Assembly (NCBI GenBank): GCA_944388935.1 | Contig: CALXKK010000005.1 | Span: 6,383-70,382 of the forward strand | From: an uncultured Clostridia bacterium | GTDB taxonomy: Bacteria; Bacillota; Clostridia; TANB77; CAG-508 | Length of the DNA: 64,000 nucleotides | Direction: 5' to 3' | Shown here: one piece after another, positions 1 through 64,000 of the stretch | Layout: the number at the start of each line of letters is the position of its first letter | Numbering within the stretch: the first letter of the stretch is position 1 | Position numbers and translations under genes: made by a program | The notes under the pieces: model-generated | What the model saw: only the letters and a program-made list of their open reading frames with translations | Databases searched by the model: none | Told to the model about the DNA's origin: nothing

Positions 1-311
1 AGGCAAGACCTTATTTAATAAAAAGCGAAGATGAAAAATCTTTATTTGTAAATATAAATGGAAAAAGATTAACTAGACAAGGATTTTGGAAAATAGTTAA
101 ATTTTATAAAGAACAAGCTCATATAGAAAAAGATATTACTCCACATGTATTAAGACATTCTTTTGCAACACATTTATTACAAAATGGAGCAGATTTAAAG
201 GCAATACAAGTAATGTTAGGACATTCAGATATTTCTTCAACTCAAGTATATATGCAATTCCAAGATGAAGGTTTAAAGAATATATACAAAAAAGCACATC
301 CAAGAGCATAA
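1..311 (+). CDS. xerD: Tyrosine site-specific recombinase XerD, C-terminal part (5' end lies outside the window; reading frame starts at nt 3)
   Basis: The translation ...GKRLTRQGFWKIVKFYKEQAHIEKDITPHVLRHSFATHLLQNGADLKAIQVMLGHSDISSTQVYMQ... carries the RHSFAT and LGH..IS.TQ.Y catalytic motifs of Xer-type tyrosine recombinases. Stop codon TAA at 309-311. Confidence 0.85.
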   Translation, partial: ARPYLIKSEDEKSLFVNINGKRLTRQGFWKIVKFYKEQAHIEKDITPHVLRHSFATHLLQNGADLKAIQVMLGHSDISSTQVYMQFQDEGLKNIYKKAHPRA

Positions 312-326
312 TAGTAATACAAATAG

Positions 327-370
327 CCACCAATATAGATGTAAATCTAATATTTGGTGGTATTTTTTTT
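327..370 (+). terminator. Rho-independent terminator after xerD (hairpin followed by a T-run)
   Basis: Hairpin CCACCAATAT ... ATATTTGGTGG, then TATTTTTTTTT. Confidence 0.6.
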
Positions 371-415
371 TAGATTATGTTATACTTATAAACATGAAGA
401 AATGTGGAGGTTAAT

Positions 416-2749
416 ATGAGTGATCTTACAAGTGATGAAAAAATAAATATACAAAAAAATTTGGAATACATAGGATTAGATTTAGAAAATATACCAGAAT
501 TTATAAGAAATTATAGACCGCTTGAATTTAGACCAATAAGAGGATTTAACGAGAATAAAAGCAGAATATATAAATATTTAAATATTAAAGATATACAAAT
601 CTATATAACTCCTAGAAATAAGATGGATTCACTTTTAAAAAAATATGAAGAATCAAACCAGTTATATGATTATTTAAAATTAGAATCAGATGATGACATA
701 GTAAGACACAGTATATTCTTAAAAATGGTAGATAAAGTGAATTTAGCAGAAGTAGAGAGAATATCCGAAGAACAAGATGTTTTAAATGAAAAGATACCAT
801 TTCAAGTAAAATATAGCGAAAATTATCTTTGGCAAATTTATTATTCAGATATAACGAAACAATATTTTATGATGGTAACATTAGAAAATGAAGAATATGA
901 GGCGTTTTTTTATTTGTTAAAAAAACAAATAGAGGCATATAAGCAAAATAAGGATATATATATTTATGTTCCAGTATGTAATACAGAATATTCTGGAGAA
1001 TTATTAACAAGAAATGAGATTACAGATACAGAAAATTATTTATGGTTATTTACAAAAGACTGGCCATTCATTTATGAAGTATACGATAAAGATGGTATTA
1101 TGAGTTTATACATTATAGGAAATACGATTTGTTATGAGAAGATAATTAGCAATTACAGAATTGTAATAAGAACAGAGGAAGAAGCGGTTAAATTTTTTAA
1201 ATTAATAAAAGCACTATTCATATTACAAACCGAAACTAATGGAAAATATACTTTTAAACCTCTAATAAAACAGGACGGAAGTTTAGAGTTTTTATATGAT
1301 GGAAATATAATAGAATACGATAATCTTACTAGTTTTATAAAAACAGAATTTTATAAAATTGATAATCAAATTAATGATATTGTTGAAAATTTAAATAAAT
1401 GTCAAAAACAAAAACAAGAACTATCAATAGAAGAGAAAAATAAAGTAAAAGAATTTCAAAACAAAGAAAAGGCGATATCAGTTTATTTGGATTGCAAACG
1501 TAGTTTCTTTGGAAAAATAAAATTCTTTATGCAAAATAAGAAAAAGCTAAAAGGAAAAGCAAAGGAAGTTCTAAATAAGGAGAGTAAAGAAGAAGAGAAA
1601 GACGAAGTAAAAGAAATATTAAAAGAAAATGATGGAATAGATAGAACAAAAGAATTCTTGACAATAGAGGATTTAGTTTTGCTAGTTAAAGCATTCGAGA
1701 ATCAAGATAAAAAACTAAAAAATGATGAGATGGATGTACGAGCATTAGAAAATAAAATAAAGGTTTTAGATAGCAAGATAAAGAATGCAGATATATATTT
1801 AAAAGAAATAGATGAACATAATAAGAGTATTTTTGATTTCTGGAAATTTACAAATAAAGATAATAATTTAATTTTATCAGAAGGTGAAGCAGACGAAGAA
1901 GTAGTTGTTACTAAACTAGAAAAAACATTTGACTATTTAGAAGATTTAGAAGATGTTGGTAAAGATATGGATAAAATTATCAGAAAGAAAATATCTAAGA
2001 AAGAATGTGACAGTATATTTTTAGCAACTACCGAAATTTTAAAATTTATAAATGAAGTAAAAAATAATAGTGAACCAGATGATTCAAAAATGAAATTATT
2101 AGAAGAAGAATTAAATTCTATAAAAGAAAAAACAACAATAGTAAGTTCTTTATTTCCAAAAGAGGAATATGATATATTTGGAGGTCTATCAGAGGATAAA
2201 ACAAAAATTAGAGTATTGGCTGGAAGAAAGCATCGTGAGATTGAAAAAAATATGTACAGAGTAATTGATGTAAACAAAAATACATCTTTGGAAAGATTTG
2301 TAGAAAAACTAAGGAAAATTGTAGAAGACATAGAAAAGGTTTTAGACCAAATAAAAGCTCCAATGAATTTATCTTTATACATTGCAGAGAGTAATATTAA
2401 TAAAAATAATTTTGAATTATATCATATAAATCCAGAACAGGCTATAAATGATATAGAAAGTAGTAATGAAAAAATTTGTAGAATAAATATAAAAAAAGGT
2501 ATGCCACTTATATTTTTAACCAATACAATTTATTACGATAATTATAATAGAACTCTTCCAGAGGGAATGGAATTAAGTGATTTAGTTTTAATTGATAATT
2601 CTAAATTTGATTTTATAAAAAGACAAGATACATTTTTTAGAATAAACAAAAAAATTGAAAGATTTGATTATAAGAATTGTGAAATACATATAAAAGAATT
2701 TGATTTAAAGCTTAAAAAACCAAAAAAGGAGGAAAAAAGTGATAAATAG
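416..2749 (+). CDS. Large hypothetical coiled-coil protein (~777 aa) with an N-terminal internally duplicated globular region and a K/E-rich central coiled coil
   Basis: Long ORF. GGAGG RBS lies 5 nt before ATG 416 (the ORF track starts at GTG 404). There is no Walker motif and no TM segment. The motif ENYLWQIYYSD recurs as ENYLWLFTKDW, indicating internal duplication. The middle of the protein is heptad-like and K/E-rich. The 3' end overlaps the deoB start. Confidence 0.6.
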   Translation: MSDLTSDEKINIQKNLEYIGLDLENIPEFIRNYRPLEFRPIRGFNENKSRIYKYLNIKDIQIYITPRNKMDSLLKKYEESNQLYDYLKLESDDDIVRHSIFLKMVDKVNLAEVERISEEQDVLNEKIPFQVKYSENYLWQIYYSDITKQYFMMVTLENEEYEAFFYLLKKQIEAYKQNKDIYIYVPVCNTEYSGELLTRNEITDTENYLWLFTKDWPFIYEVYDKDGIMSLYIIGNTICYEKIISNYRIVIRTEEEAVKFFKLIKALFILQTETNGKYTFKPLIKQDGSLEFLYDGNIIEYDNLTSFIKTEFYKIDNQINDIVENLNKCQKQKQELSIEEKNKVKEFQNKEKAISVYLDCKRSFFGKIKFFMQNKKKLKGKAKEVLNKESKEEEKDEVKEILKENDGIDRTKEFLTIEDLVLLVKAFENQDKKLKNDEMDVRALENKIKVLDSKIKNADIYLKEIDEHNKSIFDFWKFTNKDNNLILSEGEADEEVVVTKLEKTFDYLEDLEDVGKDMDKIIRKKISKKECDSIFLATTEILKFINEVKNNSEPDDSKMKLLEEELNSIKEKTTIVSSLFPKEEYDIFGGLSEDKTKIRVLAGRKHREIEKNMYRVIDVNKNTSLERFVEKLRKIVEDIEKVLDQIKAPMNLSLYIAESNINKNNFELYHINPEQAINDIESSNEKICRINIKKGMPLIFLTNTIYYDNYNRTLPEGMELSDLVLIDNSKFDFIKRQDTFFRINKKIERFDYKNCEIHIKEFDLKLKKPKKEEKSDK

Positions 2750-3917
2750 AGCAATTATAATTGTTTTAGATAGTTTTGGCGTAGGGGAGTTGCCAGATGC
2801 AGATAAATATGGTGATGTAGGTGCTAATACTTTAGGACATATTTATGAATTAGCTAAACCAAAATTAAATAATATGAAAAAATTAGGTTTATATAATATT
2901 GATGGATTAACAATACCAGAAAAAGAGGAAAATCCTATTGGTTGTTACGGAAAAGCTGCAGAAAAATGTGCAGGAAAAAACAGCCCGGTTGGGCATTGGG
3001 AAATTTGTGGTTTTGTAAAGGAAGAGCCTTTTAAAACATATCCTAATGGATTTCCAGAAAAAATGATAGAAGAATTTAAAGAAAAGACAGGACTTAAAGG
3101 AACTTTATATAATGGAGTTGGTTCTGGAACAGAATTATTGAAGCAATATGGAGAAGAACATTTAAGAACGGGTTATCCTATAATATATACTTCAGCAGAT
3201 AGCGTTTTTCAAATTGCAGCACACGAGGATATAATTCCTGTAGACAGATTATACGAGATATGCAAAATTGCAAGAAAGATGCTAAGTAGTAAAGAGTACG
3301 ATGTAGGAACAGTTATAGCAAGACCTTTTGTAGGTGATAGAGCTGATAATTTTACACGAACATATAATAGAAAGGATTTTGAATCACCAGAGTTTGGAAG
3401 AACAATGCTAGATGTATTACACGAAAATAATAATGAAGTTGTAGCAATAGGAAAAATACAAGATTTATTTTCTGGAAGAGGTATAACTAAAGCAATTCAT
3501 ACAGAGGGAAATGCTGATGGAATAGAAAAAACAATAGAGGAGATAAAGAATAATCAATCTGCAAAATTAATTTTTACAAATTTAGTAGATTTCGATATGC
3601 TATATGGACACAGAAATAATGTAGAAGGATATGCAAAAGCACTAGAATATTTTGACAACAAATTGCCAGAAATAATTGAAAATTTGAACGAAGATGATTT
3701 ACTTATTATTACAGCAGACCATGGAAATGATCCTTCAACACCAAGTACTGACCATGACAGAGAATATATACCAATTTTAATGTATGGAAAAAATATTAAA
3801 AGTGGAGTTAATATAGGAGTAAGAGACACATATGCGGATATTTCTGCAACAGTTTTAGATATATTTGGATATAAAAAATTGGAGTATGGCAATAGTTTTA
3901 AGGATTTAATAATGTAA
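2739..3917 (+). CDS. deoB: Phosphopentomutase
   Basis: MINRAIIIVLDSFGVGELPDADKYGD...ITADHGNDP. AAGGAGG RBS 6 nt before GTG 2739. Length of 392 aa is typical for DeoB. Confidence 0.9.
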   Translation: MINRAIIIVLDSFGVGELPDADKYGDVGANTLGHIYELAKPKLNNMKKLGLYNIDGLTIPEKEENPIGCYGKAAEKCAGKNSPVGHWEICGFVKEEPFKTYPNGFPEKMIEEFKEKTGLKGTLYNGVGSGTELLKQYGEEHLRTGYPIIYTSADSVFQIAAHEDIIPVDRLYEICKIARKMLSSKEYDVGTVIARPFVGDRADNFTRTYNRKDFESPEFGRTMLDVLHENNNEVVAIGKIQDLFSGRGITKAIHTEGNADGIEKTIEEIKNNQSAKLIFTNLVDFDMLYGHRNNVEGYAKALEYFDNKLPEIIENLNEDDLLIITADHGNDPSTPSTDHDREYIPILMYGKNIKSGVNIGVRDTYADISATVLDIFGYKKLEYGNSFKDLIM

Positions 3918-3939
3918 TAAATAAAAGGGGAGGAAATAA

Positions 3940-5874
3940 ATGGAAAATTCAGAAGAAAAACAAACTAAACAAGAAGATAATAAAACAACAAAGAGTACTC
4001 AAGAATGGACTCAAGAACCAAAAAAAGAAAATAGAAAGAAAACAAGTAAGAAAAAAATAATAATTATTATAGCGATTATTATAGTATTATTAGCTGGAAT
4101 AGCAGCGGGTGTTTGGTTTTATTTATCTAATAAAGAAGATAATGAAACTCTAGATTGGGGAAAAGTATATTTAGAAGTATTAAATGATACAGATAAATTA
4201 GAAGATATGAACAATCAAAAAATACAAATTTGTGATTTGGAAAAAGACTCTATACCAGAATTAACAATATATGGAAATAAAGATGATAATGAATATATAG
4301 CCAATATATATAAAATAAATGACAATAACGAAGTGGATACAATAAGAGTATCTTTGGATAATGAATTTGATTTGAATTTAATTTATGATTCAAATAAAGA
4401 TGATTATGTTTGGTATGCAGTTTCTGAGCAAGAAGACAATACTACGAAAATATATAATTTAAATTTTGAAAATAGTCAATATACACCAGAAGAAGTAACT
4501 CTAAATTTAGGAGTAGATAGCATAAAAGTGGATAATGATTATAGCGAAAAAATAGATTTTGACAAAAATTCTTCTGAAGATGCAAAAAAAGAAATATTAG
4601 ACCAAGCTATAGATAAATATGTTCCTGTTGAAAATATGATAACAGACGAAGTAAGAGAGAAAGTTGAGGATATAAAATTATTAAAGAACATTAAAAAAAT
4701 AGATCCAAGTAAGGATATTGTATATACAGTAGAGGAATATAAATCAACAACGAATGGAGATAATTATAAATATCCAGCTATCAATATTGATGCAGATAAT
4801 GTAAAACAAATCAATTCCGAAATAGAAAATTTATATGGATTTAAAGCATCAGATTATAGTACTAATGGCTTTATTCTATCACCAGAAACAGAAGAAAGCG
4901 GATATAAGTATTATATAAATGGACATATATTATCTTTAGTAGTATATAATGGTGGAAATGATAGTGTATGGTCTACAGCATATAATATTAATTTACAAGA
5001 TTATTCAACAATTAACAGTGATGTGCTTTTGCAAGAAAAAGGATTAAACAAAGATGAAGTTATTGCAAAAGCTTATGAATCCGCAGAAAAGAAAATGCAA
5101 GAAGTAATAGAAAATGATAAAACAGCTGTAGGTAGCTATTGGGATACAATGTATCCAGTATCAGAAACTTCAACCTGGGAAGCTGAAATGAAAGATAGTA
5201 TAGATAAATTAGCAAATGTTTATTTAAATGAAAATGGAGATTTTTGTATTCTTGCTGACTTAGAACATGCTGGTGGACAATATTCTTGTAACAAAAACAT
5301 TATAATAAATGTTAGCGATAATTATTCTGTAGAAGAGTTATTATTAGATGTATGGAATGGTGAGGAGCAAAATTTATCTCCTATACCACAACAAACAACA
5401 GAAACAACAGAGACAACTGGAACGACAGAAGCCACAAGCCAAAGTTCTAGTACAAATAGTAATATTAAAGGGATAATAGGTCTAGACCAGATGAAAACAT
5501 TTACATATGAACCAAGCTATAATGTACCATTGGAAGAAGGAACATATACTGGACCAATGGGAACATTGAAAATAACAAATTCAACAGGAAATACATTTGA
5601 TTTTGAATTTGCTTGTGAAAAACAAACATCTGCAGGATATGGACCAAATTTAGGCAGTATGCAAGGAACAGCAAAAGCAATAACAGGCAATGGGAATTTT
5701 GTATTTTCAGAAGAAAAAACAGTAGGTTCATATTCATATAAATATAATGTATTTTTCTATACATATGGAAATAGCATTACAGTTTATGATGAATGCTACG
5801 ATAATATTACAGGAAAAACAGATAGTCCATATTGTGGAAATGGAGTAATGTTCTCAGGAACATATACAAAATAA
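3940..5874 (+). CDS. Hypothetical membrane-anchored extracytoplasmic protein (644 aa) with a Thr-rich linker and a Cys-containing C-terminal module
   Basis: Strong RBS AAAGGGGAGG. Charged N-terminus, then a TM helix (IIIIIAIIIVLLAGIAAGVWFYL). Linker TTETTETTGTTEATSQSSSTNSN. C-terminal ~150 aa contain Cys residues (CEKQ...ECYDN...PYCGNG). The gene is followed by a long inverted-repeat terminator. Confidence 0.6.
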   Translation: MENSEEKQTKQEDNKTTKSTQEWTQEPKKENRKKTSKKKIIIIIAIIIVLLAGIAAGVWFYLSNKEDNETLDWGKVYLEVLNDTDKLEDMNNQKIQICDLEKDSIPELTIYGNKDDNEYIANIYKINDNNEVDTIRVSLDNEFDLNLIYDSNKDDYVWYAVSEQEDNTTKIYNLNFENSQYTPEEVTLNLGVDSIKVDNDYSEKIDFDKNSSEDAKKEILDQAIDKYVPVENMITDEVREKVEDIKLLKNIKKIDPSKDIVYTVEEYKSTTNGDNYKYPAINIDADNVKQINSEIENLYGFKASDYSTNGFILSPETEESGYKYYINGHILSLVVYNGGNDSVWSTAYNINLQDYSTINSDVLLQEKGLNKDEVIAKAYESAEKKMQEVIENDKTAVGSYWDTMYPVSETSTWEAEMKDSIDKLANVYLNENGDFCILADLEHAGGQYSCNKNIIINVSDNYSVEELLLDVWNGEEQNLSPIPQQTTETTETTGTTEATSQSSSTNSNIKGIIGLDQMKTFTYEPSYNVPLEEGTYTGPMGTLKITNSTGNTFDFEFACEKQTSAGYGPNLGSMQGTAKAITGNGNFVFSEEKTVGSYSYKYNVFFYTYGNSITVYDECYDNITGKTDSPYCGNGVMFSGTYTK

Positions 5875-5932
5875 TGAAAAGTACTTGCCTTTTAATAATA
5901 AATTTGGTATTATTAAAAAGCAAGTGTTATAT

Positions 5933-6015
5933 GCCGATGTGGCGGAATTGGCAGACGCACCAGACTCAAAATCTGGCGGGAAACCATGTGGGTTCGAGTC
6001 CCACCATCGGTACCA
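5933..6015 (+). tRNA. tRNA-Leu, anticodon CAA, class II with long variable arm and encoded CCA
   Basis: Acceptor stem GCCGATG/CATCGGT. Anticodon stem CCAGA/TCTGG with loop CTCAAAA. T-arm GTGGG-TTCGAGT-CCCAC. Long variable arm and 3' CCA present. Confidence 0.85.
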
Positions 6016-6053
6016 ATGAAAGCATGACGAAGTCATGCTATTTTTTTGTATAT

Positions 6054-6097
6054 AAAACAAAACCACGCTACTTGAAATGAGCGTGGTTTTGTTGTTT
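6054..6097. terminator. Bidirectional intrinsic terminator between tRNA-Leu (+) and the minus-strand small gene
   Basis: AAAACCACGC-loop-GCGTGGTTTT, flanked by A-run and T-run on both sides. Confidence 0.65.
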
Positions 6098-6098
6098 T

Positions 6099-6125
6099 AA
6101 GAAGAGATTAGACTCCCTTCGGTAT
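6099..6125 (-). repeat. Conserved motif copy 1 (plus strand AAGAAGAGATTAGACTCCCTTCGGTA; an SD-like small hairpin on the minus-strand transcript)
   Basis: One of three related about 25-nt motifs (6099, 6577, 7089). Each is placed at the 3' or 5' end of the GC-rich minus-strand genes. Confidence 0.5.
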
Positions 6126-6145
6126 GGAACTACAAGAATACAAAG

Positions 6146-6406
6146 TTAGTAGCCAAGCCCCCAAAGCCGCTTATACATTGTGTATGGATCCACGCCACAG
6201 TAAATTGCATAAATATTAACTGTGGTGACGTTTCCACTATCATAATGTACATACATGTTCAAAAAATCTAACAGGAGTGACCACCGCCATTCTGGAGGCC
6301 AATATGGTAAATAATCCATGAGCAAATTGGTAATGTCCTTTGGCAGAAGTGCACAAATGGCTCTAACAACTTCGAAAAAATTGCGTTCCTTCTTGGATTG
6401 AGACAT
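6146..6406 (-). CDS. Hypothetical small Trp-rich protein (86 aa) in the GC-rich island
   Basis: GGAAGGAG RBS 7 nt upstream of ATG (rc of 6404-6406). Own consensus promoter TTGACA-17-TATAAT (minus strand, about 6444-6472). Codon third positions are GC-rich, unlike the host. No recognisable family. Confidence 0.45.
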   Translation of the reverse strand: MSQSKKERNFFEVVRAICALLPKDITNLLMDYLPYWPPEWRWSLLLDFLNMYVHYDSGNVTTVNIYAIYCGVDPYTMYKRLWGLGY

Positions 6407-6443
6407 GTTTCTCCTTCCATATATGCTGTGCTTAAACAAAGAT

Positions 6444-6472
6444 ATTATACAACCATAATTAAGTTATGTCAA
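6444..6472 (-). promoter_or_regulatory. Consensus sigma-A-type promoter (TTGACA-17 nt-TATAAT) for the 86-aa island gene
   Basis: rc of 6467-6472 is TTGACA and rc of 6444-6449 is TATAAT, with exactly 17 nt between them. Confidence 0.55.
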
Positions 6473-6533
6473 CGGATAGTGCTTGGAGTTATGGATTAAT
6501 ATTGAAGATAAAAAAATAAGATTAAAAAAATCG

Positions 6534-6569
6534 AAACAACCACACCCTTTTTATGGGGTGTGGTTGTTT
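6534..6569. terminator. Hairpin terminator between the two island genes, related in sequence to the 6054-6097 terminator
   Basis: AAACAACCACACCC-TTTTTAT-GGGGTGTGGTTGTTT. Shares the core AAAC(A)AACCAC...GTGGTTGTT with the tRNA-side terminator. Confidence 0.55.
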
Positions 6570-6576
6570 CGTAACA

Positions 6577-6602
6577 AGAAGAGATGAGTCTCCTTTCTAC
6601 TG
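6577..6602 (-). repeat. Conserved motif copy 2 (plus strand AAGAAGAGATGAGTCTCCTTTCTACT)
   Basis: Immediately 3' of the 119-aa gene stop. Forms an AGGAGA-cuca-UCUCUU hairpin in the minus-sense transcript. Confidence 0.5.
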
Positions 6603-6956
6603 ACAGAGATTGGCAACAATCTTCTGGTTCATGAAAGATGCCTTCCTCAGTTCTGCCGACGCCTTGATGGCATCTGCCATGTCTTTTTTGAAGTTGGCAC
6701 GAATGCTGTTGGTTGGCCTTCTGCACAGAAGTGAATAGATGCTAACCGCAACATCATTTGTGCTGTCCTGTGGGACAAACTTGTTGATGAAAAGAGACAA
6801 AGCGAAGAAGTCATCATCTCTCTGATTGACTTCAGGAGCTGAATAGAACTTGAGGTTGCTTTGGCATGGTGCGAATTGGAACTTGTTTTCCTCTGCCATT
6901 TTCATAATAGCATCGAGTACGTCCCCGACTTTGCGAGGATCTGCGGAACGAGACAT
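6597..6956 (-). CDS. Hypothetical protein (119 aa) in the GC-rich island
   Basis: RBS GGAGGAAGAG before ATG. GC-rich third positions. Likely promoter TTACAA-16-TATAAT at about 7135-7162 (minus strand). No recognisable family. Confidence 0.45.
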   Translation of the reverse strand: MSRSADPRKVGDVLDAIMKMAEENKFQFAPCQSNLKFYSAPEVNQRDDDFFALSLFINKFVPQDSTNDVAVSIYSLLCRRPTNSIRANFKKDMADAIKASAELRKASFMNQKIVANLCQ

Positions 6957-7088
6957 AACTCTTCCTCCATTTCAAGTTTGAAACGATTGTTTTACCGTAC
7001 CCTGGCAATAGCCAAAGGCATCTTTGCCAGTAAAGGTGAAGCGACTTGCTGGTTGTTAGATTATGTTGTAGCTAGTTGTTTACTCACT

Positions 7089-7109
7089 AAGAAGCTCTCC
7101 TTTCGGTAT
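7089..7109 (-). repeat. Conserved motif copy 3 (plus strand AAGAAGCTCTCCTTTCGGTAT), at the 5' end of the 119-aa gene transcript
   Basis: Shares CTCC(C/T)TTCGGTAT with copy 1 and the GTTGTTT...AAGAAG context with copies 1 and 2. Confidence 0.45.
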
Positions 7110-7266
7110 TTGTACTGTTGATTGAATCACTTATTATTATAACATATTATGTATAATTTGTAAATTTTAGCACAATAAAATTATACAAAAACAATAAATA
7201 ATTATTGACAAACGATAACAAAAGAAATAAAATATCTTCATAAAATATTTATGGAGGTATTTTATT

Positions 7267-8712
7267 ATGCAAAAAATAAATATATTTTTAGGGGCAATAT
7301 TATTAAGTATATGGAGTGTAGTATTATTTTTTGGTAAACAAATAGGATTGTCAATGTTATTATTTGTAATACCTATAACTTATTATATATTGCTTATATT
7401 AGAAAGAACGAATAAAGTAAAAAATGAAAAAGCCAAATTATTGATAGTACCAATAATTATACTTTCTGGAACATATTTAATATTTAATAATAGCTTTTTT
7501 AATGTACTTAATTTATTAGTAATTCCAATTTTATTAATTATTATGATATTAAATTTAATTAATACTAAATTAATTCCGAGAACTTTAGTAGAAAGAATTT
7601 TGGATATAGTTATAGAACCTTTTGCCTTTATAGGCGAAACAATGCAAGAATTTAAAAATACTATTGTAGAAAAATTAAATATAAAACATGAAGATGGCGA
7701 AAATAAAAAGGTAAAGAATATTTTTAAAGCAATATGCATTACATTACCACTAGTTATAATAATAATTACTATCCTAGCATCAGCAGATTCAATTTTTAGT
7801 AGTATGATTTCTAATATATTCAGTTCTATTTTTAGATTATTAGGAAAATTAAATTTATCTGGAATTGTTATAAGAATTATTGTAATAATATGTGTATTTA
7901 TATATTTATCAAGTTTCTTTTACAATATAATAAGAAATGAAGATGATTTCGAAGAAGAAGAAAAAGAAACTAAAAAAATAGAAGATACTACCTTAAAAAT
8001 GATTTTAACAGCTTTAAATATTGTTTATTTTGTATTTTGCATTATTCAGATTAATTCTTTATTTATGCAAAAAGCAATTATAAATTATGCAGATTATGCA
8101 AGACAAGGATTTTTCCAATTAATGATAGTATCTATAATAAATTTAATAATGATATTGGTTTCAAAAAAATATAGTGATAAAAAGAATAAATATATCAATT
8201 TTATGTGTATAATAATGGTAATATTTACATTTATCATAATACTATCTTCTGCAGTTAGAATGCATTTTTATGAGCAAGCATATGGATATACTTTTTTAAG
8301 ATTATTAGTATATTGTGTACTATTTACAGAGGTGCTTTTATTAATACCAACAATGCTATATATATTTAACAAACAAAAAAACTTATTAAGAAATTATTTT
8401 ATCATTATGATTGTAGTATATGCTGGAATGAATTTAATTAATTTTGATGCCATAATTGCTAACAGAAATGTGGAAAGATATATAGAAATAGGAAAAATAG
8501 ATTTAGATTATTTGGAGCAAGAAACAGGAACAGATGCAATAGATGAGATTATACAAATTTTAAAAATAGAAAATGTAGATGGACAAACAAAACAAGAAGT
8601 TGTAAACTATATTTATCAAGTTTATGCAGATTTGTCTAACGAGGATATGGACTTTAGGGATATGAATATATCTAAAATATTAGCTAAAAAAGCTATAGAG
8701 GGGATTAAATAA
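7267..8712 (+). CDS. Polytopic integral membrane protein (481 aa), unknown function (DUF4173-like)
   Basis: At least 10 hydrophobic segments. TTGACA-17-TAAAAT promoter at about 7205-7233. Translationally coupled to the next gene (ATAATG overlap). Confidence 0.6.
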   Translation: MQKINIFLGAILLSIWSVVLFFGKQIGLSMLLFVIPITYYILLILERTNKVKNEKAKLLIVPIIILSGTYLIFNNSFFNVLNLLVIPILLIIMILNLINTKLIPRTLVERILDIVIEPFAFIGETMQEFKNTIVEKLNIKHEDGENKKVKNIFKAICITLPLVIIIITILASADSIFSSMISNIFSSIFRLLGKLNLSGIVIRIIVIICVFIYLSSFFYNIIRNEDDFEEEEKETKKIEDTTLKMILTALNIVYFVFCIIQINSLFMQKAIINYADYARQGFFQLMIVSIINLIMILVSKKYSDKKNKYINFMCIIMVIFTFIIILSSAVRMHFYEQAYGYTFLRLLVYCVLFTEVLLLIPTMLYIFNKQKNLLRNYFIIMIVVYAGMNLINFDAIIANRNVERYIEIGKIDLDYLEQETGTDAIDEIIQILKIENVDGQTKQEVVNYIYQVYADLSNEDMDFRDMNISKILAKKAIEGIK

Positions 8713-9887
8713 TGAAAAAATATAAAGAGATTATAATAGCGATAGCAATAATTGTAATAATAATTTTAATACAAATTATTATTTTTAGAACTAGAACTGA
8801 TGTAAATACAAATAATATTAATAATTCTACAAATACTCTATTAGAAAATGTTGAAGAAAACGAAGAAAAAGAATTAGAAAATGAAAAGGCATATAGTATG
8901 CAAAACGGAGGTAAATTTGCAAAAATTGGAGATATAATTATATATAATAATTCGACAGACAAAATATATAAATATGATTGCAAATCAGAAAAATTAGACT
9001 TATTATATACTATGGAAGATGGAGTAGATGAACTATATTTTGATGGTGACTATGTATATGTTATGCCAAATTATTACAGAGGAAAAGGAATTTATAAAAT
9101 AGATTTGCAAGGAAATGCAGAAAAAATATATGGTGGTGCATCTATTCAGTTATGGATTACAGATGATAAGATATATTTTACAGACCAAATAGGATATGAC
9201 AGAATAAATGGAACTCCTCAGGGAAATATGTGTGTAATGAATAAAGATGGAAGTAATAAACAAAAAATTATAGAAAATGTAAAAAATTATTTTAAGATAC
9301 ATAATAATACTATTTATTATACAGATTTAAATTCTAGAAGTATATATTCAGCAAATATAGATGGAACAAATAAAAAAGAGTTAGCAAAAGGAAGAACATA
9401 TATTAGTAATGTAGATGATAATTGTTTAACATATGTTGATTTTGCTGATAATGAAGCATATAGAGTAATATACTTAAATTCAAACGAAAATCATAAATTG
9501 GGAGATTTCGGAAATGATATTTTTTCGGAAGATGGTAATTATGTATTTACAAGAAAGATTTTGGATGAGAATAATATAGAAACAGAATTTAGTATATTTA
9601 AAATTAATCCGGAAAACAATACAGAAGAAGTTGTTTGGAAGGCTAATGGAGGATTGGAAAGATTATCATATGTTGATAATGAATTTGCATATCTTTCTTC
9701 AGGTCAAGTTACATATAAAGTTAATTTAAAAACTGGAGAAGAAACAGATTTACCAAAAAGATATTATTACTATTTAAATGGATATGGTTATGCATTTGGT
9801 GATGTAAATGGCGAGGTTACCTCGGTTGAAATATGTGAATTAAAAACATCGCAGACAAAAGAAGTAGAAGTAAATGCAAATTTATAA
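8712..9887 (+). CDS. Membrane-anchored beta-propeller-like protein with repeated IY(F/Y)TD motifs (DUF5050-like)
   Basis: N-terminal TM helix followed by repeats ...KIYFTDQIGYDRINGT... and ...NTIYYTDLNSRSIYSANIDGTNKKEL... The YWTD-like blades are inferred from motif periodicity. Confidence 0.55.
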   Translation: MKKYKEIIIAIAIIVIIILIQIIIFRTRTDVNTNNINNSTNTLLENVEENEEKELENEKAYSMQNGGKFAKIGDIIIYNNSTDKIYKYDCKSEKLDLLYTMEDGVDELYFDGDYVYVMPNYYRGKGIYKIDLQGNAEKIYGGASIQLWITDDKIYFTDQIGYDRINGTPQGNMCVMNKDGSNKQKIIENVKNYFKIHNNTIYYTDLNSRSIYSANIDGTNKKELAKGRTYISNVDDNCLTYVDFADNEAYRVIYLNSNENHKLGDFGNDIFSEDGNYVFTRKILDENNIETEFSIFKINPENNTEEVVWKANGGLERLSYVDNEFAYLSSGQVTYKVNLKTGEETDLPKRYYYYLNGYGYAFGDVNGEVTSVEICELKTSQTKEVEVNANL

Positions 9888-9902
9888 ATTAAGGAGGACA
9901 TA

Positions 9903-10679
9903 ATGAAAAACGTAATTGTAGGATTGCTAATTCCGTTTTTAGGAACAACATTAGGTTCAGGTTTAGTATTTTTTATGAAGAAAAAAGAAATAAATAAAAA
10001 AGTACAAAAATTATTGATAGGCTTTGCAGCGGGAGTAATGATGGCAGCCTCAATCTGGTCTTTATTAATGCCTGCATTAAATATGACAGAGGGGAGATTT
10101 GCATGGGTTCCAGTTGCAGTTGGATTTATGGTAGGAATTATATTTTTGCTTATCTTAGATTCATTAATACCTCATCAACATTTGGAAACAGAAGAATCTG
10201 AGGGATTAGAATCAAATTTAAAGAAAAGTACAAAATTAGTATTAGCAGTTACTATTCATAACATACCAGAAGGAATGGCAACAGGAGTTGTATTTGCTGG
10301 AGCACTAATTGGAAACACTGGAATGACATTAGCTGGTGCAATAGTACTTGCAGTGGGAATGGCAATTCAAAACTTCCCAGAAGGTGCGATAATATCTATG
10401 CCATTAAAAGCAGAGGGAGTTTCAAAAGGAAAAGCATTTTTATATGGGGTCCTTTCAGGAGTTGTAGAACCAATTTCAGCAGTTGTTGCTATTTTGTTTA
10501 CTAATGCAGTAATTCCAATACTACCATATATATTAGCTTTTGCAGCTGGTGCAATGGTATATGTAGTTGTAGAAGAATTAATACCAGAATCACAAGCAGG
10601 AGAGCATACTAATATTGGAACAATTGGTGTAGCATTAGGATTTGTAGTTATGATGATTTTGGATGTAGCATTAGGCTAA
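9903..10679 (+). CDS. zupT: ZIP-family zinc transporter ZupT
   Basis: HNIPEGMA and NFPEGAI signature motifs, 8 TM segments, AAGGAGG RBS. Confidence 0.85.
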   Translation: MKNVIVGLLIPFLGTTLGSGLVFFMKKKEINKKVQKLLIGFAAGVMMAASIWSLLMPALNMTEGRFAWVPVAVGFMVGIIFLLILDSLIPHQHLETEESEGLESNLKKSTKLVLAVTIHNIPEGMATGVVFAGALIGNTGMTLAGAIVLAVGMAIQNFPEGAIISMPLKAEGVSKGKAFLYGVLSGVVEPISAVVAILFTNAVIPILPYILAFAAGAMVYVVVEELIPESQAGEHTNIGTIGVALGFVVMMILDVALG

Positions 10680-10709
10680 AAAATAACTCATTTAGTTTTT
10701 CTAAATGAG

Positions 10710-11075
10710 TTATTTTATATCTAGTTTTATTCCAAATTCATCTAATATGTCATGTAACCCTTGATTTATTTCTTCACGCGAATAATTTGCAGACTCTAAA
10801 GTCTCGTCAGATAATTTATTTAATTTATCATAAAAATTTAAGGCTATAGATAAATGTTTAGAATTTTGAGTATCGATTTTATCAAATAATAAATTTTCAG
10901 CTTCATTAATTTTATTTTCACTAACTAATTTATCTAGAGAATTATATAATTCATCAGATGTAGAATTAACTATGTTTTCTGGGATGTATTCTGTATTAGT
11001 TTGATTTAAAAATACTCTAGCTAAAAATTCTACTAAATCATCAATTTGGTCTAATAACCAATCTTTTTTGTACAT
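10710..11075 (-). CDS. Hypothetical acidic cytosolic protein (121 aa)
   Basis: AAAGGAG RBS 8 nt before the ATG of MYKKDWLLDQ... The ORF track extends 11 codons further upstream without an RBS. Confidence 0.5.
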   Translation of the reverse strand: MYKKDWLLDQIDDLVEFLARVFLNQTNTEYIPENIVNSTSDELYNSLDKLVSENKINEAENLLFDKIDTQNSKHLSIALNFYDKLNKLSDETLESANYSREEINQGLHDILDEFGIKLDIK

Positions 11076-11200
11076 ATCTATTGCTCCTTTCGAGAAACAT
11101 TTTAACACGTAACATCATATTATACAAGAAATTAAGAAAATATTAATTGGATTTTTGAAAGTAATATAGTATAATTATTAAAAAATTGAGGAGGAAGCAA

Positions 11201-11407
11201 ATGAGATGTCCGAGATGTGGAAGTGAAAATATATCGAGTATTGTAAATACTAATACACATACTAAAGGTTTTGATGGTGGAGATGCGTGCTGTGGATATC
11301 TACTTTTTGGGTGGCCAGGTGTGTTATGTGGATTATGTAACACTGGAGATACAAAAACAACTACAACAACTACAAATATTTGTAATGATTGTGGGCATAG
11401 ATTTTAA
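11201..11407 (+). CDS. Small Cys-rich split zinc-ribbon protein (68 aa) with a hydrophobic core segment and a Thr6 run
   Basis: GAGGAGGAAG RBS. Sequence CPRCG...ACCGYLLFGWPGVLCGLC...TKTTTTTTN...CNDCGHRF. Its stop codon overlaps the next gene's start (TAATG). Confidence 0.55.
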   Translation: MRCPRCGSENISSIVNTNTHTKGFDGGDACCGYLLFGWPGVLCGLCNTGDTKTTTTTTNICNDCGHRF

Positions 11408-11769
11408 TGAAGAAGAGTACACAAAGAAAAATCTGGGCATGGTCGATGAGACTAGGAAATAGGTGCGGTTGCCATCAAAGAGAAGATAGAAGTTTTAAGA
11501 TAGGTGAATTTCAATTTCCTATTTGTAGTAGATGTACAGGCATATTATTGGGTCAAATTTTATCAATAATATTAATTCTTTTAAAAGTTAATATTCCCAT
11601 ATATTTAGATTTTATATTTTTAGCAATAATGTTTTTAGATTGGTATATTCAATTCAAAAAAATAAGGGAATCTACTAACCTAAGAAGGCTAGTAACTGGA
11701 ACTTTAGCAGGAATTGCGCAAATAAATATTATATATCAAATAATAATGTTCATAATAAAATTAATTTAA
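11407..11769 (+). CDS. DUF2085-family membrane protein with N-terminal Cys cluster
   Basis: CGCHQ...CSRC followed by 3 TM helices. Translationally coupled to the upstream zinc-ribbon gene. Confidence 0.6.
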   Translation: MKKSTQRKIWAWSMRLGNRCGCHQREDRSFKIGEFQFPICSRCTGILLGQILSIILILLKVNIPIYLDFIFLAIMFLDWYIQFKKIRESTNLRRLVTGTLAGIAQINIIYQIIMFIIKLI

Positions 11770-11834
11770 GTATTGAAAAAAATATAAATTAGGGATAAAA
11801 TAACAGGGAAAAAACAGAAGAAAGGTGGATTACA

Positions 11835-12545
11835 ATGGAATTTCATGCAAATAAAGGAAAAAATGTAGAAATTGAAGTTAATGGAGAAGTATATTTAAGA
11901 CACGCAATTAAAACGAGATTTGTAAAACAAGGAGATAGTTATATAGATTTATTTAAAGAATATGTTTCACCAATATATCAAGAAGGAGATATAGTTTCTA
12001 GTAGTGAAAAAATTATAGCTCTTTGTCAAAATAGAGTATTAAAAAGAGAAGATATAAAAGTAGGATTTTGGGCAAAGTTTTTATCTAAATTTGCACATAA
12101 AACTACTGCAGGAGTTGGTGTTGGAGAGCCTATAAAAATGCAATTTGCTATTAATCAAGTTGGTCTATTAAAAGTATTATGGGCAAGTTTAGCAAGTGCT
12201 GTTACAAAATTGTTCGGTAAAAAGGGTGTATTTTATGAGATTGTAGGACAAGAAGTAAGTGGATTAGATGGTTTCTATGATCACGTATGGAAAGAATATG
12301 GAGATATAGGAATATTATTACCAGAAAATCCAACAAAAGTATGTAACGAAATACATGACAAATTAGGAATTTCTTGTATGATAGTAGATGCTAACGATTT
12401 AGGTCAAGAAGTTATTGGACATTCTGATGATATTAAATTAACAGAAGAGGAATTAAAAGGATTAATAAAAGATAACCCTACAGGACAAGGACAAGAACAA
12501 ACACCATTAATATTAATAAGAAAAAAATCAGCAAATAAAGAATAA
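11835..12545 (+). CDS. CofE-like (F420-0:gamma-glutamyl ligase family) protein
   Basis: EGDIVSSSEKIIALCQNRVL and PENPTKVCNEIHDKLGISCMIVDANDLG resemble the CofE motifs DGDVLVV.SK.VSKAEGR and PENPD...VIITDTNGR. No terminator separates it from the upstream gene pair. Confidence 0.55.
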   Translation: MEFHANKGKNVEIEVNGEVYLRHAIKTRFVKQGDSYIDLFKEYVSPIYQEGDIVSSSEKIIALCQNRVLKREDIKVGFWAKFLSKFAHKTTAGVGVGEPIKMQFAINQVGLLKVLWASLASAVTKLFGKKGVFYEIVGQEVSGLDGFYDHVWKEYGDIGILLPENPTKVCNEIHDKLGISCMIVDANDLGQEVIGHSDDIKLTEEELKGLIKDNPTGQGQEQTPLILIRKKSANKE

Positions 12546-12664
12546 GAAAAAGAGAAATAAGCCATCATCGCAACCTTTGTCTTTAACTTCGTTTTGGTGA
12601 GCTTATGTAGAGATATTAAAAAGTCCATATTTTTATATGGGCTTCTTTAAATGAGGAGTATACA

Positions 12665-13351
12665 ATGAGAAAAAAGAAAAAGAGCAGTTCTCACAAACTA
12701 GTTTTTTTATTAATTATAATTGGAATTATAATTTTTTTACATTATAAAGGTTACATACAATTCGATACATATGCTGCTATAGCAAATAATATAGAAGAGA
12801 AAGATGATAAGATGGAAATAGTTTTAGTAAATAAAGATAACAAAATACCGGATGATTATAAAGTGAATTTGGTAGAATATGATGGACATAAAGTAGATAG
12901 TAGCATTATTAACGATTTAGATGCAATGTATAAAGCAGCCAAAAAAGAAGGAATAAATTTAAAAATAAATACAGCATATAGGGATAAATCTGAGCAACAA
13001 AAAATATATAATAGAAGAATACAAACATACAAAAATGAAGGCATGACTGAAAAGTCTGCAATAGAAAAAACAAATTCGGAAGTTCAAAAACCGGGATATT
13101 CAGAACACGAGACTGGGCTTGCAATAGATTTTAGCAATCCAAGCAAACCAGAAGAAAATGAACCAATGTGGAATTGGCTAAATGAAAATGGATATAAATA
13201 TGGATTTATATTAAGATATCCTAAGGATAAGATAGATATAACAAAGGTTTCAAACGAAGAATGGCACTATAGATATGTGGGCAAAAAAGTTGCAAGAGAA
13301 ATGAATTCAACAGGAGAATGCTTAGAGGAATATGTAAACAGGCTATTGTAA
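12665..13351 (+). CDS. VanY-type D-alanyl-D-alanine carboxypeptidase (peptidase M15B), membrane-anchored
   Basis: SEHETGLAIDF and EEWHYRY zinc-binding motifs. N-terminal TM helix. Confidence 0.8.
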   Translation: MRKKKKSSSHKLVFLLIIIGIIIFLHYKGYIQFDTYAAIANNIEEKDDKMEIVLVNKDNKIPDDYKVNLVEYDGHKVDSSIINDLDAMYKAAKKEGINLKINTAYRDKSEQQKIYNRRIQTYKNEGMTEKSAIEKTNSEVQKPGYSEHETGLAIDFSNPSKPEENEPMWNWLNENGYKYGFILRYPKDKIDITKVSNEEWHYRYVGKKVAREMNSTGECLEEYVNRLL

Positions 13352-13397
13352 AAAAATTATAATATTGTTATAATGTGAAAAAAACGGGGTGGAAAAA

Positions 13398-14519
13398 ATG
13401 GAAAATAAAAAAGTTAATATTGTACTATTCATCATTTTAATAATTATTATAATTGCAATTGTAGTTTTAATAGGAAAATATAATGATCAAATTGCAGAGA
13501 AAGCTCAAGATATTATTCAAAACACAATTGTACCTGTTTTCACATCAGATAATGATAATATAAAAGTAATTCCAACATTGGAGGATAAGGTAACTGGAAA
13601 TGCAGTATGGTGTGGTACATTCCAATTGACATGGAATGATTTAAAAAATGAAATTGTAAAACAGGATATAGAATTTTCACCTCAATTAGAGTGTGCGGAT
13701 AATCTTAACAAATCTACTTTTACAGCAGATATGATTTCTGATGCTGATTATTATAAAACTTATGGAATTATTTCGCCAGAATTGAAAACTCAAATAGAAA
13801 CAGATTTAAATAATAAATTTGGAAGAACAAGTGATTTTATAAATAATTTTGATTGGACTACAGACACAAATAATATAAGATACTTATTATATGCAATGCT
13901 TGTAAAAGATTTAAAATTTGCTACGCCATTTGATGACCTAGAAACAGGTAATTTTGCAGGCAAGGATACAAAAACGAGTTATTTTGGATTAAAAGCAAAT
14001 TCTAATAATTCAGAAGCTAGAAGTCAAGTTAGTGTGCTTTATTATAATAATGGAAAAGATAAGGCAATTTCTATATCAACTACTACAAATGATGAAATAA
14101 TTTTGTGTAGAACTGATACTTTGCAGAACTTTAATCAAGTGTATGAAAAAATAAATAATGAAAGACAAAATTATAAAGGAATAACTACATTAGAAGATGC
14201 AGATATATTAAAAGTTCCAGAGCTTAGTATGGAATCAGAAAAAGAATATAAAGATTTAGAAAATAAAGAGTTTGAAAGTACTGACGGAGAAAAACTAAAA
14301 ATAGAAAAAGCAATACAGAACATAAAATTTGAATTGAATAAAGAAGGAGCAAAGGTTTCAAGTGAAGCGGGTATGTCAGTAGAAACAAGAGCAATAGAAC
14401 CAACAGAAAGTAGAGATTTTTCTTTTGATGATAAATTTGTTATTTTTATTAAAGAAAAAGATAAAGATTTACCATATTTTGCATTAAATGTATCTGATAT
14501 AGCAGATTTTCAGAAGTAG
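13398..14519 (+). CDS. Membrane-anchored serpin-family protein (putative serine-protease inhibitor, predicted P1 Arg)
   Basis: The C-terminus GAKVSSEAGMSVETRAIEPTESRDFSFDDKFVIFIKEKDKDLPYFALNVSD aligns position-for-position with the serpin hinge/RCL and s4B-s5B region (alpha1-antitrypsin [48 protein letters not shown]). N-terminal signal anchor. ATG 13398 follows a GGGGTGGA RBS. Confidence 0.6.
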   Translation: MENKKVNIVLFIILIIIIIAIVVLIGKYNDQIAEKAQDIIQNTIVPVFTSDNDNIKVIPTLEDKVTGNAVWCGTFQLTWNDLKNEIVKQDIEFSPQLECADNLNKSTFTADMISDADYYKTYGIISPELKTQIETDLNNKFGRTSDFINNFDWTTDTNNIRYLLYAMLVKDLKFATPFDDLETGNFAGKDTKTSYFGLKANSNNSEARSQVSVLYYNNGKDKAISISTTTNDEIILCRTDTLQNFNQVYEKINNERQNYKGITTLEDADILKVPELSMESEKEYKDLENKEFESTDGEKLKIEKAIQNIKFELNKEGAKVSSEAGMSVETRAIEPTESRDFSFDDKFVIFIKEKDKDLPYFALNVSDIADFQK

Positions 14520-14532
14520 TTTTTAGATAAGG

Positions 14533-14565
14533 GCTAGTAAAGTTTTATAATTTTACTAGCTTTTT
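14533..14565 (+). terminator. Rho-independent terminator after the serpin gene
   Basis: GCTAGTAAA-gttttataa-TTTACTAGC followed by TTTTT. Confidence 0.7.
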
Positions 14566-14575
14566 CTTATTTCTT

Positions 14576-14717
14576 GCTTAACTACAATTATTTCATTAAA
14601 AATTGGTCCCCCTTGACATTCGTCAAGGACCATCCACCAATTTTTATGAAATTAATTGTTAGTAATGCAAAGTTCTAACAAAAGGCATTAAAAAATGTAC
14701 AATGCTTAACTACAATT
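14576..14717. repeat. 14-bp direct repeats (GCTTAACTACAATT, at 14576 and 14704) flanking a 48-nt extended hairpin (14598-14645)
   Basis: Exact 14-mer repeated 128 bp apart. Between the copies lies AAAATTGG-TCCCCCTTGAC-attc-GTCAAGG-ACCATCCA-CCAATTTT. Confidence 0.5.
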
Positions 14718-14798
14718 GTTCTTTAAAAAATTGTTTGTTCTATTAAAAAAATGTGGTAGAATATTTATAAAATGATTGCTAATTAGAAAGGAACAGTA

Positions 14799-15707
14799 AT
14801 GACAACAAAAAGAATATTTATTATGGTAAAAATATTAATAGCTATAATATTAATTGGTGTGATATCAGCTATAGTATTAATTGTATACCTATTTAAGGGA
14901 GATATAAAGGCAAAAGTTCCAACATATATAGATGAAGATTATAAAATAAATACATATGAAGAAAAAAATAGACCAGTATATGTAATGGAGCCAAAAGATG
15001 GAGCAACAAATGACTTAGTAATAATGTATGTACATGGTGGTTCATATGTTGCTGATTTAGCAGAGGAACATTGGAAAACTTGTAGTGACATTGTTGACCA
15101 ATTAGGATGTACAATAATACTTCCAGATTATCCACTTACTCCAAAGTATAATTATGAAGATACATTTAATATGATGGAACCATTATACAAAGAAATTATT
15201 GAAAAAATAGATACAAAAAACTTTGTACTAATGGGAGATTCTGCCGGAGGAGGTTTAGCATTAGCTTTGCTAGAAAAAATGGGAGAAGAAGATGTAGCTA
15301 TGCCAAATCAAACAATTTTAATTTCACCATGGCTTGATGTAAGATTGAATAATCCTAAGATAAGTGAAGTAGAGAAGAATGACCCTGTACTTAATAAATC
15401 TGCGTTAAAGCTGGCAGGAGAAAATTATGCCGGTAAAGATGGAATAAATAGCTATTTGGTAAATCCAGTAGATGGTCCATTAGACAAATTAAAAAATGTT
15501 TCTATTTTTACAGGGACATATGATATATTAAATCCAGATGTTCAGCTCTTAAAAGAAAGAGCAGAAGAGGTTGGTACTAAAATTAATGTTTACGAAACAG
15601 ATAAAGCAACACATATCTGGTTATTATATAAATACAAAGATTATAAAAATGATCCACTAGTGCAAGGACCATATAAACAAATGATAGAATTATTAAAAAA
15701 TAATTAA
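14799..15707 (+). CDS. Alpha/beta-hydrolase fold esterase/lipase (HGG oxyanion hole, GDSAGG nucleophile elbow), N-terminal membrane anchor
   Basis: HGGSYV and GDSAGG motifs. Extended -10 promoter TGTGGTAGAAT upstream. Confidence 0.8.
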   Translation: MTTKRIFIMVKILIAIILIGVISAIVLIVYLFKGDIKAKVPTYIDEDYKINTYEEKNRPVYVMEPKDGATNDLVIMYVHGGSYVADLAEEHWKTCSDIVDQLGCTIILPDYPLTPKYNYEDTFNMMEPLYKEIIEKIDTKNFVLMGDSAGGGLALALLEKMGEEDVAMPNQTILISPWLDVRLNNPKISEVEKNDPVLNKSALKLAGENYAGKDGINSYLVNPVDGPLDKLKNVSIFTGTYDILNPDVQLLKERAEEVGTKINVYETDKATHIWLLYKYKDYKNDPLVQGPYKQMIELLKNN

Positions 15708-15718
15708 GGAGCTCGGAT

Positions 15719-16990
15719 ATGAAGAAAAGAGAAAAGAAAGAATTAATGTGGAGAAAATTGGATAATTCAGCAAAAATATTCCCTTTATCATCTAGCAGAA
15801 AATATAGCAGTGTTTTTAGAATATCTGCTGTTATGAAAGAAAAAGTTGTTCCAAAATTTTTGGAAAAGGCGGTTAATAACGCGCTAAATAAATTTAATTT
15901 CTTTAAAGTTAGGTTAAAAAAAGGATTTTTCTGGTATTATTTTGAATACAATGATAAGAAAATAGTAATAGAAGAGGAAAAGGATTATCCTTGTAAATAC
16001 ATAGATCCAAATACAAATAATGACTATCTTTTTAAAGTGACATATTTTGATGAAAAAATTAATATTGATATTTTTCATTCACTTACAGATGGAAATAGTG
16101 CAATACAATTTTTTAAAGAAATTGTATATCAATATATAGAAATTGCATATGCAAAAGATTTTAAAAACGCAGTAAGAACAGATAGAAAATTTGATTTTAA
16201 TATAGAAGACAGCTATTTAAAAAATTATAATAAGAAAGCTAAAAATACAGTAAAAAGTAAAAAGGCATATATTTTAAAGGGAAGAAAAATACCTTTTGAT
16301 GCAGTTAAAGCTACACATGAAATTTTAGATCTAAAAAAATTAAAAGAGATAACAAAGCAAAAAGGTGTTACAATGACACAATATTTAACTGCTGTATTAA
16401 TAAAAGCTATATATTTAGGAAATATGAAACAAATGAAAAACAATAGACCAATAAAAGTTTGTGTACCAGTAAATTTGAAAAAATATTATAAATCCAAAAC
16501 ATTAAGTAATTTCTTTTCTTATATAACTGTTAGTGCAGATGGAGACGAAATAGATTTTAATAATTTAGACGATATATTAAAATTAGTAAAGAATGACTTT
16601 GAAAACTTATTAAAACCGGAAGAAATAATGAAGACAATGTCTTTAAATGTTAAATTAGGAAATAATTTCTTTATAAGGGTAATTCCCCTATTTCTAAAGC
16701 AAATATTTGTAAGATTAAGTTATCTAGAAATTAGAAAATATACAACGACAACATTTTCAAACATTGGTAGAATTGGTATTATAGCAGAATACCAAAAATA
16801 CATAGATCAATTTTTATTTTTAATTGCTCCAGAAAGAGTAGAAAAAATTAAATGTTCAACATGTTCATATGAAGATAAAATGTTTTTTACTTTTACATCT
16901 GTATTAATGAAAACAGATGTAGAAAAAGAGTTTAAAGCAATTTTAGAAGAACAGGGAATTCATGTTGAAATAGAAAGTAATGGTGTTTAA
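15719..16990 (+). CDS. Condensation-domain/WS-DGAT-like acyltransferase (alcohol acetyltransferase-like), HxxxDG motif
   Basis: FHSLTDG matches the HHxxxDG catalytic motif of WS/DGAT and PapA-type acyltransferases. 423 aa. Only 11 nt separate it from the upstream esterase gene. Confidence 0.55.
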   Translation: MKKREKKELMWRKLDNSAKIFPLSSSRKYSSVFRISAVMKEKVVPKFLEKAVNNALNKFNFFKVRLKKGFFWYYFEYNDKKIVIEEEKDYPCKYIDPNTNNDYLFKVTYFDEKINIDIFHSLTDGNSAIQFFKEIVYQYIEIAYAKDFKNAVRTDRKFDFNIEDSYLKNYNKKAKNTVKSKKAYILKGRKIPFDAVKATHEILDLKKLKEITKQKGVTMTQYLTAVLIKAIYLGNMKQMKNNRPIKVCVPVNLKKYYKSKTLSNFFSYITVSADGDEIDFNNLDDILKLVKNDFENLLKPEEIMKTMSLNVKLGNNFFIRVIPLFLKQIFVRLSYLEIRKYTTTTFSNIGRIGIIAEYQKYIDQFLFLIAPERVEKIKCSTCSYEDKMFFTFTSVLMKTDVEKEFKAILEEQGIHVEIESNGV

Positions 16991-16991
16991 T

Positions 16992-17555
16992 ATGTTATAT
17001 CCAAAATTAGATAATATAAAAAGAAATAATATAATTTTAATTTCATCCATAGCAATATCAATTATAGTAATAGATATTTTATTACTTATTAATCTACTTG
17101 TAGATAAAACAAATCATTGGTCACTACTATGTGTTGCAGGAATAATATATGTATATGGTACAATTATCTATTCAAGAAAAAGAAATGTAAATATAGCTTC
17201 TAATGTATTTGTGCAATGTTTGTTAGTTTCTTTATTAATATTGGCAATAGATTATTTTATAGGATATAGTGGGTGGTCCATAAATATTGCAATTCCAATA
17301 GTAATTATAGTAGCAAATTCCACTCTTATGATTTTAACTATTGTAAGTAGAAAAAGATATATGAGATATGCAATGTACCATGTGCTAACTTTTATATTTA
17401 GTATGATTCAACTTATGTTGTTACTTTTTGGGAAGTTGGACAATAAAGTATTAACGATTGTAGCAAGTGGGATAGCGGGACTTTCTTTAGTCTTAACAAT
17501 TATATTGTGTGGAAGAGCAATGTGGGAAGAAACCAAGAAAAGATTACACATGTGA
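16992..17555 (+). CDS. Small integral membrane protein (4 predicted TM helices), overlapping and co-transcribed with the acyltransferase
   Basis: Hydrophobic segments ILISSIAISIIVIDILLLINLL, LLCVAGIIYVYGTIIY, LLVSLLILAIDYFIGY and VLTIVASGIAGLSLVLTIIL. Start overlaps the upstream stop. Confidence 0.55.
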   Translation: MLYPKLDNIKRNNIILISSIAISIIVIDILLLINLLVDKTNHWSLLCVAGIIYVYGTIIYSRKRNVNIASNVFVQCLLVSLLILAIDYFIGYSGWSINIAIPIVIIVANSTLMILTIVSRKRYMRYAMYHVLTFIFSMIQLMLLLFGKLDNKVLTIVASGIAGLSLVLTIILCGRAMWEETKKRLHM

Positions 17556-17585
17556 ACTTTGGGGACGGACCTTAAAAGTTCAAAT
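17553..17585 (+). repeat. Copy A of a conserved 24-nt element GGGACGGACCTTAAAAGTTCAAAT, embedded in a hairpin TGAACTTT/AAAGTTCA, starting at the stop codon of the upstream gene
   Basis: Identical 24-mer at 55794-55817. Related to the GGGACNGTCC terminal inverted repeats at 22264-22407. Confidence 0.7.
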
Positions 17586-17640
17586 ATTCTGTTAACCTTA
17601 ACGAGTTAATTTTCATAAACTATTATAAGTAGGTGAGTTT

Positions 17641-19062
17641 ATGAAAGTTATTGTTAAGGTTATTTTTTGTATGTACATTATTTCAAATTTACTAATTATA
17701 TTTGGAACAAATATATATGCATTAGAGCCTGCTGGAACAGTTTATGAAGGAATTGATGTTAGCGCTTACCAGGGTGTAATAGATTTTAAACAGGTAAAGG
17801 ATTCTGGAATTGATTTCGTATATATAAAGTCTAGCGAAGGTGAAAATTTAGTTGATGAATATTTTCTTAGAAATTATGAACAAGCAAGAGCAAATGGTTT
17901 AAATATTGGGTTTTATCATTATGTTGATGCTAGGACTACAGAAGAGGCAATTGCTGAAGCTGAACATTTTGCAAATACAATTGCTGGAACTGTGCCAACG
18001 TGTAAACTTGCAATGGATTTCGAAAGTTTTGGTAATTTATCCAATAGTGAGGTAAATGAAATTTCTAGGGTGTTTTTAGAAAGGGTTCGTGAGCTTACAA
18101 ATAAAGAGATGATTATTTATAGTAATACTTATTCTGCACAAACAGTTTTTAGCCAAGAGCTTGCAAATGAATATCCTTTGTGGGTAGCACAGTACTATGT
18201 AGAAAATCCATCAGACAATGGAAAATGGCAAACTTGGGAAGGTTTTCAATATACAGATAGAGGAGAAGTTCCAGGCATTAATGGCTATGTTGATAGGGAT
18301 AAATTTACAAGTGAAATATTATTGGATAGTCAAGAGGAAATACCAAATAATAACGAGGATAATGAAATTGTGGACGAAGAAAATAATGATTCAAATTACA
18401 TAAGATATACAATTCAAAGAGGTGATACATTAACTTCAATAGCTAGAAGATACAATACTACTGTTGATGAACTTGCAAGGTTAAATAATATACAAAATCC
18501 AAATAGAATTTATGCTGGTGAGACATTATTAATTCCTACAAAGAATAATTCTGTAAGTTCAGGAAGTGATGATAAAAACAATACAATATATATTGTAAGA
18601 AAAGGGGATACTTTATATGGCATTGCAAAGAGATTTAATACAACAGTAAGTAATATTGTAAATAATAACAATATTGTAAATCCAAATTTAATATATCCAG
18701 GTCAAAGATTAATTATAGCCAAAAGTACAGCTAATATTTCTACAAAATATATTACTTATACTGTAAAAAGAGGAGATAGTTTATGGAAAATTGCAAATAA
18801 ATTTAATACAACGGTAAATGAATTAGCATATATAAATGGAATAAGAAATGTAAATAGAATATATATTAACCAGAAAATAAGGATTCCAGTAAATATTGGG
18901 TTAGGAGAACATGATTCCGGACATTGCATATATACAGTTGTAAGGGGTGATACTTTGTGGTCAATAGCTAGAAGATTTGGAAAAACAGTAAATGAAATAG
19001 CAATGTTAAATCGTATACAGAATATAAATTATATCTATGTTGGACAGAAATTAAGAATATAA
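17641..19062 (+). CDS. Secreted GH25 muramidase (lysozyme) with multiple C-terminal LysM domains
   Basis: [31 protein letters not shown]...GFYHY is the GH25 catalytic region. LysM repeats [77 protein letters not shown] and [27 protein letters not shown]. Signal peptide present. Confidence 0.85.
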
Positions 19063-19188
19063 GTTAAGATTTATTGACGAAAAAAATAGTTTATTATATA
19101 CTAAAACTAGAAAAATTTTGCGAATTAAGTAAAGTAATCTATAATAAGTAAAATCTGAAAATAGTTGCAATTGTGAGGAGGAATAATT

Positions 19189-19899
19189 ATGCAAAAGATG
19201 AAAAGAAAAATAGTTTTAGTTTTAATAACATTATTTTTAGTAATAATTTGTAATAATTGTAGTTTTGCAGCTAATTCTGTAACTAATAGAGCAAGTAGCA
19301 ATACATCTCAAAGCAATTCTATATCGGACGAAGAAAATGAAACAGAAGATGAAAATGCAGTTTCAAACGAAACATCAGAAAATGAGATAATAGAAGAACA
19401 TATGGAATTAAGTTATCCAGATATAAAAGCATCAGAAAATAATTTTGGACCATTAACTATGGAGCAGGTAATAGGAGGAGCTGCCGCACTTATAGCTTTA
19501 GTTGGAATTATTCTTGCTATTTCTTTATATGCAAGAAGTAGAGAAGATTATGAAGATGATTGGAATTATGAACCAGAGAATAATTTAGAAGTTCCAGATA
19601 GCGAAGAGCCAAAAGCAATTAAAGAACTTAAAAAGGAAGAAAATATTGAACAACCAAAAGCTGTACAAGAAATGGAAGACCAGAAAAAAATAGAAGAAAT
19701 AAAAAAAGCAAGAGAAGAAGAAAATAAAGATAATATAAATGAAATTCAAAAAGAAACTGATGTGGACGAAAATAAAGAAGATACTAATTCATTTAATTAT
19801 AAACATCAAAAGGCATTAGATGATTTCTATAATTATGCCGAAGAAATAAAAAAAGAAGAAAAGAAACCAAAAAGAGGAAAAGGAAAACATTCAATGTAA
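19189..19899 (+). CDS. Hypothetical acidic low-complexity protein with signal peptide and one internal TM helix
   Basis: Signal peptide. E/N/S-rich ectodomain. TM helix GGAAALIALVGIILAISLY. K/E-rich cytoplasmic tail. No LPXTG motif. Confidence 0.5.
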   Translation: MQKMKRKIVLVLITLFLVIICNNCSFAANSVTNRASSNTSQSNSISDEENETEDENAVSNETSENEIIEEHMELSYPDIKASENNFGPLTMEQVIGGAAALIALVGIILAISLYARSREDYEDDWNYEPENNLEVPDSEEPKAIKELKKEENIEQPKAVQEMEDQKKIEEIKKAREEENKDNINEIQKETDVDENKEDTNSFNYKHQKALDDFYNYAEEIKKEEKKPKRGKGKHSM

Positions 19900-20036
19900 A
19901 AAATGCTACCAAATTGGTAGCTTTTTCTATTTGTAAAAAAAACAGAGATTTTAAGAAACGTACTTAAATCCCTGTTTACAATATCATAAATCTGTTATAT
20001 AATAAGGCCAAATTGAAACAAGAAAGGGAGATATAA

Positions 20037-21524
20037 ATGGATAATAATGTTAATTATGAAGAAGACATAAACAAACTAATGAAAATTAGAAGAGAAAAGT
20101 TAGATGAATTAAGAAAAGAAGGAAAAGATCCATTTGAAATAACAAAATATGATAGAACAGAAACTGCAGGACAAATTAAAGCAAATTATGATGAATACGA
20201 GCAAAAAGATGTATCTGTAGCAGGTAGAATTATTGCAAAGAGAATTATGGGTAAGGCTTCATTCTGTACTATACAAGATAGCGATGAAAAAATCCAAAGT
20301 TATGTAAGTATAAACGATTTAGGAGAAGAAAGTTATAAAGAATTTAAAACTTATGACATTGGAGATATCATTGGAATAAAAGGTTTTGTATTTAAAACAA
20401 GAACTGGAGAAATATCTGTTCACGCAAAAGAAATAACATTACTATCTAAATCTTTAAGACCATTACCAGAAAAATTCCATGGCTTAAAAGATGTTGATTT
20501 AAGATACAGACAAAGATATGTAGATTTAATAATGAATCCAGAAGTAAAAGAAACATTTATTAAAAGAACTCAAATAATAAATGAAATAAGAAATATATTA
20601 AATGAAAAAGGATATTTAGAGGTTGAAACACCAATATTAAATACAATATCAGGAGGAGCAACAGCAAGACCATTTATAACACATCACAATACTTTAGATA
20701 TAGATATGTATTTAAGAATAGCAACAGAATTAAACTTAAAAAGACTTATAGTTGGTGGATACGATAAAGTTTACGAAATAGGAAGAATATTTAGAAATGA
20801 AGGTATGGATATAAGACACAACCCAGAATTTACTTCAATAGAATTCTATGCAGCATATCAAAATTATCATGATATGATGGATATTACAGAAGAAATATTC
20901 CAAAAATGTGCTATGAAAGTTTGTGGAACAACTAAGATTACATATCAAGGAACAGAAATTGAGTTAGGTGGAAAATGGAAAAGAATTAGTATGATTGACA
21001 GTATAAAAGAAGCAACAGGTGTTGATTTCAATACTATTAATTCAGACGAAGAAGCAGTGGCATTAGCTAAAGAAAGAAATCTAGAAATTCCAAAAGGAAA
21101 AGAAACAAGAGGAAATGTTATTAGTATATTCTTCGATGAATATGTAGAAAAAACATTAGTACAACCTACATTTATCTATGATTATCCAATAGAAATATCA
21201 CCACTTGCTAAAAAATGTAAAGAAGATCCTCGTTTAACACAAAGATTTGAAGTATTTATAGATGGACGTGAATATGGAAATGCATTCTCAGAGTTAAACG
21301 ACCCAATGGATCAATATGAAAGATTTAAAGAAGAAATAAGAGCAAGAGAAAATGGTGATGACGAAGCAGGAATGATGGATGAGGATTATATTAATGCTCT
21401 AGAATATGGAATGCCACCTACAGGAGGGGAAGGAATAGGAATAGATAGATTAGTAATGTTACTTACAGATGCTGCATCAATAAGAGATGTATTATTCTTC
21501 CCAACAATGAAACCATTAAATTAA
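20037..21524 (+). CDS. lysS: Lysyl-tRNA synthetase (class II)
   Basis: 495 aa with class II motifs FRNEGMD..HNPEFT..EFY and [15 protein letters not shown]. Promoter TTTACA-17-TATAAT upstream. Confidence 0.95.
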
Positions 21525-21540
21525 CAAAGGAGAGAAAAGA

Positions 21541-22266
21541 ATGTTTTATTTTCCAGGAGGAAGTAGCTATTTATATATAATATTATTAATTATGGTAATT
21601 ACTAATATTATGACTGGGGGAGTAAGTTTATTAGGCATACTATTGAGTTTGCCGGGAGTTTTAATTGCTATAACTTTTCACGAATATGCGCATGCTTTAG
21701 CAGCGGTAAAATTAGGTGATGAAACTCCTAGAATGCAAGGAAGACTTAGCCTAAATCCTTTATCACATTTAGATCCAATTGGTATTATAATGCTTATATT
21801 TGCACATATTGGTTGGGGTAAACCTGTAGAGATAAATCCTAGAAATTTTAAAGGAAGAATATCTACTACTGCTGCTGAGGCGATAGTCTCAATAGCGGGA
21901 CCACTTATGAATTTTATATTGGCAATTGTATTTTCTATAATACTGGCAGCGCTTACAAAATTCGTTCCAGCCATATGGGCTACAGCTCAGGGAGTAATAG
22001 CAACAATCTTAGCAGATATTATTATTGTTAATATAGGATTGGGAGTATTTAATTTAATACCATTACCACCATTAGATGGATCAAAAGTATTAGCATATTT
22101 TTTACCAGTAAATGCAAGAAGATGGTTTTATGAACATGAAAATATATTTTATATAGCATTTATAATAATTTGGCTAACGCCAATTGCATCAAGAATCACT
22201 TCACCAATAATAAATGGAATATTACAATTCTTCTTAAATATAAGTTTTAAGATATTTGGATTATAG
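21541..22266 (+). CDS. Site-2 protease family (peptidase M50) membrane metalloprotease
   Basis: HEYAHAL (HExxH) motif in a TM segment. Polytopic membrane protein. Confidence 0.8.
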   Translation: MFYFPGGSSYLYIILLIMVITNIMTGGVSLLGILLSLPGVLIAITFHEYAHALAAVKLGDETPRMQGRLSLNPLSHLDPIGIIMLIFAHIGWGKPVEINPRNFKGRISTTAAEAIVSIAGPLMNFILAIVFSIILAALTKFVPAIWATAQGVIATILADIIIVNIGLGVFNLIPLPPLDGSKVLAYFLPVNARRWFYEHENIFYIAFIIIWLTPIASRITSPIINGILQFFLNISFKIFGL

Positions 22267-22407
22267 GGATTGGGGGACTGTCCAAAAATCCCGGTTTTAT
22301 CCGGGATTTTTGGGCAGTCCTTTTCTGTGTACTTAATATTTTTTGTTGTGTAAGGACTGCTCTTTTTTCCATAAACAGGGAAAAAAGGACCGTCCCTGAA
22401 TCCCTAC
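22264..22407. mobile_element. MITE-like 144-bp element with about 20-bp terminal inverted repeats (TAGGGATTGGGGGACTGTCC / GGACCGTCCCTGAATCCCTA) and internal near-perfect 20-bp hairpin
   Basis: Left end 22264-22283. Right end 22387-22407, whose reverse complement reads TAGGGATTCAGGGACGGTCC. Internal hairpin 22275-22320 (GGACTGTCCAAAAATCCCGG / CCGGGATTTTTGGGCAGTCC) followed by a T-run also serves as the protease-gene terminator. Second internal hairpin 22354-22395. Confidence 0.5.
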
Positions 22408-22475
22408 AAAGTTTAAATCCCTTTACTTATAAGTAAAAAAATGTTATACTTTTAAGCGAATAAAAGGAGTAAAAA

Positions 22476-23465
22476 ATGAAAGATATAATAATTTTAGGAA
22501 TAGAATCTAGTTGTGACGAAACTTCTGTAGCTGTTGTAAAAAATGGTAGAGAAGTTTTATCTAATGTAATAAATACACAAATAAGTATTCATGAGTTATA
22601 TGGTGGAGTTGTACCAGAGATAGCTTCAAGAAATCATGTACAAAATATTTCTCCTGTAATGAAAGAAGCAATAAAAGAAGCTAATATAAAAATAGAAGAT
22701 GTAGATGCAATAGCTTGCACATATGGACCAGGATTAGTTGGAGCCTTATTAGTTGGAGTGTCATACGCCAAGGCTTTAAGCTATGCTGCAAATAAACCAC
22801 TAATTGGTGTAAATCATATTCAAGGTCATATAGCTGCAAACTATATAACTTATAAAGATTTAAAACCACCATTTTTAACTTTACTAATATCTGGTGGAAA
22901 TACACAATTGGTATTAGTAAAGGATTATACAGAATTCGAGATATTGGGCAAAACCAAAGATGATGCAGTTGGAGAAGCTTTTGATAAAATAGCAAGAGTA
23001 ATAGGACTTGGATATCCAGGGGGACCAAAGATGGATAAGCTTGCACAGGAAGGAACTCCAAATATAGAGTTACCAAAAGTTCATGTTGATGGCTTAAATT
23101 TTAGCTTTAGTGGACTTAAAACTGCAATAATTAATTTGCATCATAAAACTCCTGATATAAATAAAGCAGATTTGGCAGCAAGTTTTGAAAAAGATGTAGC
23201 AGAAATTTTATTAGAGAATACAAAAAAAGCTGTTAAACAGACTAATATAAGAAAAATAGCTTTAGCAGGTGGTGTATCTGCAAACAGCTATATAAGAAAG
23301 GCATTTAAAGAATTAGAAGAAAAAGAACAAATACAAGTATATTATCCAGAACTTAAATTATGCACAGATAATGCTGCAATGATAGCATCTGCGGGTTATT
23401 ATAATTATTTAAAAGGCAATTTTTCAGATTTAAAATTAAATGCTGTACCAAACTTAAAATTATAA
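22476..23465 (+). CDS. tsaD: tRNA N6-adenosine threonylcarbamoyltransferase TsaD
   Basis: [21 protein letters not shown]... and GVSAN motifs. Length of 329 aa is typical. Confidence 0.9.
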
Positions 23466-23484
23466 TTTAGAAAGAGGATGAAAA

Positions 23485-24177
23485 ATGTCAATATATGCAA
23501 TATCAGACTTACATTTGTCTTTTAATGCAGATAAGCCAATGGATGTATTTGGCTGGAAGGATTACGAAAATAAAATTAAAGAAAATTGGAATAAAACAAT
23601 AACAGAAAATGATTTAGTAATTTTAGGTGGAGATTTTTCGTGGTCAATGAAATTAGAAGACACATATAAAGATTTTGAATTTATACATAATTTGCCAGGC
23701 AAAAAACTGTTATTAAAAGGTAATCATGATTATTGGTGGGGAACACTAACAAGCATGAGAAAATATATTAAAGATATAGGGTTTAATGATATAGATTTTA
23801 TATACAATAATAGTTATGAATTCGAAGATAGAATTATTTGTGGTACCCGAGGCTGGGGATTTGGAGAAGATATACAAGAAGATGATGAAAAAATATATAA
23901 CAGAGAAAAACAAAGATTAAGATTATCAATAGAAGATGGAATAAATAAATATGGAAAAGATAAAGAAATTATAGTATGTTTACATTATCCACCAATAAAG
24001 ACAGATGAAATATCAGACTTTGTAAGAATAATGGAAGAATACAATGTAAAGAAATGTTTATATGGTCATTTGCATGGACCAGCACATAGATTTGTAGTAG
24101 AAAAAAATATTGATGGAATAGAATATATTATGATAAGTTGTGATTATACAAACTATAAACTTGTAAAAATATATTAA
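23485..24177 (+). CDS. Calcineurin-like metallophosphoesterase
   Basis: DLHLS...GGDF...GNHDYW...LHGPAH metal-binding motifs. Confidence 0.8.
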   Translation: MSIYAISDLHLSFNADKPMDVFGWKDYENKIKENWNKTITENDLVILGGDFSWSMKLEDTYKDFEFIHNLPGKKLLLKGNHDYWWGTLTSMRKYIKDIGFNDIDFIYNNSYEFEDRIICGTRGWGFGEDIQEDDEKIYNREKQRLRLSIEDGINKYGKDKEIIVCLHYPPIKTDEISDFVRIMEEYNVKKCLYGHLHGPAHRFVVEKNIDGIEYIMISCDYTNYKLVKIY

Positions 24178-24324
24178 AAGGAAGAATAAAAAGTGACATA
24201 AAAAAGCAATAAATGTAAAATTATTGTAATATTTATTCTTAAATGACTTGCAATTCACATAATTTATGATATAATAGGAAAGCATGAAAATCTATAAACG
24301 AATTAATTGAAAGGATTGAAATAA

Positions 24325-25608
24325 ATGAGTATTAAAGTAGAAAAAACAGACAATAAAAATGAATTAAAATTAGAATTTACAATTGAAGCTGAAAAATTTG
24401 AAAATGCAATGAAAAAAGTATATTTCCAAACAGCTAAATATTTTAATGTACCAGGATTTAGAAAAGGTAAAGCTCCAATGAAAATAGTAGAAAAATACTA
24501 TGGAGAAAGTATTTTCTATGAAGATGCTTTTAACGAAATATTAAAAGAAGAATATGATAAAGAACTAGAAGCTAACGACATTACAGCTGTAAGTTATCCA
24601 GAATTTGATATTAAACAAATGGAAAAAGGAAAAGATTTAATATTTACAGCAACTGTTCAAGTAAAACCAGAAGTTAAATTAGGAAAATATAAAGGTATAG
24701 AACTTAAAAAAGTAGAGTATACTGTAAAAGATGAAGATATAGAGCATGAATTAGGACATATGCAAGAAAGAAATTCTAGAATGGTTACAGTTGATGATAA
24801 ACCAGTAGAAAAAGGTAATGTTGCAGTAATAGATTTCGAAGGATTTGTAGACGGAAAAGCTTTCGAAGGTGGTAAAGCAGAAGGATATGAATTAGAAATA
24901 GGAAGCAACACATTTATTCCTGGATTTGAAGACCAAATAATAGGAATGAAGACTGGAGAAGAAAAAGATGTAAAAGTTAAATTCCCAGATGAATACTTCT
25001 CTAAAGACTTAGCAGGAAAAGATGCTACATTTAAAGTAAAAGTTAACGAAATAGAGAAAAAAGAATTACCTGAATTAGATGATGAATTTGCAAAAGATGT
25101 TAGTGAATTCGATACATTGGATGAATTAAAAGCTAGCATAAAAGAAAAATTAGAAAAAGAAAATGAAGAAAAAGCAAAATACGAAACACAAGATGCTGCA
25201 GTAAAAGCAGTTTGTGATAATACAGAAATTGATATTCCATCAGGAATGATAGAATCAGAAATAGACAACATGGAAAATGATATGAAACAAAGATTACAAT
25301 ATCAAGGTTTAACATTAGATAACTACTTAAAAATGGTAGGAAAAACAGAACAAGAATTTAGAAAAGATTATGAAGAGCAAGCAAAACAATCTGTTAAATC
25401 AAGATTAGTAATTGAAGCTGTTGTAAAAGCAGAAAAAATAGAAGCGGATGAAAAAGACATAAAAGAAAAAATCGAAGAAATGGCTAAAAATTATGGAAAA
25501 GAAGCAAAAGAATTAGAAGGAAATGAAGCTTTGAAAAATTACATAAAGGGTAGCCTAGAAACAGAAAAAGCAATAGAATTCTTAGTAAAAAATGCAAAAA
25601 TGAAATAA
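24325..25608 (+). CDS. tig: Trigger factor (ribosome-associated chaperone/PPIase)
   Basis: 427 aa. N-terminal GFRKGKAP ribosome-binding motif. FKBP-type middle domain. Confidence 0.95.
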   Translation: MSIKVEKTDNKNELKLEFTIEAEKFENAMKKVYFQTAKYFNVPGFRKGKAPMKIVEKYYGESIFYEDAFNEILKEEYDKELEANDITAVSYPEFDIKQMEKGKDLIFTATVQVKPEVKLGKYKGIELKKVEYTVKDEDIEHELGHMQERNSRMVTVDDKPVEKGNVAVIDFEGFVDGKAFEGGKAEGYELEIGSNTFIPGFEDQIIGMKTGEEKDVKVKFPDEYFSKDLAGKDATFKVKVNEIEKKELPELDDEFAKDVSEFDTLDELKASIKEKLEKENEEKAKYETQDAAVKAVCDNTEIDIPSGMIESEIDNMENDMKQRLQYQGLTLDNYLKMVGKTEQEFRKDYEEQAKQSVKSRLVIEAVVKAEKIEADEKDIKEKIEEMAKNYGKEAKELEGNEALKNYIKGSLETEKAIEFLVKNAKMK

Positions 25609-25816
25609 AGTAAAAATCATAGTTTAGTAAAAAGAATAAAATGTAATAATAAGGGGAGTTTAATATGTAATTATTAAGCTCCTAAATTTTTCTAACGGTA
25701 AATTTACTATATTGTCGAAACAAAACAAAAGATTTATATACAATTTAATTAAAAAGTTTGCATTTATATAAAATATGATATAAAATAATGTAAGTTTTCA
25801 AAGGAGGAATTTTAAT

Positions 25817-26434
25817 ATGGATAAAAAAGGATTAAATAGTTTAGTACCATATGTAATAGAACAAACAAGCAGAGGCGAAAGATCATACGATATATTTTCT
25901 AGATTATTAAAAGATAGAATTATATTCTTAGGAGAACAAGTAGATAGTTCATCTGCAAGTGTTGTAATAGCACAATTGTTATTCTTAGAATCAGAAGATC
26001 CAGAAAAGGAAATACATTTATACATAAATAGCCCAGGAGGATCTATAACAGATGGAATGGCTATTGTAGATACAATGAATTATATTTCTTGCCCAGTTTC
26101 TACAATTTGTGTTGGTTTAGCTGCAAGTTTTGGTGCAGTTTTACTAGCAAATGGAGAAAAAGGTAAAAGATTTGCAACACCAAATTCAGAAATATTAATT
26201 CACCAACCATTAATTGGTGGTCAAGGTGGAGGTGTTTCTGGTCAAGCAACAGAAATAAAGATAGTTTCAGATCACATGATGAAAACTAGAGAAAAATTAA
26301 ACAGATTACTAAGTGAAAAGACAGGTCAACCAATAGAAGTAATTAATAGAGATACAGAAAGAGATCATTACATGACAGCTGAGGAAGCATTAGAATATGG
26401 ACTTATAGATGGAATTATGGATAAAAGAAAATAA
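25817..26434 (+). CDS. clpP: ATP-dependent Clp protease proteolytic subunit
   Basis: Catalytic triad context [11 protein letters not shown] (Ser), IHQP (His) and [10 protein letters not shown] (Asp). Confidence 0.95.
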
Positions 26435-26477
26435 ATAAGTTGCTAAAGATAACATAAAAAAGAAGGAGCGTTTTATT

Positions 26478-27797
26478 ATGCAAAAAAACGATAATAATAA
26501 AAATATCAGATGCTCATTTTGTGGAAAAACACAGGATAGTGTAGAGAAAATAGTAGCAGGACCAGGTGTATATATATGTAATGAATGTATACAAGTATGT
26601 TCAAACATAATAGAAAATGAGTATTATGAAGATGAAGACGATTTATATACAACGGTAGATGAAGATGTTGTACCTACACCAGAAGAAATAAAAAAAGTTT
26701 TAGATGAATATGTAATAGGACAAGAAGAAGCTAAGAAAACGCTTTCTGTAGCGGTATATAATCACTATAAAAGAATAAATAATGAAGACGAAAAAAACAA
26801 CAAAGATGATGTAGAAATAAAGAAAAGTAATATCTTACTTTTAGGTCCAACTGGTTGTGGAAAAACATTACTTGCACAAACTTTAGCTAAAATATTAAAT
26901 GTTCCATTTGCAATAGCTGATGCAACTACTTTAACAGAAGCTGGATATGTAGGAGAAGATGTAGAAAATATTTTATTAAAATTAATTCAAGCTGCAGATT
27001 ATGATATACAAAAAGCAGAAAGAGGAATTATATATATAGATGAAATAGACAAAATATCAAGAAAATCAGAGAACCCATCTATAACAAGAGATGTAAGCGG
27101 TGAAGGAGTTCAACAAGCTTTATTAAAAATAATAGAAGGAACTGTAGCATCCGTTCCACCACAAGGTGGAAGAAAACATCCACATCAAGAGCTAATACAA
27201 ATAAATACAGAAAACATCTTATTTATTTGTGGTGGTGCTTTTGAAGGTCTAGAGAAAATAATAGACCAAAGAACAGGCAAAAAGACAATAGGTTTTGGAG
27301 CTGAAAAGAAAGAACTAGTAAAGAAAAATAAAACAGAAATCTTTAAAGAATTACTACCACAAGATTTATTAAAATTTGGTTTAATACCAGAGTTTGTAGG
27401 AAGATTGCCAATTGTAACTACTTTGGAAGAACTGGATAAAAACGCATTAATAAAAATATTAACAGAGCCAAAGAATTCTTTAGTAAAACAATACAAAAAA
27501 TTATTAGCAATGGATGGTGTAGAATTAGAATTCGAACCAGAGGCAATAGAAGCAATAGTTGATAAAGCAATAGAAAGAAAGACTGGAGCGAGAGGTTTAC
27601 GTTCTATTATAGAAGAGATTATGAGGGATATTATGTTTGATATACCATCAAATCCTAAAATAGAAAAATGTATAGTAACTAAAGAAAATGTTATGGGAAT
27701 ATCAAAGCCTAAAATAATAATTAATGAAAATAAAGAACCAAAAAAGCAAGTTGTTAAAAGAAGAAAAATACAACCAAACGAAATAGAAACAGCTTAA
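26478..27797 (+). CDS. clpX: ATP-dependent Clp protease ATP-binding subunit ClpX
   Basis: N-terminal C4 zinc finger CSFCGK...CNEC. Walker [12 protein letters not shown] loop region. Confidence 0.95.
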
Positions 27798-27973
27798 AAA
27801 GGCAGAATAGAAGGAAGTTAAAATGTGATAAAATATTAGGCACAAAGCTTAATACTTTGCATATCTAAAATCCTTCTATTTTTTATGGTGCATAAGTTGA
27901 AAAAAAAATTGAATTGTGATATATATAGACTTACAAATAATTGGTAAAATATAACGAGAAAAAGAGAAAAAAT

Positions 27974-29005
27974 ATGAAGAATATAAAAGATTATAATTTA
28001 GAAGAATTAAAGAAAGAATTTCAAGAATTAGGAGAAAAGCCATATAGAGCAGAGCAAGTTTTTATGTGGTTATATAGAGAAAAAGTAAAAGATTTTGATG
28101 AAATGACTAATATATCAAAAGAATTAAGACAAAAATTACAAGATAATTATAGTATGTGTAATTTTAAGATTGCAAAAAAATTAGTCTCAAAAGATGGAAC
28201 CAAAAAATATTTATTTGATGTATTAGATGGTAATATGATAGAAACAGTTTTAATGGAATATCATCATGGAAAAACTTTATGTGTTTCTTCACAAATAGGA
28301 TGTAAAATGGGTTGCAAATTCTGTGCTTCAACAGGAATACCATTTGTTAGAAATTTAACTTCTGGCGAAATTGTAGAACAAATATTAGCAGTAGAGCAAG
28401 AAGAAAATACAAAGATATCAAATGTTGTTTTCATGGGAATTGGTGAGCCTTTTGATAATTTTGATAATGTTATAAATGCAATTGGAATATTAAATAATCC
28501 TAAAGGATTGAATATTGGGGCAAGACATATAAGTATTTCTACTAGTGGAATAGTACCAAAGATTTATGAGCTAGCAGATAAAAAAATACAATGTACTTTG
28601 TCAATATCATTACACGCAACAAACGATAAAAAGAGAAGTGAAATGATGCCCGTAAATAATGCATACCCAATAGAAGAGCTAATGAAAGCTTGTAATTATT
28701 ACATAGAAAAAACGAATAAAAGAATTTCATTTGAATATGCACTAGCTAAGGATAATAATGATAATTTGGAAGATGCTAAAGAATTAGTAAAATTATTACA
28801 TGGAATGTTAGCACATGTAAATTTAATTCCAATTAATAAGATAGAAAATGGTAAATTTGTAAAATCTACAGATAAAAATATAATAAGATTCAGGGATTAT
28901 TTAAATGATCATGGAATTGTAGCAACTATAAGAAGAGAGTTAGGCTCAGATATAGAGGCTGCTTGTGGACAATTAAGAAGAAAGACGATAGAAGAAAAAC
29001 GTTAG
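27974..29005 (+). CDS. rlmN: 23S rRNA (adenine2503-C2)-methyltransferase RlmN, radical SAM
   Basis: CxxxCxxC motif CKMGCKFC. C-terminal catalytic Cys CGQL. ATG 27974 is preferred over the upstream TTG given in the ORF track. Confidence 0.85.
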   Translation: MKNIKDYNLEELKKEFQELGEKPYRAEQVFMWLYREKVKDFDEMTNISKELRQKLQDNYSMCNFKIAKKLVSKDGTKKYLFDVLDGNMIETVLMEYHHGKTLCVSSQIGCKMGCKFCASTGIPFVRNLTSGEIVEQILAVEQEENTKISNVVFMGIGEPFDNFDNVINAIGILNNPKGLNIGARHISISTSGIVPKIYELADKKIQCTLSISLHATNDKKRSEMMPVNNAYPIEELMKACNYYIEKTNKRISFEYALAKDNNDNLEDAKELVKLLHGMLAHVNLIPINKIENGKFVKSTDKNIIRFRDYLNDHGIVATIRRELGSDIEAACGQLRRKTIEEKR

Positions 29006-29015
29006 AGGTGATAAA

Positions 29016-29747
29016 ATGAAATGTTTTGCTAAGACCGATTTAGGTAAAGCAAGAGAATTAAACGAAGATTCATACTATATTCCAACAGATGAAAATGACT
29101 TAAGAATATATATGTTAGCTGATGGAATGGGAGGATACAATGGAGGAGAAGTTGCAAGTAAACTTGCAATAGATTCTGCAAGAAAATATTTAGTAAATAA
29201 TTTTAATACTATATCCCATGACAGAGTAAATATAGAAGAGTTAATTAGAAGTAGTATGGAATATGCTAATATGGTAGTGTTCGAAAAATCTAAAGAAGAT
29301 CCAGAATTAGAAGGAATGGGTACAACTTTGGAATTAGTTCTAAGTTATGGGAATAAAATATATATAGGTCATGTCGGTGATAGTAGAATATACAGAGTAA
29401 GGAAAAACATTATAAGAAAATTAACTACAGACCATAGTTATGTTGAAAAGTTAGTTAAAGAAGGAACAATAACAAGGGAAGAAGCAGAGAATCATCCTAA
29501 AAAGAATATGTTAATGAAAGCCTTAGGATGTACTCCTTACGTAGAACCAGATGTTACAACAAAAGGATTCCTTAAAGGAGACAGATTAGTGTTAACGTCG
29601 GATGGTTTAACGAATATGGTAACAAATCAGGAAATTTATGATTTAGTAACAAATGATGTTGAAAATGCTACTACTAAGTTAGTTGAATTAGCAAACAACA
29701 GAGGAGGATATGATAACATAACGGTTGTTATTGTATATAATGATTAA
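29016..29747 (+). CDS. stp: PP2C-family Ser/Thr protein phosphatase (Stp/PrpC)
   Basis: LADGMGG...GTT...DGLT motifs. Sits immediately upstream of the PASTA kinase. Confidence 0.9.
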   Translation: MKCFAKTDLGKARELNEDSYYIPTDENDLRIYMLADGMGGYNGGEVASKLAIDSARKYLVNNFNTISHDRVNIEELIRSSMEYANMVVFEKSKEDPELEGMGTTLELVLSYGNKIYIGHVGDSRIYRVRKNIIRKLTTDHSYVEKLVKEGTITREEAENHPKKNMLMKALGCTPYVEPDVTTKGFLKGDRLVLTSDGLTNMVTNQEIYDLVTNDVENATTKLVELANNRGGYDNITVVIVYND

Positions 29748-29761
29748 GGAGAGATGAGAAA

Positions 29762-31762
29762 ATGGACCTAGAGGGGAAAATATTAGGTAACAGATATGAA
29801 ATAATAGAGAAAATTGGAAATGGTGGGATGGCAACTGTTTACAAAAGTAAAGACAAAGTTTTAAACAGATATGTAGCAGTTAAGGTATTAAGAGACGAAT
29901 TTACTACAGATGAAGAATTTATAAAAAGATTTAGAATAGAAGCACAATCTGCAGCAAGTCTTACACATCCCAATATAGTATCTATATATGATGTTGGTAA
30001 TGAAGGCAGTTTATATTATATTGTAATGGAATTAATTAAAGGTAAAACTTTAAAAGAAATAATAAATGAAGAAAATGGACCATTACCTTGGAAATGGTCA
30101 TTGAATATAGTAATACAAATTGCGTCAGCCTTAGAAACAGCTCATAAAAACAACATAGTACATAGAGATATAAAACCACATAATATCATAATTACAGAAG
30201 ATGGTGTTGCAAAAGTAACAGATTTTGGAATAGCAAAAGCAGTTTCTAATTCTACCATTACTGCATTTGGAACTACTATAGGTTCAGTACATTATTTCTC
30301 ACCTGAACATGCAAGAGGTGGATATACAGATGCTAAATCAGACCTATATTCACTAGGTGTTGTTATGTATGAAATGTTAACAGGTAGAGTACCTTTTGAT
30401 GCAGACACACCAGTATCTGTAGCATTAAAACATATGCAAGAACAACCAGTAGAGCCAAAAGAATTAAATGATAATATACCACAAGTTGTAAATGATATTA
30501 TAATGAAAGCAATGCAAAAAGATGTTAATTTAAGATATCAATCAGCAACAGATATGTTAAAAGATTTAAATTCAGCTTTAAAAAATCCAGATGAAAATTG
30601 TGTACATATTGGAAGTAACGTGGATGCAGCCACACAAAGAATTTCTACAGAAGAAATTGCAGAGGCAGAAAGAAAAGCAAATGAAAATAAAAATAATAAT
30701 TCTGGAAATGGAAAAGGAAAAAAGAAAAATAAATTTATAGAATTTATTAAGAAACATAAAGCTTTATCTGCTATAATTGGTGCAATATTATTGTTCTTTA
30801 TAGCATTTGGAAGTACAATGGGAATTGTAGAATTAGTAAATCCAAAAGATGTACAATTGCCAGATTTAGTAAATAAGACACAGGAAGAAGCTGAACAGAC
30901 TGTAAAAGATTTAAAATTAAAATTAACCGTTAAATCTGAGGAATATAGTGATACTGTAGAAAAAGGAAAAATAATTTCACAAGATCCAGCATATCAACCA
31001 AATTATACTGTTAAAGAACATACTGAAATATCTGTAGTAGTAAGTAAAGGTAAAGAAATAGTAGAAGTACCTAAGGTAGTAGGAGAAACAAGAGAAAATG
31101 CAGAAAAGCTGATACAAGATGCAGGTCTTGTTGCAGCTGTTACAGAGCAAAACGATGAAAAAGTAGAAGCTGGAATAGTAATAAGCCAAGACCCAGAGGA
31201 TAAAGAAGAAGTAGAGGCAGGAAGCACTGTAAATATAGTTGTAAGCAAAGGTAGCGGAATAGTAAATGTAGAAGTCCCAAGTGTTGTTGGTCAAACAGAG
31301 GAACAAGCTAGAAATACACTTACAGCAGCAGGTTTAAAAGTTAATGTAGTAAATGATGAAGACGAATCAAAGAATGACGGAGTTGTACTAAGACAAAATA
31401 GAGATGCAGGGGAACAAGTACAACAAGGAACTACTATAACGATTACAGTAAATAAAGTTGGAGCAGAAAAAGATATAACAGTAAATATTAATGTTAGACA
31501 ATTAACGGGAGGCTATTCGACTACATCGAATACTACAGCTGATGCTTCATCTAGAACTGTTACAATAAAAGTTAATAATGAGACAAGAACAGGAATAAGT
31601 AAAAATAACGAAAATTATAACAACATAACTGTTAAAGGAAGAGTTGGAAAGTCCGTAACAATTAAAGTAGAAATAATTGATGAAAAAACTAATGGACAAA
31701 TATATTCAACAGAAAGAACATACACAGTAACAGATGGTAATAATTCAATTACTATTTCATAA
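29762..31762 (+). CDS. prkC: PASTA-domain Ser/Thr protein kinase PrkC
   Basis: Kinase motifs GNGGMATVYK, HRDIKPHN and DFGIA. TM helix. Three PASTA repeats plus a C-terminal beta-rich domain. Confidence 0.9.
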   Translation: MDLEGKILGNRYEIIEKIGNGGMATVYKSKDKVLNRYVAVKVLRDEFTTDEEFIKRFRIEAQSAASLTHPNIVSIYDVGNEGSLYYIVMELIKGKTLKEIINEENGPLPWKWSLNIVIQIASALETAHKNNIVHRDIKPHNIIITEDGVAKVTDFGIAKAVSNSTITAFGTTIGSVHYFSPEHARGGYTDAKSDLYSLGVVMYEMLTGRVPFDADTPVSVALKHMQEQPVEPKELNDNIPQVVNDIIMKAMQKDVNLRYQSATDMLKDLNSALKNPDENCVHIGSNVDAATQRISTEEIAEAERKANENKNNNSGNGKGKKKNKFIEFIKKHKALSAIIGAILLFFIAFGSTMGIVELVNPKDVQLPDLVNKTQEEAEQTVKDLKLKLTVKSEEYSDTVEKGKIISQDPAYQPNYTVKEHTEISVVVSKGKEIVEVPKVVGETRENAEKLIQDAGLVAAVTEQNDEKVEAGIVISQDPEDKEEVEAGSTVNIVVSKGSGIVNVEVPSVVGQTEEQARNTLTAAGLKVNVVNDEDESKNDGVVLRQNRDAGEQVQQGTTITITVNKVGAEKDITVNINVRQLTGGYSTTSNTTADASSRTVTIKVNNETRTGISKNNENYNNITVKGRVGKSVTIKVEIIDEKTNGQIYSTERTYTVTDGNNSITIS

Positions 31763-31847
31763 AATGAGACGAAGCTTAAATGCTTCGTCTTTTTCTATTG
31801 ATAATTAATATTTTTTTTGATACTATAAAAAACAAAGAGGTAAAAAA

Positions 31848-32351
31848 ATGTCAAAATTAATTATATTACGTGGAAATTCTGGAAGTGGGAAAACCACAAT
31901 TGCAAAAGCTTTGCAGAAAAAAATTGGATATGGAACGATGTTAATTTCTCAAGATGTTGTGCGAAGAGAAATCTTGTATTTAAAAGGTAGCCAAGAAAAG
32001 CCAAAGGTTAATGATTTGATATACACAATTGCATTATATGGAAAAGAAAATTGTGGCATAGTAATTTTAGAAGGTATTTTAACATCAAAGAAGTATGAAA
32101 GTTTATTAAATAAATTATCATTAGAATTTAAAAATAATGTTTTGGCATATTATTTTGACATTCCGTTCGAAGAAACATTAAAACGTCATAGCCAAAGAGA
32201 ATGTGCAAATGAATTTGGCGAAGAAGAGATGAAAAGTTGGTGGAAAGAAAAAGACCTTTTAAAGGATATTCCAGAACAAATATTAACTATGGACATGAGT
32301 CAAGAAGACATAGTAAATAAAATATGTAAAGATGTAGGATTAAATAATTAA
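31848..32351 (+). CDS. P-loop NTPase/kinase-like protein (167 aa)
   Basis: Walker A GNSGSGKTT near the N-terminus. Own terminator upstream (GACGAAGC-ttaaat-GCTTCGTC, after prkC). Inserted between prkC and rsgA. Confidence 0.6.
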   Translation: MSKLIILRGNSGSGKTTIAKALQKKIGYGTMLISQDVVRREILYLKGSQEKPKVNDLIYTIALYGKENCGIVILEGILTSKKYESLLNKLSLEFKNNVLAYYFDIPFEETLKRHSQRECANEFGEEEMKSWWKEKDLLKDIPEQILTMDMSQEDIVNKICKDVGLNN

Positions 32352-32421
32352 TTATTAGGGAAGAAATAGAAAATATAAAACTTGATATGCTATGATATAA
32401 TACACTTAGTTAGGAGGAAAT

Positions 32422-33279
32422 ATGAAGGGAAAGGTAATAAGCAATATTTCGAATTTGTATTATGTAGAGGCAAATGATAAAACATACGAATGCAATGCAA
32501 GGGGAAAATTAAAGGATGAAGGCATTGTTGTTGGAGATATAGTAGATTTTAACGAGAATGACAATATAATAGAAAAAATAGAAAATAGGATAAATTATAT
32601 TAAGAGACCAAAAGTTTCTAATATAACGCAAATAGTGTGCGTATTATCTGCAAAACATCCAAAGCCAGATTTATTAATGCTAGATAAACAATTAGCATAT
32701 GCAGAATATGTTGGTGTAAAATCTGCAATTGTAATAAATAAAATAGACTTAGACCAAAAGAAAGTTGAAGAAATAAAAGAAATTTATAAAGATATAGGAT
32801 ATCCAATAGTAACAACAAATGCAAAGGACAAACAGGGAATAGAAGAGCTTAATAAGATCTTAGAAAATAATATTAATGTTTTTGCTGGAAATTCCGGAGT
32901 AGGTAAGTCTACTTTATTAAATGATATTTATGGGGAAGAGATAACTAAATCAGGATTAATTAGTAACAAAAACAAAAGAGGAAAAAATACAACTACTAAT
33001 GTTTCATTATATAAGATAAAAGAAAATGAATATATTGCAGACACACCAGGTTTTTCCACATTTGACATTTCAGAGATAGAATCTAATAAATTAGCAGAGT
33101 ATTTTAAAGAATTTAGAGAGCCTGCAAAAGAATGTGAATACGCAGATTGTAGACACATAAAAGAAGAAAATTGTGGAATCAGAAAGGCAGTGCAAAAAAG
33201 AGAAATATCAGAAAGTAGATATCAAAATTTTATAAAAATATATGAAGATTTAAAGGATAAGGAGGAACACAAATGGTAG
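32422..33279 (+). CDS. rsgA: Ribosome small-subunit-dependent GTPase A
   Basis: Circularly permuted GTPase motifs NKIDL ... GNSGVGKST ... DTPGF. C-terminal zinc finger C..C..H..C. Confidence 0.9.
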   Translation: MKGKVISNISNLYYVEANDKTYECNARGKLKDEGIVVGDIVDFNENDNIIEKIENRINYIKRPKVSNITQIVCVLSAKHPKPDLLMLDKQLAYAEYVGVKSAIVINKIDLDQKKVEEIKEIYKDIGYPIVTTNAKDKQGIEELNKILENNINVFAGNSGVGKSTLLNDIYGEEITKSGLISNKNKRGKNTTTNVSLYKIKENEYIADTPGFSTFDISEIESNKLAEYFKEFREPAKECEYADCRHIKEENCGIRKAVQKREISESRYQNFIKIYEDLKDKEEHKW

Positions 33280-33932
33280 AAATTTCAGCATCAATATTGG
33301 ATGCAAAAGAAGAGGAAGCAGCAAAAACATTTTATAATCTTGAGGTTGCAAAAATAGATTATTTCCATATAGATGTTATGGATGGGAAATTTGTTGAGAA
33401 GAATACTGTGGATAAAATGAACAAATATGGAACTTTGTTAAAACAAATTTCAACTTTACCTTTAGATGTACATTTAATGGTAGAGGATGTAGAAACATAC
33501 ATAAAATTATATAGTGCAATAGAACCAAATATAATAACATTTCATTTAGAAGCAATTAAAGATAAAGAAAAAGTATATGATATGATTAATTTAATAAAGG
33601 AAAATAATTGTAAGGTCGGAATAGCTATAAAGCCAAACACAGATATAAAAGAATTATACGAATTTTTACCATATATTAATATGGCTTTGGTAATGACAGT
33701 AGAACCTGGAAAGGGTGGCCAAGCATTAATTCCAGAGACTTTAAGAAAAGTAAAAATATTAAAAGAATATTTAAGACAAAAAAATTTAGATACATATATA
33801 GAAGCAGATGGAGGAATTAATTTAAACACAATAGAAGATGTTATCGAATCTGGAGTGGATATAGCAGTAGTAGGGAACGGAATTTTAAAATCAGATAATT
33901 ATAAAGAAACAGTAAGAAAATTAAAGGCATAA
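33273..33932 (+). CDS. rpe: Ribulose-phosphate 3-epimerase
   Basis: FHIDVMDG...DVHLMV...VEPG motifs. 219 aa. Confidence 0.9.
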   Translation: MVEISASILDAKEEEAAKTFYNLEVAKIDYFHIDVMDGKFVEKNTVDKMNKYGTLLKQISTLPLDVHLMVEDVETYIKLYSAIEPNIITFHLEAIKDKEKVYDMINLIKENNCKVGIAIKPNTDIKELYEFLPYINMALVMTVEPGKGGQALIPETLRKVKILKEYLRQKNLDTYIEADGGINLNTIEDVIESGVDIAVVGNGILKSDNYKETVRKLKA

Positions 33933-33965
33933 TTTGGCGAAACCAATAAAAGAAAACTTAGCAAA

Positions 33966-35105
33966 TTAATTTGCTAAGTTTTCTTTTGATATTACTTCAT
34001 TTTTATGGTTTTTTCCATTAAAGAATAAATTATATATAATAACTCCAAATCCTAGAATAGATATGAATAATGTTATTATAATTCCAATATAAGGTATTAA
34101 TTGTAAAGCTCCAATTACAACAGCAATTAATATTGCAAGTAAATATTCTAATGGCATTTTAGAGAATTTTTTATTATTATAAATTCTTCTAGCTAAAACT
34201 GATGCTAATATGTAAGGTGAAATTCCAATTAAAGCTACATATATCATTAGAAGTAATAATCCTATAGTTAAACCTATTTGAGCAGCAATTAATATAACTG
34301 ATAAGATTGGTATAGCAATAAATGCAATTAAACCAGTTAAAAATACTTTACCAAAATGATGTGCTAGGCAAGAAGAAGATTTTTCTAATCCTTCTTCTAA
34401 GAAGAATCTGTAAAGTAAATATACTAAACTTGCTGCAAAAATACTATTAATAATACCAATTATAACATCTAAGAAATTAGTGAATTTATTGTTTGTTGCA
34501 GGTGAAATGTAATTGCTTTCTCCACTAACAACTCCAGAAGGAATTTGCATTTCTGTTTCGGTAGAATATGTTAGGTTACCAGAAACAGAACCTTGTGAAG
34601 AATCAGAAGAAATAACAAAGTCTGTTGCAGAAATATAAGCATTTCTTCCTATGGTTCCTAATAAAGTTGTTTTATTAGTTATTGCGTATAAATCTTTATA
34701 AGTTCCATGACTCATTGGAATAGTTAATTCATTACAAGCAACATATAGTGAACTAGAAAATGTATTAAAAGTTACATTCTTTGCTACTATATATGTACTT
34801 CCATCTACATAAGAAGAATCTTCAAAAGTAACATCACCAGTAGAACATATAAATAAGTTGCCTTTAACTTCTCCAGATATTGTTATATTTTTTCCGAAAA
34901 TATAAACATTTCCATCTACAATTTGAGACAAATTAACATCTTCGCCATATAAATATGCGTCATCTTTTACAACTGTAGTTGTATCAGAAGAATCTGTTGC
35001 TGTAGTATTTTGCGTTTCGTTTGTATCTGCAGCAAAACAAATTGTAGAAATTGATAGGATAATAACTAGAAACATAGTTATTATAATATTTCTTAATTTT
35101 TTCAT
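33966..35105 (-). CDS. Hypothetical secreted beta-helix (bactofilin/polymer-forming-like) domain protein with C-terminal 4-TM anchor
   Basis: Signal peptide. Thr-rich linker. Repetitive G.V.I.G.V.G motifs. Four C-terminal hydrophobic helices. Confidence 0.5.
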   Translation of the reverse strand: MKKLRNIIITMFLVIILSISTICFAADTNETQNTTATDSSDTTTVVKDDAYLYGEDVNLSQIVDGNVYIFGKNITISGEVKGNLFICSTGDVTFEDSSYVDGSTYIVAKNVTFNTFSSSLYVACNELTIPMSHGTYKDLYAITNKTTLLGTIGRNAYISATDFVISSDSSQGSVSGNLTYSTETEMQIPSGVVSGESNYISPATNNKFTNFLDVIIGIINSIFAASLVYLLYRFFLEEGLEKSSSCLAHHFGKVFLTGLIAFIAIPILSVILIAAQIGLTIGLLLLMIYVALIGISPYILASVLARRIYNNKKFSKMPLEYLLAILIAVVIGALQLIPYIGIIITLFISILGFGVIIYNLFFNGKNHKNEVISKENLAN

Positions 35106-35172
35106 TTGTAATACCTCCTATAAAATACTCTAATCAAAATATATAGTATACGTCTTTTTTTGTCAATATAAA

Positions 35173-35814
35173 TCAGTTCTTATGTTCAGATTTATACTTT
35201 TTACAAAATTTTTTTAGTGTACAATTTTCACAATTAGGATTTCTAGCCATACAAGTATTTCTTCCATGCCATACAAATAGATGATTAACATCTTTTAAAT
35301 ATTCTTTTGGAATAATTTTTAATAAATCTTGTTCTATTTTTGCAGGGTCTTTTTCTTTAGATAATCCAAGTCTATTAGAAATTCTTTTTGCATGTGTGTC
35401 AACAGCAATTCCAGTTGCAATTCCAAAAACCTCTAATAAAATTACATTAGCACTTTTTCTACCAATTCCAGGTAGTTTAATAAGTTCATCCATAGTGTTT
35501 GGTACAACACCATTATAATCTTTTAAAATTTTATTTGCACAAGCGCGTGCATTTTTTGCTTTATTTTTATAAAAACCACAGGGATGAATTATTTCTTCTA
35601 ATTCATTTATGTCACAATTTGCAAATGCTTCGATTGTTGGGTATTTTTGGAATAATGCTGGTGTAGTTAAATTTACTCTTTCATCGGTACATTGAGCAGA
35701 TAGCATTACAGCGATAACTAATTGAAAAGGAGTTTTAAAATCTAAGCTACATGTTGCATCTGGATAAGTTTTCTTTAAAGTTTCTACTAATTCTATAACA
35801 TCTTTTTTGTTCAT
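35173..35814 (-). CDS. nth: Endonuclease III (DNA glycosylase/AP lyase, HhH-GPD with 4Fe-4S cluster)
   Basis: HhH motif LPGIGRKSANVIL. C-x6-C-x2-C-x5-C cluster CMARNPNCENCTLKKFC. Confidence 0.9.
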   Translation of the reverse strand: MNKKDVIELVETLKKTYPDATCSLDFKTPFQLVIAVMLSAQCTDERVNLTTPALFQKYPTIEAFANCDINELEEIIHPCGFYKNKAKNARACANKILKDYNGVVPNTMDELIKLPGIGRKSANVILLEVFGIATGIAVDTHAKRISNRLGLSKEKDPAKIEQDLLKIIPKEYLKDVNHLFVWHGRNTCMARNPNCENCTLKKFCKKYKSEHKN

Positions 35815-35921
35815 ACATTACCTCCTATTTTGGAAATATTATATCATAATAAGATATCAACATAAAGTAATCACAGTAATAATTATTTTCTCATATTATA
35901 TAAAAAAGGAGGTAATAATTT

Positions 35922-36071
35922 ATGTGCAAAATTTTAAAAAAGACTTTAGCGGTAATATTGATAGGTTTGGGAATTGGAATACTATTAGTATTGTTACTTC
36001 CTTTTGCTGGATGGCTTTTTGTAATAGGTGTTGCTATTATTATAGTTGGAATAATTTGGCTTAGTAACTAG
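35922..36071 (+). CDS. Small hydrophobic membrane protein (49 aa), below the ORF-track size cut-off
   Basis: AAGGAGG RBS 9 nt upstream of ATG. MCKILKKTLAVILIGLGIGILLVLLLPFAGWLFVIGVAIIIVGIIWLSN gives two predicted TM helices. Confidence 0.45.
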   Translation: MCKILKKTLAVILIGLGIGILLVLLLPFAGWLFVIGVAIIIVGIIWLSN

Positions 36072-36400
36072 CCAACTATAGGAATTTTTGATTTTTATTC
36101 AGTGTTACATTGGAATTAATTAAATTTGGTTAATGGTAAAGGAGGAGAGAGGAATGACAATTGTTGTAAAGAAAGTTCCAAAATTTTTGAGGGGATTTGT
36201 AAAATTTATATTTAGAATAAAAGATTGATACATAGGAAAAGTGACTTCGTCAAATGTGCAGATTGCTTTGCAATCGCACGGACCAATGAAAAGTGATTTG
36301 CATAATAAAAATATCGCCAGCGTATTCTGACGATATTTTTTCTGTGTACACATGATAAAAGGGGATATATTACTATAATAACCCCTCACAATATATAAAC

Positions 36401-36598
36401 TTAAGCTCTTTTAACTTTTCCAGAACGTAAACATTTTGCACATACTTTAATTTTTTTTGGTTGTCCATCTACTATTGTTTTTACAGTTCTTAAATTTGGT
36501 TTCCAAGTTCTTGAAGCTCTATTACTAACATGTGAACGTGTTATACTTAATTTGTTTCCGTGAGATAATGATTTTTCACAAATTGCACATTTTGCCAT
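36401..36598 (-). CDS. rpmB: 50S ribosomal protein L28
   Basis: MAKCAICEKSLSHGNKLSITRSHVSNRASRTWKPNL... Confidence 0.95.
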   Translation of the reverse strand: MAKCAICEKSLSHGNKLSITRSHVSNRASRTWKPNLRTVKTIVDGQPKKIKVCAKCLRSGKVKRA

Positions 36599-36729
36599 AA
36601 TAATTGCACCTCCTATTAAGATAATAAACTGACTGTTTAATATCTTACCATATTATAACAAAAAAAACAAGACTTTTTCGAAAAAATAGTATATAATAAA
36701 CGAAATTATACTTCGTATAGGAGGAAAAA

Positions 36730-38781
36730 ATGGCTGATTTAAATAAAGAAGTACAATATATAAAAGGTGTTGGACCAAATAGAGTAAAATTACTAAATAA
36801 TCTAAATATTTTTACCTTAAAAGATTTAATTACATATTATCCAAGAGATTATGAAGATAGAAGTAAGCCAAAAAAGATAGAAGATTTAGTTGATGGTGAG
36901 GAAGCCTTAATTGCAGCTATTCCAGTTGCTAGAATGAACGAAATTAGAACAAGAAATAAAAGAATGGTAATATATAGATTAATCGTAGAAGATGAAACAG
37001 GAAGATGTGTAATTACATGGTATAATCAAAGTTATTTAAGAAATAGATTTAAAGTTGGAGAAATTTATTATTTCTTTGGAAAAGTTAAAAGAATACAAAA
37101 TAGAATAGAAATGAATTCACCAGTTTTTGATGACGAAAGCACAAGAAAAAATACAGGAAAAATTATACCTATTTATCCATTAACATATAATTTATCACAA
37201 AATGTTTTAAGAGGAATAATAGAAAATGCAATTTCATTGGTAAATAACACATTACCAGAAACATTACCTAAATATATTCTAGATGAGTATAAATTGTTAG
37301 GGATTAATGAGGCTATACATAAAATACATTTTCCTGAAGACTTTGATGAATTCCAAAAAGCGAGAAAAAGATTAGTATTTGAAGAATTATTAGGTATGCA
37401 ATTAGCATTATTAAATTTAAAAAATAAATATGAATCAGATACAAATGGTATACAATTTAATAAAAACGTAAAAATGTCAGATGTTATAAATGTTCTTCCA
37501 TTTAAATTAACAAAAGCGCAATTAAGAGTTTTAGAAGAAATAGATAAAGATATGGAAAGCAATAAAAATATGAACAGATTATTGCAAGGAGATGTTGGTT
37601 CTGGAAAAACTGCAGTTTCTATTATTGCATCATACAAAGCTGTAAAATGTGGATATCAAGTAGCAATTATGGCACCAACTGCAATTCTTGCAAGTCAACA
37701 TTTGGAAAGCTTTAAAGAAACTTTAGACCAATTTGGAATTAGATGTGAATTGTTAATTTCTAGTATAACCAAAAAGAAAAAGGAAGATATTTTAGAAAGA
37801 CTAAAAAATGGTGAAATAGATATTTTAATAGGTACACATGCGTTACTAGAGGAAAATGTAGTATTTAAAAATTTAGGATTTGTTGTAACAGATGAGCAAC
37901 ATAGATTTGGGGTAAAACAGCGTACGACAATTGTAGAAAAAGGACAAAATCCAGATGTTTTGGTAATGACTGCAACGCCAATTCCAAGAACATTAGCACT
38001 AATTTTATATGGGGACTTGGATATTTCTATAATAGACGAATTACCACCAAATAGAAAGAAAATTGATACTTTTGCTGTTAATAAAAGTATGGAAGAAAGA
38101 GTAAATAATTTTATAAAAAAGCAAGTTGATGAAGGTAGACAAGCATATATAGTTTGTCCGCTAGTAGAAGAAAACGAAGAAATGGATTTAAAATCTGTAA
38201 CAGCATTAGCAGAAAAATATAAAAATGAAGTCTTTAAAGATTATAGAGTGGAATACTTACACGGAAAAATGAAAAATAAAGAAAAAGACGAAATTATGGA
38301 AAGATTTAAAAATGGAGATATTGATATACTAATTTCTACTACTGTAATAGAAGTTGGTGTAAATGTTCCAAATGCAAGCTTAATGGTTGTAGAAAATGCC
38401 GAAAGGTTTGGATTAGCACAACTTCATCAATTAAGAGGAAGAGTTGGAAGAGGAGAATATAAATCATATTGTATATTAATATATCAAGGAAATTCTGATG
38501 TTATTAGAAAAAGAATGAAGGTTATGACAGAAACAAATGATGGCTTTATAATTTCTGAAAAAGACTTAGAGCTTCGTGGAAGTGGAGAATTTTTTGGTAC
38601 AAGACAACATGGACTTCCAGAATTTAAGATTGCAAATCTTTTCGAGGATATGCCAGTTTTAAAGCAAGTTCAAGCATTATCTATAAAAATAACTGAAGAA
38701 GATCCAAAATTGCAATTAGATAAAAATAAGGAGTTAAGATTATTAATAAGGGATAAATTTAAGGATAGAGTAGAAATATAA
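36730..38781 (+). CDS. recG: ATP-dependent DNA helicase RecG
   Basis: Wedge domain plus helicase motifs GDVGSGKT, DEQHRFG and QLHQLRGRVGRG. 683 aa. Confidence 0.95.
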   Translation: MADLNKEVQYIKGVGPNRVKLLNNLNIFTLKDLITYYPRDYEDRSKPKKIEDLVDGEEALIAAIPVARMNEIRTRNKRMVIYRLIVEDETGRCVITWYNQSYLRNRFKVGEIYYFFGKVKRIQNRIEMNSPVFDDESTRKNTGKIIPIYPLTYNLSQNVLRGIIENAISLVNNTLPETLPKYILDEYKLLGINEAIHKIHFPEDFDEFQKARKRLVFEELLGMQLALLNLKNKYESDTNGIQFNKNVKMSDVINVLPFKLTKAQLRVLEEIDKDMESNKNMNRLLQGDVGSGKTAVSIIASYKAVKCGYQVAIMAPTAILASQHLESFKETLDQFGIRCELLISSITKKKKEDILERLKNGEIDILIGTHALLEENVVFKNLGFVVTDEQHRFGVKQRTTIVEKGQNPDVLVMTATPIPRTLALILYGDLDISIIDELPPNRKKIDTFAVNKSMEERVNNFIKKQVDEGRQAYIVCPLVEENEEMDLKSVTALAEKYKNEVFKDYRVEYLHGKMKNKEKDEIMERFKNGDIDILISTTVIEVGVNVPNASLMVVENAERFGLAQLHQLRGRVGRGEYKSYCILIYQGNSDVIRKRMKVMTETNDGFIISEKDLELRGSGEFFGTRQHGLPEFKIANLFEDMPVLKQVQALSIKITEEDPKLQLDKNKELRLLIRDKFKDRVEI

Positions 38782-38886
38782 TATTAGTGTGCAAAAAATT
38801 AATAATTAAGTAGCAATTTATTGACTTTTGACTAAAAAATCAATAAAATAGAATTATAGTGAAAAATAATAAAAAGGATGTAAAAA

Positions 38887-39084
38887 ATGGATATAAAAAT
38901 TATATTATCAATTGTAGGAGCATTAATATCTTTAATGGCAGTATTGCTAATATATAATGCTAGAAATATTGTAAAAGAAAGATTTAGTTTTGGGGACCAA
39001 AACAGTGGAACTTTAGCTGTTAAGATAGTAGGACTAATATTATTTTTTTTAGGAATGTTAATAATATTTTATAATTTAACATAG
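38887..39084 (+). CDS. Small membrane protein (65 aa, 2 TM)
   Basis: Hydrophobic ORF with an RBS. Promoter TTGACT-17-TAAAAT upstream, with a 9-bp inverted repeat ATTTATTGA/TCAATAAAT around the -35. Confidence 0.45.
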   Translation: MDIKIILSIVGALISLMAVLLIYNARNIVKERFSFGDQNSGTLAVKIVGLILFFLGMLIIFYNLT

Positions 39085-39105
39085 GAAAATAAGGAGGATA
39101 TACAA

Positions 39106-39585
39106 ATGAAACAATTAAGTTCAATTTTATCATTATTTTTTGCAGGATTATTCTGGGCGTTTAGAGTAGTACTTGCATATACAACAGCAACAGGAAAGGA
39201 TATGGGCTTTCCAATACAAGATTTTAATGTGGAAGTAATCTTATTATTTGTAGTTTTAATATTACTTGTATTTGTTTACAAAAGAAGTTTAATAGCAGGA
39301 GTAATTTATTTATTGGTATACGCAGGATATTTTGGACCACAATTATTCAATGCAATTATGACAGTTGCAAGTTCAGATGGAATGGCAGATATTTATACTT
39401 ATGACACAATAATAGCATCCACAATTGGTATAGCAGTTGCATTATTTGCATTCTTAAATATATTAGTAGATAAAAACAGAGCTGCTCATCCAACAGATAA
39501 GAAAACTGACTGGTTCTATAAAAATAAAGATTATGATAGAAAATTGGATGAAAGAGCAGATAAAAATAATTATAGAACATTGTAA
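39106..39585 (+). CDS. Hypothetical membrane protein (159 aa, 4 TM)
   Basis: AAGGAGG RBS. Hydrophobicity pattern. Confidence 0.5.
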   Translation: MKQLSSILSLFFAGLFWAFRVVLAYTTATGKDMGFPIQDFNVEVILLFVVLILLVFVYKRSLIAGVIYLLVYAGYFGPQLFNAIMTVASSDGMADIYTYDTIIASTIGIAVALFAFLNILVDKNRAAHPTDKKTDWFYKNKDYDRKLDERADKNNYRTL

Positions 39586-39680
39586 CAATAAAAAAGCAAG
39601 CTATGGGTTAAATAGCTTGCTTTTTTGCTAAAAATTGTATATAATAATGTAGTTAAAATAATTATGTAAAGAAGGTGAAG

Positions 39681-40571
39681 ATGATGAATATAAATTGGTA
39701 CCCAGGTCATATGGCAAAAACTAAAAGACAAATACAAGAAGACTTAAAATTAATAGATGTAGTAGTGGAATTGTTAGATAGTAGAATACCTATATCTAGT
39801 AGAAATCCAGATATAAACACAATAGTTGCAGGAAAGAAAAAAATTGTTATTTTAAATAAAAGCGATTTAGCAGATGAAAAAGAAACATTAAAATGGGCAG
39901 AACATTTTAAATCTCAAAATATTCCGGCAATAATAACAGATGCAAATACTGGAAAAGGTATTAAAGATGTAATAAAAGAAGCAGAAACAATCATGAAAGA
40001 TGAGTTAGACAAAAGAGAAGAAAAAGGTAGAACTGGCAGAAAAATTAGAATGATGATACTAGGAATACCAAATGTAGGAAAATCATCTTTTATAAATAGA
40101 TTAGCAAATAAGAATTCATTAGAGGTAGGAAACAAACCGGGTGTTACAAGAAAAAAACAATGGATACGAATAAATAATAATATAGAATTATTAGATACAC
40201 CGGGAGTTTTATGGCCAAAATTCGAAAGTGATGAGGTAGCACTTAATTTGGCATATACAGGAACAATAAAAGACGATGTATTAGAAAAGACAGATGTTGC
40301 ATTTTATTTTCTAAAATATATGATAGAAAATGAAATAGATAAACTATGTAATAGATATAACTTAAAGAAAGAAGAAATTCTAGAGAAATTAAAAAATCAA
40401 GATAGACCAGAAAATGAAATAATATACGATATAATGCTAACAATAGGAAAATCCAGAGGAGCAGTTGTATCTGGCGGAAATGTTGATGATACAAAAACTG
40501 CAAATATAATCTTAGAAGATTTTAGAAGTGGAAAATTAGGAAGAATAACATTGGAAAAGGTAGGAAAATAA
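39681..40571 (+). CDS. rbgA: Ribosome biogenesis GTPase A (YlqF/RbgA)
   Basis: NWYPGHMAK N-terminus. Circularly permuted GTPase motifs NKSDL, GIPNVGKSS and DTPG. Confidence 0.9.
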   Translation: MMNINWYPGHMAKTKRQIQEDLKLIDVVVELLDSRIPISSRNPDINTIVAGKKKIVILNKSDLADEKETLKWAEHFKSQNIPAIITDANTGKGIKDVIKEAETIMKDELDKREEKGRTGRKIRMMILGIPNVGKSSFINRLANKNSLEVGNKPGVTRKKQWIRINNNIELLDTPGVLWPKFESDEVALNLAYTGTIKDDVLEKTDVAFYFLKYMIENEIDKLCNRYNLKKEEILEKLKNQDRPENEIIYDIMLTIGKSRGAVVSGGNVDDTKTANIILEDFRSGKLGRITLEKVGK

Positions 40572-40982
40572 ATGGAAGGTATTGCAGAATCAAATAGAAC
40601 TCCTGAAGAAGTAAATTTATTAAATCCTTTAGTATGGGCGTATGTTGGTGATAGTGTTTATGAATTATTTATAAGGACATATTTAGTAAATAATTCTAAT
40701 GCAAAAGTTCATGAATTACATATGAAAGCAATTAAATATGTAAAAGCTGCAGGACAAGCTAAAATATTAAAGGGAATAGAAGAAGAGCTAACAGAAGAAG
40801 AAAAGAATATTGTAAGAAGAGCGAGAAATACACAAAATCACCATATAGCCAAAAATGCTACACAAGCAGAATATGCATATGCAACTGCATTTGAAGGTCT
40901 TATTGGATACTTATATTTAACTAAACAAGACGAAAGATTAAAATATATATTAAATAGATCACTAGAGGAAGGAAATAAGTAA
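40572..40982 (+). CDS. mrnC: Mini-ribonuclease 3 (Mini-III, 23S rRNA maturation)
   Basis: Signature LVWAYVGDSVYE. 136 aa. Confidence 0.85.
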   Translation: MEGIAESNRTPEEVNLLNPLVWAYVGDSVYELFIRTYLVNNSNAKVHELHMKAIKYVKAAGQAKILKGIEEELTEEEKNIVRRARNTQNHHIAKNATQAEYAYATAFEGLIGYLYLTKQDERLKYILNRSLEEGNK

Positions 40983-40983
40983 T

Positions 40984-42084
40984 ATGGATCAAGAAAAGAA
41001 AAAGTACTACTCTAAAATATTGTTTAAAACAGTAATATTAGTATTTATATTAGTTCTATTGTTTCTTGCATATAAGCTTGCGATTTTCTATGTTCCTTTT
41101 ATAATTGCATTTTTAATAGCAACAATGATAGAACCATTAATAAAATTTTTTATGAATAAATGTAAATTTAAAAGGAAGCCATCAGCTGCTATTTCGTTAA
41201 TATTAGTTGTACTTATAATAGGTTCATTACTTGCAATTTTAATTTCTGCAATAATTTCTGAGGCAAAAGTATTACTAATGAATTTAAATTCTTCAATGGA
41301 TGATGTATATAATTGGGGATTAGGAATTATAGAAAACTTTTCTAGTGGAACATTAGTTATTCCGCAAGATTGGATTTCAGCTGTTCAAGATTCGTTAAGT
41401 AGTATAGTAGAAGTTGTAAAAAATATAGTATATGGTTTTGCAACAGGAGTAATCAATTTTGCAAGTCAGGTACCTGGATTTATTACATATACAATTATAA
41501 CAATTTTAGCAATAATATTTATGTGTTTTGATAGGGATTATGTAAAAAATTTATTAAGAAAACAAATACCAAAGAAATGGTTAGAAAAGGGAAAAGAGAT
41601 AACTACAAAATCATTAAGTATTATTTGGAATTACATAAAAGCAGAAGCAAAACTTTCTTTGTTATGTTTTATATTTGTAACAATTGGATTAATAATATTT
41701 AATTTATGTGGATTAAATATAGAATATGTTGCAATTATGGCGATTTTAATAGGATTTGTAGATTTATTACCATTGTTTGGTGCAGGTTTTATAATGGTCC
41801 CATGGGCAATTGTGTTATTAATTCAAGGTAATAGCACAGCAGGTATTGCAATATTTGTTCTATGGCTTGCATGGTCTATTATTAAACAATTTATAGAACC
41901 AAAATTTGTAAGCAAACAAATGGGAATGCATCCAATATTTACACTATTAGGAATGTATACAGGATTTAAATTATTTGGAGTAATTGGTTTATTGTTAGGA
42001 CCAATAATATTCTTAGTTATAAGAGAAGTGTTCTCTAGCAACATTAATAAAGGAGTATTAAAAGACTTCTTCGAATTGGAGTAA
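40984..42084 (+). CDS. AI-2E family transporter (PerM/YtvI-like permease)
   Basis: Eight TM helices with the conserved LLPLFGAGFIMVPWAIVLL region. Confidence 0.8.
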   Translation: MDQEKKKYYSKILFKTVILVFILVLLFLAYKLAIFYVPFIIAFLIATMIEPLIKFFMNKCKFKRKPSAAISLILVVLIIGSLLAILISAIISEAKVLLMNLNSSMDDVYNWGLGIIENFSSGTLVIPQDWISAVQDSLSSIVEVVKNIVYGFATGVINFASQVPGFITYTIITILAIIFMCFDRDYVKNLLRKQIPKKWLEKGKEITTKSLSIIWNYIKAEAKLSLLCFIFVTIGLIIFNLCGLNIEYVAIMAILIGFVDLLPLFGAGFIMVPWAIVLLIQGNSTAGIAIFVLWLAWSIIKQFIEPKFVSKQMGMHPIFTLLGMYTGFKLFGVIGLLLGPIIFLVIREVFSSNINKGVLKDFFELE

Positions 42085-42087
42085 CAA

Positions 42088-42777
42088 ATGGATAATATAG
42101 AAATTAGAAATAAATTAGAAGAATTAAGTGATGAAAAATATAAAGATTTTCAATCTGGGCTATGTCCTGGAATAGATATGAAAATAATGGGAGTAAGAAT
42201 TCCTAAAGTAAGAAAATTAGCAAAGGACATAGTAAAAGATAACCCAGAAGAATATTTAAAAAATCCAAATGAAGAATATATGGAAGAATTAATGTTACAA
42301 GGTTTTGTAATTGCAAATTCAAAAATAGATTTAGAAAAAAAGAAAGAATATATAATTAATTTTGTGCCAAAAATTAATTCGTGGGCAGTATGTGATACTT
42401 TTTGTGCTAGCCTAAAGGATGCAGAAAAAAATCCAGAATTTTTCTGGAAAATTATAAGCCAATATTTTAAATCAAAAAAAGAATATGAGATAAGATTTGC
42501 AGTTGTAATGTTATTAGACCATTATGTAAAAGAGGAGTATATAGATAAAATATTTAAAGTGATAGACAATATAACAAATGAAGAATATTATGTGGAAATG
42601 GGAGTAGCATGGCTTGTAGCAGAAATGTATATAAAATTTCCAAAACAAACGATGAAATATTTAAAAAATAATAAATTAAATAAATTTACATTTAATAAAG
42701 CATTGCAAAAGATAAGAGAATCATATAGAGTAAGTAAAGAAGAAAAAGAAATATTAAATAAAATGAAGAGAAAATAA
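42088..42777 (+). CDS. DNA alkylation repair enzyme family (AlkD-like HEAT repeats)
   Basis: About 229 aa. AlkD-like WAVCDTF and WLVAEMY helices. Confidence 0.65.
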   Translation: MDNIEIRNKLEELSDEKYKDFQSGLCPGIDMKIMGVRIPKVRKLAKDIVKDNPEEYLKNPNEEYMEELMLQGFVIANSKIDLEKKKEYIINFVPKINSWAVCDTFCASLKDAEKNPEFFWKIISQYFKSKKEYEIRFAVVMLLDHYVKEEYIDKIFKVIDNITNEEYYVEMGVAWLVAEMYIKFPKQTMKYLKNNKLNKFTFNKALQKIRESYRVSKEEKEILNKMKRK

Positions 42778-42791
42778 TGGAGGAATTAAAA

Positions 42792-44039
42792 ATGAAAAAG
42801 CCAGAATTATTAGCACCAGCAGGTTCATACGAAAAGGCAAAAACAGCATTTAGATATGGAGCAGATGCTGTATATTGTGGTACATCTGCTCTTTCTTTAA
42901 GAACAAGAGCAGAAATGAATGATGAAGCATTAGCGAAAACTATTGAGTATGCCCATAGTCTAGGAAAAAGGGTCCATGTTGCACTTAATATATTTGCATG
43001 GGATACAAATTATGATGAAATAAAAAAACAAGCAAAAATGTTACAGGACATGAAAGCAGATGGTATCATTGTTGCAGATGGTGGAGTTGTAGAAACTGTA
43101 AAAAAATATGCACCAAATGTGGATATACATATTAGTACTCAAGCAAATGTAGTAAGCTTAGAAACAGCTAAATTTTGGTATAAAAATGGTGCAAAAAGAG
43201 TAATTTTAGCAAGAGAATTAAATAAAGAACAAATAAAATATATAATTCAAAATAAACCACAGGATTTAGAAGTAGAAATGTTTGCACATGGTGCAATATG
43301 TTTTGGATATTCTGGAAGATGTTTCTTAAGTGATTTTCTAGCTTGTAGAAGTGCAAATCTAGGTGATTGTGCACAGAGTTGTAGATGGGCATATAATTTA
43401 TATGCAGAAGAGACTAACAATCCTGGAAACTTAATGCCAATAGAAACAGATGACAAGGGAACATATATCTTTTCATCTAAAGATTTATGCTTAATACACG
43501 AAATTCCAGAAATAGTTCAAATGGGTGTGGATAGCCTAAAGATTGAAGGAAGATTAAAAACAGAATATTATTTGGCTACAGTAATAAATACATATAGAAC
43601 TGCAATAGATGATTACATAAAAGACCCTGAAAATTATAATGCAGAAAAATATATGGAAGAATTAGAAAAAACAAAAACAAGAGGTTTAACAACATTTTAT
43701 TTTAATGATAGAAACAATAGAGATTTCCAAGAATATGAAGGAAAACAATATAATCCAAATTTTGAGTTTGGAGGAAAAGTAGCAGAAACAGTGGATGGAA
43801 AAACAACTGTAGAAATTAAAAATAAATTATCTGTTGGTGACGAAATGGAAATTATAATTCCAGGAAAAATAGAAGTAGTAAAATTTACTATAGATAAGTT
43901 ATGGGATTATGATACAGATGAAGAGATTGAAACAGTTAACCCGGGAGTAAAAGACCAAAAGGTAAAAATGACTTTACCAATAAAAGTAGAAACAGGATGG
44001 GTATTAAGAAGAAAAAAGAACATTAACAGAACCAGATAA
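42792..44039 (+). CDS. Peptidase U32 family protein (collagenase-like)
   Basis: MKKPELLAPAGSYEKAKTAFRYGADAVYCG. C-terminal Cys cluster. GGAGG RBS before ATG 42792. Confidence 0.85.
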   Translation: MKKPELLAPAGSYEKAKTAFRYGADAVYCGTSALSLRTRAEMNDEALAKTIEYAHSLGKRVHVALNIFAWDTNYDEIKKQAKMLQDMKADGIIVADGGVVETVKKYAPNVDIHISTQANVVSLETAKFWYKNGAKRVILARELNKEQIKYIIQNKPQDLEVEMFAHGAICFGYSGRCFLSDFLACRSANLGDCAQSCRWAYNLYAEETNNPGNLMPIETDDKGTYIFSSKDLCLIHEIPEIVQMGVDSLKIEGRLKTEYYLATVINTYRTAIDDYIKDPENYNAEKYMEELEKTKTRGLTTFYFNDRNNRDFQEYEGKQYNPNFEFGGKVAETVDGKTTVEIKNKLSVGDEMEIIIPGKIEVVKFTIDKLWDYDTDEEIETVNPGVKDQKVKMTLPIKVETGWVLRRKKNINRTR

Positions 44040-44070
44040 ACAGTCATCAGCTGATGATGAAGCTAGATAA

Positions 44071-44100
44071 AATAACCATATCTTTAAAGGTATGGTTATT
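44071..44100. terminator. Bidirectional terminator hairpin between convergent genes
   Basis: AATAACCATA-tctttaaagg-TATGGTTATT followed by TTTT. Confidence 0.6.
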
Positions 44101-44902
44101 TTTCTGTAAAACGTGTTGAAATAAAAAATCCTATTATACAAAATAATATAGAAAGTATGCCTGTCAAATTAAATCCAATTTTAGGAATTAGTATAAATAT
44201 TGAGCCAATTACAAATCCTAAAATAGAATAATAGGTTTGAGAATGATATTTATTAAGTAAAAATTGTATTAATTTCATACATAAAAATCCACCAATTATT
44301 AAACCAATGCCCATTGGTAATAATATCCTAAAATTCACAATTGAAACTGCATACAAATAGGTTTCATAAACACCCAGCAACATTAAAATAATTGTGCTAC
44401 TAACTCCAGGTATAACAATACCTGCACTCATTAAAAATCCGGCTAGCAATAAAAATTCAAAACTAAAATTATCTCCATAATAAATACCAATATTATTTGA
44501 TACATGATTTTCTAATAATATTAATAGTATTGCAATAATAAAAGATATTATAAAATAAAACAAATAGTTTAATTTAAATTTTTCTTTTGAATTGCAAATC
44601 TTAAAAATTGAAGGTATGCATCCTAGAATTAATCCTATAAATGTAAAAGATGTAATTTCTGGATATCTTTCGAAGAAAAAGAGAATAATATTGCTAAAGA
44701 GAATTATTCCAGTAAGTCCACCTAAAATAAAAGGTGTAAGAAATTTTAAATTTTTCTTCCAATCCTTAAAAAAATTTAATATACTATTTAATAGAGTTTC
44801 GTAAATACCAAAGATAACACATAAAACTCCACTACTTATTCCAGGGATTATCGCACCTGCACCAATTAATATACCTTTAATATAATCAGAAAGAAATTTC
44901 AT
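44096..44902 (-). CDS. DUF368 family membrane protein (undecaprenyl-phosphate translocase family)
   Basis: MKFLSDYIKGILIGAGAIIPGISSGVLCVIFGIYE plus a second IPGVSSTIILMLLGVYE repeat, characteristic of DUF368. Confidence 0.75.
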   Translation of the reverse strand: MKFLSDYIKGILIGAGAIIPGISSGVLCVIFGIYETLLNSILNFFKDWKKNLKFLTPFILGGLTGIILFSNIILFFFERYPEITSFTFIGLILGCIPSIFKICNSKEKFKLNYLFYFIISFIIAILLILLENHVSNNIGIYYGDNFSFEFLLLAGFLMSAGIVIPGVSSTIILMLLGVYETYLYAVSIVNFRILLPMGIGLIIGGFLCMKLIQFLLNKYHSQTYYSILGFVIGSIFILIPKIGFNLTGILSILFCIIGFFISTRFTEK

Positions 44903-44945
44903 AAAACACCTCTATGTTATATGTATATGGAAGGAAGTTATAAAT

Positions 44946-45392
44946 ATGACAAATAAAGAAATTATAGAATCATATAAAAGTGAAAAAGAGAGTTTAAATT
45001 TAATTTTAGATGAACTTCAAGAGATAAATGGATTTATTTCTAAAAATGATATTATGGAAATATCAAATTATTTAGGAATTTCAGAAAAGGAAATAATGAT
45101 ACTTCTAAAATATAAAAAGAATATAAAATTAGAAAAACAAGGGAAAAATATTGTAATTGTATGTAAAGGTCCAAATTGTTTAAAAAAAGGTTCATTAGAT
45201 ATAATTAAGGCTATAGAGAAAGAATTTAATGTAAAAGAAGGACATACTAGTCTTGACGGAAAAATAACATTGGAAACTAAAAATTGTTTTAAAAAATGTG
45301 CTTTTGCACCTAATGTAGAAGTAAATGGAAAATTATATAGCAATTGTACTAAAGATAATATTGTTAAAATTTTAAAAGATGTGATATATTAG
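44946..45392 (+). CDS. Thioredoxin-like [2Fe-2S] ferredoxin (NuoE/HndA-like)
   Basis: CKGPNC ... CFKKC cysteine pattern in a NuoE-like fold. Confidence 0.65.
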   Translation: MTNKEIIESYKSEKESLNLILDELQEINGFISKNDIMEISNYLGISEKEIMILLKYKKNIKLEKQGKNIVIVCKGPNCLKKGSLDIIKAIEKEFNVKEGHTSLDGKITLETKNCFKKCAFAPNVEVNGKLYSNCTKDNIVKILKDVIY

Positions 45393-45422
45393 ATAAGAAA
45401 AAATAAGAAAGAAGGTAATATT

Positions 45423-45986
45423 ATGAAAAAAGTTGCTGTTATGATTGCAGATGGAAGTGAAGAAATAGAAGCTCTTACTGTAGTTGATGTAATGAGAAGA
45501 GCAAATATACATTGTGATATTGTAAGTGTTAATGGCAGAGAAATTACAAGTTCTCATAATGTAGAAATTCTTGCTGATAAAGTAATTGATGAAAGCATAA
45601 AGGATTATGATATGATTGTATTACCAGGTGGATTACCAGGAGCATACAATTTAGCAGAAAATAAATTATTAATAGAAACTTTACAAGAATTTAGTAAAGA
45701 TAGTCATAAATATATTGGTGCAATTTGTGCATCACCAGCAATTGTATTATCTAAAGCAAACATAGAAGAGGGAAAGCTAATTACTTCTTATCCAGGAAAA
45801 GGTTTTGAAGATTTACTAAAAAAAGCAGATTATTCTGAAAATTTAGTAGAAGTTGATGGAAATTTAATAACTAGTAGAGGACCAGCAACAGCAATGTTAT
45901 TTGCATTTAAATTATTAGAAGTTTTAGGACATAATCCAAAGGATGTTAGTGATGGAATGCTTTGGAATTTATTGGAGGAAAAATAA
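45423..45986 (+). CDS. DJ-1/PfpI family protein (YajL/ThiJ-like)
   Basis: Nucleophile elbow AICASP. 187 aa. Confidence 0.85.
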   Translation: MKKVAVMIADGSEEIEALTVVDVMRRANIHCDIVSVNGREITSSHNVEILADKVIDESIKDYDMIVLPGGLPGAYNLAENKLLIETLQEFSKDSHKYIGAICASPAIVLSKANIEEGKLITSYPGKGFEDLLKKADYSENLVEVDGNLITSRGPATAMLFAFKLLEVLGHNPKDVSDGMLWNLLEEK

Positions 45987-46403
45987 ATGGAATTTGAAAG
46001 AGGAATAAATTACTACGAATTAGATGGAATGAATGTTGTACATCATTCAAATTATATTAGATATATGGAAGAGGCAAGAATTTATTTATTAGATAAAATA
46101 GGTTTACCATATAAAAAAATAGATGATAATGGAATAATGATTCCTGTTCTAGAAGTACATTATAAATATAAATATCCTGCAAGGTTTGGAGATACAATAT
46201 CTATAAAAGTAGAGATAGCAGAATTTGATGGAATAAAAATGAAAATTAAATATGAGATTAAGAATAAGGAAAATGGAAAATTATTGGGAACAGGAGAAAC
46301 GAAGCATTGTTTCACAAACTCTAACATGAGGCCAATATCTTTAAAAAAAGTTAATAAAGAATTTTATGATGTATTCGAAAAAGCTACGAATAAAAAGGAC
46401 TAG
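45987..46403 (+). CDS. Acyl-CoA thioesterase, hotdog fold (YbgC/4HBT family)
   Basis: Conserved VVHHSNYIRYMEEAR region. 138 aa. Confidence 0.8.
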   Translation: MEFERGINYYELDGMNVVHHSNYIRYMEEARIYLLDKIGLPYKKIDDNGIMIPVLEVHYKYKYPARFGDTISIKVEIAEFDGIKMKIKYEIKNKENGKLLGTGETKHCFTNSNMRPISLKKVNKEFYDVFEKATNKKD

Positions 46404-46404
46404 T

Positions 46405-47110
46405 CTAGTCCTTTTTTAGTTTTGATTCTAATTTTTTTATTGCTTTGGTTTCAATTCTTGACACATACGATCTTGATATTCCAAGGTCTTTTGCAATTTC
46501 ATTTTGAGTTTCTGGTTTATGTCCGTTTAAGCCAAATCTTCTTATTATAATTTCTTTTTCACGTTCTTTTAATATTTTGTCAATGTTTGCATAAAGTTTT
46601 TCTTTTTTTAAACCTAAATCTACTTCATCTTCGATGCTTCTAATATCTGCTTCTAAAACTTCTTGAAGAGTTACAACATTATCATCTTTATCTTTTCCGA
46701 ATAGGATCATTTAGTTTTACTTCAGATTGTAATTTTTTTGAAGAACGTAAAAACATCAATATTTCATTATCTATACATTTGGCTATATATGTAGAAAGTT
46801 TAACACCTTTGTCAGGATTAAAACTATTGATACCTTTTATAAGGCCAATAGTACCAATAGAAATTAAATCATCTTGTTCAATATTTGATGTGGAATATTT
46901 TTTTGCGACATGAGCAACTAGTCGCAGGTTTTTTTCTATTAAAATATTTCTGGCTTCTTTATCACCAGACTTAAATTTATTTAAATAATATGATTCGTCT
47001 GAAGGTGAAAGAGGTTCTGGAAATAAACTAGAACTTTGAATATATCCAACGACAAAAACTGCTGAACCTAAAAAAGAAATAAATCCAGCCAACGAAATAG
47101 TAGAGAACAT
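46405..47110 (-). pseudogene. sigK: RNA polymerase sporulation sigma factor pro-sigma-K, interrupted by a +1 frameshift at about 46697-46700
   Basis: The N-terminal ORF (46688-47110) encodes the pro-sequence plus regions 2-3 and ends ...VKLNDPIRKR*. The C-terminal ORF (46405-46710, different frame) continues ILFGKDKDDNVVTLQEVLE...GISRSYVSRIE. Deleting one C in ATTCGGAAAAG restores DPIGKDKDDN, matching the B. subtilis SigK sequence DPIGQDKEGNE. Confidence 0.75.
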
Positions 47111-47399
47111 ACATATACCTCCCTAAATAACACTCTATGAAAAGTATATGTAAAAAGGGGCTTTTCTGTGCCTGGACCATTGAAATTTAAATATTTACAC
47201 ATAATTACTATAATTTTATCATAAAATTTAAATAATTACAAATAATAAAGTTATATAAACGAATTTAAATAAATAGCATATAATTAAGTATGAACGAGAT
47301 AAACTTAAAAAAACACAAAAAATGCACAAAATTGATATTGAAATAAAATTAATTATGTGTTAATATACTTATAAATTAAATAAACGACAAACAAAAACT

Positions 47400-47600
47400 T
47401 CCCTGCATAGTGCGTGTAGACTGGAATTTTAGAACCAACAAATTTTAAAAGGGAGTCCGCCTTTAGGTGTGGCGTGCAAGCTTACACTTTAATTAGTAGT
47501 AAGAAGCCCAGGAGCATTTAACAAGACACCCACCTACGCGAGTAGGCTCTTAAAATTTCTAAACATCTTACGGCTAAGGCGGGGTAAGTTTTTTTATATG
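47400..47600 (+). ncRNA. Candidate structured non-coding RNA (GC-rich, about 45-50% GC against 28% background), family unassigned
   Basis: Local GC spike. GNRA hairpin CCTAC-GCGA-GTAGG. Long-range complement CCGCCTT (47463) / AAGGCGG (47582). Ends ...GGCGGGGTAAGTTTTTTT. No ORF with an RBS. Lies directly upstream of prmC. Confidence 0.3.
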
Positions 47601-47631
47601 TTTGTCCTTTTATATTTTGAAGGGATTAAAT

Positions 47632-48468
47632 ATGACAATAAATGAAATAATTAAGAAAGGAATATATGAGTTAAAAAAGGACGAAATAGAAGAGCCAGCT
47701 TTAAAAATTAGGATGTTAATATCCTCTATTTTAAATAAGCCGAAAGAATTTGTTATGGCTCATGGTGAATACATATTAAATGAAGAAGACGAAAAAGAAA
47801 TATTAAAAAAGATAGAAGAATTAAAAAATTATATTCCAATTCAATATGTAATTAAAAATCAAGAATTTATGAAACTAAATTTTTACGTTAATGAAAATGT
47901 ATTAATTCCAAGAAGTGATACAGAAATTTTAGTTGAAGAAATTATTAATACATTTAGGGATAGAAAAGTAAAAATATTAGATTTATGCACTGGAAGTGGC
48001 TGTATAGCTGTTTCTCTAAAAAAATATATGCCAAATGCTAAAGTTTATGGATCAGACATTAGCAAAGAAGCATTAGAAATTGCAAAAATAAATGCAAAGA
48101 ATAATAATACAGAAGTAAAATTTATCTCTTCAGATATATTTAATAATATAAACGATAAAGATTTTGATATAATAGTATCAAATCCACCATATATAAAAAC
48201 GCAAGTTATAAATACATTAGAAAAAGAAGTTCAAAAAGAACCTATACTAGCATTAGATGGTGGAAATGATGGGCTATTTTTCTATAAAAAAATAATTAAA
48301 GAAGCATATGAATATTTATCAAAAGATGGAATGTTATTTTTAGAAATAGGATATGACCAAAAACAAGAATTACTAGATATTATTAAAGATGATAATAGGT
48401 ATCAATTTATAGAATCAAAAAAAGACTTAGGAAATAATGATAGAATAATTGTTATAAGGAAGGGATAG
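47632..48468 (+). CDS. prmC: Release-factor glutamine N5-methyltransferase (HemK/PrmC)
   Basis: NPPY motif (VSNPPYI). SAM-binding motif LDLCTGSGCIAV. ATG 47632 with GAAGGGA RBS is preferred over the TTG 47602 ORF-track start. Confidence 0.85.
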   Translation: MTINEIIKKGIYELKKDEIEEPALKIRMLISSILNKPKEFVMAHGEYILNEEDEKEILKKIEELKNYIPIQYVIKNQEFMKLNFYVNENVLIPRSDTEILVEEIINTFRDRKVKILDLCTGSGCIAVSLKKYMPNAKVYGSDISKEALEIAKINAKNNNTEVKFISSDIFNNINDKDFDIIVSNPPYIKTQVINTLEKEVQKEPILALDGGNDGLFFYKKIIKEAYEYLSKDGMLFLEIGYDQKQELLDIIKDDNRYQFIESKKDLGNNDRIIVIRKG

Positions 48469-48469
48469 A

Positions 48470-49339
48470 ATGTCTTTTTCAGCGGAAATAAAAGAAGAAT
48501 TAAGTAAGATTAATAATTTGAAAGATAAACAAGCTGTGTATTACGAATTAGTAGGATACTTAATAACTAAAAATACAAAGGTTGATAAAAAAATAAAATT
48601 TTCTACAGAAAATGAATATAATATAAATCGATTTAATAAATTATTAAATAATATGAATATAAAATACAAAATAGAGATGCAAGGTAATTTGTATGTTATT
48701 ACTTTTAATAAAAACGAAGATTTAAAAGGATGCAGTATAGAGTATAATAATATTAAATTTAATCAAAAAGAAGTGTTAGAAGACAAAGATACAAAAGCAC
48801 TATTGCGTGGAGCTTTTATGGGTGCTGGATTTATGAGTGAACCTAAAAGTAAAAATCATTTAGAAATAAATTTTAGTAACTTAGAAAATCTTATGTTTAT
48901 AAAGGAATTATTAGAAAAGTATAACATTTTTCCAAAAATATTAAATAGAAATGGAAGAATTTCATTATACATAAAAGAAGGTGAAGATATTTCAAATTTT
49001 CTAGCATGTATTGGCGCAAGTGATGCAATGCTGAAATTTGAGGAAATAAGAGTTATTAAAGATGCCAGAAACAATGTAAATAGAATGGTTAATTGTGAGG
49101 TCGCTAATTTAAACAAAACTGTAAATGCAGCAACTAAACAAATAGAGGCAATAAAAAAGATTAAACAGCATAAAAAATTTACAAATTTATCAGAAGAATT
49201 AAAAGAAATTGCAAATTTAAGAATTCAAAACCCAGATGCAAGTTTAATAGAATTAGGAAATATGCTAAAGAAACCGGTTGGTAAATCCGGAGTAAATTAC
49301 AGATTGAATAAATTAATAGAAATAGCAAAGGAATTATAA
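48470..49339 (+). CDS. whiA: Sporulation/cell-division DNA-binding regulator WhiA
   Basis: MSFSAEIKEEL..., LRGAFMGAGF and VNRMVNCEVANLNKTVNAATKQIEAI closely parallel B. subtilis WhiA (YvcL). Confidence 0.85.
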   Translation: MSFSAEIKEELSKINNLKDKQAVYYELVGYLITKNTKVDKKIKFSTENEYNINRFNKLLNNMNIKYKIEMQGNLYVITFNKNEDLKGCSIEYNNIKFNQKEVLEDKDTKALLRGAFMGAGFMSEPKSKNHLEINFSNLENLMFIKELLEKYNIFPKILNRNGRISLYIKEGEDISNFLACIGASDAMLKFEEIRVIKDARNNVNRMVNCEVANLNKTVNAATKQIEAIKKIKQHKKFTNLSEELKEIANLRIQNPDASLIELGNMLKKPVGKSGVNYRLNKLIEIAKEL

Positions 49340-49340
49340 A

Positions 49341-50459
49341 ATGGAAAATATAGGTATATATGTGCATATACCTTTTTGTATGAGAAAATGTTATTATTGT
49401 GATTTTACATCATATCCTAACAAATTAGATAAACAAAAAGAATATGTGCAAAAATTGAAGCAAGAGATAGAACACAGAAGCGAAAACGTAAAAAATTACG
49501 TAGATACAATTTATATAGGTGGTGGAACTCCATCAATAATTAATTCAGAATATATAACGGAAATTTTAAATTGCATAAGAGAAAATTATAAGGTAAAGAA
49601 AAATGCAGAAATAACTATAGAAGTGAATCCTGGAACAGTAACAGAAGAAAAATTACAAGAATTTAAAAATGCTGGCATAAATAGATTAAGTATAGGATTG
49701 CAATCTACTAAAGATAGCTTGTTAGAAGAAATAGGAAGAATTCATACTTATGAGGATTTTTTAAATACATATAAATTGGCGAAGCAAATTGGATTAAAAA
49801 ATATTAATGTAGATTTAATGATTGGGCTTCCGGAACAGTCTTTGCAAGATGTTGAAGATAGTATAGAAGAAATTGTAAAACTAAAGCCTAAACATATATC
49901 TGTTTACTCATTAATTTTAGAGGAAAATACAAAATTAGAAGTATTAGTTAATTTAGGAAAATTAGATTTGCCAGATGATGATTTAGAAAGACAAATGTAT
50001 TGGAAGGTTAAAGAATTTCTAGAACAAAATGGATATGAACATTATGAAATTTCTAATTTTGCTAAAAAAGGATATAAATCTAAACATAATTATAACTGTT
50101 GGAAACAACATAGTTACTTAGGATTCGGAGTGGCTGCAAGTTCATATTATAATAATATTAGATATTCTAATACGAATAATTTAGAAGAATATTTGAAAGA
50201 CCCATGTAAAAAACAAATAGAAGAAAAACAGACAATAGAAGATACTAAAAAAGAATATATGATGTTAGGCCTAAGAACATTAGAGGGAATAGATATATCA
50301 GAATTTAAGCAGAAATTTGGAGACAATCCACTATATTTATTTAGGACTGAATTAGATAAATTAGTTAAAGAAGATTTAATAGAAATTGATTTAAATAATA
50401 TTAGACTTACTAATAAAGGTTTAGATTTAGCAAATCTTGTATGGGAAGAATTTGTATAA
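49341..50459 (+). CDS. hemW: Radical SAM heme chaperone HemW (HemN-like coproporphyrinogen III oxidase family)
   Basis: CxxxCxYC motif (CMRKCYYCDF). HemN C-terminal domain. 372 aa. Confidence 0.85.
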   Translation: MENIGIYVHIPFCMRKCYYCDFTSYPNKLDKQKEYVQKLKQEIEHRSENVKNYVDTIYIGGGTPSIINSEYITEILNCIRENYKVKKNAEITIEVNPGTVTEEKLQEFKNAGINRLSIGLQSTKDSLLEEIGRIHTYEDFLNTYKLAKQIGLKNINVDLMIGLPEQSLQDVEDSIEEIVKLKPKHISVYSLILEENTKLEVLVNLGKLDLPDDDLERQMYWKVKEFLEQNGYEHYEISNFAKKGYKSKHNYNCWKQHSYLGFGVAASSYYNNIRYSNTNNLEEYLKDPCKKQIEEKQTIEDTKKEYMMLGLRTLEGIDISEFKQKFGDNPLYLFRTELDKLVKEDLIEIDLNNIRLTNKGLDLANLVWEEFV

Positions 50460-50604
50460 AATAATACAAAAAAATACAAAATATTCTTAAAAAATTGTAA
50501 TGTATTTAAATTTGATGTATGATTATCGCGATAGCACAAACTGTGTAATCCCATTTCTTTCTTAAATTTAGAAATGGTCGTTTCGTTCCGTGAAAGGGGA
50601 CATT

Positions 50605-50865
50605 ATGAGTATTACTCAGAATGCAAGATTAGAGCACAAGCAAGATGTGAGAATGGAGCCTCAAGATAGCATAAGTGCAAATAAACTTTTTAACGAATGG
50701 AAGTTAGACGCTATTAAAAATATCGAGACTGATGCTGAAGGTGTTTCAACGGTTATTATACTGTCTTTTAGTAAGGATTACTTACATAAGGTGTATGATG
50801 ATGCATATGTTCTTAAGAATATGGAAAATGGGAGGACCTTAATTGCCTCCCATTTTCCATGTTAA
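50605..50865 (+). CDS. Hypothetical small protein (86 aa) between hemW and hrcA; last 14 codons encode a perfect 13-bp hairpin
   Basis: AAAGGGGA RBS before ATG 50605. 3' end GGAAAATGGGAGG-accttaattg-CCTCCCATTTTCC (50821-50858) lies inside the CDS, with no T-run after it. Confidence 0.4.
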   Translation: MSITQNARLEHKQDVRMEPQDSISANKLFNEWKLDAIKNIETDAEGVSTVIILSFSKDYLHKVYDDAYVLKNMENGRTLIASHFPC

Positions 50866-50890
50866 TTCACAAAAAATTCACAAAGTTTTT

Positions 50891-50933
50891 TTAGCAAATG
50901 GTATTGACATTTGCTAAAAATGAATATAATATA
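50891..50933 (+). promoter_or_regulatory. dnaK-operon promoter (-35 TTGACA at 50904, -10 TATAAT near 50925); the -35 overlaps a perfect 10-bp inverted repeat TTAGCAAATG-N7-CATTTGCTAA
   Basis: Palindrome 50891-50900 / 50908-50917 with TTGACA at its centre. Confidence 0.5.
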
Positions 50934-50943
50934 TATAAAGAAT

Positions 50944-50970
50944 TTAGCAATCGAATATTAAGAGTGCTAA
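50944..50970 (+). promoter_or_regulatory. CIRCE operator (HrcA binding site), TTAGCAATC-N9-GAGTGCTAA
   Basis: Matches the CIRCE consensus TTAGCACTC-N9-GAGTGCTAA with one mismatch in the left arm. Lies between the promoter and hrcA. Confidence 0.8.
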
Positions 50971-50984
50971 AGAGGTGAAAAAAA

Positions 50985-52025
50985 TTGAAAAAAGATAATT
51001 TAGATGATAGAAAGAAAAAAGTTTTGCAAGCAATTGTAGAAGAATATATAAATACTGCAGAACCAGTTAGCTCAGGGGCTATATCAAAAGGACATGGACT
51101 TGATTATAGTAGTGCTACAATAAGAAATGATATGGCACAACTAGAAAATATAGGATTTTTGGATAAGCCACATACATCATCTGGTAGAGTACCTTCTGCA
51201 AAAGGTTATCGATATTATGTTCATGAACTTTTAAAAGAAGATAATTTAAGTTTGGAAGAAATAAAATATATCCAAAAGAAATTAAAGGTAAAAGTTAATG
51301 AGATAGAAGATTTAACCAAAGCTGCAACAACAACACTTTCTGAAATAACTCATTATACAACAGTAGCTGTTGGACCAAAGTCAGACAAGCAAATAATAGA
51401 AGAAATAAAATTTGTTTCATTAGGTCAAAGGATGCTAATGGTAGTAATAGTAACAGATACAGGTCTGGTTAAAGAAACAATTATAAAATTTGACGAAGAT
51501 ATAACAGATAGCCAAGTAGATACTTTAAATAATTTGTTTAATACAAGACTAAAAGGAAAACCGTTATCAAAAATAGATAAGCCAATGGCAGAGTATATTT
51601 TCTCAGAAGTAAATTATAGTGTTGGGATAATGAAGGCAATAATTGAACAAATAAATAAGATAGTTGATGAAGAAGATAACAATATAATATTGGAAGGTGC
51701 CAAAAATTCATTTGACTTACCAGAATTTAAAAGTATGAAGGTTGCCAAAAATTTTGTTAATTTGCTAGATGCCAAGGACGAAATGCTACAAATATTTAAT
51801 TCTGGAGATGCAGAAGATATAAATGTTTATATTGGTGACGATGACGATAATAGTAATTTAAAAGATTTTAGTATTATAACCTTTAAACATACTATGGGAG
51901 ATAAGGATTTAGGAACAATAGGAATTATAGGACCAAAAAGAATGGATTATGCAAAGGTAATAGCAGTTATGAAATACATAAGTAAAAAAATAAATGAAGA
52001 TAATAATAAGAAAGAGGGTATGTAA
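50985..52025 (+). CDS. hrcA: Heat-inducible transcription repressor HrcA
   Basis: N-terminal winged HTH VLQAIVEEYINTAEPVSSGAI. 346 aa. TTG start with AGAGGTG RBS. Confidence 0.9.
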   Translation: MKKDNLDDRKKKVLQAIVEEYINTAEPVSSGAISKGHGLDYSSATIRNDMAQLENIGFLDKPHTSSGRVPSAKGYRYYVHELLKEDNLSLEEIKYIQKKLKVKVNEIEDLTKAATTTLSEITHYTTVAVGPKSDKQIIEEIKFVSLGQRMLMVVIVTDTGLVKETIIKFDEDITDSQVDTLNNLFNTRLKGKPLSKIDKPMAEYIFSEVNYSVGIMKAIIEQINKIVDEEDNNIILEGAKNSFDLPEFKSMKVAKNFVNLLDAKDEMLQIFNSGDAEDINVYIGDDDDNSNLKDFSIITFKHTMGDKDLGTIGIIGPKRMDYAKVIAVMKYISKKINEDNNKKEGM

Positions 52026-52026
52026 A

Positions 52027-52542
52027 TTGGCAGAAAAAAAAGAACCAAAGAAGGAAACAAAAAAGGAACCAGAAGTAATCAAGTCTGATGAAATGGTAAA
52101 AAAAGAAGAATTAGTAAAGAAACAACAAGATTATGATGAGCTAATGGATAGATATAAGAGAGTTTTAGCAGAATTTGAAAACTACAAAAAGAGAAGCTCA
52201 AAAGAAAGAGACCAATTATATAACTCAATTTTGGGAGATATAATGATTGGAATTTTACCAGTATTGGATAACTTAGAAAAAGCTGTTGCAACCGAGACAG
52301 AGGATAAAAATTATAAACAAGGTGTTGAGCTAGTTTATAAACAATTAAAAGATTTGCTAAAATCAAACGGTGTTGAAGAAATAGAAGCAGTAGGAAAGAC
52401 TTTTGATCCAGAGTTACACGAAGCAGTAAGTTCTGTTGTAGATGAAAACTTAGGAGAAAAAGAAATAAAAGAAGACTATAGAAAAGGATACAAAATTGGC
52501 AATAAAGTAATACGTCATTCTATGGTCGTAGTAGCAAACTAA
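52027..52542 (+). CDS. grpE: Nucleotide exchange factor GrpE
   Basis: RY.R..AEFENYKKR and C-terminal GY.....VIRHSMV motifs. TTG 52027 after a GAGGG RBS (the ORF track starts further upstream, inside hrcA). Confidence 0.85.
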   Translation: MAEKKEPKKETKKEPEVIKSDEMVKKEELVKKQQDYDELMDRYKRVLAEFENYKKRSSKERDQLYNSILGDIMIGILPVLDNLEKAVATETEDKNYKQGVELVYKQLKDLLKSNGVEEIEAVGKTFDPELHEAVSSVVDENLGEKEIKEDYRKGYKIGNKVIRHSMVVVAN

Positions 52543-52684
52543 GACAGCTGTTTGAGCAAAGCGAATTACAGATGTCTTATGCAACCGAATGCAGTGAGGT
52601 TGTAAACCGCTGTATACAAATGACAAATAAGTTAAAAATATATAGAAAGTTATTTATTTTAAAATTTATATAAATATTTTTTAG

Positions 52685-54574
<1,890 letters not shown>

Positions 54575-54629
54575 AGTTTAGTGTTGGAGGGTAAAACCTC
54601 CAACATTTAAACGCTAATTGGAGGATATA

Positions 54630-55784
54630 ATGGCAGAAAAAAGAGATTATTATGAAGTTTTAGGAGTTAATAAAAATGCAACAGATGATGAACTAAAAAA
54701 AGCCTATAGAAAATTAGCCAAAAAATATCATCCTGATGCAAATCCAAATAATAGAAAAGAAGCAGAAGAAAAATTTAAAGAATTAAATGAAGCATACGAA
54801 ACTCTTTCTGATCCACAAAAAAGAAAAATGTATGATCAATTTGGCTTTAATGGTCCACAAGGATTCGGAGGCCAAGGTGCAGGTCAAGGAGGATATTATT
54901 CTTACAGTACTAATGGATTTGATGGATTTGGTAATTTTGGAGATTTTGGCGATATATTTAGTTCATTCTTTTCTGGATTTGGTGGTTCTTCAGGCAGAAG
55001 TAATAGGAATGGACCTAAAAGAGGTAGAGATTTAAGACATGATATAGAGATTACTTTTGAAGAAGCATATTCAGGCATTAAGAAAGAATTCTTTATAAAT
55101 AGAAATGAAAAATGTACAACTTGTAATGGAACAGGTGCAAAACCAGGAACAAGTCCAATAACATGTCCTAATTGCCATGGAACAGGTCAAGTTACACAAG
55201 TTCAAAATACAATTTTAGGACAAATGCAAACTACTAGAACTTGTTCTGAATGTCATGGAACTGGTCAAATTATAAAAGAACCATGTTCAACATGTAGAGG
55301 AAAAGGAACTGTAAGAAAACAAGCCAAAGTTACAATAAATATTCCAGCAGGAATAGACGATAACCAAACTCTAATCTTAAAGAAAGAAGGAGAGCCAGGT
55401 GAAAGAGGCGGAGAAAACGGAGATATTTATGTAACAGTACATCTAAAGAGACACAGTATCTTTACAAGGGATGGAAATAATGTGTTATGCAATATTCCTA
55501 TCACAATGACACAGGCAACACTTGGTGCAGAATTAGAAATCCCAATGGTAGATGGCGAAAAAGTTAAATATAAAATACCAGAAGGAACACAAACAGGAAC
55601 AAGATTTAATATACGTAATAAAGGATTTAAATCTTTAAACGGAAATTGGCAAGGAGATTACATCTTTACAGTTAATGTACAAACTCCAAAGAAATTAACA
55701 AAAGAACAAAGAGACTTATTTACACAATTAGCAAAAACTATGAACGAGCAACCTCCAGTAAAGAAAAGAGGTTTATTTGGATAG
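54630..55784 (+). CDS. dnaJ: Molecular chaperone DnaJ (Hsp40), type I with Gly/Phe-rich region and four CxxCxGxG repeats
   Basis: J-domain HPD motif (KYHPDAN). Zinc motifs [24 protein letters not shown] and CSTCRGKG. Confidence 0.95.
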
Positions 55785-55817
55785 TGAACACGAGGGACGG
55801 ACCTTAAAAGTTCAAAT
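55785..55817 (+). repeat. Copy B of the conserved 24-nt element GGGACGGACCTTAAAAGTTCAAAT, beginning 1 nt after the dnaJ stop codon
   Basis: Exact 24-nt identity with 17562-17585. Local stem TGAAC/GTTCA. Confidence 0.7.
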
Positions 55818-55955
55818 TTTATGTTTACTCTTTGGATTTTTAAGGTTCCTAATGTTCAAAACAGTCAGATGAATACATAAATCATTTGGCTGTTTTTGTT
55901 TTTAAAACTATAGCATTATATATATTTGTGTTAATGAATGAAGGAGAATGATAAA

Positions 55956-56510
55956 ATGATATATATAGTTAGACATGGACAAACGGATTGGAATGTGATA
56001 GGAAGAAACCAAGGAAGAACTGATATTGAGTTAAATGAAACCGGTATTAAACAAGCTGAAGAAACAGCAAAAAAATTAAATGGAAAAAAATTTGATTTTG
56101 TTTTTTCAAGTCCTTTAAAGCGTGCCTATAAAACTGCTCAAATAATTTGTAATAATGATAATATAATTATAGATGAAAGATTGATTGAAAGATGCAATGG
56201 CGATTTAGAAGGTAGATTGAAATCAGAATATAATGGATTGGTAAATTTTGCAGATCCTAATGAAAATAGATATGGCATTGAGCCTTTACCAATTTTTAGA
56301 AGAAGAATAACAGATTTTTTTGCCGATATATTAAAAAAATATCCTGGAAAAGATATCCTTATTGTTACACATGCAGGGATAAGTATTTATGCTAAATGCT
56401 ATTTTGAAGGAGAGCCAAGAGATGGTAATTATAGTAAATACAAATTGAAAAATTGTGAGATTTTACAATATCCAAATGATTTAAAGCATAATAAATTTTA
56501 TGAAATATAA
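55956..56510 (+). CDS. Histidine phosphatase family protein (phosphoglycerate mutase-like)
   Basis: RHGQTDWN catalytic motif. GAAGGAGAA RBS before ATG 55956. Confidence 0.8.
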   Translation: MIYIVRHGQTDWNVIGRNQGRTDIELNETGIKQAEETAKKLNGKKFDFVFSSPLKRAYKTAQIICNNDNIIIDERLIERCNGDLEGRLKSEYNGLVNFADPNENRYGIEPLPIFRRRITDFFADILKKYPGKDILIVTHAGISIYAKCYFEGEPRDGNYSKYKLKNCEILQYPNDLKHNKFYEI

Positions 56511-56661
56511 TAATTAGTTTATCATTGAAAATTATGTAAATCGGAGATATAATATTTTTGTTTCTATTTGAAATGCTTTCTACTTATTTGTAGAAGGAAG
56601 GAGGCTTTTGAGCTTAGACAAGATATATAACATCGTCGGCAAAAAAACGAAAGGGACAGAG

Positions 56662-57045
56662 ATGTCAAAGAAGACAAGCAATAAAAGGTTCATTAAATTT
56701 TTCTTGATATTGGGCATTATAGTTTTTTTTATAGTTAATTGGAAGCTGTGTAATGGTAATTTTGAGCAATTTTGCTCTAATATGACAACAGCTTTAGGGG
56801 TATTAGGAGCTTGTACGTTATTGCTTATTTATGTAATTTGTCCATACTTGTGGATAATACTGATTCCTTTAGCTTTGTGCTTGTTTGATAAAAATGCACG
56901 CCCGTATGCTTTTGCACTTATTATAGTGGCAATGATTTTTGTGGCTTTTGGATTAATATTTTTTCCAAATAGCAAATCAGACGACGACAAGGAAGAAGAT
57001 GATGCTCAAAAGTCAAATGCTCAAGAATCTTCAAATGAGCAATAA
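56662..57045 (+). CDS. Hypothetical membrane protein with acidic C-terminal tail
   Basis: Three hydrophobic helices then a DDDKEEDDAQ tail. ATG 56662 after an AAAGGGA RBS. Followed by the terminator GGCGGAGGTTCTCACAT/ATGTGAGGACCTCCGTC. Confidence 0.5.
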   Translation: MSKKTSNKRFIKFFLILGIIVFFIVNWKLCNGNFEQFCSNMTTALGVLGACTLLLIYVICPYLWIILIPLALCLFDKNARPYAFALIIVAMIFVAFGLIFFPNSKSDDDKEEDDAQKSNAQESSNEQ

Positions 57046-57225
57046 AAGAATTAATGGCGGAGGTTCTCACATTATGTGAGGACCTCCGTCATTTTGCATA
57101 AAAAATATAGATTTTTCGGACCATCTCCAAATCCCTAAAAATCCATAAAATTTTATTTTACATATAAGTATAATGTATGATATAATGCAACGTAAGAAAG
57201 CATAAATTAATATAGGTGATAATAA

Positions 57226-58074
57226 ATGGAGATAATATTAGGTAAAACAGCTGGTTTTTGCACAGGAATTACATTAGCTTTAGATAAAACTGAAAAGGAA
57301 CTAGAAAAGTCAGATAAAGTAGAATGTCTTGGAGATTTACTTCATAATAACCAAGTACTTAATAAATTAAAAAGCAAAGGATTACATATAATAAATGATA
57401 TTAAAGATGCTAAAACTAAAGAAAGAGTCGTTATTAGAGCTCACGGAGTTAAAAAAGAAGTTTATGATTATGCAAAATCAAATGATATAGAATTGCTAGA
57501 TTGTACATGTCCAAAGGTTTTAAGAATTCATAATTTAGCAGAAGAGTTATCAAAAAAAGGTTATTATATAGTGCTAATTGGCGAGAAAAGCCATGCAGAG
57601 GTTCTTGGAACTTTTAGTTTTTGTAAAGATGGTGAAATAATAGAGGATTTAGAAGAATTAAAGCAAAGAGTAGAGGACTTAAAAAAGAAAGAAAAAATTG
57701 CTGTAATAACTCAAACTACATATAATTTGCAAAAGTTTTTAAAAATGGAAGAATTCATTAAAAGTAATTTAGCAGATAATACAGAAATATATAATTGTAT
57801 ATGTAACGCCACAGAAAATAGACAGAAAGAAACAGAAAAAATTGCAAAACAAGTGGATTATATGATTATAATCGGTGGAAAGAAAAGCTCTAACACAAAT
57901 AAATTATATGAGATTTCTCAAAAATATTGTAAGAAAGCAATAAAAATAGAAACCGCACAAGAATTAAACAACGAAGATTTAAGCAATCTAGAAAAAATAG
58001 GTGTTATGGCAGGAGCATCAACACCTAAGGAAAGTATAGATGAAGTTATCGAATTTTTAAAGGAGAGAAAATAA
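57226..58074 (+). CDS. ispH: 4-hydroxy-3-methylbut-2-enyl diphosphate reductase (IspH/LytB), stand-alone (not fused to rpsA)
   Basis: Conserved Cys residues in GFCTG, DCTCP and NTCN contexts. 282 aa. Confidence 0.9.
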   Translation: MEIILGKTAGFCTGITLALDKTEKELEKSDKVECLGDLLHNNQVLNKLKSKGLHIINDIKDAKTKERVVIRAHGVKKEVYDYAKSNDIELLDCTCPKVLRIHNLAEELSKKGYYIVLIGEKSHAEVLGTFSFCKDGEIIEDLEELKQRVEDLKKKEKIAVITQTTYNLQKFLKMEEFIKSNLADNTEIYNCICNATENRQKETEKIAKQVDYMIIIGGKKSSNTNKLYEISQKYCKKAIKIETAQELNNEDLSNLEKIGVMAGASTPKESIDEVIEFLKERK

Positions 58075-58075
58075 C

Positions 58076-59011
58076 TTGAATATAGAAAAAGTTTCTAAAG
58101 AATTAGAAAATTGCATATCTAAAGAATCAAGTATAAAAGAAAATGAATTAATGTCAAAACACACTTCTTTTAAAGTAGGTGGACCTGCAGATATATTTAT
58201 AAACGCTAAAACAGAGGAAGATGTACAAAATATTGTAAAGTATGCTTTTTCAAATAATATTCCTTTAACTGTTATTGGAAATGGAAGTAATTTATTAGTA
58301 AAAGATGGTGGAGTTAGAGGAATAGTCTTAAAAGTAGGCATAGAAGATTTTAGCATAGAAAAAGAAGACGATAATACATATATTGTAACTGCGGGTGCTG
58401 GTGTAAAAAATGGATATGTAGCACAAAAATTATTAATAGATGAAATTGAAGGCTTTGAGTTTGCAGCAGGTATTCCTGGTTCCATTGGCGGAGCAATAAG
58501 GATGAATGCAGGGGCTCATGGCGGAGAAATGAAAGATATTGTGCTAGAAACAAAATGTATGGACATGGATGGAAATATAAAGGTATTTTCAAATTCAGAC
58601 CAAAAATTTCAATACAGAAATAGTATTTTTAGTACAAATAAATATATTATACTAAGTACAAAATTAAAATTAAAACAAGGAATATATAAAGAAATAAAAT
58701 CTAAAATGGATGAATACACAAATTGGAGAAAAGAACATCAACCTATCGAATATCCTTCAGCAGGTAGCACATTTAAAAGAGGTAATGATTTTATTACTGC
58801 AAAATTAATAGATGAATGCGGATTAAAAGGATATAGTATAGGTGATGCAGAAATATCTACAAAACATGCAGGTTTTGTTATTAACAAAGGAAAAGCAAAA
58901 GCAAATGATATATTAAATTTAACGAGATACATTAGTGAAAAAGTCTATGAAAAATTTGGCAAAAAATTGGAGCTAGAGGTACAAGTCATAGGAGAAGATT
59001 TAGAAAACTGA
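58076..59011 (+). CDS. murB: UDP-N-acetylenolpyruvoylglucosamine reductase
   Basis: FAD-binding motifs GGPADIFI and GIPGSIGGAIRMNAGAHGGE. TTG start. Confidence 0.9.
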   Translation: MNIEKVSKELENCISKESSIKENELMSKHTSFKVGGPADIFINAKTEEDVQNIVKYAFSNNIPLTVIGNGSNLLVKDGGVRGIVLKVGIEDFSIEKEDDNTYIVTAGAGVKNGYVAQKLLIDEIEGFEFAAGIPGSIGGAIRMNAGAHGGEMKDIVLETKCMDMDGNIKVFSNSDQKFQYRNSIFSTNKYIILSTKLKLKQGIYKEIKSKMDEYTNWRKEHQPIEYPSAGSTFKRGNDFITAKLIDECGLKGYSIGDAEISTKHAGFVINKGKAKANDILNLTRYISEKVYEKFGKKLELEVQVIGEDLEN

Positions 59012-59036
59012 CAGTGAAAGGATGTATTAAATTAAA

Positions 59037-60590
59037 ATGAAAGGATTTATAGAATGGTTTAGACCAAATGCAAGAATAAAAAGATGGATGTTTTTAATCC
59101 TTGTAGGTATAGTGTTTGCTTGTTATGGTATATCTTCTATAATAGTAAAAGAAGAATTAGAATTAACACAATTATTATTAATCATTTTATCATTTATTGT
59201 AGGTTTTACATGCATAGTAATAGGAATTGTATTTATGCAAAAAAGAACTATGGAAATGTTAATAGAATCTACAGATTCAAGAGTTAAAAATAATAGAAAG
59301 CATATAAATATAAATTCATTAATATTTAACAAAAAAATTTATTCAGAAGGTCCAAAAATTGTTATAATAGGTTCAGGAAATGGTATGGAAACTGTTGCAA
59401 AAGGATTAAAACAATACACAGACAATATAACAGCTATCGTTACAGTATCAGCATATGGAAAAATGAAAAATAGCAATGTGAATTCTATGCCAACAGAAGA
59501 CATAAAAAATACTATGATTGCTTTATCTAGAAATGAAGAACTAGCTAACAAATTAATGAACTACAAATTTAAAAGTGGAGAGCTAAAAGACATAACTTTT
59601 AATGATTTATATTTTGCAACATTGCAAGATATTTCTAAAGATTTTACAGAAGCAATTGATAATTCTAACCAAATATTTGATATAATAGGAAAAATATTAC
59701 CAATTACAAATGATGAAATGAGGATTTGTGCAGAGTTAGAAAATGGTATGATTATAGAAGAAAAAGATAAAATTAGTCAGATTGCATACGATAAAATCAC
59801 AAGAATTAATAGAGTCTATATATCACCACCAAATTGTAGAGCAACACCAGAAGTTATGCAAGCAATAAAAGAAGCAGATTGTATAGTAATTGCTCCAGGA
59901 AGTTTATATACAAATGTAATACCTAATTTATTAGTAAATGGTGTATATAAAGCTATGAAAGAAAGTAAAGCAATAAAAGTATATATTAGTAATATAATGA
60001 CAGAACCTGGACAAACAGATGGATACAAATTATCTGATCATATTAAAGCAATAATGGAACATACAGGCAAAAATGTTATGGATTATTGTATTTATGATAC
60101 AGGAGAAATAATCCCAGAATACATAAAAAAATATAATTTAAAAGGAGCAGAATTAGTAGATTCAGATACTCAAAAAGCTAAAAGCTTGGGAGTAAGATTA
60201 TTGCAAAGAGACTTAGCTTGTGTAGAAAATGGCTATATAAGACATAATCCAGATTTAGTAGCTCGTGCTATTTCAGAATTAATTTGTGATGATTTAAAAT
60301 ATAGAGATAAACAATCAGATCCACAATATCTATTATTAAAATCTAAATTAACATATGAAAAACAATTTAACAAAATAAAGAATAAACCAAAAAGAAAGAA
60401 AAAGAAAGACAATAAGAAAGGTAGAAAAAGTAAATTCTTAGACAGATATGGAAATCGTATAGAAGCTATAAAAAATACAGAAGATGTAAAAATAAAAAAT
60501 AGAGAAATGTTAAAAAATATGGAAAAAGACAAAGAGGAAGAGTTTATAGAAAATTTTATAGAAAAGATTGAACAAAATAAGAAAAAATAA
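59037..60590 (+). CDS. Divergent YvcK/CofD-family (UPF0052, gluconeogenesis-factor-like) protein with N-terminal 2-TM anchor and K-rich C-terminal tail
   Basis: DCIVIAPGSLYTNVIPNLLV and KVYISNIMTEPGQTDGY align with B. subtilis YvcK DLIIIGPGSLYTSILPNLLV and KVYICNVMTQPGET. The N-terminal glycine loop GGGTGL is replaced by GSGNGM, and VADDGGSSG by VSAYGKMKN. Confidence 0.6.
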   Translation: MKGFIEWFRPNARIKRWMFLILVGIVFACYGISSIIVKEELELTQLLLIILSFIVGFTCIVIGIVFMQKRTMEMLIESTDSRVKNNRKHININSLIFNKKIYSEGPKIVIIGSGNGMETVAKGLKQYTDNITAIVTVSAYGKMKNSNVNSMPTEDIKNTMIALSRNEELANKLMNYKFKSGELKDITFNDLYFATLQDISKDFTEAIDNSNQIFDIIGKILPITNDEMRICAELENGMIIEEKDKISQIAYDKITRINRVYISPPNCRATPEVMQAIKEADCIVIAPGSLYTNVIPNLLVNGVYKAMKESKAIKVYISNIMTEPGQTDGYKLSDHIKAIMEHTGKNVMDYCIYDTGEIIPEYIKKYNLKGAELVDSDTQKAKSLGVRLLQRDLACVENGYIRHNPDLVARAISELICDDLKYRDKQSDPQYLLLKSKLTYEKQFNKIKNKPKRKKKKDNKKGRKSKFLDRYGNRIEAIKNTEDVKIKNREMLKNMEKDKEEEFIENFIEKIEQNKKK

Positions 60591-60608
60591 ATAATTGGAG
60601 GCATACAA

Positions 60609-62642
60609 ATGAAGATAATGGTAAATAAAGGAGATTTTAAAGATTTAGTTCAGAGGGAATGGGTAATTTCCAATGGAATAGGAGGTTTCGCTTCATCCAC
60701 AGTTGTTGGAGCAAATACAAGAAAATATCATGGATTGCTTGTAGCAGCATTAACTCCACCAGCAAGAAGATTCTTGATATTGTCTAAAGTAGATGAATCA
60801 ATAGAATTTAATGGGTCAAAATATCCTTTATATACTAATATTTGTGACAATTATATTTCCGATGGATATAAAAGAATAGAATCATTCGAGAAAAAATATG
60901 TTCCAACATTTACATATAAAATAGATGATATTACTATTCAAAAAACTATTAGTATGCAATATGGAAGAAATACAGTAGTTGTATTATATAAAGTAAAAAA
61001 CGGAAATTATAAAACTAAACTAACATTAGCTCCAATAATAAATTATAGAGATTTCCATCAAATTAACAAAGATACAGATTTTGATTTAAGAGAAAACATA
61101 TCTGGAACAAAAGTAAAAATGATTGTAAAGAATGAAAGTCAAACACCTTTTTATATGAAATGTTCAGAAGGACAATATATAGAACACCATAATGATATTT
61201 TTTATCATATGTTTTATATGGAAGAAGAAAAAAGAGGATTTGACCCAATAGAAAATCATGCAATTCCTGGAAGATATGAAATTAATATTAATCCAAATGA
61301 AGAAAAAGAAATAACATTTGTATTCTCTTTAGAAGAAAATATTGATGAAATAAAAGCAGAAGATATAATAAAACAAGAAGAAGAAAGATTAAAGAAAATT
61401 GTAAAAGATACGAAATTAATAAACGAAAAAACAGAAGACAAAGAGTTAATAGAAGATTTTATTATTACAGCAGATAGTTTTATAGCATATAGACCATCAT
61501 TTGGCCTACACACTATAATTGCAGGATATCCATGGTTCCTAGATTGGGGTAGGGATAGTCTAATTTCTTTCGAAGGATTGCTACTAAAAACAAGAAGGTT
61601 TGATATAGCAAAAGAAGTTCTTTTAACCTTTGTAAGAGATGTAAAATATGGATTAGTACCAAATGGATATTCAGGATATGACAATAGACCTTTATATAAT
61701 AGTGCAGATGCATCTTTACTACTTTTTGAAGAAATAAAGAAATATTTAAACTATACACATGATTATAAATTTATTAAGGATAATTTCTATATATGTTTAA
61801 AGAAAATTATAGAAGCATACATTAATGGAATAGATGTTGATGACAACAATATTTATATGGAAAGAGATGGATTAATTCATTCTGGAACTATAAATACTCA
61901 AAATACTTGGATGGATGTAAAAATAGGAGATTTTGCAGTTACACCAAGAAATGGAAAAGCAGTAGAAATAAATAGTTTATGGTATAATGCATTAAAAATA
62001 ATGGAAGAACTATCAAAAAGATTCGAGACAAAGAAAGCATCAGAAATATATGGTGAATTAGCAGAAAAAGTTCAAAAATCTTTTAATAGAAAATTTTATA
62101 ACTCAGAGAAAAAATCTTTATATGATGTATTAGGAGATGACAGAATAAGACCAAATCAATTATTCAGTTTATCACTTACTTATCCTGTATTTAATCCAGC
62201 TGGTAGAAATGCAAAAGAAGTATTAAAAACTGTAACAAATGAATTGTATACAAGGCATGGATTACGTACTTTAAATAGGAAGGACAAGCAATATATTGCA
62301 ACATATGAAGGCGATTCTTATAGAAGAGATATAAGTTATCATCAAGGAATTACATGGCCATGGTTATTTGGATTATATAGCGATGCATATAAAAAAGTTA
62401 TAGAAAATACAAAAACGGTAAAAACAAAACAAGAATTACAAAAACAATATGACCAGTTTATAAAAAATCTTAAAACAACAACAAAAGCTATGATGTACAA
62501 AGAAGGTTGTGTACAAAGTATATCAGAATTATATGATTCTAAACCTCCATATTTACCAAAGGGAGCTTTTTCACAAGCTTGGAGTGTTGCGGAAATATTT
62601 AGAATATTACTAGATTCAAAGACAGAAGAAGAGGAAAAATAA
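60609..62642 (+). CDS. Glycogen debranching enzyme family protein (GDE N-terminal domain plus amylo-alpha-1,6-glucosidase-like (alpha/alpha)6 domain)
   Basis: REWVISNGIGGFASSTVVGANTRKYHGLLVAAL N-terminal signature. C-terminal GYPWFLDWGRDS motif. Confidence 0.8.
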   Translation: MKIMVNKGDFKDLVQREWVISNGIGGFASSTVVGANTRKYHGLLVAALTPPARRFLILSKVDESIEFNGSKYPLYTNICDNYISDGYKRIESFEKKYVPTFTYKIDDITIQKTISMQYGRNTVVVLYKVKNGNYKTKLTLAPIINYRDFHQINKDTDFDLRENISGTKVKMIVKNESQTPFYMKCSEGQYIEHHNDIFYHMFYMEEEKRGFDPIENHAIPGRYEININPNEEKEITFVFSLEENIDEIKAEDIIKQEEERLKKIVKDTKLINEKTEDKELIEDFIITADSFIAYRPSFGLHTIIAGYPWFLDWGRDSLISFEGLLLKTRRFDIAKEVLLTFVRDVKYGLVPNGYSGYDNRPLYNSADASLLLFEEIKKYLNYTHDYKFIKDNFYICLKKIIEAYINGIDVDDNNIYMERDGLIHSGTINTQNTWMDVKIGDFAVTPRNGKAVEINSLWYNALKIMEELSKRFETKKASEIYGELAEKVQKSFNRKFYNSEKKSLYDVLGDDRIRPNQLFSLSLTYPVFNPAGRNAKEVLKTVTNELYTRHGLRTLNRKDKQYIATYEGDSYRRDISYHQGITWPWLFGLYSDAYKKVIENTKTVKTKQELQKQYDQFIKNLKTTTKAMMYKEGCVQSISELYDSKPPYLPKGAFSQAWSVAEIFRILLDSKTEEEEK

Positions 62643-63133
62643 TGAGAATATTAGGAATAGACCCAGGTTTTGCAATAACCGGGTACAGTATAATAGATTA
62701 CATAGGAAATAAATTTAAATTAGAAACATCTGGGGCAATTTTAACAGAAGCTGGAGTTTCATTCCCATTAAGATTGGAAAAGATTTATACCGATTTAGAC
62801 AATATAATAAAAACATATAAACCAGATGCAATGTCAATAGAAGAATTATTCTTCAATAATAATGCTAAAACAGCTATTAATGTAGCACAAGCGAGGGGCG
62901 TAATATTAATAACAGCAAGAATAAATAAACTAGATATTTTTGAATATACACCTTTGCAAGTAAAACAAGCAGTAACAGGTTATGGTAGAGCAGATAAAAT
63001 ACAAGTACAGAGAATGGTAAAAATGATATTAAATGTAGAAAAACTACCAAAATTAGATGATATAACAGATAGTATGGCAATGGCAATTTGCCATGCGCAT
63101 TCATCTAAATTCTCATCTCAATTTAAACTATAA
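62642..63133 (+). CDS. ruvC: Crossover junction endodeoxyribonuclease RuvC
   Basis: MRILGIDPGFAITGYSII... Catalytic D/E residues. 163 aa. Confidence 0.9.
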   Translation: MRILGIDPGFAITGYSIIDYIGNKFKLETSGAILTEAGVSFPLRLEKIYTDLDNIIKTYKPDAMSIEELFFNNNAKTAINVAQARGVILITARINKLDIFEYTPLQVKQAVTGYGRADKIQVQRMVKMILNVEKLPKLDDITDSMAMAICHAHSSKFSSQFKL

Positions 63134-63141
63134 AGAAGGTA

Positions 63142-64000
63142 TGATTGTGTTAATTGAAGAGCTAGAACGAGAGTTAAAGGAACAGAAATTAAAAAGTATA
63201 TATGTATTATATGGTGAAGAAAAATTTTTGTTAGAATCAATAGTTAAAAAAATAAAGAAAAATTTTGGAGAATGTATAAATGGTATTAATTATATAAATA
63301 TTGATGAAACCAATATTGGTGAATTAATTGCAGATATACAAACTCCAGCGTTTGGCTATACAAAAAAGCTAATAATTATACGTAATTCAGGTATTCTAAA
63401 AAAAGAAGGTAAAAGAAAAGATCCAGAACTTGCAAAAGTAAAAAAGAGTGTTGCAGAATATATAGAAAATAATATAGAAGAAATTGAAGAAAGCGTAATA
63501 TTAGTTTTCGTAGAAGAAAATGTAGAAAAACAAAAATTATTCAAAGTTCTAGAAAAGCATGCCTGTGTGTGTGAATTTACATTTCAAAAACCAAATCAAA
63601 TTATAAGAAGATTAAAATCCATAGCAAATGCATATAAAGTAAATGTTGCAGAAAATACATTACAATATTTAATTGAGCAATGCGGACAAAATATGCAAGA
63701 GCTTATTAATGAAATTAGAAAATTAATAGAGTATGAAGGCGAAGGAGGTACAATAACCAAGTCCGATATAGATTTGTTATGTACAAAGCAAACACAAGCA
63801 ATAATTTTCAATTTAACGGATTATTTAGGTAAAAAACAAATAAGACAAGCTTTAGATGAATTAAATAAATTACTTTATAATAAAGAACCAATTCAAAAAA
63901 TATTAATAACATTATATAATCATTTTAAAAAATTATACTTTACAAAAATAGCAGAAAAATATAAATTGGATATAGCGAAATCTTTAAATTTAAAACCAAA
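63142..64000 (+). CDS. holA: DNA polymerase III delta subunit (HolA-like), 3' end outside the window
   Basis: Open frame from ATG 63142 with an AAGAAGG RBS. The N-terminal motif IYVLYGEEKFLL matches HolA (B. subtilis VYLLYGTETYLL). Not in the ORF track because no stop codon lies within the window. Confidence 0.7.

Follow-up and report, generated by a model that had tools for sequence, protein, structure and literature searches.

Two moron-like gene units in a GC-rich block beside tRNA-Leu(CAA) of an uncultured Clostridia bacterium: a probable horizontally acquired islet

Introduction

What is a short block of GC-rich DNA carrying two small genes, set between a tRNA gene and a conserved chromosomal gene of an AT-rich Clostridia bacterium, and how did it come to be there? 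An earlier note on the window (the whole 64-kb stretch of DNA that was analysed) had described two independently promoted genes laid out like cassettes, and had suggested foreign cargo in the form of a small cassette array or the remnant of an integrative element. In phages, genes of comparable layout are called morons, a concept of Juhala and Hendrix reviewed by Cumby et al. in 2012 (PMC3594210): a moron is a gene with a GC content deviating from that of its surroundings, plus its own promoter and terminator (PMC3594210). Here the composition, signals, proteins and relatives of the block are described, and the possible origins are weighed.

Results

Position and composition of the block

The GC-rich block extends from about 6048 to 7190 (about 1.1 kb), between tRNA-Leu(CAA) and a DUF4153 gene (7267-8712). 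Its flanks are as follows.

5933-6015, plus strand: tRNA-Leu(CAA) gene (ARAGORN; Rfam RF00005, 59.5 bits), the conserved left flank, outside the islet
6021-6047, plus strand: hairpin and T run, terminator of the tRNA gene (terminator scan), where flank conservation with the sister species stops
7190-7266, plus strand: right flank, with a predicted promoter TTGACA-17-TAAAAT (7205-7233; promoter scan) and the leader of the DUF4153 gene

The tRNA gene has the same relative position in related species, a hairpin homologous to its terminator also lies 3' of the tRNA in the relative L017, and the right flank is near-identical in six of six related species. The DNA beyond tRNA-Leu, on the side away from the block, is likewise strain-variable. 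The genes around the block are the tRNA, DUF4153, a Zip transporter, a phosphopentomutase-like enzyme and xerD, which stands next to spoIIM beside the locus; the xerD/spoIIM pair adjoins the locus in further contigs of this organism too.

GC content is 41-46% in the block vs 27.8% across the window. Averaged over a sliding 200 nt, it stays at 0.41-0.46 from about 6000 to 7100, apart from a dip to 0.33-0.35 at the AT-rich spacer and promoter separating the two units, and then falls to 0.19-0.20 past 7100. This agrees with the micro-island described earlier, which is the sole one of at least 0.40 GC in the 64 kb. The block holds two open reading frames only, P1 and P2, both on the minus strand and of the lengths first reported (86 and 119 aa). 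Their GC at third codon positions (GC3) is 0.425 and 0.542, respectively, beyond every gene of a host reference made up of the 51 ORFs of at least 150 aa in the window (mean 0.145, sd 0.028, maximum 0.224). Codon preference is inverted relative to the host; for example, TTC is used in 9/12 cases vs 9/91. The block is 99.8-100% identical across 10 independent contigs from at least five projects, long-read assemblies included, and is therefore not an assembly artefact.

Signals of the two units

The features of the P1 unit are listed from its promoter to its terminator.

6472-6444, minus strand: predicted P1 promoter, TTGACA-17-TATAAT, 12/12 consensus, with TG two bases upstream of the -10 hexamer
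6418-6411, minus strand: P1 ribosome-binding site, GGAAGGAG, 4 nt upstream of the ATG, as read from the sequence
6146-6406, minus strand: P1 gene, ORF of 86 aa from ATG, GC 0.40; predicted five-helix protein
6120-6083, minus strand: P1 38-nt 3' element, GAAGGGAGTCTAATCTCTTCTTAAAACAACAAAACCAC, kept in sister-lineage P1 units
6093-6056, minus strand: P1 intrinsic terminator, stem of about 14 bp, 10-nt loop, U-rich tail; -28.4 kcal/mol, z = -6.65

The features of the P2 unit are given in the same order.

7164-7136, minus strand: predicted P2 promoter, TTTACA-17-TATAAT with TGn extension, 11/12 consensus
7129-6957, minus strand: P2 5' untranslated leader, about 173 nt, 40% GC; fold z = -1.3, no significant structure
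7110-7075, minus strand: degenerate third copy of the 3' element, ATACCGAAAGGAGAGC..TTCTTAGTGAGTAAACAAC, found as a regex match and as direct repeat D7, 12/13 with the P1 copy
6968-6963, minus strand: P2 ribosome-binding site, GGAGGA, as read from the sequence
6597-6956, minus strand: P2 gene, ORF of 119 aa, GC 0.46; predicted helical protein with a basic C-terminal helix
6597-6560, minus strand: P2 38-nt 3' element, GAAAGGAGACTCATCTCTTCTTGTTACGAAACAACCAC, whose first base is the last base of the stop codon
6571-6532, minus strand: P2 intrinsic terminator, perfect 16-bp stem, 8-nt loop, T7 tail; -35.8 kcal/mol, z = -7.55

Of the two promoters first proposed, that of P1 was confirmed as perfect; that of P2 had been given as TTACAA-16, a reading off by one base from TTTACA-17-TATAAT. 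The P1 promoter is the single perfect sigma-70 consensus in the 64 kb, where about 0.17 would be expected by chance, and both of its hexamers are kept in the sister-lineage units, in which homology begins there. A good ribosome-binding site precedes each ORF, as had been stated, and that of P1 is kept at all P1 homologue loci. Each unit also ends in the hairpin terminator ascribed to it. The P1 terminator was missed by a simple terminator scan because its loop is 10 nt long; it shows compensatory changes against the P2 and L013 terminators. Two hairpins were found in the 3' region of each gene (z -5.7 to -7.5). In the P1 3' element, the initial 20 nt form a 7-bp hairpin in which a Shine-Dalgarno (SD)-like stretch is paired with a CU-rich stretch, and the final bases double as the 5' arm of the terminator.

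The terminators had been described as related in sequence, and the relationship extends further: the 38-nt element aligns without gaps between the two units at 29/38 identical positions, against a maximum of 23 for shuffled sequences. The third copy, close to the start of the P2 transcript, has neither hairpin nor terminator and does not fold; judged by its sequence, it may be left over from an upstream unit that was lost, or may act as an SD-like stabiliser. According to a passage in PMC7509114 that refers to Agaisse and Lereclus (1996), a STAB-SD in the 5' leader is a stabiliser of Gram-positive mRNA. The long P2 leader has an SD-like GAAAGGAG some 25-30 nt away from its predicted 5' end and distant from start codons, which in sequence resembles such an element. 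Interactions of anti-SD and SD sequences involving 3' UTRs are described for icaR (PMC3868564) and hbs (PMC5737220). Both 3' UTRs of the block carry a CU-rich CUCUUCUU complementary to SD-like sequences, a likeness at the level of sequence; unlike in icaR and hbs, its predicted partner is local, in the 7-bp hairpin, instead of being the transcript's 5' end. The possibility that the P2 leader is a riboswitch or leader RNA was considered and rejected, as the fold score and the lack of an Rfam match speak against it. The P2 leader (TGGCAAAGAT hairpin) has a collinear match in the 3' UTR of the cassette in the relative L016, which at E = 0.63 was too weak to be used.

Two paralogous protein-coding genes of one family

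The likeness of the units, proposed in the earlier note from their terminators, was found in the translation-start region, a central protein motif, the 3' element and the terminator. P1 and P2 share 73% identity over the start region, which reads ATGGAGGAAGAGTTATGTCTCGTTCC in P2 (direct repeat D2). The two proteins match at 43% over 23 aa by BLASTP and over 73 columns by hhalign (E = 3e-4), with the core motif [FW][ILV]Nxx[VI]xxD[SP]xN(x4)[VI]xIY[SA]. P1 and P2 are distant paralogues.

Both ORFs are real protein-coding genes. Between P1 and its homologue in L013 (78% identical), dN/dS was 0.145 at a dS of 0.81, and the reading frame of P2 is kept in a mosaic allele. In this allele (L002), codons 1-86 carry only two synonymous changes, and the last 32 codons have diverged (dS 0.78, dN 0.34) with two 3-nt indels that keep the frame. 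A search of the region against Rfam 15, with E values up to 1, brought the tRNA alone to threshold; all other matches were far below it and overlapped the terminators.

Both proteins are predicted to be small, soluble and all-helical, and to belong to an unannotated family; the AlphaFold2 model of P1 has a mean pLDDT of 79.8. The earlier statement that neither resembles a described family was borne out, as nothing significant was found by scans of Pfam, NCBIfam, PHROGs and PADLOC or by profile searches against PDB sequences. Among 5.8 billion proteins, there were three matches for P1 and two for P2. When 1.84 billion representatives were searched exhaustively with phmmer, only two weak matches, P0006 and P0007, were gained. 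The former, a repetitive protein, was judged spurious as a relative; the latter is a secreted protein with three repeats. The family consists of P1, P2 and the repeats of P0007, and was previously unannotated. No homologue of P2 was found outside its species by the protein searches, phmmer included.

The units were also compared with known small-protein systems. P1 and P2 lie in separate transcription units, are paralogous to each other and have no Pfam, NCBIfam or PADLOC match, and so do not qualify as a type II toxin-antitoxin pair. The class IIa bacteriocin immunity proteins (EntA-im, 2bl7; PedB, 2ip6; SPy2152, 2fu2) were counted among the closest known systems, the points of comparison being membership of the sequence family, folding into a four-helix bundle and genetic linkage with a bacteriocin locus.

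Searches by blastn and tblastn against phage and plasmid collections gave nothing meaningful, and the 50,697 phage records, IMG/VR and PLSDB contained no match to either DNA or protein. The IMG/VR scans were made with P1, P2, the 184-aa protein described below and the DNA motif. The 3'-element motif had zero matches in JGI metagenomes; a looser motif had two, which lack the hairpin and are attributed to chance. GC-richer homologues, or a donor lineage, were not found in any database searched.

The slot in related species and P1 at another locus

Comparison of the tRNA-Leu locus among relatives, which the earlier note had proposed, showed that the block is missing at the equivalent position in six of six related species (DUF4153 72-74% identical at the amino acid level). 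All six have other content there. In one of them, L016, a different gene (49% GC, 184 aa) occupies the slot, and comparison with L017 and L018 shows its insertion to be precise. The slot is fixed at its DUF4153 side, where the L016 cassette is inserted, far from the tRNA. The P2 promoter is homologous to the promoter of the other cassette, at the same position, in the sister species L016, L014 and L019; TACATAATRTGTTATAATAATA matches at 21/22, and identity including the flank is 83.5% over 85 nt (E = 2.7e-18). The 184-aa family is unrelated to P1 and P2. It occurs as a GC-rich single-gene unit at differing loci in several AT-rich hosts, for example L035 (host GC 0.24, gene 0.52, GC3 0.63) and L038 (host 0.30, gene 0.475). 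In L016 and L017, a 165-bp scar was found between direct repeats of about 50 bp formed by the tRNA-Leu 3' end and terminator; tRNA-Leu thus serves as an attachment site in the genus.

The P1 homologues of sister lineages (87 aa, GC3 0.35-0.43) are found at another locus, in genomes of about 27% GC; they lie between a His_Phos_1 gene and a mobile-element hotspot with ParE, Bro-N, IS elements and a relaxase. Only the part of these units running from the -35 box through the terminator is homologous to the window, and the homology does not extend from repeat to repeat. In L013, an SSB gene adjoins the P1 homologue.

Discussion

The block is probably a small horizontally acquired islet of two moron-like units, and the slot that it occupies differs in content from species to species. 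It is a genomic islet of an ordinary sort and does not amount to a novel type of cassette system. As outlined by the features above, the islet would exactly fill the slot from the terminator of tRNA-Leu(CAA) to the promoter of the DUF4153 gene. Each unit appears self-contained, with a strong sigma-70 promoter, a strong SD sequence, a small ORF, the 38-nt 3' hairpin element and an intrinsic terminator, and these signals would be expected to give high, constitutive and stable expression. Like phage morons, the units have predicted promoters of their own (12/12 and 11/12 consensus with TG extension), their own terminators (z = -6.6 and -7.5) with compensatory changes between copies, a deviating GC content (0.40-0.46 vs 0.28) and small accessory genes that form an extra insertion between genes conserved across related genomes. 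Unlike them, they lie outside any phage or recognisable prophage, between a tRNA and chromosomal flanks, and form two tandem paralogous units. The block also resembles a tRNA-associated island in its foreign composition, its position next to a tRNA and its variable presence among relatives, but it measures just 1.1 kb, lacks both an integrase and a tRNA 3'-end repeat, and has its conserved boundary at the DUF4153 end.

Of the foreign cargo proposed in the earlier note, the foreignness is upheld by composition and by absence from the six relatives; a recombinase-driven array or a demonstrable integrative-element remnant is not. From the absence of recombinase signatures, which is negative evidence, we infer that no dedicated recombinase took part and that arrival and present exchange proceeded by illegitimate recombination or by homologous recombination in the conserved flanks. 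The mosaic P2 allele fits exchange by recombination. The divergence of the P1 homologue (78% aa identity) is comparable to that of core genes (72-74%), so P1 could be old in the group and not a recent import.

A prophage or integrative element may instead have entered at tRNA-Leu and decayed, losing integrase, att repeat and structural genes while its moron genes were kept by selection. The block does adjoin a tRNA gene, it has moron architecture and foreign GC, the L016/L017 scar points to attachment at tRNA-Leu in the genus, the sister-lineage P1 homologue borders a mobile-element hotspot, and the DNA across the tRNA from the block also varies by strain. This origin is nevertheless unlikely. 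A second copy of the tRNA 3' end was absent from the window (16-nt and 25-nt patterns, up to three mismatches), and neither an integrase at the end of the block nor an integrase or phage gene among the called neighbours was found, except xerD. The phage and plasmid collections gave no match, and the P2 promoter is held in common with the L016 cassette at the DUF4153 end, far from the tRNA.

Alternatively, the genes could be long-standing residents whose high GC is held by selection, for mRNA stability or for avoidance of AU-specific endoribonucleases. The P1 homologues have retained their GC3 after a dS of 0.81 with core-like protein divergence, and the unrelated 184-aa family is GC-rich in the AT-rich hosts L035 and L038 too. 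Repeated independent import from a GC-richer pool would fit these facts equally, however, and the absence of the block from this slot in six congeners and the confinement of P2 to its species speak against long residence. Synonymous sites of P1 are also free to change; the observed dS and dN/dS give no obvious sign of nucleotide-level constraint. Such residency is therefore judged quite improbable.

An integron-like array, in which the 3' elements or hairpins would be sites for a site-specific recombinase, is largely refuted and has very little probability left. Short co-oriented ORFs, each followed by a related inverted-repeat element, are indeed reminiscent of integron cassettes; the three related copies bracket the ORFs in one orientation, and the 3' element is conserved better than the ORFs. 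Yet each ORF has its own promoter, whereas integron cassettes lack one and depend on a common promoter Pc, and the hairpins have perfect stems of 14-16 bp followed by T runs, which identifies them as terminators and not attC sites. An attC site is an imperfect palindrome with R''/L''-L'/R' boxes and a GTTRRRY core; the hairpins have no extrahelical bases, and no GTTRRRY was seen on reading the sequence. No IntI-type integrase or attI was found, the only nearby tyrosine recombinase being the xerD of the xerD/spoIIM pair. P1-unit homology begins at the -35 box and not at an upstream element, and the motif is missing from IMG/VR and the JGI metagenomes apart from the two chance matches to its looser form. 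Integrons are essentially not known from Firmicutes. Lastly, although RNA genes often form GC-rich patches in AT-rich genomes and GC-rich DNA has few stop codons and thus chance long ORFs, a structured ncRNA with spurious ORFs, or an assembly chimera, is refuted by the substitution pattern (purifying selection on P1, frame kept across diverged alleles) and by the identical block in independent long-read and other assemblies, alongside strong, correctly spaced ribosome-binding sites, a P2 leader without significant structure and Rfam matches limited to hairpin noise, and is given next to no credence.

Within the preferred reading of an acquired islet, one may guess, with low confidence, that P1 and P2 work on their own as accessory proteins and bind some other macromolecule, as immunity proteins, antitoxins or anti-phage inhibitors do. 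More speculatively, and with a low probability, GC-rich mini-genes could form a recurrent class of mobile expression modules of AT-rich gut Clostridia that hop between hotspots without a linked recombinase. The occurrence of the P1/P2 and 184-aa units alike at several loci, and of varied cargo behind a homologous promoter in the DUF4153 slot, is compatible with such a class. The 38-nt element or the terminator hairpin could then signal capture or integration; alternatively, high GC could be selected.

The block reveals no new recombination system. It defines a small helical protein family that was hitherto unannotated, and its units, being tiny, strongly promoted and species-specific, are easy to test by expression, pull-down and phage challenge. 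A unit of this kind may also serve as a natural expression cassette for AT-rich Firmicutes. For the biology of the organism, the block is a clean small case of how AT-rich uncultured gut Clostridia keep foreign single genes ready to express.

Composition and gene content of the block

The stretch between tRNA-Leu(CAA) and a DUF4153 gene is the only part of the 64-kb window, itself 27.8% GC, in which GC reaches at least 0.40 over 300 nt. In 200-nt windows, GC was 0.41-0.46 from the tRNA terminator to about 7100 (0.33-0.35 at about 6300-6600) and 0.19-0.20 beyond. The block contains two minus-strand genes, P1 and P2.

Features of the block (window coordinates)
5933-6015, plus strand: tRNA-Leu(CAA) (ARAGORN, Rfam)
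6021-6047: terminator of the tRNA-Leu gene; the GC rise begins directly after it
6146-6406, minus strand: P1 ORF, 86 aa counted from ATG
6472..6444, minus strand: P1 promoter, TTGACA-17-TATAAT, 12/12 consensus
6597-6956, minus strand: P2 ORF, 119 aa
7110-7075: degenerate third copy of the 38-nt 3' element, without terminator, near the 5' end of the P2 transcript
7164..7136, minus strand: P2 promoter, TTTACA-17-TATAAT with TGn extension, 11/12 consensus

Third-codon-position GC (GC3) was 0.425 for P1 and 0.542 for P2, about 10 and 14 sd above the host mean of 0.145 (sd 0.028, maximum 0.224; 51 window ORFs of at least 150 aa). Codon preference was opposite to that of the host, with TTC used in 9/12 cases in the block genes vs 9/91 in the host, and AAG in 10/14 vs 24/166. 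A GC-rich patch of foreign composition with two minus-strand ORFs after tRNA-Leu, as described in the earlier note, is confirmed.

The P1 promoter is the only 12/12 consensus in the window (chance expectation about 0.17), and the position of the P2 promoter gives a leader of about 173 nt. The ribosome-binding sites are strong in both cases (GGAAGGAG for P1, GGAGGA for P2). The 3' region of each consists of two hairpins in succession: the first, of 7 bp, pairs an SD-like GAARGGAG with CUCUUCUU, and the second is a long GC-rich stem followed by a U tail. Fold z-scores were -6.65 for P1 and -7.55 for P2, and the differences between the two terminator stems are compensatory changes. The earlier account of these signals was accurate, apart from a one-base shift in its reading of the second promoter. 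The long P2 leader has, close to its 5' end, GAAAGGAG, which looks like a STAB-SD stabiliser, an element reportedly described by Agaisse and Lereclus in 1996 (listed in PMC7509114), and may serve as a lead only. A second such lead is a CU-rich stretch in the 3' UTR of each unit, which may recall anti-SD 3' UTRs, of which icaR and hbs are examples (PMC3868564, PMC5737220). On the plus strand at 7150-7174, facing the DUF4153 gene, TGTATAATTTGTAAATTTTAGCACA matches the -10/start region of the P1 promoter at 19/25 positions; the match may have arisen by chance, the DNA being AT-rich, or may be left over from another unit.

Coding status and alleles

On sequence grounds, P1 and P2 are real genes. 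No Rfam match was found inside the block at gathering thresholds, only hairpin-driven noise appeared at E up to 1, and the P2 leader had no significant structure (fold z = -1.3). Elsewhere in the window, a 6S (SsrS) RNA gene was identified at 47397-47589 on the plus strand (Rfam RF00013, 98.3 bits). Comparison of P1 with a homologue sharing 77% aa identity (contig L013) gave 15, 6 and 27 differences at codon positions 1, 2 and 3 (dS 0.81, dN 0.117, dN/dS 0.145). A second version of P2, the L002 allele from the same cohort, shows full identity over 522 nt spanning promoter, leader and early gene, and its first 86 codons carry only 2 synonymous changes; at 523-703 (window about 6735-6550) the last 32 codons and 3' UTR are about 20% diverged, with two compensating 3-nt indels that keep frame and length. 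The Rfam results, leader fold, codon-position pattern and frame-keeping allele together rule out an RNA in place of the genes. A further diverged patch in L002 starts in the 5' end of P1. L002 is a recombination mosaic, which implies that a more diverged, unsampled version of the whole block exists in the population. An assembly chimera was ruled out by 99.8-100% identity of the block across ten contigs from at least five projects, long-read assemblies included.

Kinship of the two units and their proteins

The impression that the units were duplicated cassettes held at the level of protein, start region and 3' element. BLASTP matched residues 48-70 of P1 to residues 56-78 of P2 (43% identity), and profile-profile alignment extended over 73 columns from residue 1 (29% identity, E = 3e-4). 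Over 26 nt the translation-start regions share 73% identity, with proteins opening MSQS and MSRS, and the 38 nt after the stop codons match ungapped at 29/38 positions (shuffled maximum 23). Judged from these alignments, the paralogy is real and old, and it covers the entire expression units.

Neither protein matched Pfam, NCBIfam, PHROGs, PADLOC or PDB sequences. A search of 5.8 billion clustered proteins gave three matches for P2 (P2 itself, its L002 allele and a copy of low coverage containing frameshift errors) and two for P1 (P1 itself and one 87-aa cluster). Exhaustive phmmer with P2 against 1.84 billion representatives added only two weak matches, one of which, P0006 (281 aa), is highly repetitive and was judged spurious. 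The other, P0007 (436 aa; contig L020, 411-1721), has a signal peptide and three internal repeats, each matching P2 residues 52-93 (pairwise E = 7e-7), so a P2-like core domain also exists in extracellular, multi-copy form. The family shares the motif [FW][ILV]Nxx[VI]xxD[SP]xN(x4)[VI]xIY[SA]. AlphaFold2 predicted a five-helix bundle for P1 (pLDDT 79.8, pTM 0.68); the P2 model was unreliable (pLDDT 45). No transmembrane-like segment was found in either. Both are small, soluble, helical proteins that show nothing enzyme-like, so the most economical guess at their role is binding or inhibition.

The tRNA-Leu/DUF4153 slot in related species

With the DUF4153 protein as query, loci were retrieved from six related species (72-74% aa identity in this protein). 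All six are MAGs of uncultured Clostridium/Clostridia, 'Clostridium sp. CAG:354' among them. The content of the tRNA-Leu to DUF4153 interval was different in each.

Interval contents in related species
L015: gene set as in L017; the contig stops short of the tRNA
L016: L017 set plus a different 184-aa gene, minus strand, in a 49%-GC block; tRNA 3'-end direct repeats at 5349-5398 and 5516-5565
L017: radical-SAM, LysR and membrane-protein genes; tRNA 3'-end direct repeats at 7077-7128 and 7242-7292
L018: about 1.2 kb with no ORF of at least 40 aa between tRNA and DUF4153
L019: a 342-aa protein

The 184-aa gene of L016 has its own promoter and terminator and sits exactly between bases that are contiguous in L017, L018 and L015; in L014 and L019, only the promoter and first 8 codons of this cassette remain. 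Its promoter is homologous to that of P2 (21/22 over the -10 region; 83.5% over 85 nt with flank, E = 2.7e-18). This homology and the L016/L014/L019 pattern mark the DUF4153 side as the fixed landmark of the slot, which keeps a resident outward-facing promoter with different cargo behind it from one species to the next. Flank conservation in the window stops at about 6047 and about 7190, and the two units fill the whole space between.

On the opposite side of tRNA-Leu, a 644-aa ORF (3940-5874) with an N-terminal transmembrane segment and no Pfam hit on record is strain-variable. Precisely this 1.95-kb segment (3921-5867) is missing from same-species long-read contigs (L004-L006), in which a phosphopentomutase-like gene abuts tRNA-Leu as in the sister species; indel hotspots thus lie on both sides of the tRNA. 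An IS insertion polymorphism was also seen: an rve-family transposase gene (311 aa) lies between F420-ligase-like and DUF2085 genes in L001 and L004-L006 (about 2131-3083) and is missing from L003 and the window (site about 11770-11835).

The P1 unit at another locus

P0005, P0128 and P0129 make up the cluster of 87-aa P1 homologues, which come from other genomes of about 27% GC in the same cohorts, at a different locus (L025-L034, L013) with a His_Phos_1 gene on one side and a contig-variable region on the other. That region includes:

a ParE toxin-antitoxin pair
a Bro-N protein
IS110 and DUF772 transposase genes
MobC and a relaxase
a 52%-GC SSB gene (L013)

This hotspot DNA begins immediately downstream of the P1-homologue terminator. 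The unit is GC-enriched there too (gene GC 0.38, GC3 0.35; locus GC 0.27). The part of it that is homologous to the window starts at the -35 box and stops about 15 nt beyond the terminator. Neutral flanking DNA would be too diverged to align at a dS of about 0.8, so the sharp edges alone are no proof of modular movement. The different neighbours do show at least one relocation.

Origin of the block

Published traits of phage morons, extra genes with their own promoter and terminator, also include GC unlike that of their neighbours (PMC3594210). Both units share all three traits; they differ from morons in a fourth, location in a phage. Horizontal acquisition, as previously suggested, is a reasonable reading, and the best label for the block is a horizontally acquired chromosomal islet of two moron-like units.

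The earlier note had also considered a remnant of a tRNA-inserted element. In L016 and L017, a 165-bp scar lies between direct repeats of about 50 bp comprising the tRNA-Leu 3' end and terminator, with an inverted copy of the T-arm/acceptor 3' half between them. It resembles an attL/attR scar left behind when an integrative element was lost, or else a tiny insert that targets the tRNA. As the scar makes tRNA-Leu an attachment site in the genus, a remnant origin of the block keeps some probability; however, it is supported neither by the window, which has no second copy of the tRNA-Leu 3' end and no integrase, nor by the phage and plasmid collections, in which the block has no similar sequence. 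The suggestion of a cassette array with a lost recombinase proved unsupported: intI is absent, a separate promoter serves each ORF, and the perfect-stem hairpins are terminators with no attC features. The 3' motif was absent from IMG/VR and JGI metagenomes, two chance matches aside. A toxin-antitoxin pair was rejected, P1 and P2 being separate units and mutual paralogues with no toxin or antitoxin family match.

What is new in the islet is an orphan protein family; the genomic feature that carries it is of a familiar kind. The 184-aa family is unrelated to P1 and P2, counts more than 130 homologues and lacks a Pfam domain. Its GC-rich single-gene units with promoter, 3' hairpin and terminator also occur at different loci in several other AT-rich Clostridia, with conserved terminator loops and tails (GCTCATNTGC ... 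GGTTTCATTTT).

Units of the 184-aa family
L016, 8190-8952, minus strand
L035, 3900-4800: host GC 0.24, gene GC 0.52, GC3 0.63
L038, 3800-4700: host GC 0.30, gene GC 0.475, GC3 0.51

This pattern has two possible readings: single genes from a GC-richer pool may have entered AT-rich gut Clostridia again and again, or genes of this kind may escape the drift that normally brings a gene to the composition of its host.

Follow-up and report, generated by a model that had tools for sequence, protein, structure and literature searches.

A 24-nucleotide identity behind two unrelated stop codons belongs to a dispersed, probably REP/REPIN-like hairpin repeat family in uncultured gut Clostridia

The 24-mer GGGACGGACCTTAAAAGTTCAAAT occurs twice in the 64-kb stretch of DNA analyzed here (the window), at 17562-17585 and at 55794-55817, both on the + strand. 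The first copy follows the TGA (17553-17555) of a DUF6320 four-TM gene, and the second follows the TAG (55782-55784) of dnaJ. This raises the question of what kind of sequence is repeated exactly behind two unrelated genes. In this analysis the 24-mer forms the conserved core of a unit belonging to a dispersed, non-coding palindromic repeat family.

The identity is beyond chance, as the original prediction held: 100 shuffles produced no such match, and the window contains no further copy at up to three mismatches. The likeness of the two sites spans 45 nucleotides (17552-17596 and 55784-55828) at 84% identity. The shorter sequence GGGACNGNCC is present four times in the window, against 0.04 expected. 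Its two occurrences besides the 24-mer sites are the ends of a segment at 22264-22407, where it appears as GGGACTGTCC (+ strand) and GGGACGGTCC (- strand). The right end of this segment does differ from the core by one mismatch, as had been pointed out.

The host clade consists of uncultured gut Clostridia of about 27% GC, and its nearest named relatives are Clostridium sp. CAG:356 and Candidatus Merdicola. Loci of relatives are referred to below by number (L101, for example). The sequence GGGATTNNGGGACKGTCCWAAAAATCCC is present at nine metagenome loci. No exact match to the 21-mer GGGACGGACCTTAAAAGTTCA was obtained in 185,579 species-representative genomes or in JGI metagenomes. Searches with the DnaJ and M50 proteins of the window yielded identical contigs only. 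Neither site matched an Rfam family, whether at the gathering threshold or at E ≤ 5, and a full-text literature search for the core 10-mers brought up nothing but primers and unrelated sequences.

The copies behind the DUF6320 gene and dnaJ

The unit at site 1 is of the TGAAC type and occupies 17553-17582 on the + strand. It is matched by covariance model R1 with 44.1 bits (E = 3.9e-9) and folds with -10.5 kcal/mol (z = -2.55). Its stem, TGAACTTT/AAAGTTCA, is a perfect 8 base pairs and encloses the loop GGGGACGGACCTTA. The predicted TGAAC...GTTCA stem with GGGACGGACC in the loop is thus present at both sites, with 8 base pairs at site 1 and 5 at site 2. The first three bases of the site-1 5' stem are the TGA of the DUF6320 gene. 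The Pfam match of this gene extends to the final profile position. A bacterial SECIS following this TGA was considered and rejected, since TAG or TAA precedes the other copies, a TGA comes immediately behind the dnaJ TAG, and homologs retain the DUF6320 C-terminus (...KKRLHM). A PYLIS-like element behind the TAG was rejected on the same grounds.

The unit is followed by a conserved tail, AATATTCTGTTAAC (17583-17596, + strand), delimited from the 45-nucleotide repeat and from the alignment with L101-L104. This tail is probably the former central loop of a doublet. Compared with the sister lineage, the window lacks 34 nucleotides directly after GTTAAC, and L101-L104 carry ATTTTGAACTTTTAGGTCCGTCCCTAAAGTTCAC between GTTAAC and CTTAAC. 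At site 1, L101 has a doublet and the window a singlet, and the outgroup L121 has no such unit. Both L121 and L122 have a different hairpin at this position and no TGAAC unit, which dates the insertion to an ancestor shared by the window and L101 lineages. The window copy kept the consensus, and its L101 ortholog diverged by about 27%. In strain L119 the core carries two transitions and the remainder of the spacer is unchanged.

At site 2 the TGAAC is directly 3' of the dnaJ TAG, the unit beginning one base on. The left arm of a doublet (55785-55814, + strand, TGAAC type; R1 42.7 bits, E = 9.6e-9) is followed by the doublet tail and central loop, AATTTTATGTTTACTC (55815-55830, + strand), which is conserved with site 1 and L115 and forms the loop of a long hairpin in the fold. 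The inverted right arm, TTTGGATTTTTAAGGTTCCTAATGTTCA (55831-55858, - strand), was recognized from the fold of 55777-55910. It is decayed, with 4 nucleotides of the core missing and two G-U wobbles in its pairing with the left arm. The minimum free energy fold of 55777-55910 places the long hairpin at 55785-55858 and has a value of -41.6 kcal/mol for the whole stretch (z = -5.9).

No T-run follows 17582 or 55814, and the terminator scan flags neither site, so the statement that these are not canonical intrinsic terminators stands. The terminator of dnaJ is a separate structure outside the repeat (55859-55903, + strand), with a 14-base-pair stem and a 9-nucleotide loop in the fold, followed by TTGTTTTT. 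Its L115 ortholog has compensatory changes. The simple scan missed this hairpin because its loop exceeds 8 nucleotides. The doublet thus lies between the dnaJ stop and the dnaJ terminator, the latter 45 nucleotides past the unit.

The dnaJ copy, including the tail, is identical at 46 of 47 positions in lineage L115-L118. For comparison, fourfold synonymous sites are 67% identical and the last 50 nucleotides of dnaJ are identical at 45 positions. The copy is conserved far beyond neutral expectation and, judged from this alignment, looks to have been preserved by selection. A small ORF starting from an ATG in the dnaJ tail was discarded because it is not common to site 1.

The repeat unit, its stem types, and the segment at 22264-22407

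The unit consists of a 5' stem, 2 to 4 nucleotides, GGGAC[G/T]G[A/T]CC, T(T)AAA(A), and a 3' stem. It forms a hairpin of about 30-45 nucleotides (the core unit is about 30) with a stem of 5-9 base pairs and a loop of 12-20 nucleotides. Two stem types exist, TGAAC(TT)/(AA)GTTCA and GGGATT/AATCCC. Units stand alone, are paired as inverted doublets folding into hairpins of 65-80 nucleotides, or form tandem clusters.

Perfect flanking stems of at least 6 base pairs were found at 43 of 224 GGGAC occurrences. Eight control pentamers gave 0 to 12 among 170-656 occurrences each, and the figure for GACGG, a pentamer overlapping the core, was 24 of 129. In the covariance-model alignment 88.8% of cells are paired, compared with 73.4% in shuffles. 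Double-change cells number 30 against 11.7 in shuffles, a count from an alignment that is fitted to the structure and dominated by two subfamilies; neither the paired nor the double-change value is reached by any of 500 shuffles. Model R1 found 27 matches in 361 kb of clade DNA and two marginal ones in 1.15 Mb of unrelated bacterial loci.

Only the two stem types are statistically solid. GGGACGG-loop hairpins of a third and a fourth stem type (L011:16868-16903, L105:16624-16656, and L011:8056) are marginal by the covariance model with filters off (E 2.7-9.9), and those of L011 and L105 are possible relatives of the family.

The segment at 22264-22407 is a composite bracketed by two GGGATT-type units. 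The unit at its left end (22265-22293, + strand; R1 E = 3.3e-4) has the stem GGGATT/AATCCC and begins on the TAG stop of an M50 peptidase gene. It overlaps the terminator of that gene, a 20-base-pair hairpin followed by TTTTCTG (22275-22320, + strand), which was found by the terminator scan and has an orthologous hairpin in L101-L104. The unit at the right end (22377-22405, - strand; R1 E = 0.035) is a variant with a T-run, GGGATTCAGGGACGGTCCTTTTTTCCC, and is decayed in L101-L104. The whole composite folds with -73.2 kcal/mol (z = -9.65). The original prediction referred to 22264-22407 as an element of a mobile family; its first half is the orthologously conserved M50 terminator.

Two further GGGATT-type units in the window are decayed and were located with nhmmer. 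The one at 19944-19973 (- strand, CAGGGATTTAAGTACGTTTCTTAAAATCTCTG; R1 E = 0.056) is between a 236-amino-acid ORF and lysS, and the segment is missing in L101. The other, at 57107-57136 (- strand, TAGGGATTTGGAGATGGTCCGAAAAATC), is upstream of ispH and is marginal (R1 E = 0.84). In total the 64 kb hold four good and three decayed units, or about seven equivalents, all of them extragenic or overlapping a stop codon. Any genome-wide copy number is an extrapolation from these 64 kb.

At the orthologous dnaJ site of one relative, the TGAAC unit carries GGGACGGTCC in place of GGGACGGACC. The focal copies and the ends of 22264-22407 therefore belong to one family. The proposal that the two copies are solo ends or miniature copies of one mobile family is correct to this extent, and it comes close in that the singlet at site 1 corresponds to an inverted doublet in the sister lineage, and the right arm of the site-2 doublet is decayed. 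As worded it falls short: the unit forms a hairpin in its own right, with a stem that co-varies around the conserved loop, and is not just a transposase-type terminal inverted repeat of a MITE, and neither a consistent target-site duplication nor a parent IS accompanies the copies.

Occupied sites among relatives and their position at stop codons

Related lineages differ in which intergenic sites are occupied. The 3' site of dnaJ holds a TGAAC unit in the window and L115, a GGGATT and a TGAAC unit in L112, a GGGATT unit in L110, and nothing in L109. Units are present at dnaJ or ruvC in L109, L110, L112, and L115, and the ruvC-holA spacer has a unit in L109 and is empty in the window. L015 has a doublet in the dnaK-dnaJ spacer (1290-1355), where the window has a different hairpin; some hairpin is found in this spacer in every relative. 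Inverted doublets occur in the window (55785-55858), in L015, and at site 1 in L101, and tandem units in L099 and L112. Solo copies in antisense orientation were found in L092, L110 (7991-8020), and L011 (8056). Both window insertions predate a lineage split, and there is no sign of recent mobility because the two copies are old and conserved. IMG/VR contains neither unit type, and the 79-nucleotide doublet has no meaningful match in phages or plasmids.

Eight of the ten independent sense-strand sites start within 8 nucleotides of a stop codon, against 1.7 expected (P ~ 6e-6). A strand bias relative to adjacent genes, proposed earlier as a check, is thus evident as a strong sense-strand, stop-proximal preference, side by side with the antisense solo copies. 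In L098 and L099 the unit encloses the stop codon. The stop codon is part of the unit in three cases, as the TGA of TGAAC or as the TAA or TAG of GGGAT-TAR-GGGAC, and the latter arrangement gives C-termini ending in RD. The upstream genes have no common theme (dnaK, dnaJ, ruvC, recG, typA, an M50 protease, DUF6320, and a 2735-amino-acid surface protein). Some units are intra-operonic and directly upstream of a ribosome-binding site (dnaK-dnaJ and ruvC-holA). A function at the RNA level would be neither universal nor strict in orientation, because antisense solo copies exist and the L119 core is changed.

In E. coli, about half of REPs are reported to lie less than 16 nucleotides from a stop codon and, when so placed, to reduce translation of the gene upstream (Liang, Rudd and Deutscher 2015, cited in PMC12306157). 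The present units would be alike in placing a stable repeat hairpin inside the footprint of the terminating ribosome. They differ in that the stop codon can be within the unit, a feature not described for REPs in PMC12306157.

Comparison with known elements and competing explanations

The family is classified here as REP/REPIN-like, with differences from known REPs. REPs are defined as palindromes of 20-40 base pairs with an unpaired GTAG or CGTC at one end, present in tens to thousands of copies per genome and mostly extragenic (PMC3733652). The 30-nucleotide unit with its 5-9-base-pair stem falls in this size range, and the doublets of the window, L015, and L101 and the tandem units of L099 and L112 correspond to the dimers and clusters of REPs. 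As in proteobacterial REP/REPIN systems (PMC3733652, PMC3116915, PMC3337134), the palindromes are extragenic, about 30 nucleotides long, non-coding, and arranged as singlets, long-hairpin doublets, and clusters. Singlets where a relative has a doublet fit singlets as doublet remnants, and lineage-specific occupancy with vertical persistence is shared as well.

The differences concern the tag, the loop, and the host. The units lack the unpaired terminal tag: GTAG is absent from them, and CGTC is present only on the complementary strand within the loop (GGTCCGTCCC) and never terminal, where the REP definition of PMC3733652 places it. The loop is long (12-20 nucleotides) and conserved while the stem varies; REPs show the opposite, a conserved stem and tag with a variable loop. 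The units are hosted by an AT-rich lineage of Clostridia, and no Firmicutes are named in the 2013 survey. Neither the window nor the Pfam tables for about 400 kb of related loci, which are a small fraction of the genomes, contain a RAYT (Y1 HUH transposase, PF01797). No transposase of any kind is encoded in the window, and none adjoins a unit across the same 400 kb.

A dispersed REP/REPIN-like hairpin repeat family that spread and was retained partly by selection is probably the best explanation of the data. By analogy with REP/REPINs, the family would have spread as a non-autonomous element, possibly via single-stranded hairpin DNA recognized by an enzyme acting in trans, none of which was found here. 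Once in place, a unit would be transcribed within the upstream mRNA, and its stable hairpin would have to be melted by the terminating ribosome. The hairpin would most plausibly serve as a barrier to 3' exonucleases, as a brake on translation termination of the upstream cistron, or as both. Selection for such an effect may have kept some copies in place, that of dnaJ included, while others decay.

Small palindromic repeats have been documented well for Proteobacteria but hardly for Clostridia, and the present clade is uncultured and represented by gut metagenomes only. If this explanation is correct, the family would be a lineage marker, and also a source of assembly and annotation artefacts, as a repeat that supplies stops and RD C-termini. 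It would further provide a natural test of whether hairpins in the footprint of the terminating ribosome tune expression beyond E. coli, and conservation of the loop rather than the stem would imply a mode of recognition unlike that of REP and RAYT. For the window itself, the 24-nucleotide identity marks no mobile island, terminator, or regulon.

It is possible, though unlikely, that the unit is instead a dedicated cis-acting RNA or single-stranded DNA signal, whose GGGACGG(A/T)CC loop is bound by a specific protein at the 3' ends of coding regions. Selection rather than transposition would maintain it, for control of mRNA decay, termination, or coupling. The conserved loop with co-varying stems and the sense-strand, stop-proximal bias are consistent with such a signal, as are the consensus state of the site-1 copy beside its diverged L101 ortholog and the mismatches in long hairpins, which are mostly G-U on the sense strand (8 versus 2 A-C, P = 0.055). 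The near-complete identity of the dnaJ copy, far above that of fourfold sites, likewise lends some support to it and to the protein-binding 3'-UTR motif offered earlier as an alternative. The site-specific ACGA spacer at dnaJ is also conserved, which argues against gene conversion from other copies. However, the upstream genes are unrelated, intact antisense copies and inverted doublets exist, and sites are gained, lost, or swapped in stem type between close relatives. Copies also decay without visible consequence (the L101 left arm, the L119 core, and the window units at 19944 and 57107), and Rfam has no matching family.

A further proposal, that a hairpin signal defined by its loop (GGGACGG[A/T]CC) and not by its stem is read on single-stranded nucleic acid by a dedicated trans-factor, is rated as rather improbable. 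The factor could be a mobilizing enzyme in the manner of HUH origins or an RNA-binding protein acting at termination. The RNA-binding protein would explain units on or within 8 nucleotides of stops, the stop codons that units supply, and the conservation of the dnaJ copy beyond neutrality. In the hairpin origins of HUH endonucleases (the nonanucleotide of CRESS-DNA viruses and the dso of rolling-circle plasmids), the loop is conserved and the stem is free to vary. The present units share this pattern, a resemblance that may serve only as a lead to recognition by an enzyme in trans. Unlike these origins, the copies are chromosomal, numerous, and intergenic, and neither the window nor the related loci yielded a Rep or HUH gene.

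The first proposal made for these sequences, taken to mean that they are solo terminal inverted repeats or MITEs of a cut-and-paste IS with a DDE transposase that binds the 24-mer as its end, is now considered very unlikely. The doublets and the 22264-22407 composite do have inverted ends of 20-30 nucleotides, and the composite is flanked by TA (TA-GGGATT...AATCCC-TA). AGGAA borders the L109 unit at either end, and a single AGAAGG is found at the empty site of the window. This is the sole candidate for a target-site duplication; the flanks of other copies share none. Like the bacterial MITEs Correia/NEMIS, RUP, and ERIC, the elements are small and non-coding, have inverted ends and transcript hairpins, lie near genes, and are polymorphic in presence. 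Those MITEs, however, match the terminal repeats of a parent IS and have fixed target duplications (TA, for example), and single units of only 30 nucleotides are below MITE size. No IS ending in the GGGATTNNGGGACGGTCC unit was present in the window or the fetched loci, and phage, plasmid, and viral collections had no matches. One DDE transposase was found, in L107, with no GGGAC-type sequence nearby. Furthermore, a single unit forms a complete hairpin with its own co-varying stem, something not required of a transposase-binding end, and the inner half of the composite corresponds to an orthologous terminator and not to cargo.

That the units are ordinary terminators or attenuators, alike through convergent preferences in an AT-rich genome, is hardly credible: the hairpin at 22275-22320 is terminator-like, T-runs follow the L013 and L092 units, and spacers such as dnaK-dnaJ have some hairpin in all relatives, but both focal copies lack a T-run, dnaJ has its own terminator downstream, several units are intra-operonic and immediately precede a ribosome-binding site, and identity over 24-45 nucleotides with a 10-nucleotide core shared across stem types is not convergence.

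Two other assignments were rejected. The copies are not attL and attR of a 38-kb island, since the interval holds lysS, tig, clpPX, recG, 6S RNA, and hrcA-grpE-dnaK-dnaJ, all syntenic in relatives. Integron attC core sites have the form RYYYAAC...GTTRRRY, are next to cassette genes, and are accompanied by an integrase. By direct reading, AGTGAAC...GTTCAAA does not fit this form, and the flanking genes are syntenic housekeeping genes and not cassettes. The likeness of the unit to a CsrA-type GGA loop, a tRNA T-loop (GTTCAAAT), or a CRISPR repeat is one we take to be superficial.

The two copies and their surroundings in the window

The sequence GGGACGGACCTTAAAAGTTCAAAT has exactly two copies in the window (17562-17585 and 55794-55817), both on the + strand. 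No further copy is present in the window at up to 3 mismatches, and none occurred in 100 shuffles, which bears out the original prediction that an identical 24-nucleotide element at two stop codons is not due to chance. The likeness of the two sites runs over 45 nucleotides (17552-17596 and 55784-55828) with 84% identity.

Site 1 lies at the end of a gene for a DUF6320 membrane protein with four transmembrane segments (TGA stop, 17553-17555). The Pfam match of this protein runs to the final profile position, and its C-terminus (...KKRLHM) is identical among homologs. The hairpin has an 8-bp stem, TGAACTTT/AAAGTTCA, and the TGA stop makes up its first three bases. At site 2, TGAAC directly abuts the dnaJ TAG (55782-55784), and the stem is 5 bp. 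The TGAAC...GTTCA stem without a T-run is thus present as originally described. No T-run lies 3’ of either hairpin and a terminator scan picks out neither, and on these grounds a terminator was rejected.

At site 2 the 24-mer forms the left arm of a longer hairpin spanning 55785-55858. On the right the arm, TTTGGATTTTTAAGGTTCCTAATGTTCA, is an inverted copy that has decayed and is missing 4 nucleotides of the core. Site 1 has no right arm. The dnaJ terminator proper (55859-55903) lies directly 3’ of the long hairpin and is composed of a 14-bp stem and a 9-nucleotide loop followed by TTGTTTTT. The overall fold of 55777-55910 has a ∆G of −41.6 kcal/mol (z = −5.9).

Four occurrences of GGGACNGNCC are present in the window, where 0.04 would be expected. 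Two occurrences are at sites 1 and 2, and the other two are the ends of a composite element 3’ of the M50 peptidase gene (22264-22407), the relationship that had been proposed for the core. This element is bracketed by two GGGATT-type units; its ends are TAGGGATTGGGGGACTGTCC and, on the opposite strand, TAGGGATTCAGGGACGGTCC. It forms a closed multi-branch fold of −73.2 kcal/mol (z = −9.65). Two decayed units on the − strand (19944-19973 and 57107-57136) were identified with a covariance model and nhmmer.

The 38-kb interval between the copies contains lysS, the M50 protease gene, tsaD, tig, clpP, clpX, rlmN, a PASTA kinase gene, recG, 6S RNA, and hrcA-grpE-dnaK-dnaJ. With these genes and no transposase between them, the two copies do not delimit a mobile island. 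The idea of att sites was likewise rejected, as the interval is housekeeping and syntenic in relatives. The GC skew is strongly positive (0.21-0.29) over the full window, which makes the + strand the leading one throughout. Strand asymmetry is very strong over 1-64000, with an AT skew of 0.13-0.26 and nearly all genes on the + strand. Other features of the window are a tRNA-Leu(CAA) (5933-6015), the 6S RNA (SsrS) gene at 47397-47589 (+; 98 bits against Rfam RF00013), and a GH25 lysozyme gene (18405-19058) whose four diverged 129-nucleotide direct repeats are its four LysM domains. A CIRCE-like operator, TTAGCAATCGAATATTAAGAGTGCTAA, lies just upstream of hrcA (50944-50970, +; 1 mismatch to the consensus) and is preceded by a strong hairpin (50823-50857) with GGACCTTAA in its loop.

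A repeat family with a common architecture

Related loci were obtained through homologs of LysS, DnaJ, and DUF6320. The GC content of the window is 27.8%, and contigs identical to it are found in gut metagenome assemblies of ENA and Logan. The representative genomes nearest by DnaJ are uncultured Clostridia MAGs (58-75% identity). LysS shares 81% identity with its counterpart in Clostridium sp. CAG:356, and DnaJ shares 74% with its counterpart in Candidatus Merdicola faecigallinarum, placed by NCBI in Clostridia incertae sedis. The exact 21-mer has no match in the species-representative genome collection or in JGI metagenomes. The sequence GGGATTNNGGGACKGTCCWAAAAATCCC is found in JGI metagenomes at nine loci, which represent three distinct genomic sites; the surrounding DNA is 25-29% GC in every case.

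Aligned units consist of a 5’ stem, 2-4 nucleotides, GGGAC[G/T]G[A/T]CC, T(T)AAAA, and a 3’ stem. The stem is of two types, GGGATT/AATCCC or TGAAC(TT)/(AA)GTTCA; three base pairs differ between them, and all three are compensated. The dnaK-dnaJ spacer of locus L015 contains two inverted units, AGGGATTAGGGGACGGTCCTAAAAATCCCT-AAAAGC-AGGGATTTTTAGGACCGTCCCTTAATCCCG, and that of L013 contains one. The hairpin in the same spacer of the window is unrelated to the L015 doublet.

In 692 kb of AT-rich loci, GGGAC occurs 224 times, and 43 of these occurrences are flanked by a perfect stem of 6 bp or more. For eight control pentamers the counts were 0-12 of 170-656, and for GACGG, whose sequence overlaps the core, 24 of 129. 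By inspection, nearly all GGGACGG heptamers in these AT-rich loci are within such hairpins. A covariance model made from seven units, applied to 361 kb of clade DNA, gave 27 matches at E ≤ 10 (21 at E < 0.1); in 1.15 Mb of unrelated dnaJ loci it gave 2, both marginal (E > 5). In an alignment fitted to the structure and dominated by two subfamilies, so that the covariation is essentially one event over three pairs, 88.8% of cells are paired (73.4% in shuffles) and 30 are double changes (11.7 in shuffles); 0 of 500 shuffles attain either value.

Hairpins with a GGGACGG loop and other stems (L011:16868-16903, L105:16624-16656, and L011:8056) are marginal by the covariance model. The first is a 10-bp hairpin, TTGAGACAAA/TTTGTCTCAA, with the loop ATGGGGACGGAGCTAA. 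It lies within the final 15 codons of a 375-aa ORF, 10 nucleotides ahead of the TAA, and is possibly related to the family as an intragenic form. At L013:8950-9000, GGGACTTTTT is present three times in tandem immediately 3’ of a TAG stop, followed by the GC-rich hairpin GGCACCGTGTGCC, possibly a further repeat that contains GGGAC.

Turnover at orthologous sites and excess conservation after dnaJ

At site 1, L100 (LysS 98%) is the same as the window, and L101-L104 (LysS 95%) contain a full doublet. Their left arm is homologous to that of the window with about 27% divergence, chiefly G>A and C>T, and their inverted right arm, TTGAACTTTTAGGTCCGTCCCTAAAGTTCAC, is intact. The 34 nucleotides between GTTAAC and CTTAAC in these loci are exactly what the window lacks, making site 1 a singlet in the window and a doublet in the sister lineage. 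The outgroup L121/L122 (DUF6320 88%) contains a different hairpin and no TGAAC unit. Presence in both lineages and absence from the outgroup place the origin of the site-1 element in the ancestor that the window and L101 lineages share. Within the L101 lineage, the strain L119 differs by two transitions in the right-arm core (GGGACGGACC to GAGATGGACC on the unit strand; L119:7617-7646). These are its sole differences from L101 in the DUF6320-GH25 spacer of about 140 nucleotides, and both fall in the 10-nucleotide core. The core may mutate more readily than its surroundings, or the pattern may be chance. L101-L104 and L119 also contain a ferritin gene between lysS and the M50 peptidase gene (approximately 11616-12056) and a NUDIX gene after the metallophosphatase gene, both absent from the window.

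At the M50 site, the hairpin at 22275-22320 is orthologous to the terminator hairpin of L101-L104, where the right-end unit is decayed. L105-L108 (LysS 91%) have a plain terminator there and no unit in 59 kb. At the dnaJ site, L112-L114 keep the unit, including the site-specific ACGA spacer, with the core GGGACGGTCC and an additional tandem GGGATT unit ahead of it. L110 has a GGGATT-type unit at that position, and L109 has none, though its DnaJ protein is the same as that of L110. L109 carries a unit 8 nucleotides past the ruvC stop, in an insert of about 38 nucleotides with AGGAA on either side; this ruvC-holA spacer is empty in the window. In L112:8375-8500 and L115:17330-17440, the last 18 or so nucleotides of ruvC together with the stop codon (CAATTTAAAYTATAAAGAA) form a direct duplication on either side of a 35-50-nucleotide insert, which contains a separate hairpin. 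In the window this stretch is present once and the insert is missing; another kind of small insertion, with a long target duplication, may have occurred here. Between dnaJ and ispH, the window has a His_Phos_1 phosphatase gene and a 145-aa ORF (55938-57045), a segment that has the dnaJ doublet to its left and the decayed antisense unit 57107-57136 to its right. The L112 and L115 lineages lack both genes, and ispH directly follows dnaJ.

In L115-L118, TGAACACGAGGGACGGACCTTAAA-GTTCAAATTTTATGTTTAC is kept at the dnaJ site, and the right arm and terminator have diverged. The unit and tail are identical to the window at 46 of 47 positions in these loci; between the window and L115, identity is 67% at dnaJ fourfold sites and 45 of 50 over the final nucleotides of dnaJ. 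A match of 46 of 47 has a probability of 1.6e-7 if p = 0.67 and of 2e-5 if p = 0.75; with the coding-sequence rate the value is 0.012. Spacer signatures are site-specific across lineages (ACGA at dnaJ, TTTG/TTTA at site 1). Because each site keeps its own signature, recent transposition or long-tract gene conversion does not explain the identity of the two window copies, which points instead to constraint, at least for the copy after dnaJ. Other copies have decayed, so such constraint is not general.

Stop-codon position and comparison with known repeats

Ten independent insertions have the GGGAC strand as the sense strand of the upstream gene. In eight of these the unit starts −8 to +8 nucleotides from the stop-codon end, against 1.7 expected under uniform placement within the spacer (P ~6e-6), confirming the suspected association with gene ends. 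In L098 and L099 the stop codon is within the unit (AGG-GAT-TAA and AGG-GAT-TAG), and therefore both proteins end in RD. A strand bias relative to adjacent genes, also raised by the original prediction, is present: 13 units are sense and 5 solo units are antisense, with 3 more antisense units being doublet partners. Orientation is biased, not strict.

The family matches no Rfam family and fails the test for an attC site. As for a MITE, inverted ends are present, an established target duplication is absent, and no parent IS was found in the loci obtained. The proposal of solo ends or miniature mobile copies is partly supported. The closest known kind is the REP/REPIN of Proteobacteria, with which the family shares a palindromic unit, dimers and clusters, and an extragenic position; the site-1 singlet beside its relative’s doublet fits the REPIN view of singlets as remnants. 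The unpaired GTAG/CGTC tag that defines REP is absent, and, unlike REP, the conserved part is the loop and not the stem. By analogy the family appears to work like REP, with membership in the tagged REP superfamilies not established. The feature is real and non-random, and its general nature, a small dispersed palindromic repeat, is ordinary. Somewhat unusual are the conserved loop, the stop-codon-hugging position, and the apparently selected copy after dnaJ.

The family may have spread as a non-autonomous element in the REP/REPIN manner; no mobilising enzyme, RAYT included, was found for it in the window or in about 400 kb of related loci. Units would be transcribed within the upstream mRNA, where a terminating ribosome would have to melt the hairpin. 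By analogy with E. coli REPs less than 16 nucleotides from a stop codon (PMC12306157, summarising Liang et al. 2015), this could lower upstream translation, protect against 3’-exonucleases, or both. Where the long hairpins are mismatched, the pair as read on the sense strand is mostly G-U (8 against 2, P = 0.055), an excess that is suggestive of RNA-level pairing but not significant.

Follow-up and report, generated by a model that had tools for sequence, protein, structure and literature searches.

What is the strongly structured sequence that follows the M50 protease gene in this 64-kb stretch of DNA (the window) from an uncultured Clostridia bacterium, and has it moved as one piece? An earlier note on the locus had described a 144-bp element at 22264-22407, starting at the M50 stop codon. 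The start was confirmed by direct reading of the sequence, but the end lies at 22406, hence the cluster spans 143 nt (22264-22406), flanked by GGATTA and CAAAG. As had been proposed, it lacks coding capacity: no open reading frame of 50 aa or more in the ORF list of the window overlaps it. The left end TAGGGATTGGGGGACTGTCC (22264-22283) and the reverse complement of the right end GGACCGTCCCTGAATCCCTA (22387-22406) agree at 17 of 20 positions. A repeat search revealed outer arms that form a 37-nt inverted repeat (73% complementary), and an inner hairpin with 20-nt arms (22275-22294 and 22301-22320, 95% complementary) and a 6-nt loop. The inverted ends, the 20-bp hairpin followed by TTTTCT, which was recovered by the repeat search and by a terminator scan, and the GGGAC-N-G(T/A)CC core shared with elements at 17.5 kb and 55.8 kb had all been pointed out before; each is real and far beyond chance. 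With one mismatch allowed, GGGACNGTCC occurs six times in the window (0.64 expected; six reached in 0 of 100 shuffles), and all six occurrences lie in the M50-spacer cluster or at the post-stop sites 17562 and 55794. Folding of a 166-nt region as RNA yielded -76.1 kcal/mol versus a shuffle mean of -40.6 (z = -8.4, 0 of 200 shuffles as good). For the opposite strand z was -8.9, and folding of 22264-22330 as DNA gave -22.5 kcal/mol (z = -8.8).

The cluster consists of four copies of a palindrome of about 31 nt in the arrangement → ← → ← (Table 1), the outer two being full and pointing towards each other, the inner two decayed. The M50 protease gene takes its stop codon from unit 1, the first three bases of which are the TAG at 22264-22266. 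The reverse complement of unit 2, GAAAAGGACTGCCCAAAAATCCCGG, can be aligned by eye with the unit over its core and right arm, and unit 2 pairs with unit 1. Unit 3 pairs with unit 4 via CTTTTTTCC / GGAAAAAAG, and at four other loci (L042, L054, L069, L093) the variant represented by unit 4 (type Ib) is again found as the inverted member of a doublet. The remnant downstream of the cluster is orthologous to the right arm of a single degenerate unit in relatives with 90-92% identity (alignment: L008 GGGATTGGGGGAAGCCTAATCCC/TTTACTTA). The terminator scan predicted an intrinsic terminator with 20 pairs, 11 of them G-C, and the tail TTTTCTGTGT. The hairpin of units 1 and 2 together with its T tract is likely, as predicted from the sequence, to terminate the lysS-M50 transcript and to stabilise its 3′ end, which agrees with the terminator function proposed earlier for the first hairpin. 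Just downstream of the cluster the conserved tsaD promoter is untouched, and this stretch is invariant in eight loci (83-100% M50 protein identity). Considering the data presented below, the cluster is probably a BIME-like group of four lineage-specific REP-like units that are mobilised in trans and serve locally as stop codon and terminator.

Table 1. Features of the window; positions are counted from its first nucleotide.
Feature	Sequence	Position	Strand	Basis or remark
Type II unit	TGAACTTTGGGGACGGACCTTAAAAGTTCA	17553-17582	+	DNA fold z = -4.2
M50 (site-2) protease gene		21541-22266	+	ORF list; Pfam PF02163, E = 4e-15
Unit 1, type Ia	TAGGGATTGGGGGACTGTCCAAAAATCCCGG	22264-22294	+	nhmmer with family profile, E = 6.7e-8
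Predicted unit 1/unit 2 hairpin	20 bp, then TTTTCT	22275-22326	+	terminator scan
Unit 2, inverted, left arm truncated	CCGGGATTTTTGGGCAGTCCTTTTC (on + strand)	22301-22325	-	
Unit 3, degenerate, core and T-rich right arm only	AAGGACTGCTCTTTTTTCCATA	22352-22373	+	sequence reading
Unit 4, type Ib (T-rich right arm)	TAGGGATTCAGGGACGGTCCTTTTTTCCC (reverse complement)	22378-22406	-	nhmmer E = 0.0037
Orphan right-arm remnant	TAAATCCC	22414-22421	+	abuts -35 box
Promoter-like site for tsaD	TTTACT, 17 nt, TATACT	22422-22450	+	promoter scan
tsaD gene		22476-23465	+	Pfam PF00814, E = 2e-102
Empty site, junction 45973/45974	TTTATT/GGAGG	45964-45978	+	alignment; BLAST break points
Type II unit, left arm decayed	TGAACACGAGGGACGGACCTTAAAAGTTCA	55785-55814	+	directly after TAG stop of ORF 54618-55784

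The consensus of the unit is TAGGGATTTGGGGACGGTCCTAAAATCCCTA (from position frequencies, aTAGGGATTtGGGGACGGTCCTAAAATCCCTat). Its 10 central nucleotides are invariant, and the palindrome as a whole is near-perfect. A/T-rich arms of two interchangeable types, GGGATTT/AAAATCCC (type I) and TGAACTTT/AAAGTTCA (type II), close the conserved, G+C-rich apex GGGGAC-N-G(T/A)CC. Folded as single-stranded DNA, the 31-nt consensus reached -7.9 kcal/mol (z = -4.0) and the type II unit -9.4 kcal/mol (z = -5.9). Across 75 distinct units 81% of cells were paired, and the covariation score was 0.195 versus 0.108 in shuffles (reached by 0 of 500), with the optimum at slide 0. In type II units three arm pairs switch jointly, from GC to AU or from AU to CG, and the outermost pair of the unit is AU in 41, UA in 9 and CG in 5 cases. 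The bases on either side of the unit also change in concert, as inverted complements (TA..TA, CA..TG, TC..GA) and not as direct repeats, and the commonest form of the unit has TA flanks. An unpaired GTAG or CGTC tag is absent from the unit, since its 5′ (A)TAG pairs with its 3′ CTA(T) and the outer pairs co-vary. The elements at 17.5 kb and 55.8 kb belong to type II: they share the core, and their arms have changed in a compensatory manner. The first three bases of the former are the TGA stop codon of ORF 16980-17555, and its arm type is also present in related MAGs; the DNA fold of the latter is no better than that of shuffles.

Scanning of genomes with the exact pattern GGGACNGTCCNAAAATCCC matched at least 114 stretches. 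Among the matches listed, at least 108 lie in 26 assemblies of uncultured Clostridia/Clostridium with a relationship to Clostridium sp. CAG:354, including one labelled uncultured Bacilli bacterium and one labelled Bacillota bacterium; 6 of the 114 listed stretches are chance matches in other lineages and were left out of the counts of stop codons, spacers, orientation and T tracts. The MAG BRZ_PA__bin34 carries at least 32 copies of the exact core, while the 64-kb window holds only this cluster and the two type II units. No match to the consensus core was found in IMG/VR, where carriage by phages was looked for. The five JGI metagenome matches to the window variant GGGACTGTCCAAAAATCCC were all on contigs with 44-50% G+C and were discarded as chance. 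Three short contigs end inside hairpin loops of the element.

Within the 114 listed stretches 135 of 140 profile matches are non-coding. All counts that follow apply to the matches listed. Tandem spacers harbour 91 units, convergent spacers 25 and divergent spacers 7, as compared to 539, 55 and 56 for background spacers; 70 of the 91 units in tandem spacers are nearer to the 3′ end of the upstream gene, and co-directional orientation with transcription prevails (69 versus 22). Where called genes of at least 100 aa stop inside a unit, the codon is TAG in 36 cases and TAA in 2. Five or more T within the 8 nt after the unit were counted for 49 of 117 units, leaving 58% without a T tract. An inverted partner within 120 nt is present for 31 of 140 units, and a convergent inverted partner within 150 nt for 22 of 118 exact-core units. 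Some doublets show the Ia / Ib arrangement of window units 1 and 4; the spacers of non-orthologous doublets are 7-60 nt long and differ in sequence between loci. Strict profile matches elsewhere comprise 125 singlets and 14 doublets, with no cluster of three or more, and among the loci fetched none but the orthologous one in the same species has the full composite cluster. The lineage-specific REP/BIME-like family that the earlier note had offered as its alternative is supported by dispersed units, covariation, extragenic placement and arm types.

Mobilisation in trans, which had also been suggested, is plausible. The 64-kb window itself has no transposase gene, as judged by tblastn with two RAYT-like proteins, and RAYT-like genes were found in related genomes, none of them tied to the species of the window. 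Open reading frames adjoining units at two loci (L018, L019) match Pfam Y1_Tnp (PF01797) with 35 bits versus a cut-off of 23. For all eight RAYT-like proteins the best-scoring family was NCBIfam REP_Tyr_transpos (NF047646), with scores of 58-74 bits that are below its equivalog cut-off of 80. The best PDB match of the family profile was E. coli TnpA-REP (4ER8, E = 3e-5), compared to E = 0.6 for ISDra2 TnpA; 4ER8 was reached by the family profile only, and a single RAYT-like protein (P0139) had no PDB match. The HUH motif and the tyrosine motif YIxNNPV are invariant in these proteins (N59, H60, H62, Y120, N124, P125 and V126 in 23 sequences). They are 243-256 aa long with a conserved C-terminal block, and the precomputed annotation of several members includes the helix-turn-helix (HTH) families PF08279 and PF13412.

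Two groups of these genes have to be distinguished. On eight contigs, members of two clusters that share 62-63% identity with the query are encoded between ileS and an ABC-transporter operon. The flanking inverted repeats of this ileS-linked clade start with GGGGACRTG; their first bases, GGGGACGTG or GGGGACATG, fit the GGGGWSAS box at 6-7 of 8 positions, and units with GGGGACAG fit it at all 8. This intact, syntenic clade is flanked by a related but different GGGGAC-box repeat and not by the abundant 31-nt unit. The unit-flanked clade (L019, L140, L141) looks truncated or split. In L140 the split gene (206-976) has a unit on one side (75-103, +) and inverted units on the other (1204-1234 and 1643-1675), whereas in L019 and L141 a unit is found about 200 nt upstream of the gene only. 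Close relatives of the L019 transposase are truncated proteins on short contigs, and the downstream flank in BRZ_PA__bin34 was not recovered. Our data demonstrate that unit-bearing genomes encode RAYT/TIRYT-like Y1 (HUH) transposases near units.

The repeats around the intact RAYT-like gene differ from the abundant unit, an observation that would also fit a palindrome recognised by a protein of the host (for instance a dimeric regulator, a nucleoid protein or part of a restriction-modification/defence system), kept by selection and spread by recombination without a dedicated transposase. The near-perfect palindrome with its invariant centre and the high conservation of copies across species point in the same direction, and REPs in E. 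coli bind IHF, gyrase and Pol I (PMC6006769). We nevertheless consider this explanation unlikely. A site bound as a duplex would have no need of arms that vary freely while remaining complementary; the two arm types and the variability of the outer pairs point to a single strand that folds. A binding site also provides no mechanism for precise gain at gene ends, and RAYT-like genes adjoin units or sit between them. Host-protein binding and REP-type mobility are compatible roles.

How units come and go can be seen from the comparison of relatives. The earlier note had called for inspection of relatives at this spacer: in relatives with 92%, 90% and 83% M50 identity it is 112-126 nt long and lacks the cluster, compared to 209 nt in the window, and between two strains that are 98.4% identical the presence of units in the spacer differs. 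A clean comparison of filled and empty sites is available elsewhere: at junction 45973/45974 the window is empty, and four relatives carry one or two units there. Alignment with a filled site (L075, 33-nt insert) revealed no target-site duplication, for which the earlier note had proposed to look, and the empty site keeps no TAG. A TA target duplication was rejected on the basis of this alignment and of the covariation of the flanks. An IS608-style insertion 3′ of an existing TAG would be attractive in view of the 36:2 ratio of TAG to TAA, but the empty window site is without TAG.

These observations bear on the idea of a classical MITE, in which the whole 143-144-bp segment with its 20-bp terminal inverted repeats would have been cut and pasted by a DDE transposase, of the IS630/Tc1 type if the flanking TA is taken as a guide. 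The 17 of 20 matching bases at the ends, the frequency of TA flanks, the missing coding capacity and the absence from this spacer in close relatives are all in agreement with it. The terminal repeats are, however, the outer halves of two inverted 31-nt units that also occur singly at more than 100 sites; the composite was found, among the loci fetched, at the M50-tsaD locus of one species only, and doublet spacers are not conserved between loci. The filled and empty sites do not fit a TA duplication, and flanking dinucleotides vary as inverted complements instead of direct repeats. The claim of a single element moving as one unit could thus not be upheld: we regard it as very improbable, and a DDE transposase acting on TAGGGATT ends is not supported.

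An ordinary terminator that evolved in place, selected to end the lysS-M50 transcript and without any mobility, would readily explain a strong G+C-rich hairpin with a T tract right after the stop codon, and relatives also have some hairpin in their M50-tsaD spacer. This is just as hard to maintain, since 26 assemblies carry the 31-nt sequence with hardly any change in more than 100 unrelated spacers, since close relatives either lack it or have a different sequence and the 98.4%-identical strains are polymorphic for it, and since most units (58% among the matches listed) have no T tract. Least probable of all is a cis-regulatory leader or small RNA gene for tsaD or the M50 operon: a very stable fold is predicted and weak Rfam matches exist (sbrA with 29 bits versus a cut-off of 45, rimP leader with 27 versus 47), but no Rfam family reaches its gathering score in a scan of the window or in a permissive scan of 22200-22500, the conserved tsaD promoter is downstream of the cluster, and relatives in which the promoter and the two genes are retained do not have the cluster.

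The BIME-like group of REP-like units remains the best explanation, based on the observed family membership, distribution, palindromic covariation, absence from relatives and lack of target-site duplication. Copies of single units would reach new extragenic sites, most probably in the form of single-stranded hairpins, and the likely enzyme is a Y1 (HUH) tyrosine transposase of the RAYT/TIRYT type whose gene lies elsewhere in the genome. Preferred landing sites may be at or just after stop codons and beside existing units, so that clusters would grow stepwise. Singlets, not doublets, appear to be the copied form, given the lack of conservation in the spacers of doublets.

Small structured repeats between genes, able to provide terminators or to stabilise 3′ ends, are also known from other bacteria, such as BOX/RUP of Streptococcus pneumoniae, bcr1 of Bacillus cereus and the Correia elements. 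These are modular or TIR-bearing, 100-150 bp in size, DDE-linked and generate target duplications; they are not 31-nt palindromes, and their sequences are unrelated to the unit described here. Closer similarity exists to the REP/BIME/REPIN sequences of E. coli, Pseudomonas and Stenotrophomonas, which are likewise imperfect palindromes of 20-40 nt, lineage-specific, with dozens of extragenic copies (shown here in relatives), mostly 3′ of genes in unidirectional or convergent spacers, frequently in inverted pairs and clusters, and connected to a syntenic Y1 (HUH) transposase gene with flanking inverted repeats. Differences are also apparent. The units described here belong to an uncultured Clostridia lineage of low G+C content (27%); the unpaired GTAG/CGTC tag is missing because the palindrome runs to the ends of the unit (TAG...CTA); the conserved part is the hairpin apex, combined with two interchangeable types of arms; unlike in REPINs, no conserved spacer separates inverted units across copies; and in contrast to RAYTs the transposases score under the equivalog cut-off and have a C-terminal HTH tail.

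The IS200/IS605-derived miniatures, with IS608 and ISDra2 as examples, share the HUH-Y1 type of enzyme, the lack of a target-site duplication and an orientation bias with respect to the direction of replication or transcription. In the IS608/ISDra2 system the hairpin ends are recognised as single strands, and by analogy this may apply to the units as well. Distinct left and right ends around a cargo are not present here, no tnpB partner was seen, and the profile matches TnpA-REP far better than ISDra2 TnpA. To our knowledge, neither substrates nor a function have been described for another group of such enzymes, the TIRYT/subclass 2.1 transposases. TIRYT/TIRtron systems were defined by Di Nocera (2013; PMC3733652) and have been equated with TnpA-Y1 subclass 2.1 (Quentin 2018, PMC6006769) and with the Group 1 RAYTs of Bertels (PMC5581495), which have been reported in Clostridia. 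A Y1 protein of about 250 aa with a helix-turn-helix tail is common to both, as are long terminal inverted repeats that open with a box like the GGGGWSAS reported for TIRYTs (PMC3733652; PMC6006769), here GGGGACRTG, and moderately abundant related repeats that occur as singles, dimers or groups. On the other hand, no REP-like sequences were found near subclass 2.1 genes (PMC6006769), in contrast to the abundant box-carrying 31-nt hairpins seen here, and the tyrosine motif is YIxNNPV instead of the YIELNP or Y[IV]HLNP listed for subclass 2.1. Membership in this subclass is putative. Tentatively, we may be dealing with an undescribed REP-type system of small, A+T-rich gut Clostridia, in which HTH-tailed TIRYT-like transposases would maintain 31-nt hairpins with a GGGGWSAS apex and exchangeable arms. 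By inserting preferentially at stop codons, the units would provide tightly packed genes with stop codons and terminators.

These results do not overturn the current understanding but extend a known phenomenon, a view that is well supported. REP-RAYT biology would reach uncultured low-G+C gut Firmicutes, beyond Proteobacteria and Cyanobacteria, and the 31-nt hairpin with its GGGGAC apex is proposed as a concrete candidate substrate for TIRYTs. By supplying TAG stop codons and by shortening or lengthening C-termini between strains, the units set gene ends, and gene calls in these MAGs are consequently affected. Considering the three short contigs that end in hairpin loops, the units may also break metagenome assemblies, and their polymorphism between 98%-identical strains makes them usable as strain markers.

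The stretch between the M50 site-2 protease gene and tsaD had been described in an earlier note as a 144-bp element at 22264-22407 with 20-bp terminal inverted repeats. The start at 22264 was correct; the right end (GGACCGTCCCTGAATCCCTA) occupies 22387-22406, so the element ends one base earlier, at 22406, and is 143 nt long. Its left end, TAGGGATTGGGGGACTGTCC, is opened by the TAG stop codon of the M50 gene (22264-22266). As described, 17 of 20 positions match between the inverted ends. The arms of the inner hairpin (22275-22294 with 22301-22320) are 95% complementary and followed by TTTTCT. As RNA, the region is predicted to be far more stable than shuffled sequences (z = −8.4 for one strand and −8.9 for the other). 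The core GGGACNGTCC, allowing up to one mismatch, occurs six times in the window, while 0.64 occurrences are expected, and all six matches fall within the element and the post-stop sites at 17.5 kb and 55.8 kb named in the note. Apart from the end coordinate, the note's observation is confirmed.

Read against a palindrome of about 31 nt, the element is four unit copies (see the table). Units 1 and 4 contribute the supposed terminal inverted repeats with their outer halves; units 1 and 2 pair to form the 20-bp hairpin, and units 3 and 4 pair to form the second one. Unit 1 provides the M50 gene with its stop codon, and the unit 1/unit 2 hairpin together with the T tract plausibly acts as a terminator. 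In three short metagenome contigs from the window's species, the sequence ends within the hairpin loops of the element (L004 at 1960, L005 at 1752, L007 at 919; L-numbers designate fetched contig stretches); inverted repeats probably break short-read assemblies.

Features of the window and of transposase loci in related genomes
Feature	Position	Strand	Remark
tRNA gene, 80 nt	5933-6012	+	Rfam RF00005, 59.5 bits
Type II unit TGAACTTTGGGGACGGACCTTAAAAGTTCA	17553-17582		overlaps TGA stop of ORF 16980-17555
lysS	20037-21524		upstream of M50 gene
M50 site-2 protease gene	21541-22266		between lysS and 209-nt spacer
Unit 1	22264-22294	+	full
Unit 2	22301-22325	-	left arm truncated
Unit 3	22352-22373	+	core and T-rich right arm only
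Unit 4	22378-22406	-	full; T-rich right-arm variant
Orphan right arm TAAATCCC	22414-22421		abuts tsaD -35 box
tsaD	22476-23465		3′ of 209-nt spacer
6S RNA (SsrS)	47397-47589	+	Rfam RF00013, 98 bits
Type II unit, left arm decayed	55785-55814		directly 3′ of TAG stop, ORF 54618-55784
Repeats flanking ileS-linked transposase	L131 2699-2742, 3892-3935
Repeats flanking ileS-linked transposase	L135 2757, 4036		downstream repeat interrupted by extra sequence
Repeat flanking ileS-linked transposase	L139 3118

A scan for the exact pattern GGGACNGTCCNAAAATCCC in one genome per GTDB species matched at least 114 stretches. Twenty-six assemblies account for 108 of these listed stretches. Their labels are uncultured Clostridia or Clostridium (Clostridium sp. 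CAG:354, UMGS1570, HGM13682 and many BRZ_ bins are among them), with one uncultured Bacilli bacterium and one Bacillota bacterium; the other six are isolated intragenic matches in unrelated lineages and are due to chance. BRZ_PA__bin34 alone has at least 28 stretches with at least 32 exact matches. In-register alignment of the copies gave the palindrome (a)TAGGGATTtGGGGACGGTCCTAAAATCCCTA(t). The elements at 17.5 kb and 55.8 kb are a second arm type (type II) of the same family; type II arms with the canonical core (TTGAACTTTAGGGACGGTCCTTAAAGTTCAA) recur in related MAGs. Types I and II have the apex GGGACGG(T/A)CC in common; on each side, three neighbouring arm positions differ between them, with complementarity preserved.

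Covariation was tested on 75 distinct units with 500 shuffles. Paired cells made up 81% versus 76% in the shuffles, and the covariation score was 0.195 versus 0.108, a value reached by none of the 500 shuffles and highest with no slide. Pairs 7-31, 8-30 and 9-29 each show 9-11 double changes, counts that overstate the number of independent events, since many cells trace to a single arm-type switch. The outermost variable pairs changed independently (pair 5-33: AU 41, UA 9, CG 5). The conserved feature appears to be a folded single strand, of DNA or RNA.

The units are almost always extragenic: 135 of 140 profile hits in the 114 stretches listed are non-coding. Counted without the six chance stretches, 70 of 91 units in tandem spacers are closer to the upstream gene's 3′ end, and units are enriched in convergent spacers (25 units, versus 55 of 650 background spacers) and depleted in divergent ones (7 units). 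Sixty-nine units are oriented with transcription versus 22 against it. Stop codons of called genes (at least 100 aa) inside units are TAG in 36 cases and TAA in only 2, and are located at the 5′ TAG or at an internal T(T)TAG just 5′ of the core. In at least 14 units, including L015 10718-10747 and L017 7171-7200, the ORF stops at the internal TAG, so that translation runs through the left arm GGGATT, which forms the final two codons. A T-rich run follows 42% of units, versus roughly 12% expected from a binomial estimate based on base composition. For about one fifth of the units, a convergent inverted partner lies no more than 150 nt away, and such pairs include the Ia/Ib pairing seen in units 1 and 4 (Ib has the T-rich right arm). 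As doublet spacers are not conserved between loci, the copied entity looks like the single unit and not the doublet.

The window has about 27% G+C and a strongly positive GC skew; almost every gene in the ORF listing is on the + strand. Negative GC and AT skew was seen in a single 2-kb bin (34001-36000), suggesting minus-strand genes or foreign DNA. A structured spacer at 14576-14717 (RNA fold z = −6.5) is unrelated to the unit family; it contains a G+C-rich hairpin (CCTTGAC ATTC GTCAAGG) nested within a longer stem (AAAAATTGG...CCAATTTTT), and is bounded by a 14-nt direct repeat, GCTTAACTACAATT (14576-14589 and 14704-14717). Its hairpin pattern was found in 0 of 146 fetched loci, and the spacer may be a small element of another kind. 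In two relatives a unit directly adjoins 6S RNA (L077 7089-7117, L101 3444-3472), flanking a stretch homologous to window 47399-47600.

Comparison of relatives revealed gain and loss of units. The window's species is represented by seven contigs, and the element is identical in each. Relatives with 92% and 90% M50 identity have an M50-tsaD spacer of 112-113 nt. It contains a single short, degenerate unit (GGGATTGGGGGAAGCCTAATCCC) adjoining the -35 box, and this unit has the same unusual left arm as unit 1 of the window. In the 83% relative, the spacer of L014 and L016 holds a plain hairpin, while L015 and L017 have a different spacer of 193 nt that opens with a unit, the left arm of which forms the final codons GGG ATT TAG. 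L014 and L015 share 98.4% identity across 19.8 kb, with homology ending exactly at the stop codon. The promoter-like site of tsaD is invariant across the compared loci. In the 85% relative, the spacer (L012 10714-11655; L013 3973-4914) carries an extra 158-aa ORF with no recorded Pfam match, and after the stop codon a degenerate unit (TAGGAACGTTCCTAGATTCC) whose right arm complements the coding-sequence left arm GGAATTTA, not the canonical arm.

Position 45973/45974 of the window is an empty site (TTTATT/GGAGG) between a pair of genes whose window copies overlap. Relatives carry one 33-nt unit there (L075) or two (L055, L089, L113), and the TAG of the unit shortens the upstream ORF; comparison of filled and empty sites revealed no target-site duplication. 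At 44017-44096 the window lacks a segment of about 1.1 kb that is present in five relatives (L022, L055, L075, L089, L113), bounded by two directly oriented units; the L055 copy (3303-4421) contains a 324-aa ORF. Both bounding units are also absent from the window, where the upstream gene is a few codons longer. This pattern suggests a unit-mediated deletion or insertion.

The reading of the element as a MITE, for which the inverted ends had spoken, is not supported: the filled and empty sites compared show no target-site duplication, the ends are outer halves of 31-nt units, and among the loci fetched the whole composite occurs only at this spacer of the window's species. The alternative in the same note, a lineage-specific REP/BIME-like family, is borne out by four copies of a unit that is repeated across at least 26 related assemblies. 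We conclude with high confidence that units of a lineage-specific REP-like family form a BIME-like cluster at 22264-22406.

Screening every fetched locus for motifs revealed two ORFs adjoining units, in L018 and in L019. Each scores above the cut-off of Pfam Y1_Tnp, and their best NCBIfam hit is the REP-associated tyrosine transposase, below its equivalog cut-off. Homologues have about 250 aa, several with recorded C-terminal HTH families, and one is named RayT by JGI. The HUH and YIxNNPV motifs are invariant in the family, and among solved structures its profile matched E. coli TnpA-REP (4ER8) best, with E = 3e-5, and ISDra2 TnpA less well, with E = 0.6. In eight contigs one clade is located between ileS and an operon for an ABC transporter, flanked by inverted repeats of 44-46 nt of the form GGGGACRTGYCAAA-hairpin-AAAGGGACASNCC. 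The internal hairpin arms vary by species with complementarity kept (GTTTCA/TGAAAC, TGGACA/TGTCCA, TGAACA/TGTTCA), and another copy of this repeat (L036, 3523, - strand) has no transposase gene nearby. In a second, often truncated clade, a type I unit is located about 200 nt upstream of the gene (L019, L141), and the gene in L140 is bracketed by a unit (75-103) and inverted units (1204-1234, 1643-1675).

Di Nocera et al. introduced the names TIRYTs and TIRtrons for RAYT homologues that have long inverted repeats, in place of REPs, at their flanks. A GGGGWSAS motif is common to many of these repeats, which make up moderately abundant families occurring as singles, dimers or groups (PMC3733652). 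That survey makes no mention of Firmicutes or Clostridia, and the term TIRYT is scarcely used in the literature searched. Quentin et al. equated TIRYTs with subclass 2.1 (median 238 aa, C-terminal HTH), and detected no REP-like sequence near the genes (PMC6006769). According to Bertels et al., Clostridia also have Group 1 RAYTs, and abundant REPs are tied only to Groups 2 and 3 (PMC5581495). The abundant units, like the repeats that flank the genes, carry the GGGGAC(R)(N) box described here, which agrees with GGGGWSAS at 6-8 of 8 positions. As the flanking repeat of the intact clade is related, not identical, to the unit, and as none of the transposases could be assigned to the window's own species, the mover is an inference: a TIRYT/RAYT-like Y1 transposase would move the units, which is the best-supported mechanism and in our view a moderately likely one.

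Follow-up and report, generated by a model that had tools for sequence, protein, structure and literature searches.

The window analysed here is a stretch of 64,000 nucleotides from an uncultured Clostridia bacterium. On its minus strand, the ORF list and inspection of the sequence reveal two overlapping ORFs within 46405-47110, which together correspond to a sigK gene. The first (46688..47110, minus strand) encodes 140 aa, comprising the pro-sequence and region 2 and running into the beginning of the region 3.2 linker. Its C-terminus is ...KLNDPIRKR*, from the codons GAT CCT ATT CGG AAA AGA TAA, where the closing residues RKR are out of frame and the TAA stop occupies 46688-46690. The second (46405..46710, minus strand) encodes 101 aa in the +1 frame, with the rest of the linker and region 4. 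It starts MILFGKDKDDNVV... and its N-terminus is read as MILFGKDKDDN; MILF (codons 1-4) is an out-of-frame overlap, and the homologous part, GKDKDDN..., spans 46698 to 46405. The two ORFs overlap by 23 nt.

A single base separates both frames. When position 46699 is deleted, i.e., the C of a CGG codon at 46697..46699 (minus strand) that was located by repair and comparison with relatives, a single 234-aa ORF results, reading ...LNDPIGKDKDDNVVTLQ... and containing DPIGKDKDDN at the junction, the same as in all relatives. The original prediction of one inserted base, reversible by removing this C, thus holds. The inserted nucleotide would most simply be this C (G on the plus strand), and a T duplication in an ancestral ATC GGA would be an equally simple origin of the extra base. 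The trans-frame tryptic peptides of a +1 product would be LNDPIGK and DKDDNVVTLQEVLEADIR, and the zero-frame C-terminus would yield LNDPIR.

The repaired 234-aa protein reaches 302.1 bits with the NCBIfam SigK equivalog TIGR02846 (cut-off 298.65) and 307.8 bits with NF004471 (SigK; cut-off 252), whereas the SigE models give 225 and 217 bits, under their cut-offs. This agrees with the identification as pro-sigma-K made in the original prediction, and the motifs quoted there (FPEPLSPSDE, LRLVAHVAKKY, IGLIKGINSF and GISRSYVSRIE) are all found. The N-terminal fragment covers profile positions 9-133 of TIGR02846 (E 9e-57) and the C-terminal fragment positions 134-226 (E 5e-27). Since the fragments abut at 133/134, the break is a clean one, with no residues missing and none inserted. 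Over residues 10-128 there is an alignment to the fragment of B. subtilis pro-sigma-K in PDB 8vjl (chain 8vjl_B; E 1.6e-36). The pro-sequence, region 2 and the C-terminal region 4 expected of a SigK are all present, and an uninterrupted single frame is absent. Precomputed Pfam matches place Sigma70_r2 on the 140-aa ORF and Sigma70_r4 on the 101-aa ORF. As these domains flank the break, its earlier description as lying between regions 3 and 4 is approximately right; the PIG motif at the break matches the region 3.2 linker of sigma-70.

The original prediction also excluded an intervening element. A skin-like element can indeed be rejected, because the halves overlap with no insert between them and no SpoIVCA recombinase is present. 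In skin-split sigK genes (spoIVCB and spoIIIC; B. subtilis, C. difficile, C. tetani and others) there are likewise N- and C-terminal ORFs, and annotation pipelines would label both kinds of locus "split" or "pseudo". Unlike the skin-split genes, the copy in the window is one base away from an intact gene and contains nothing excisable to restore the frame.

The signals around the gene are preserved. A candidate sigma-E/sigma-K-type -10 element, CATATACT, lies at 47143..47150 (minus strand), 32 nt before the ATG, in line with the approximately 33 nt predicted originally. It was recognized by resemblance to the consensus, on which the assignment to sigma-E/sigma-K leans, and it sits inside a CATATACTTTTCATA block that is invariant in the upstream alignment of the window and the sister species, with one exception among the nine. 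It may function as a mother-cell (sigma-E/sigma-K) -10 element. A ribosome-binding site, GGGAGG, is found at 47118..47123 (minus strand), 7 nt before the ATG, and its GGAGG core is kept in all relatives in the same alignment. At the other end, the terminator search found a palindromic hairpin at 46392..46416 (no strand assigned), AAAAAGGACTAG-TCT-AGTCCTTTTT, with T runs on both sides (1 terminator-like site found, 0.3 expected). It is probably a bidirectional terminator common to sigK and the convergent thioesterase gene. The neighbours of sigK are the thioesterase gene, a DJ-1 gene, a 6S RNA and prmC. The 6S (SsrS) RNA gene (47397-47589, plus strand) is oriented divergently to sigK, with the sigK promoter region on one side and prmC on the other, and matches Rfam RF00013 with 98.3 bits (gathering score 46.4).

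Relatives were collected by scanning the GTDB representatives, in which each species has a single genome; at least 80 were returned, all of them MAGs of uncultured gut Clostridia. The species' own representative is missing among the 80 listed, presumably because a two-segment match ranks below full-length ones. A protein in the same 90% cluster carries the name "Clostridium sp. CAG:354". In the nine nearest species representatives among the matches listed, sigK is intact, with 85-96% aa identity, and the site reads ...CCN ATT/ATC GGN AAR GAT AAA GAT GAT AAT without interruption. One relative (L016) has CCT ATT GGA AAA GAT, which equals the window but for the extra C, and another (L014) has CCT ATC GGT. 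The closest relative among the matches listed shares 85.6% DNA identity. In the genomes compared, the frameshift is thus confined to one low-diversity species-level lineage.

The gene shows no decay on either side of the break. Against the nearest relative, dN/dS is 0.033 for the N-terminal part and 0.020 for the C-terminal part, values that cannot be told apart from those of comparisons among intact genes (0.014-0.116). The sigK of the window has just three private residues, each at a variable position. Taking approximately 540 non-synonymous sites, a branch dS of approximately 0.3-0.6 and three private changes, we estimate that neutral evolution of sigK may account for at most a few per cent of the branch. 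As no other decay is seen in the gene, in its signals or in the sporulation genes nearby, the lesion appears to be very young.

The other sporulation genes could be viewed over approximately 85 kb of the species, i.e., the window plus about 20 kb of flanks from sibling contigs. In this region, ytvI (254 bits, cut-off 198), spoIIM (130 bits, cut-off 100) and gpr (363 bits, cut-off 120) are full length, and cotJA (truncated by the end of the locus), cotJB, cotJC and a ytxC-like gene are called. Judged by these 85 kb, the lineage is therefore not one that became asporogenous long ago and whose sporulation genes are decaying.

The codon generated by the extra base is unusual for this organism. The original prediction called CGG rare, and it makes up 3 of the 18,911 codons in the window. 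It is absent from 11,715 codons of the closest relatives, accounts for 13 of 84,528 codons in the wider family and, this site aside, is not used in the approximately 30,000 codons of the clade's confident genes. The other two CGGs of the window belong to one 97-aa ORF (6146-6439, minus strand) without a family hit, which is uncalled by the public gene caller and in the sibling contigs. The surrounding region (5874-7267) is 1.4 kb long, has no called plus-strand gene, a higher GC content (0.31) and almost no GC skew, and holds tRNA-Leu(CAA) at 5933-6015 and two minus-strand ORFs without a family hit. It may be non-coding or recently acquired DNA.

Among the alternatives to a loss of function, the one that survives best is that hungry-codon +1 frameshifting partly rescues sigK, so that the allele would be leaky or even regulatory, not null. 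We consider this improbable. With AUU (Ile) in the P site, ribosomes would stall on CGG in the A site, move +1 and continue on GGA AAA GAU..., making full-length pro-sigma-K at a reduced level. A codon virtually unused in the clade would be a "hungry" A-site codon promoting such a slip, and +1 movement at AUU-CGG-A restores the conserved DPIGKDKDDN without any amino-acid change, in a locus where neither sigK with its signals nor the sporulation genes around it show further damage. There are also precedents: in E. coli rpoB, CCC-AGG-C allows approximately 5% suppression of a +1-nt insertion, and Ty1 reaches 20% shifting on CUU-AGG-C with no stimulator (PMC7022156). Several low-GC Firmicutes use CGG rarely, leave it unassigned or have reassigned it (PMC8629427). 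Known +1 sites have a rare Arg codon at the A site as their central element. Against this, no Shine-Dalgarno-like stimulator lies upstream of the site, the local RNA structure is not significant (z = -0.66), the frameshift is not conserved, being absent from the nine nearest species listed, and a random C inserted before GG yields CGG without any selection. In addition, tRNA-Ile(GAU) passing from AUU to UUC would, by general pairing rules, meet a first-position mismatch and re-pair poorly in the P site, whereas re-pairing at the known sites CUU-U and CCC-A is near-cognate. Examined as a programmed +1 site, the locus therefore has the rare A-site codon and fails in P-site re-pairing and cross-species conservation. 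Transcriptional slippage was rejected, since the longest A run at the site has only 4 nt.

Comparison with three +1-slip precedents (E. coli rpoB CCC-AGG-C, Ty1 CUU-AGG-C and prfB CUU-UGA-C) leads to a similar view. As in rpoB, for which Huseby et al. 2020 (PMC7022156) described intrinsic suppression of a +1-nt insertion, a one-base insertion in a gene of the transcription machinery is followed by a very rare Arg codon, and a +1 shift restores the wild-type product. Unlike the three precedents, sigK combines a poorly re-pairing AUU with the lack of a stimulator and of conservation across species. It is doubtful that ribosomes stall at an effectively unassigned CGG and slip +1 often enough to produce working pro-sigma-K, the frameshift being tolerated. 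If true, a whole natural population would be suppressing an indel in a developmental master regulator through a hungry codon. Late sporulation could then depend on the supply of a rare or absent tRNA-Arg, and such a case, rare in nature, would bear on the origin of programmed frameshifting and on codon reassignment in low-GC genomes. The original prediction regarded recoding as much less likely than the other options; it is still a minority option, although somewhat more plausible than claimed there, given that CGG is essentially unused.

A sequencing error was another of the options first listed, and the recurrence of the split makes it unlikely. In a public assembly look-up, the exact 140-aa and 101-aa products occur, between them, in eight assemblies (ERZ16268102, ERZ28615408, ERZ13617663, ERZ17292901, SRR30170013, ERZ28614992, ERZ13616086 and ERZ28614592), whose contig names follow at least 4 different naming schemes. 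Over sigK, the sibling contigs have 99.4-100% DNA identity with the window, and the window is 100% identical to the 95,085-bp ENA contig ERZ28614592 scaffold_422 from position 6436 onward. Divergence between samples of the lineage is 0-0.12%, so uniform a population that it gives no measure of selection on the downstream half within it. Nevertheless, one contig (L096) has 16 differences from the window in 13.9 kb, and two others (L001 and L005) have a common SNP at 44503. These SNPs elsewhere indicate that the sibling contigs are not copies of one record.

Intact alleles of this lineage were also sought. The exact repaired protein has no match among approximately 15 billion public proteins. 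No intact allele was found via the neighbouring thioesterase gene either, a look-up that is blind to the state of sigK and whose contigs were split or non-informative. In the JGI metagenome contigs, a scan for both versions of the site, frameshifted and repaired, gave 0 hits, which means that the species is absent from the JGI collection. Two long-read-style contigs found via ruvC (L093 and L094) were left out, as they do not extend to sigK in the range retrieved and contain many broken genes.

A systematic artefact, either a shared assembly error or one contaminating or reference sequence hiding an intact gene, would draw some support from the nature of these data, since the evidence consists of assembled contigs, all informative ones apparently short-read, several have low coverage (e.g., cov 1.4-2.0 in the contig names) and several assemblies come from the same two or three studies. 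However, the same base recurs in eight assemblies from different samples and under different naming schemes, the flanking DNA contains true polymorphism, and the insertion lies in a T-C-G context with no homopolymer run, whereas indel errors concentrate in such runs. We therefore judge an artefact of this kind very unlikely, and a sequencing error, one-off or systematic, is an unlikely cause of the extra base.

Three further proteins of the same 90% cluster (P0136-P0138, 87-90 aa) were considered as split alleles and rejected: two come from contigs with N gaps and one has a nonsense codon, and they are not evidence for a recurrent break point. In two sister-species scaffolds (L090 and L091), sigK is "split" solely by runs of N over the same linker region, showing that split-sigK calls in databases can be artefacts. 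In a single contig of the CAG:354-like sister species (L089; ERZ27242361 k141_161409), a nonsense change from AAA to TAA around position 60 (...AEV*LSDPIG) precedes the site of the window's frameshift by five codons. Either an error due to low coverage or a separate knock-out of sigK could explain it.

Differences between contigs were also noticed in other parts of the window. A contig of the same species (L099; ERZ13617352) is identical to the window from position 1378 on, and its positions 1-1375 hold phage tail genes (Phage_tail_2 and Phage_TAC_12) in place of window positions 1-1377. The 781-aa ORF at 404-2749, without Pfam hits, may have its C-terminal part in common with a phage tail (tape-measure-like) protein, or L099 may be chimeric. 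A contig from another sample (L092; ERZ24773357, BRZ_GR), compared with window positions 51444-57153, has 99.8% identity from ispH to ruvC and only 96.3% over hrcA-grpE-dnaK-dnaJ, and it lacks the two genes at 55938-57045, one of the histidine-phosphatase family and a 145-aa ORF. This pattern hints at recombination and at a variable gene content in the species or close to it.

The weakest alternative is a two-piece sigma factor, in which the sigma-2 fragment and a sigma-4 fragment initiated separately at the ATG at 46710 would join on the core RNA polymerase; it could appeal to the position of this ATG within the 23-nt overlap, a geometry that fits termination-reinitiation, to the complete Pfam domain in each half and to the lack of decay downstream, but no Shine-Dalgarno sequence precedes the internal ATG, the break severs the region 3.2 linker, a segment with an important role in initiation by one-piece sigmas, and no sister species listed has a split gene, so that we find it extremely unlikely. 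The same ATG exists out of frame in the relatives (AATGAT/AATGAC) and is thus not an adaptation. The natural split sigmas SigO-RsoA of B. subtilis and gp55/gp33 of phage T4 are the model for such an arrangement. In contrast to them, the downstream sigK half lacks the Shine-Dalgarno sequence expected of an independently and efficiently initiated gene, and the split is not conserved.

We suggest that the split sigK probably reflects a genuine loss-of-function mutation of very recent origin, by which a gut Firmicute has taken an early step towards losing sporulation. The insertion is present in all sampled members of the species and absent from its sister species, and no further decay accompanies it. 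It is likely to be fixed, or nearly so, in this lineage, whose uncultured members are low-GC gut Clostridia with "Clostridium sp. CAG:354" as a relative. The process would have started with the insertion of one nucleotide in the codons of the region 3.2 linker, after which ribosomes staying in frame would terminate three codons past the insertion. The resulting 140-aa product would keep the pro-sequence and sigma-2 (core binding and -10 recognition) without sigma-4 (-35 recognition), and without sigma-4 no functional sigma-K holoenzyme able to recognize its promoters would be formed. The final mother-cell stage would then fail, including coat and cortex maturation and mother-cell lysis, and the mutation would have spread through a clonal population or founded it. 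Both the loss of sigma-K activity and the sporulation phenotype are what we infer from this state of the gene. Among the earlier options, an asporogenous or late-sporulation-defective strain was the first, of which the late defect is best supported, but it concerns all sampled members of the species and not one strain.

Frameshifted sporulation genes recur in Firmicutes genomes (Galperin et al. 2012, PMC3533761; Galperin et al. 2022, bioRxiv 10.1101/2022.02.25.481979), and sporulation has been lost many times independently in gut Firmicutes (Browne et al. 2021, PMC8340488), so the event is of an ordinary kind, well documented in this lineage. As in those cases, a single lesion affects a core sporulation gene in an otherwise sporulation-equipped genome, within a gut-associated lineage of small, low-GC Clostridia. 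Unlike them, the lesion is found in eight metagenome assemblies, with no repaired allele seen, which makes it a population-level state and not a trait of a single sequenced strain or a suspected error of sequencing, and the organism is uncultured. There is a counterpoint: sigK is broken in every sampled member while the seven neighbouring sporulation genes seen are intact, and a knock-out amid intact genes also matches the pattern of a tolerated (bypassed) frameshift.

For annotation, the lesion should be taken as real and not be "corrected". If a recent loss is the right reading, the locus would offer a dated view of how a gut commensal begins to lose sporulation, with one master regulator hit and the remaining programme still in place. 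It would then be useful for predicting spore formation and the mode of transmission from metagenomes, in which counts of gene presence and absence would wrongly score this species as a spore-former.
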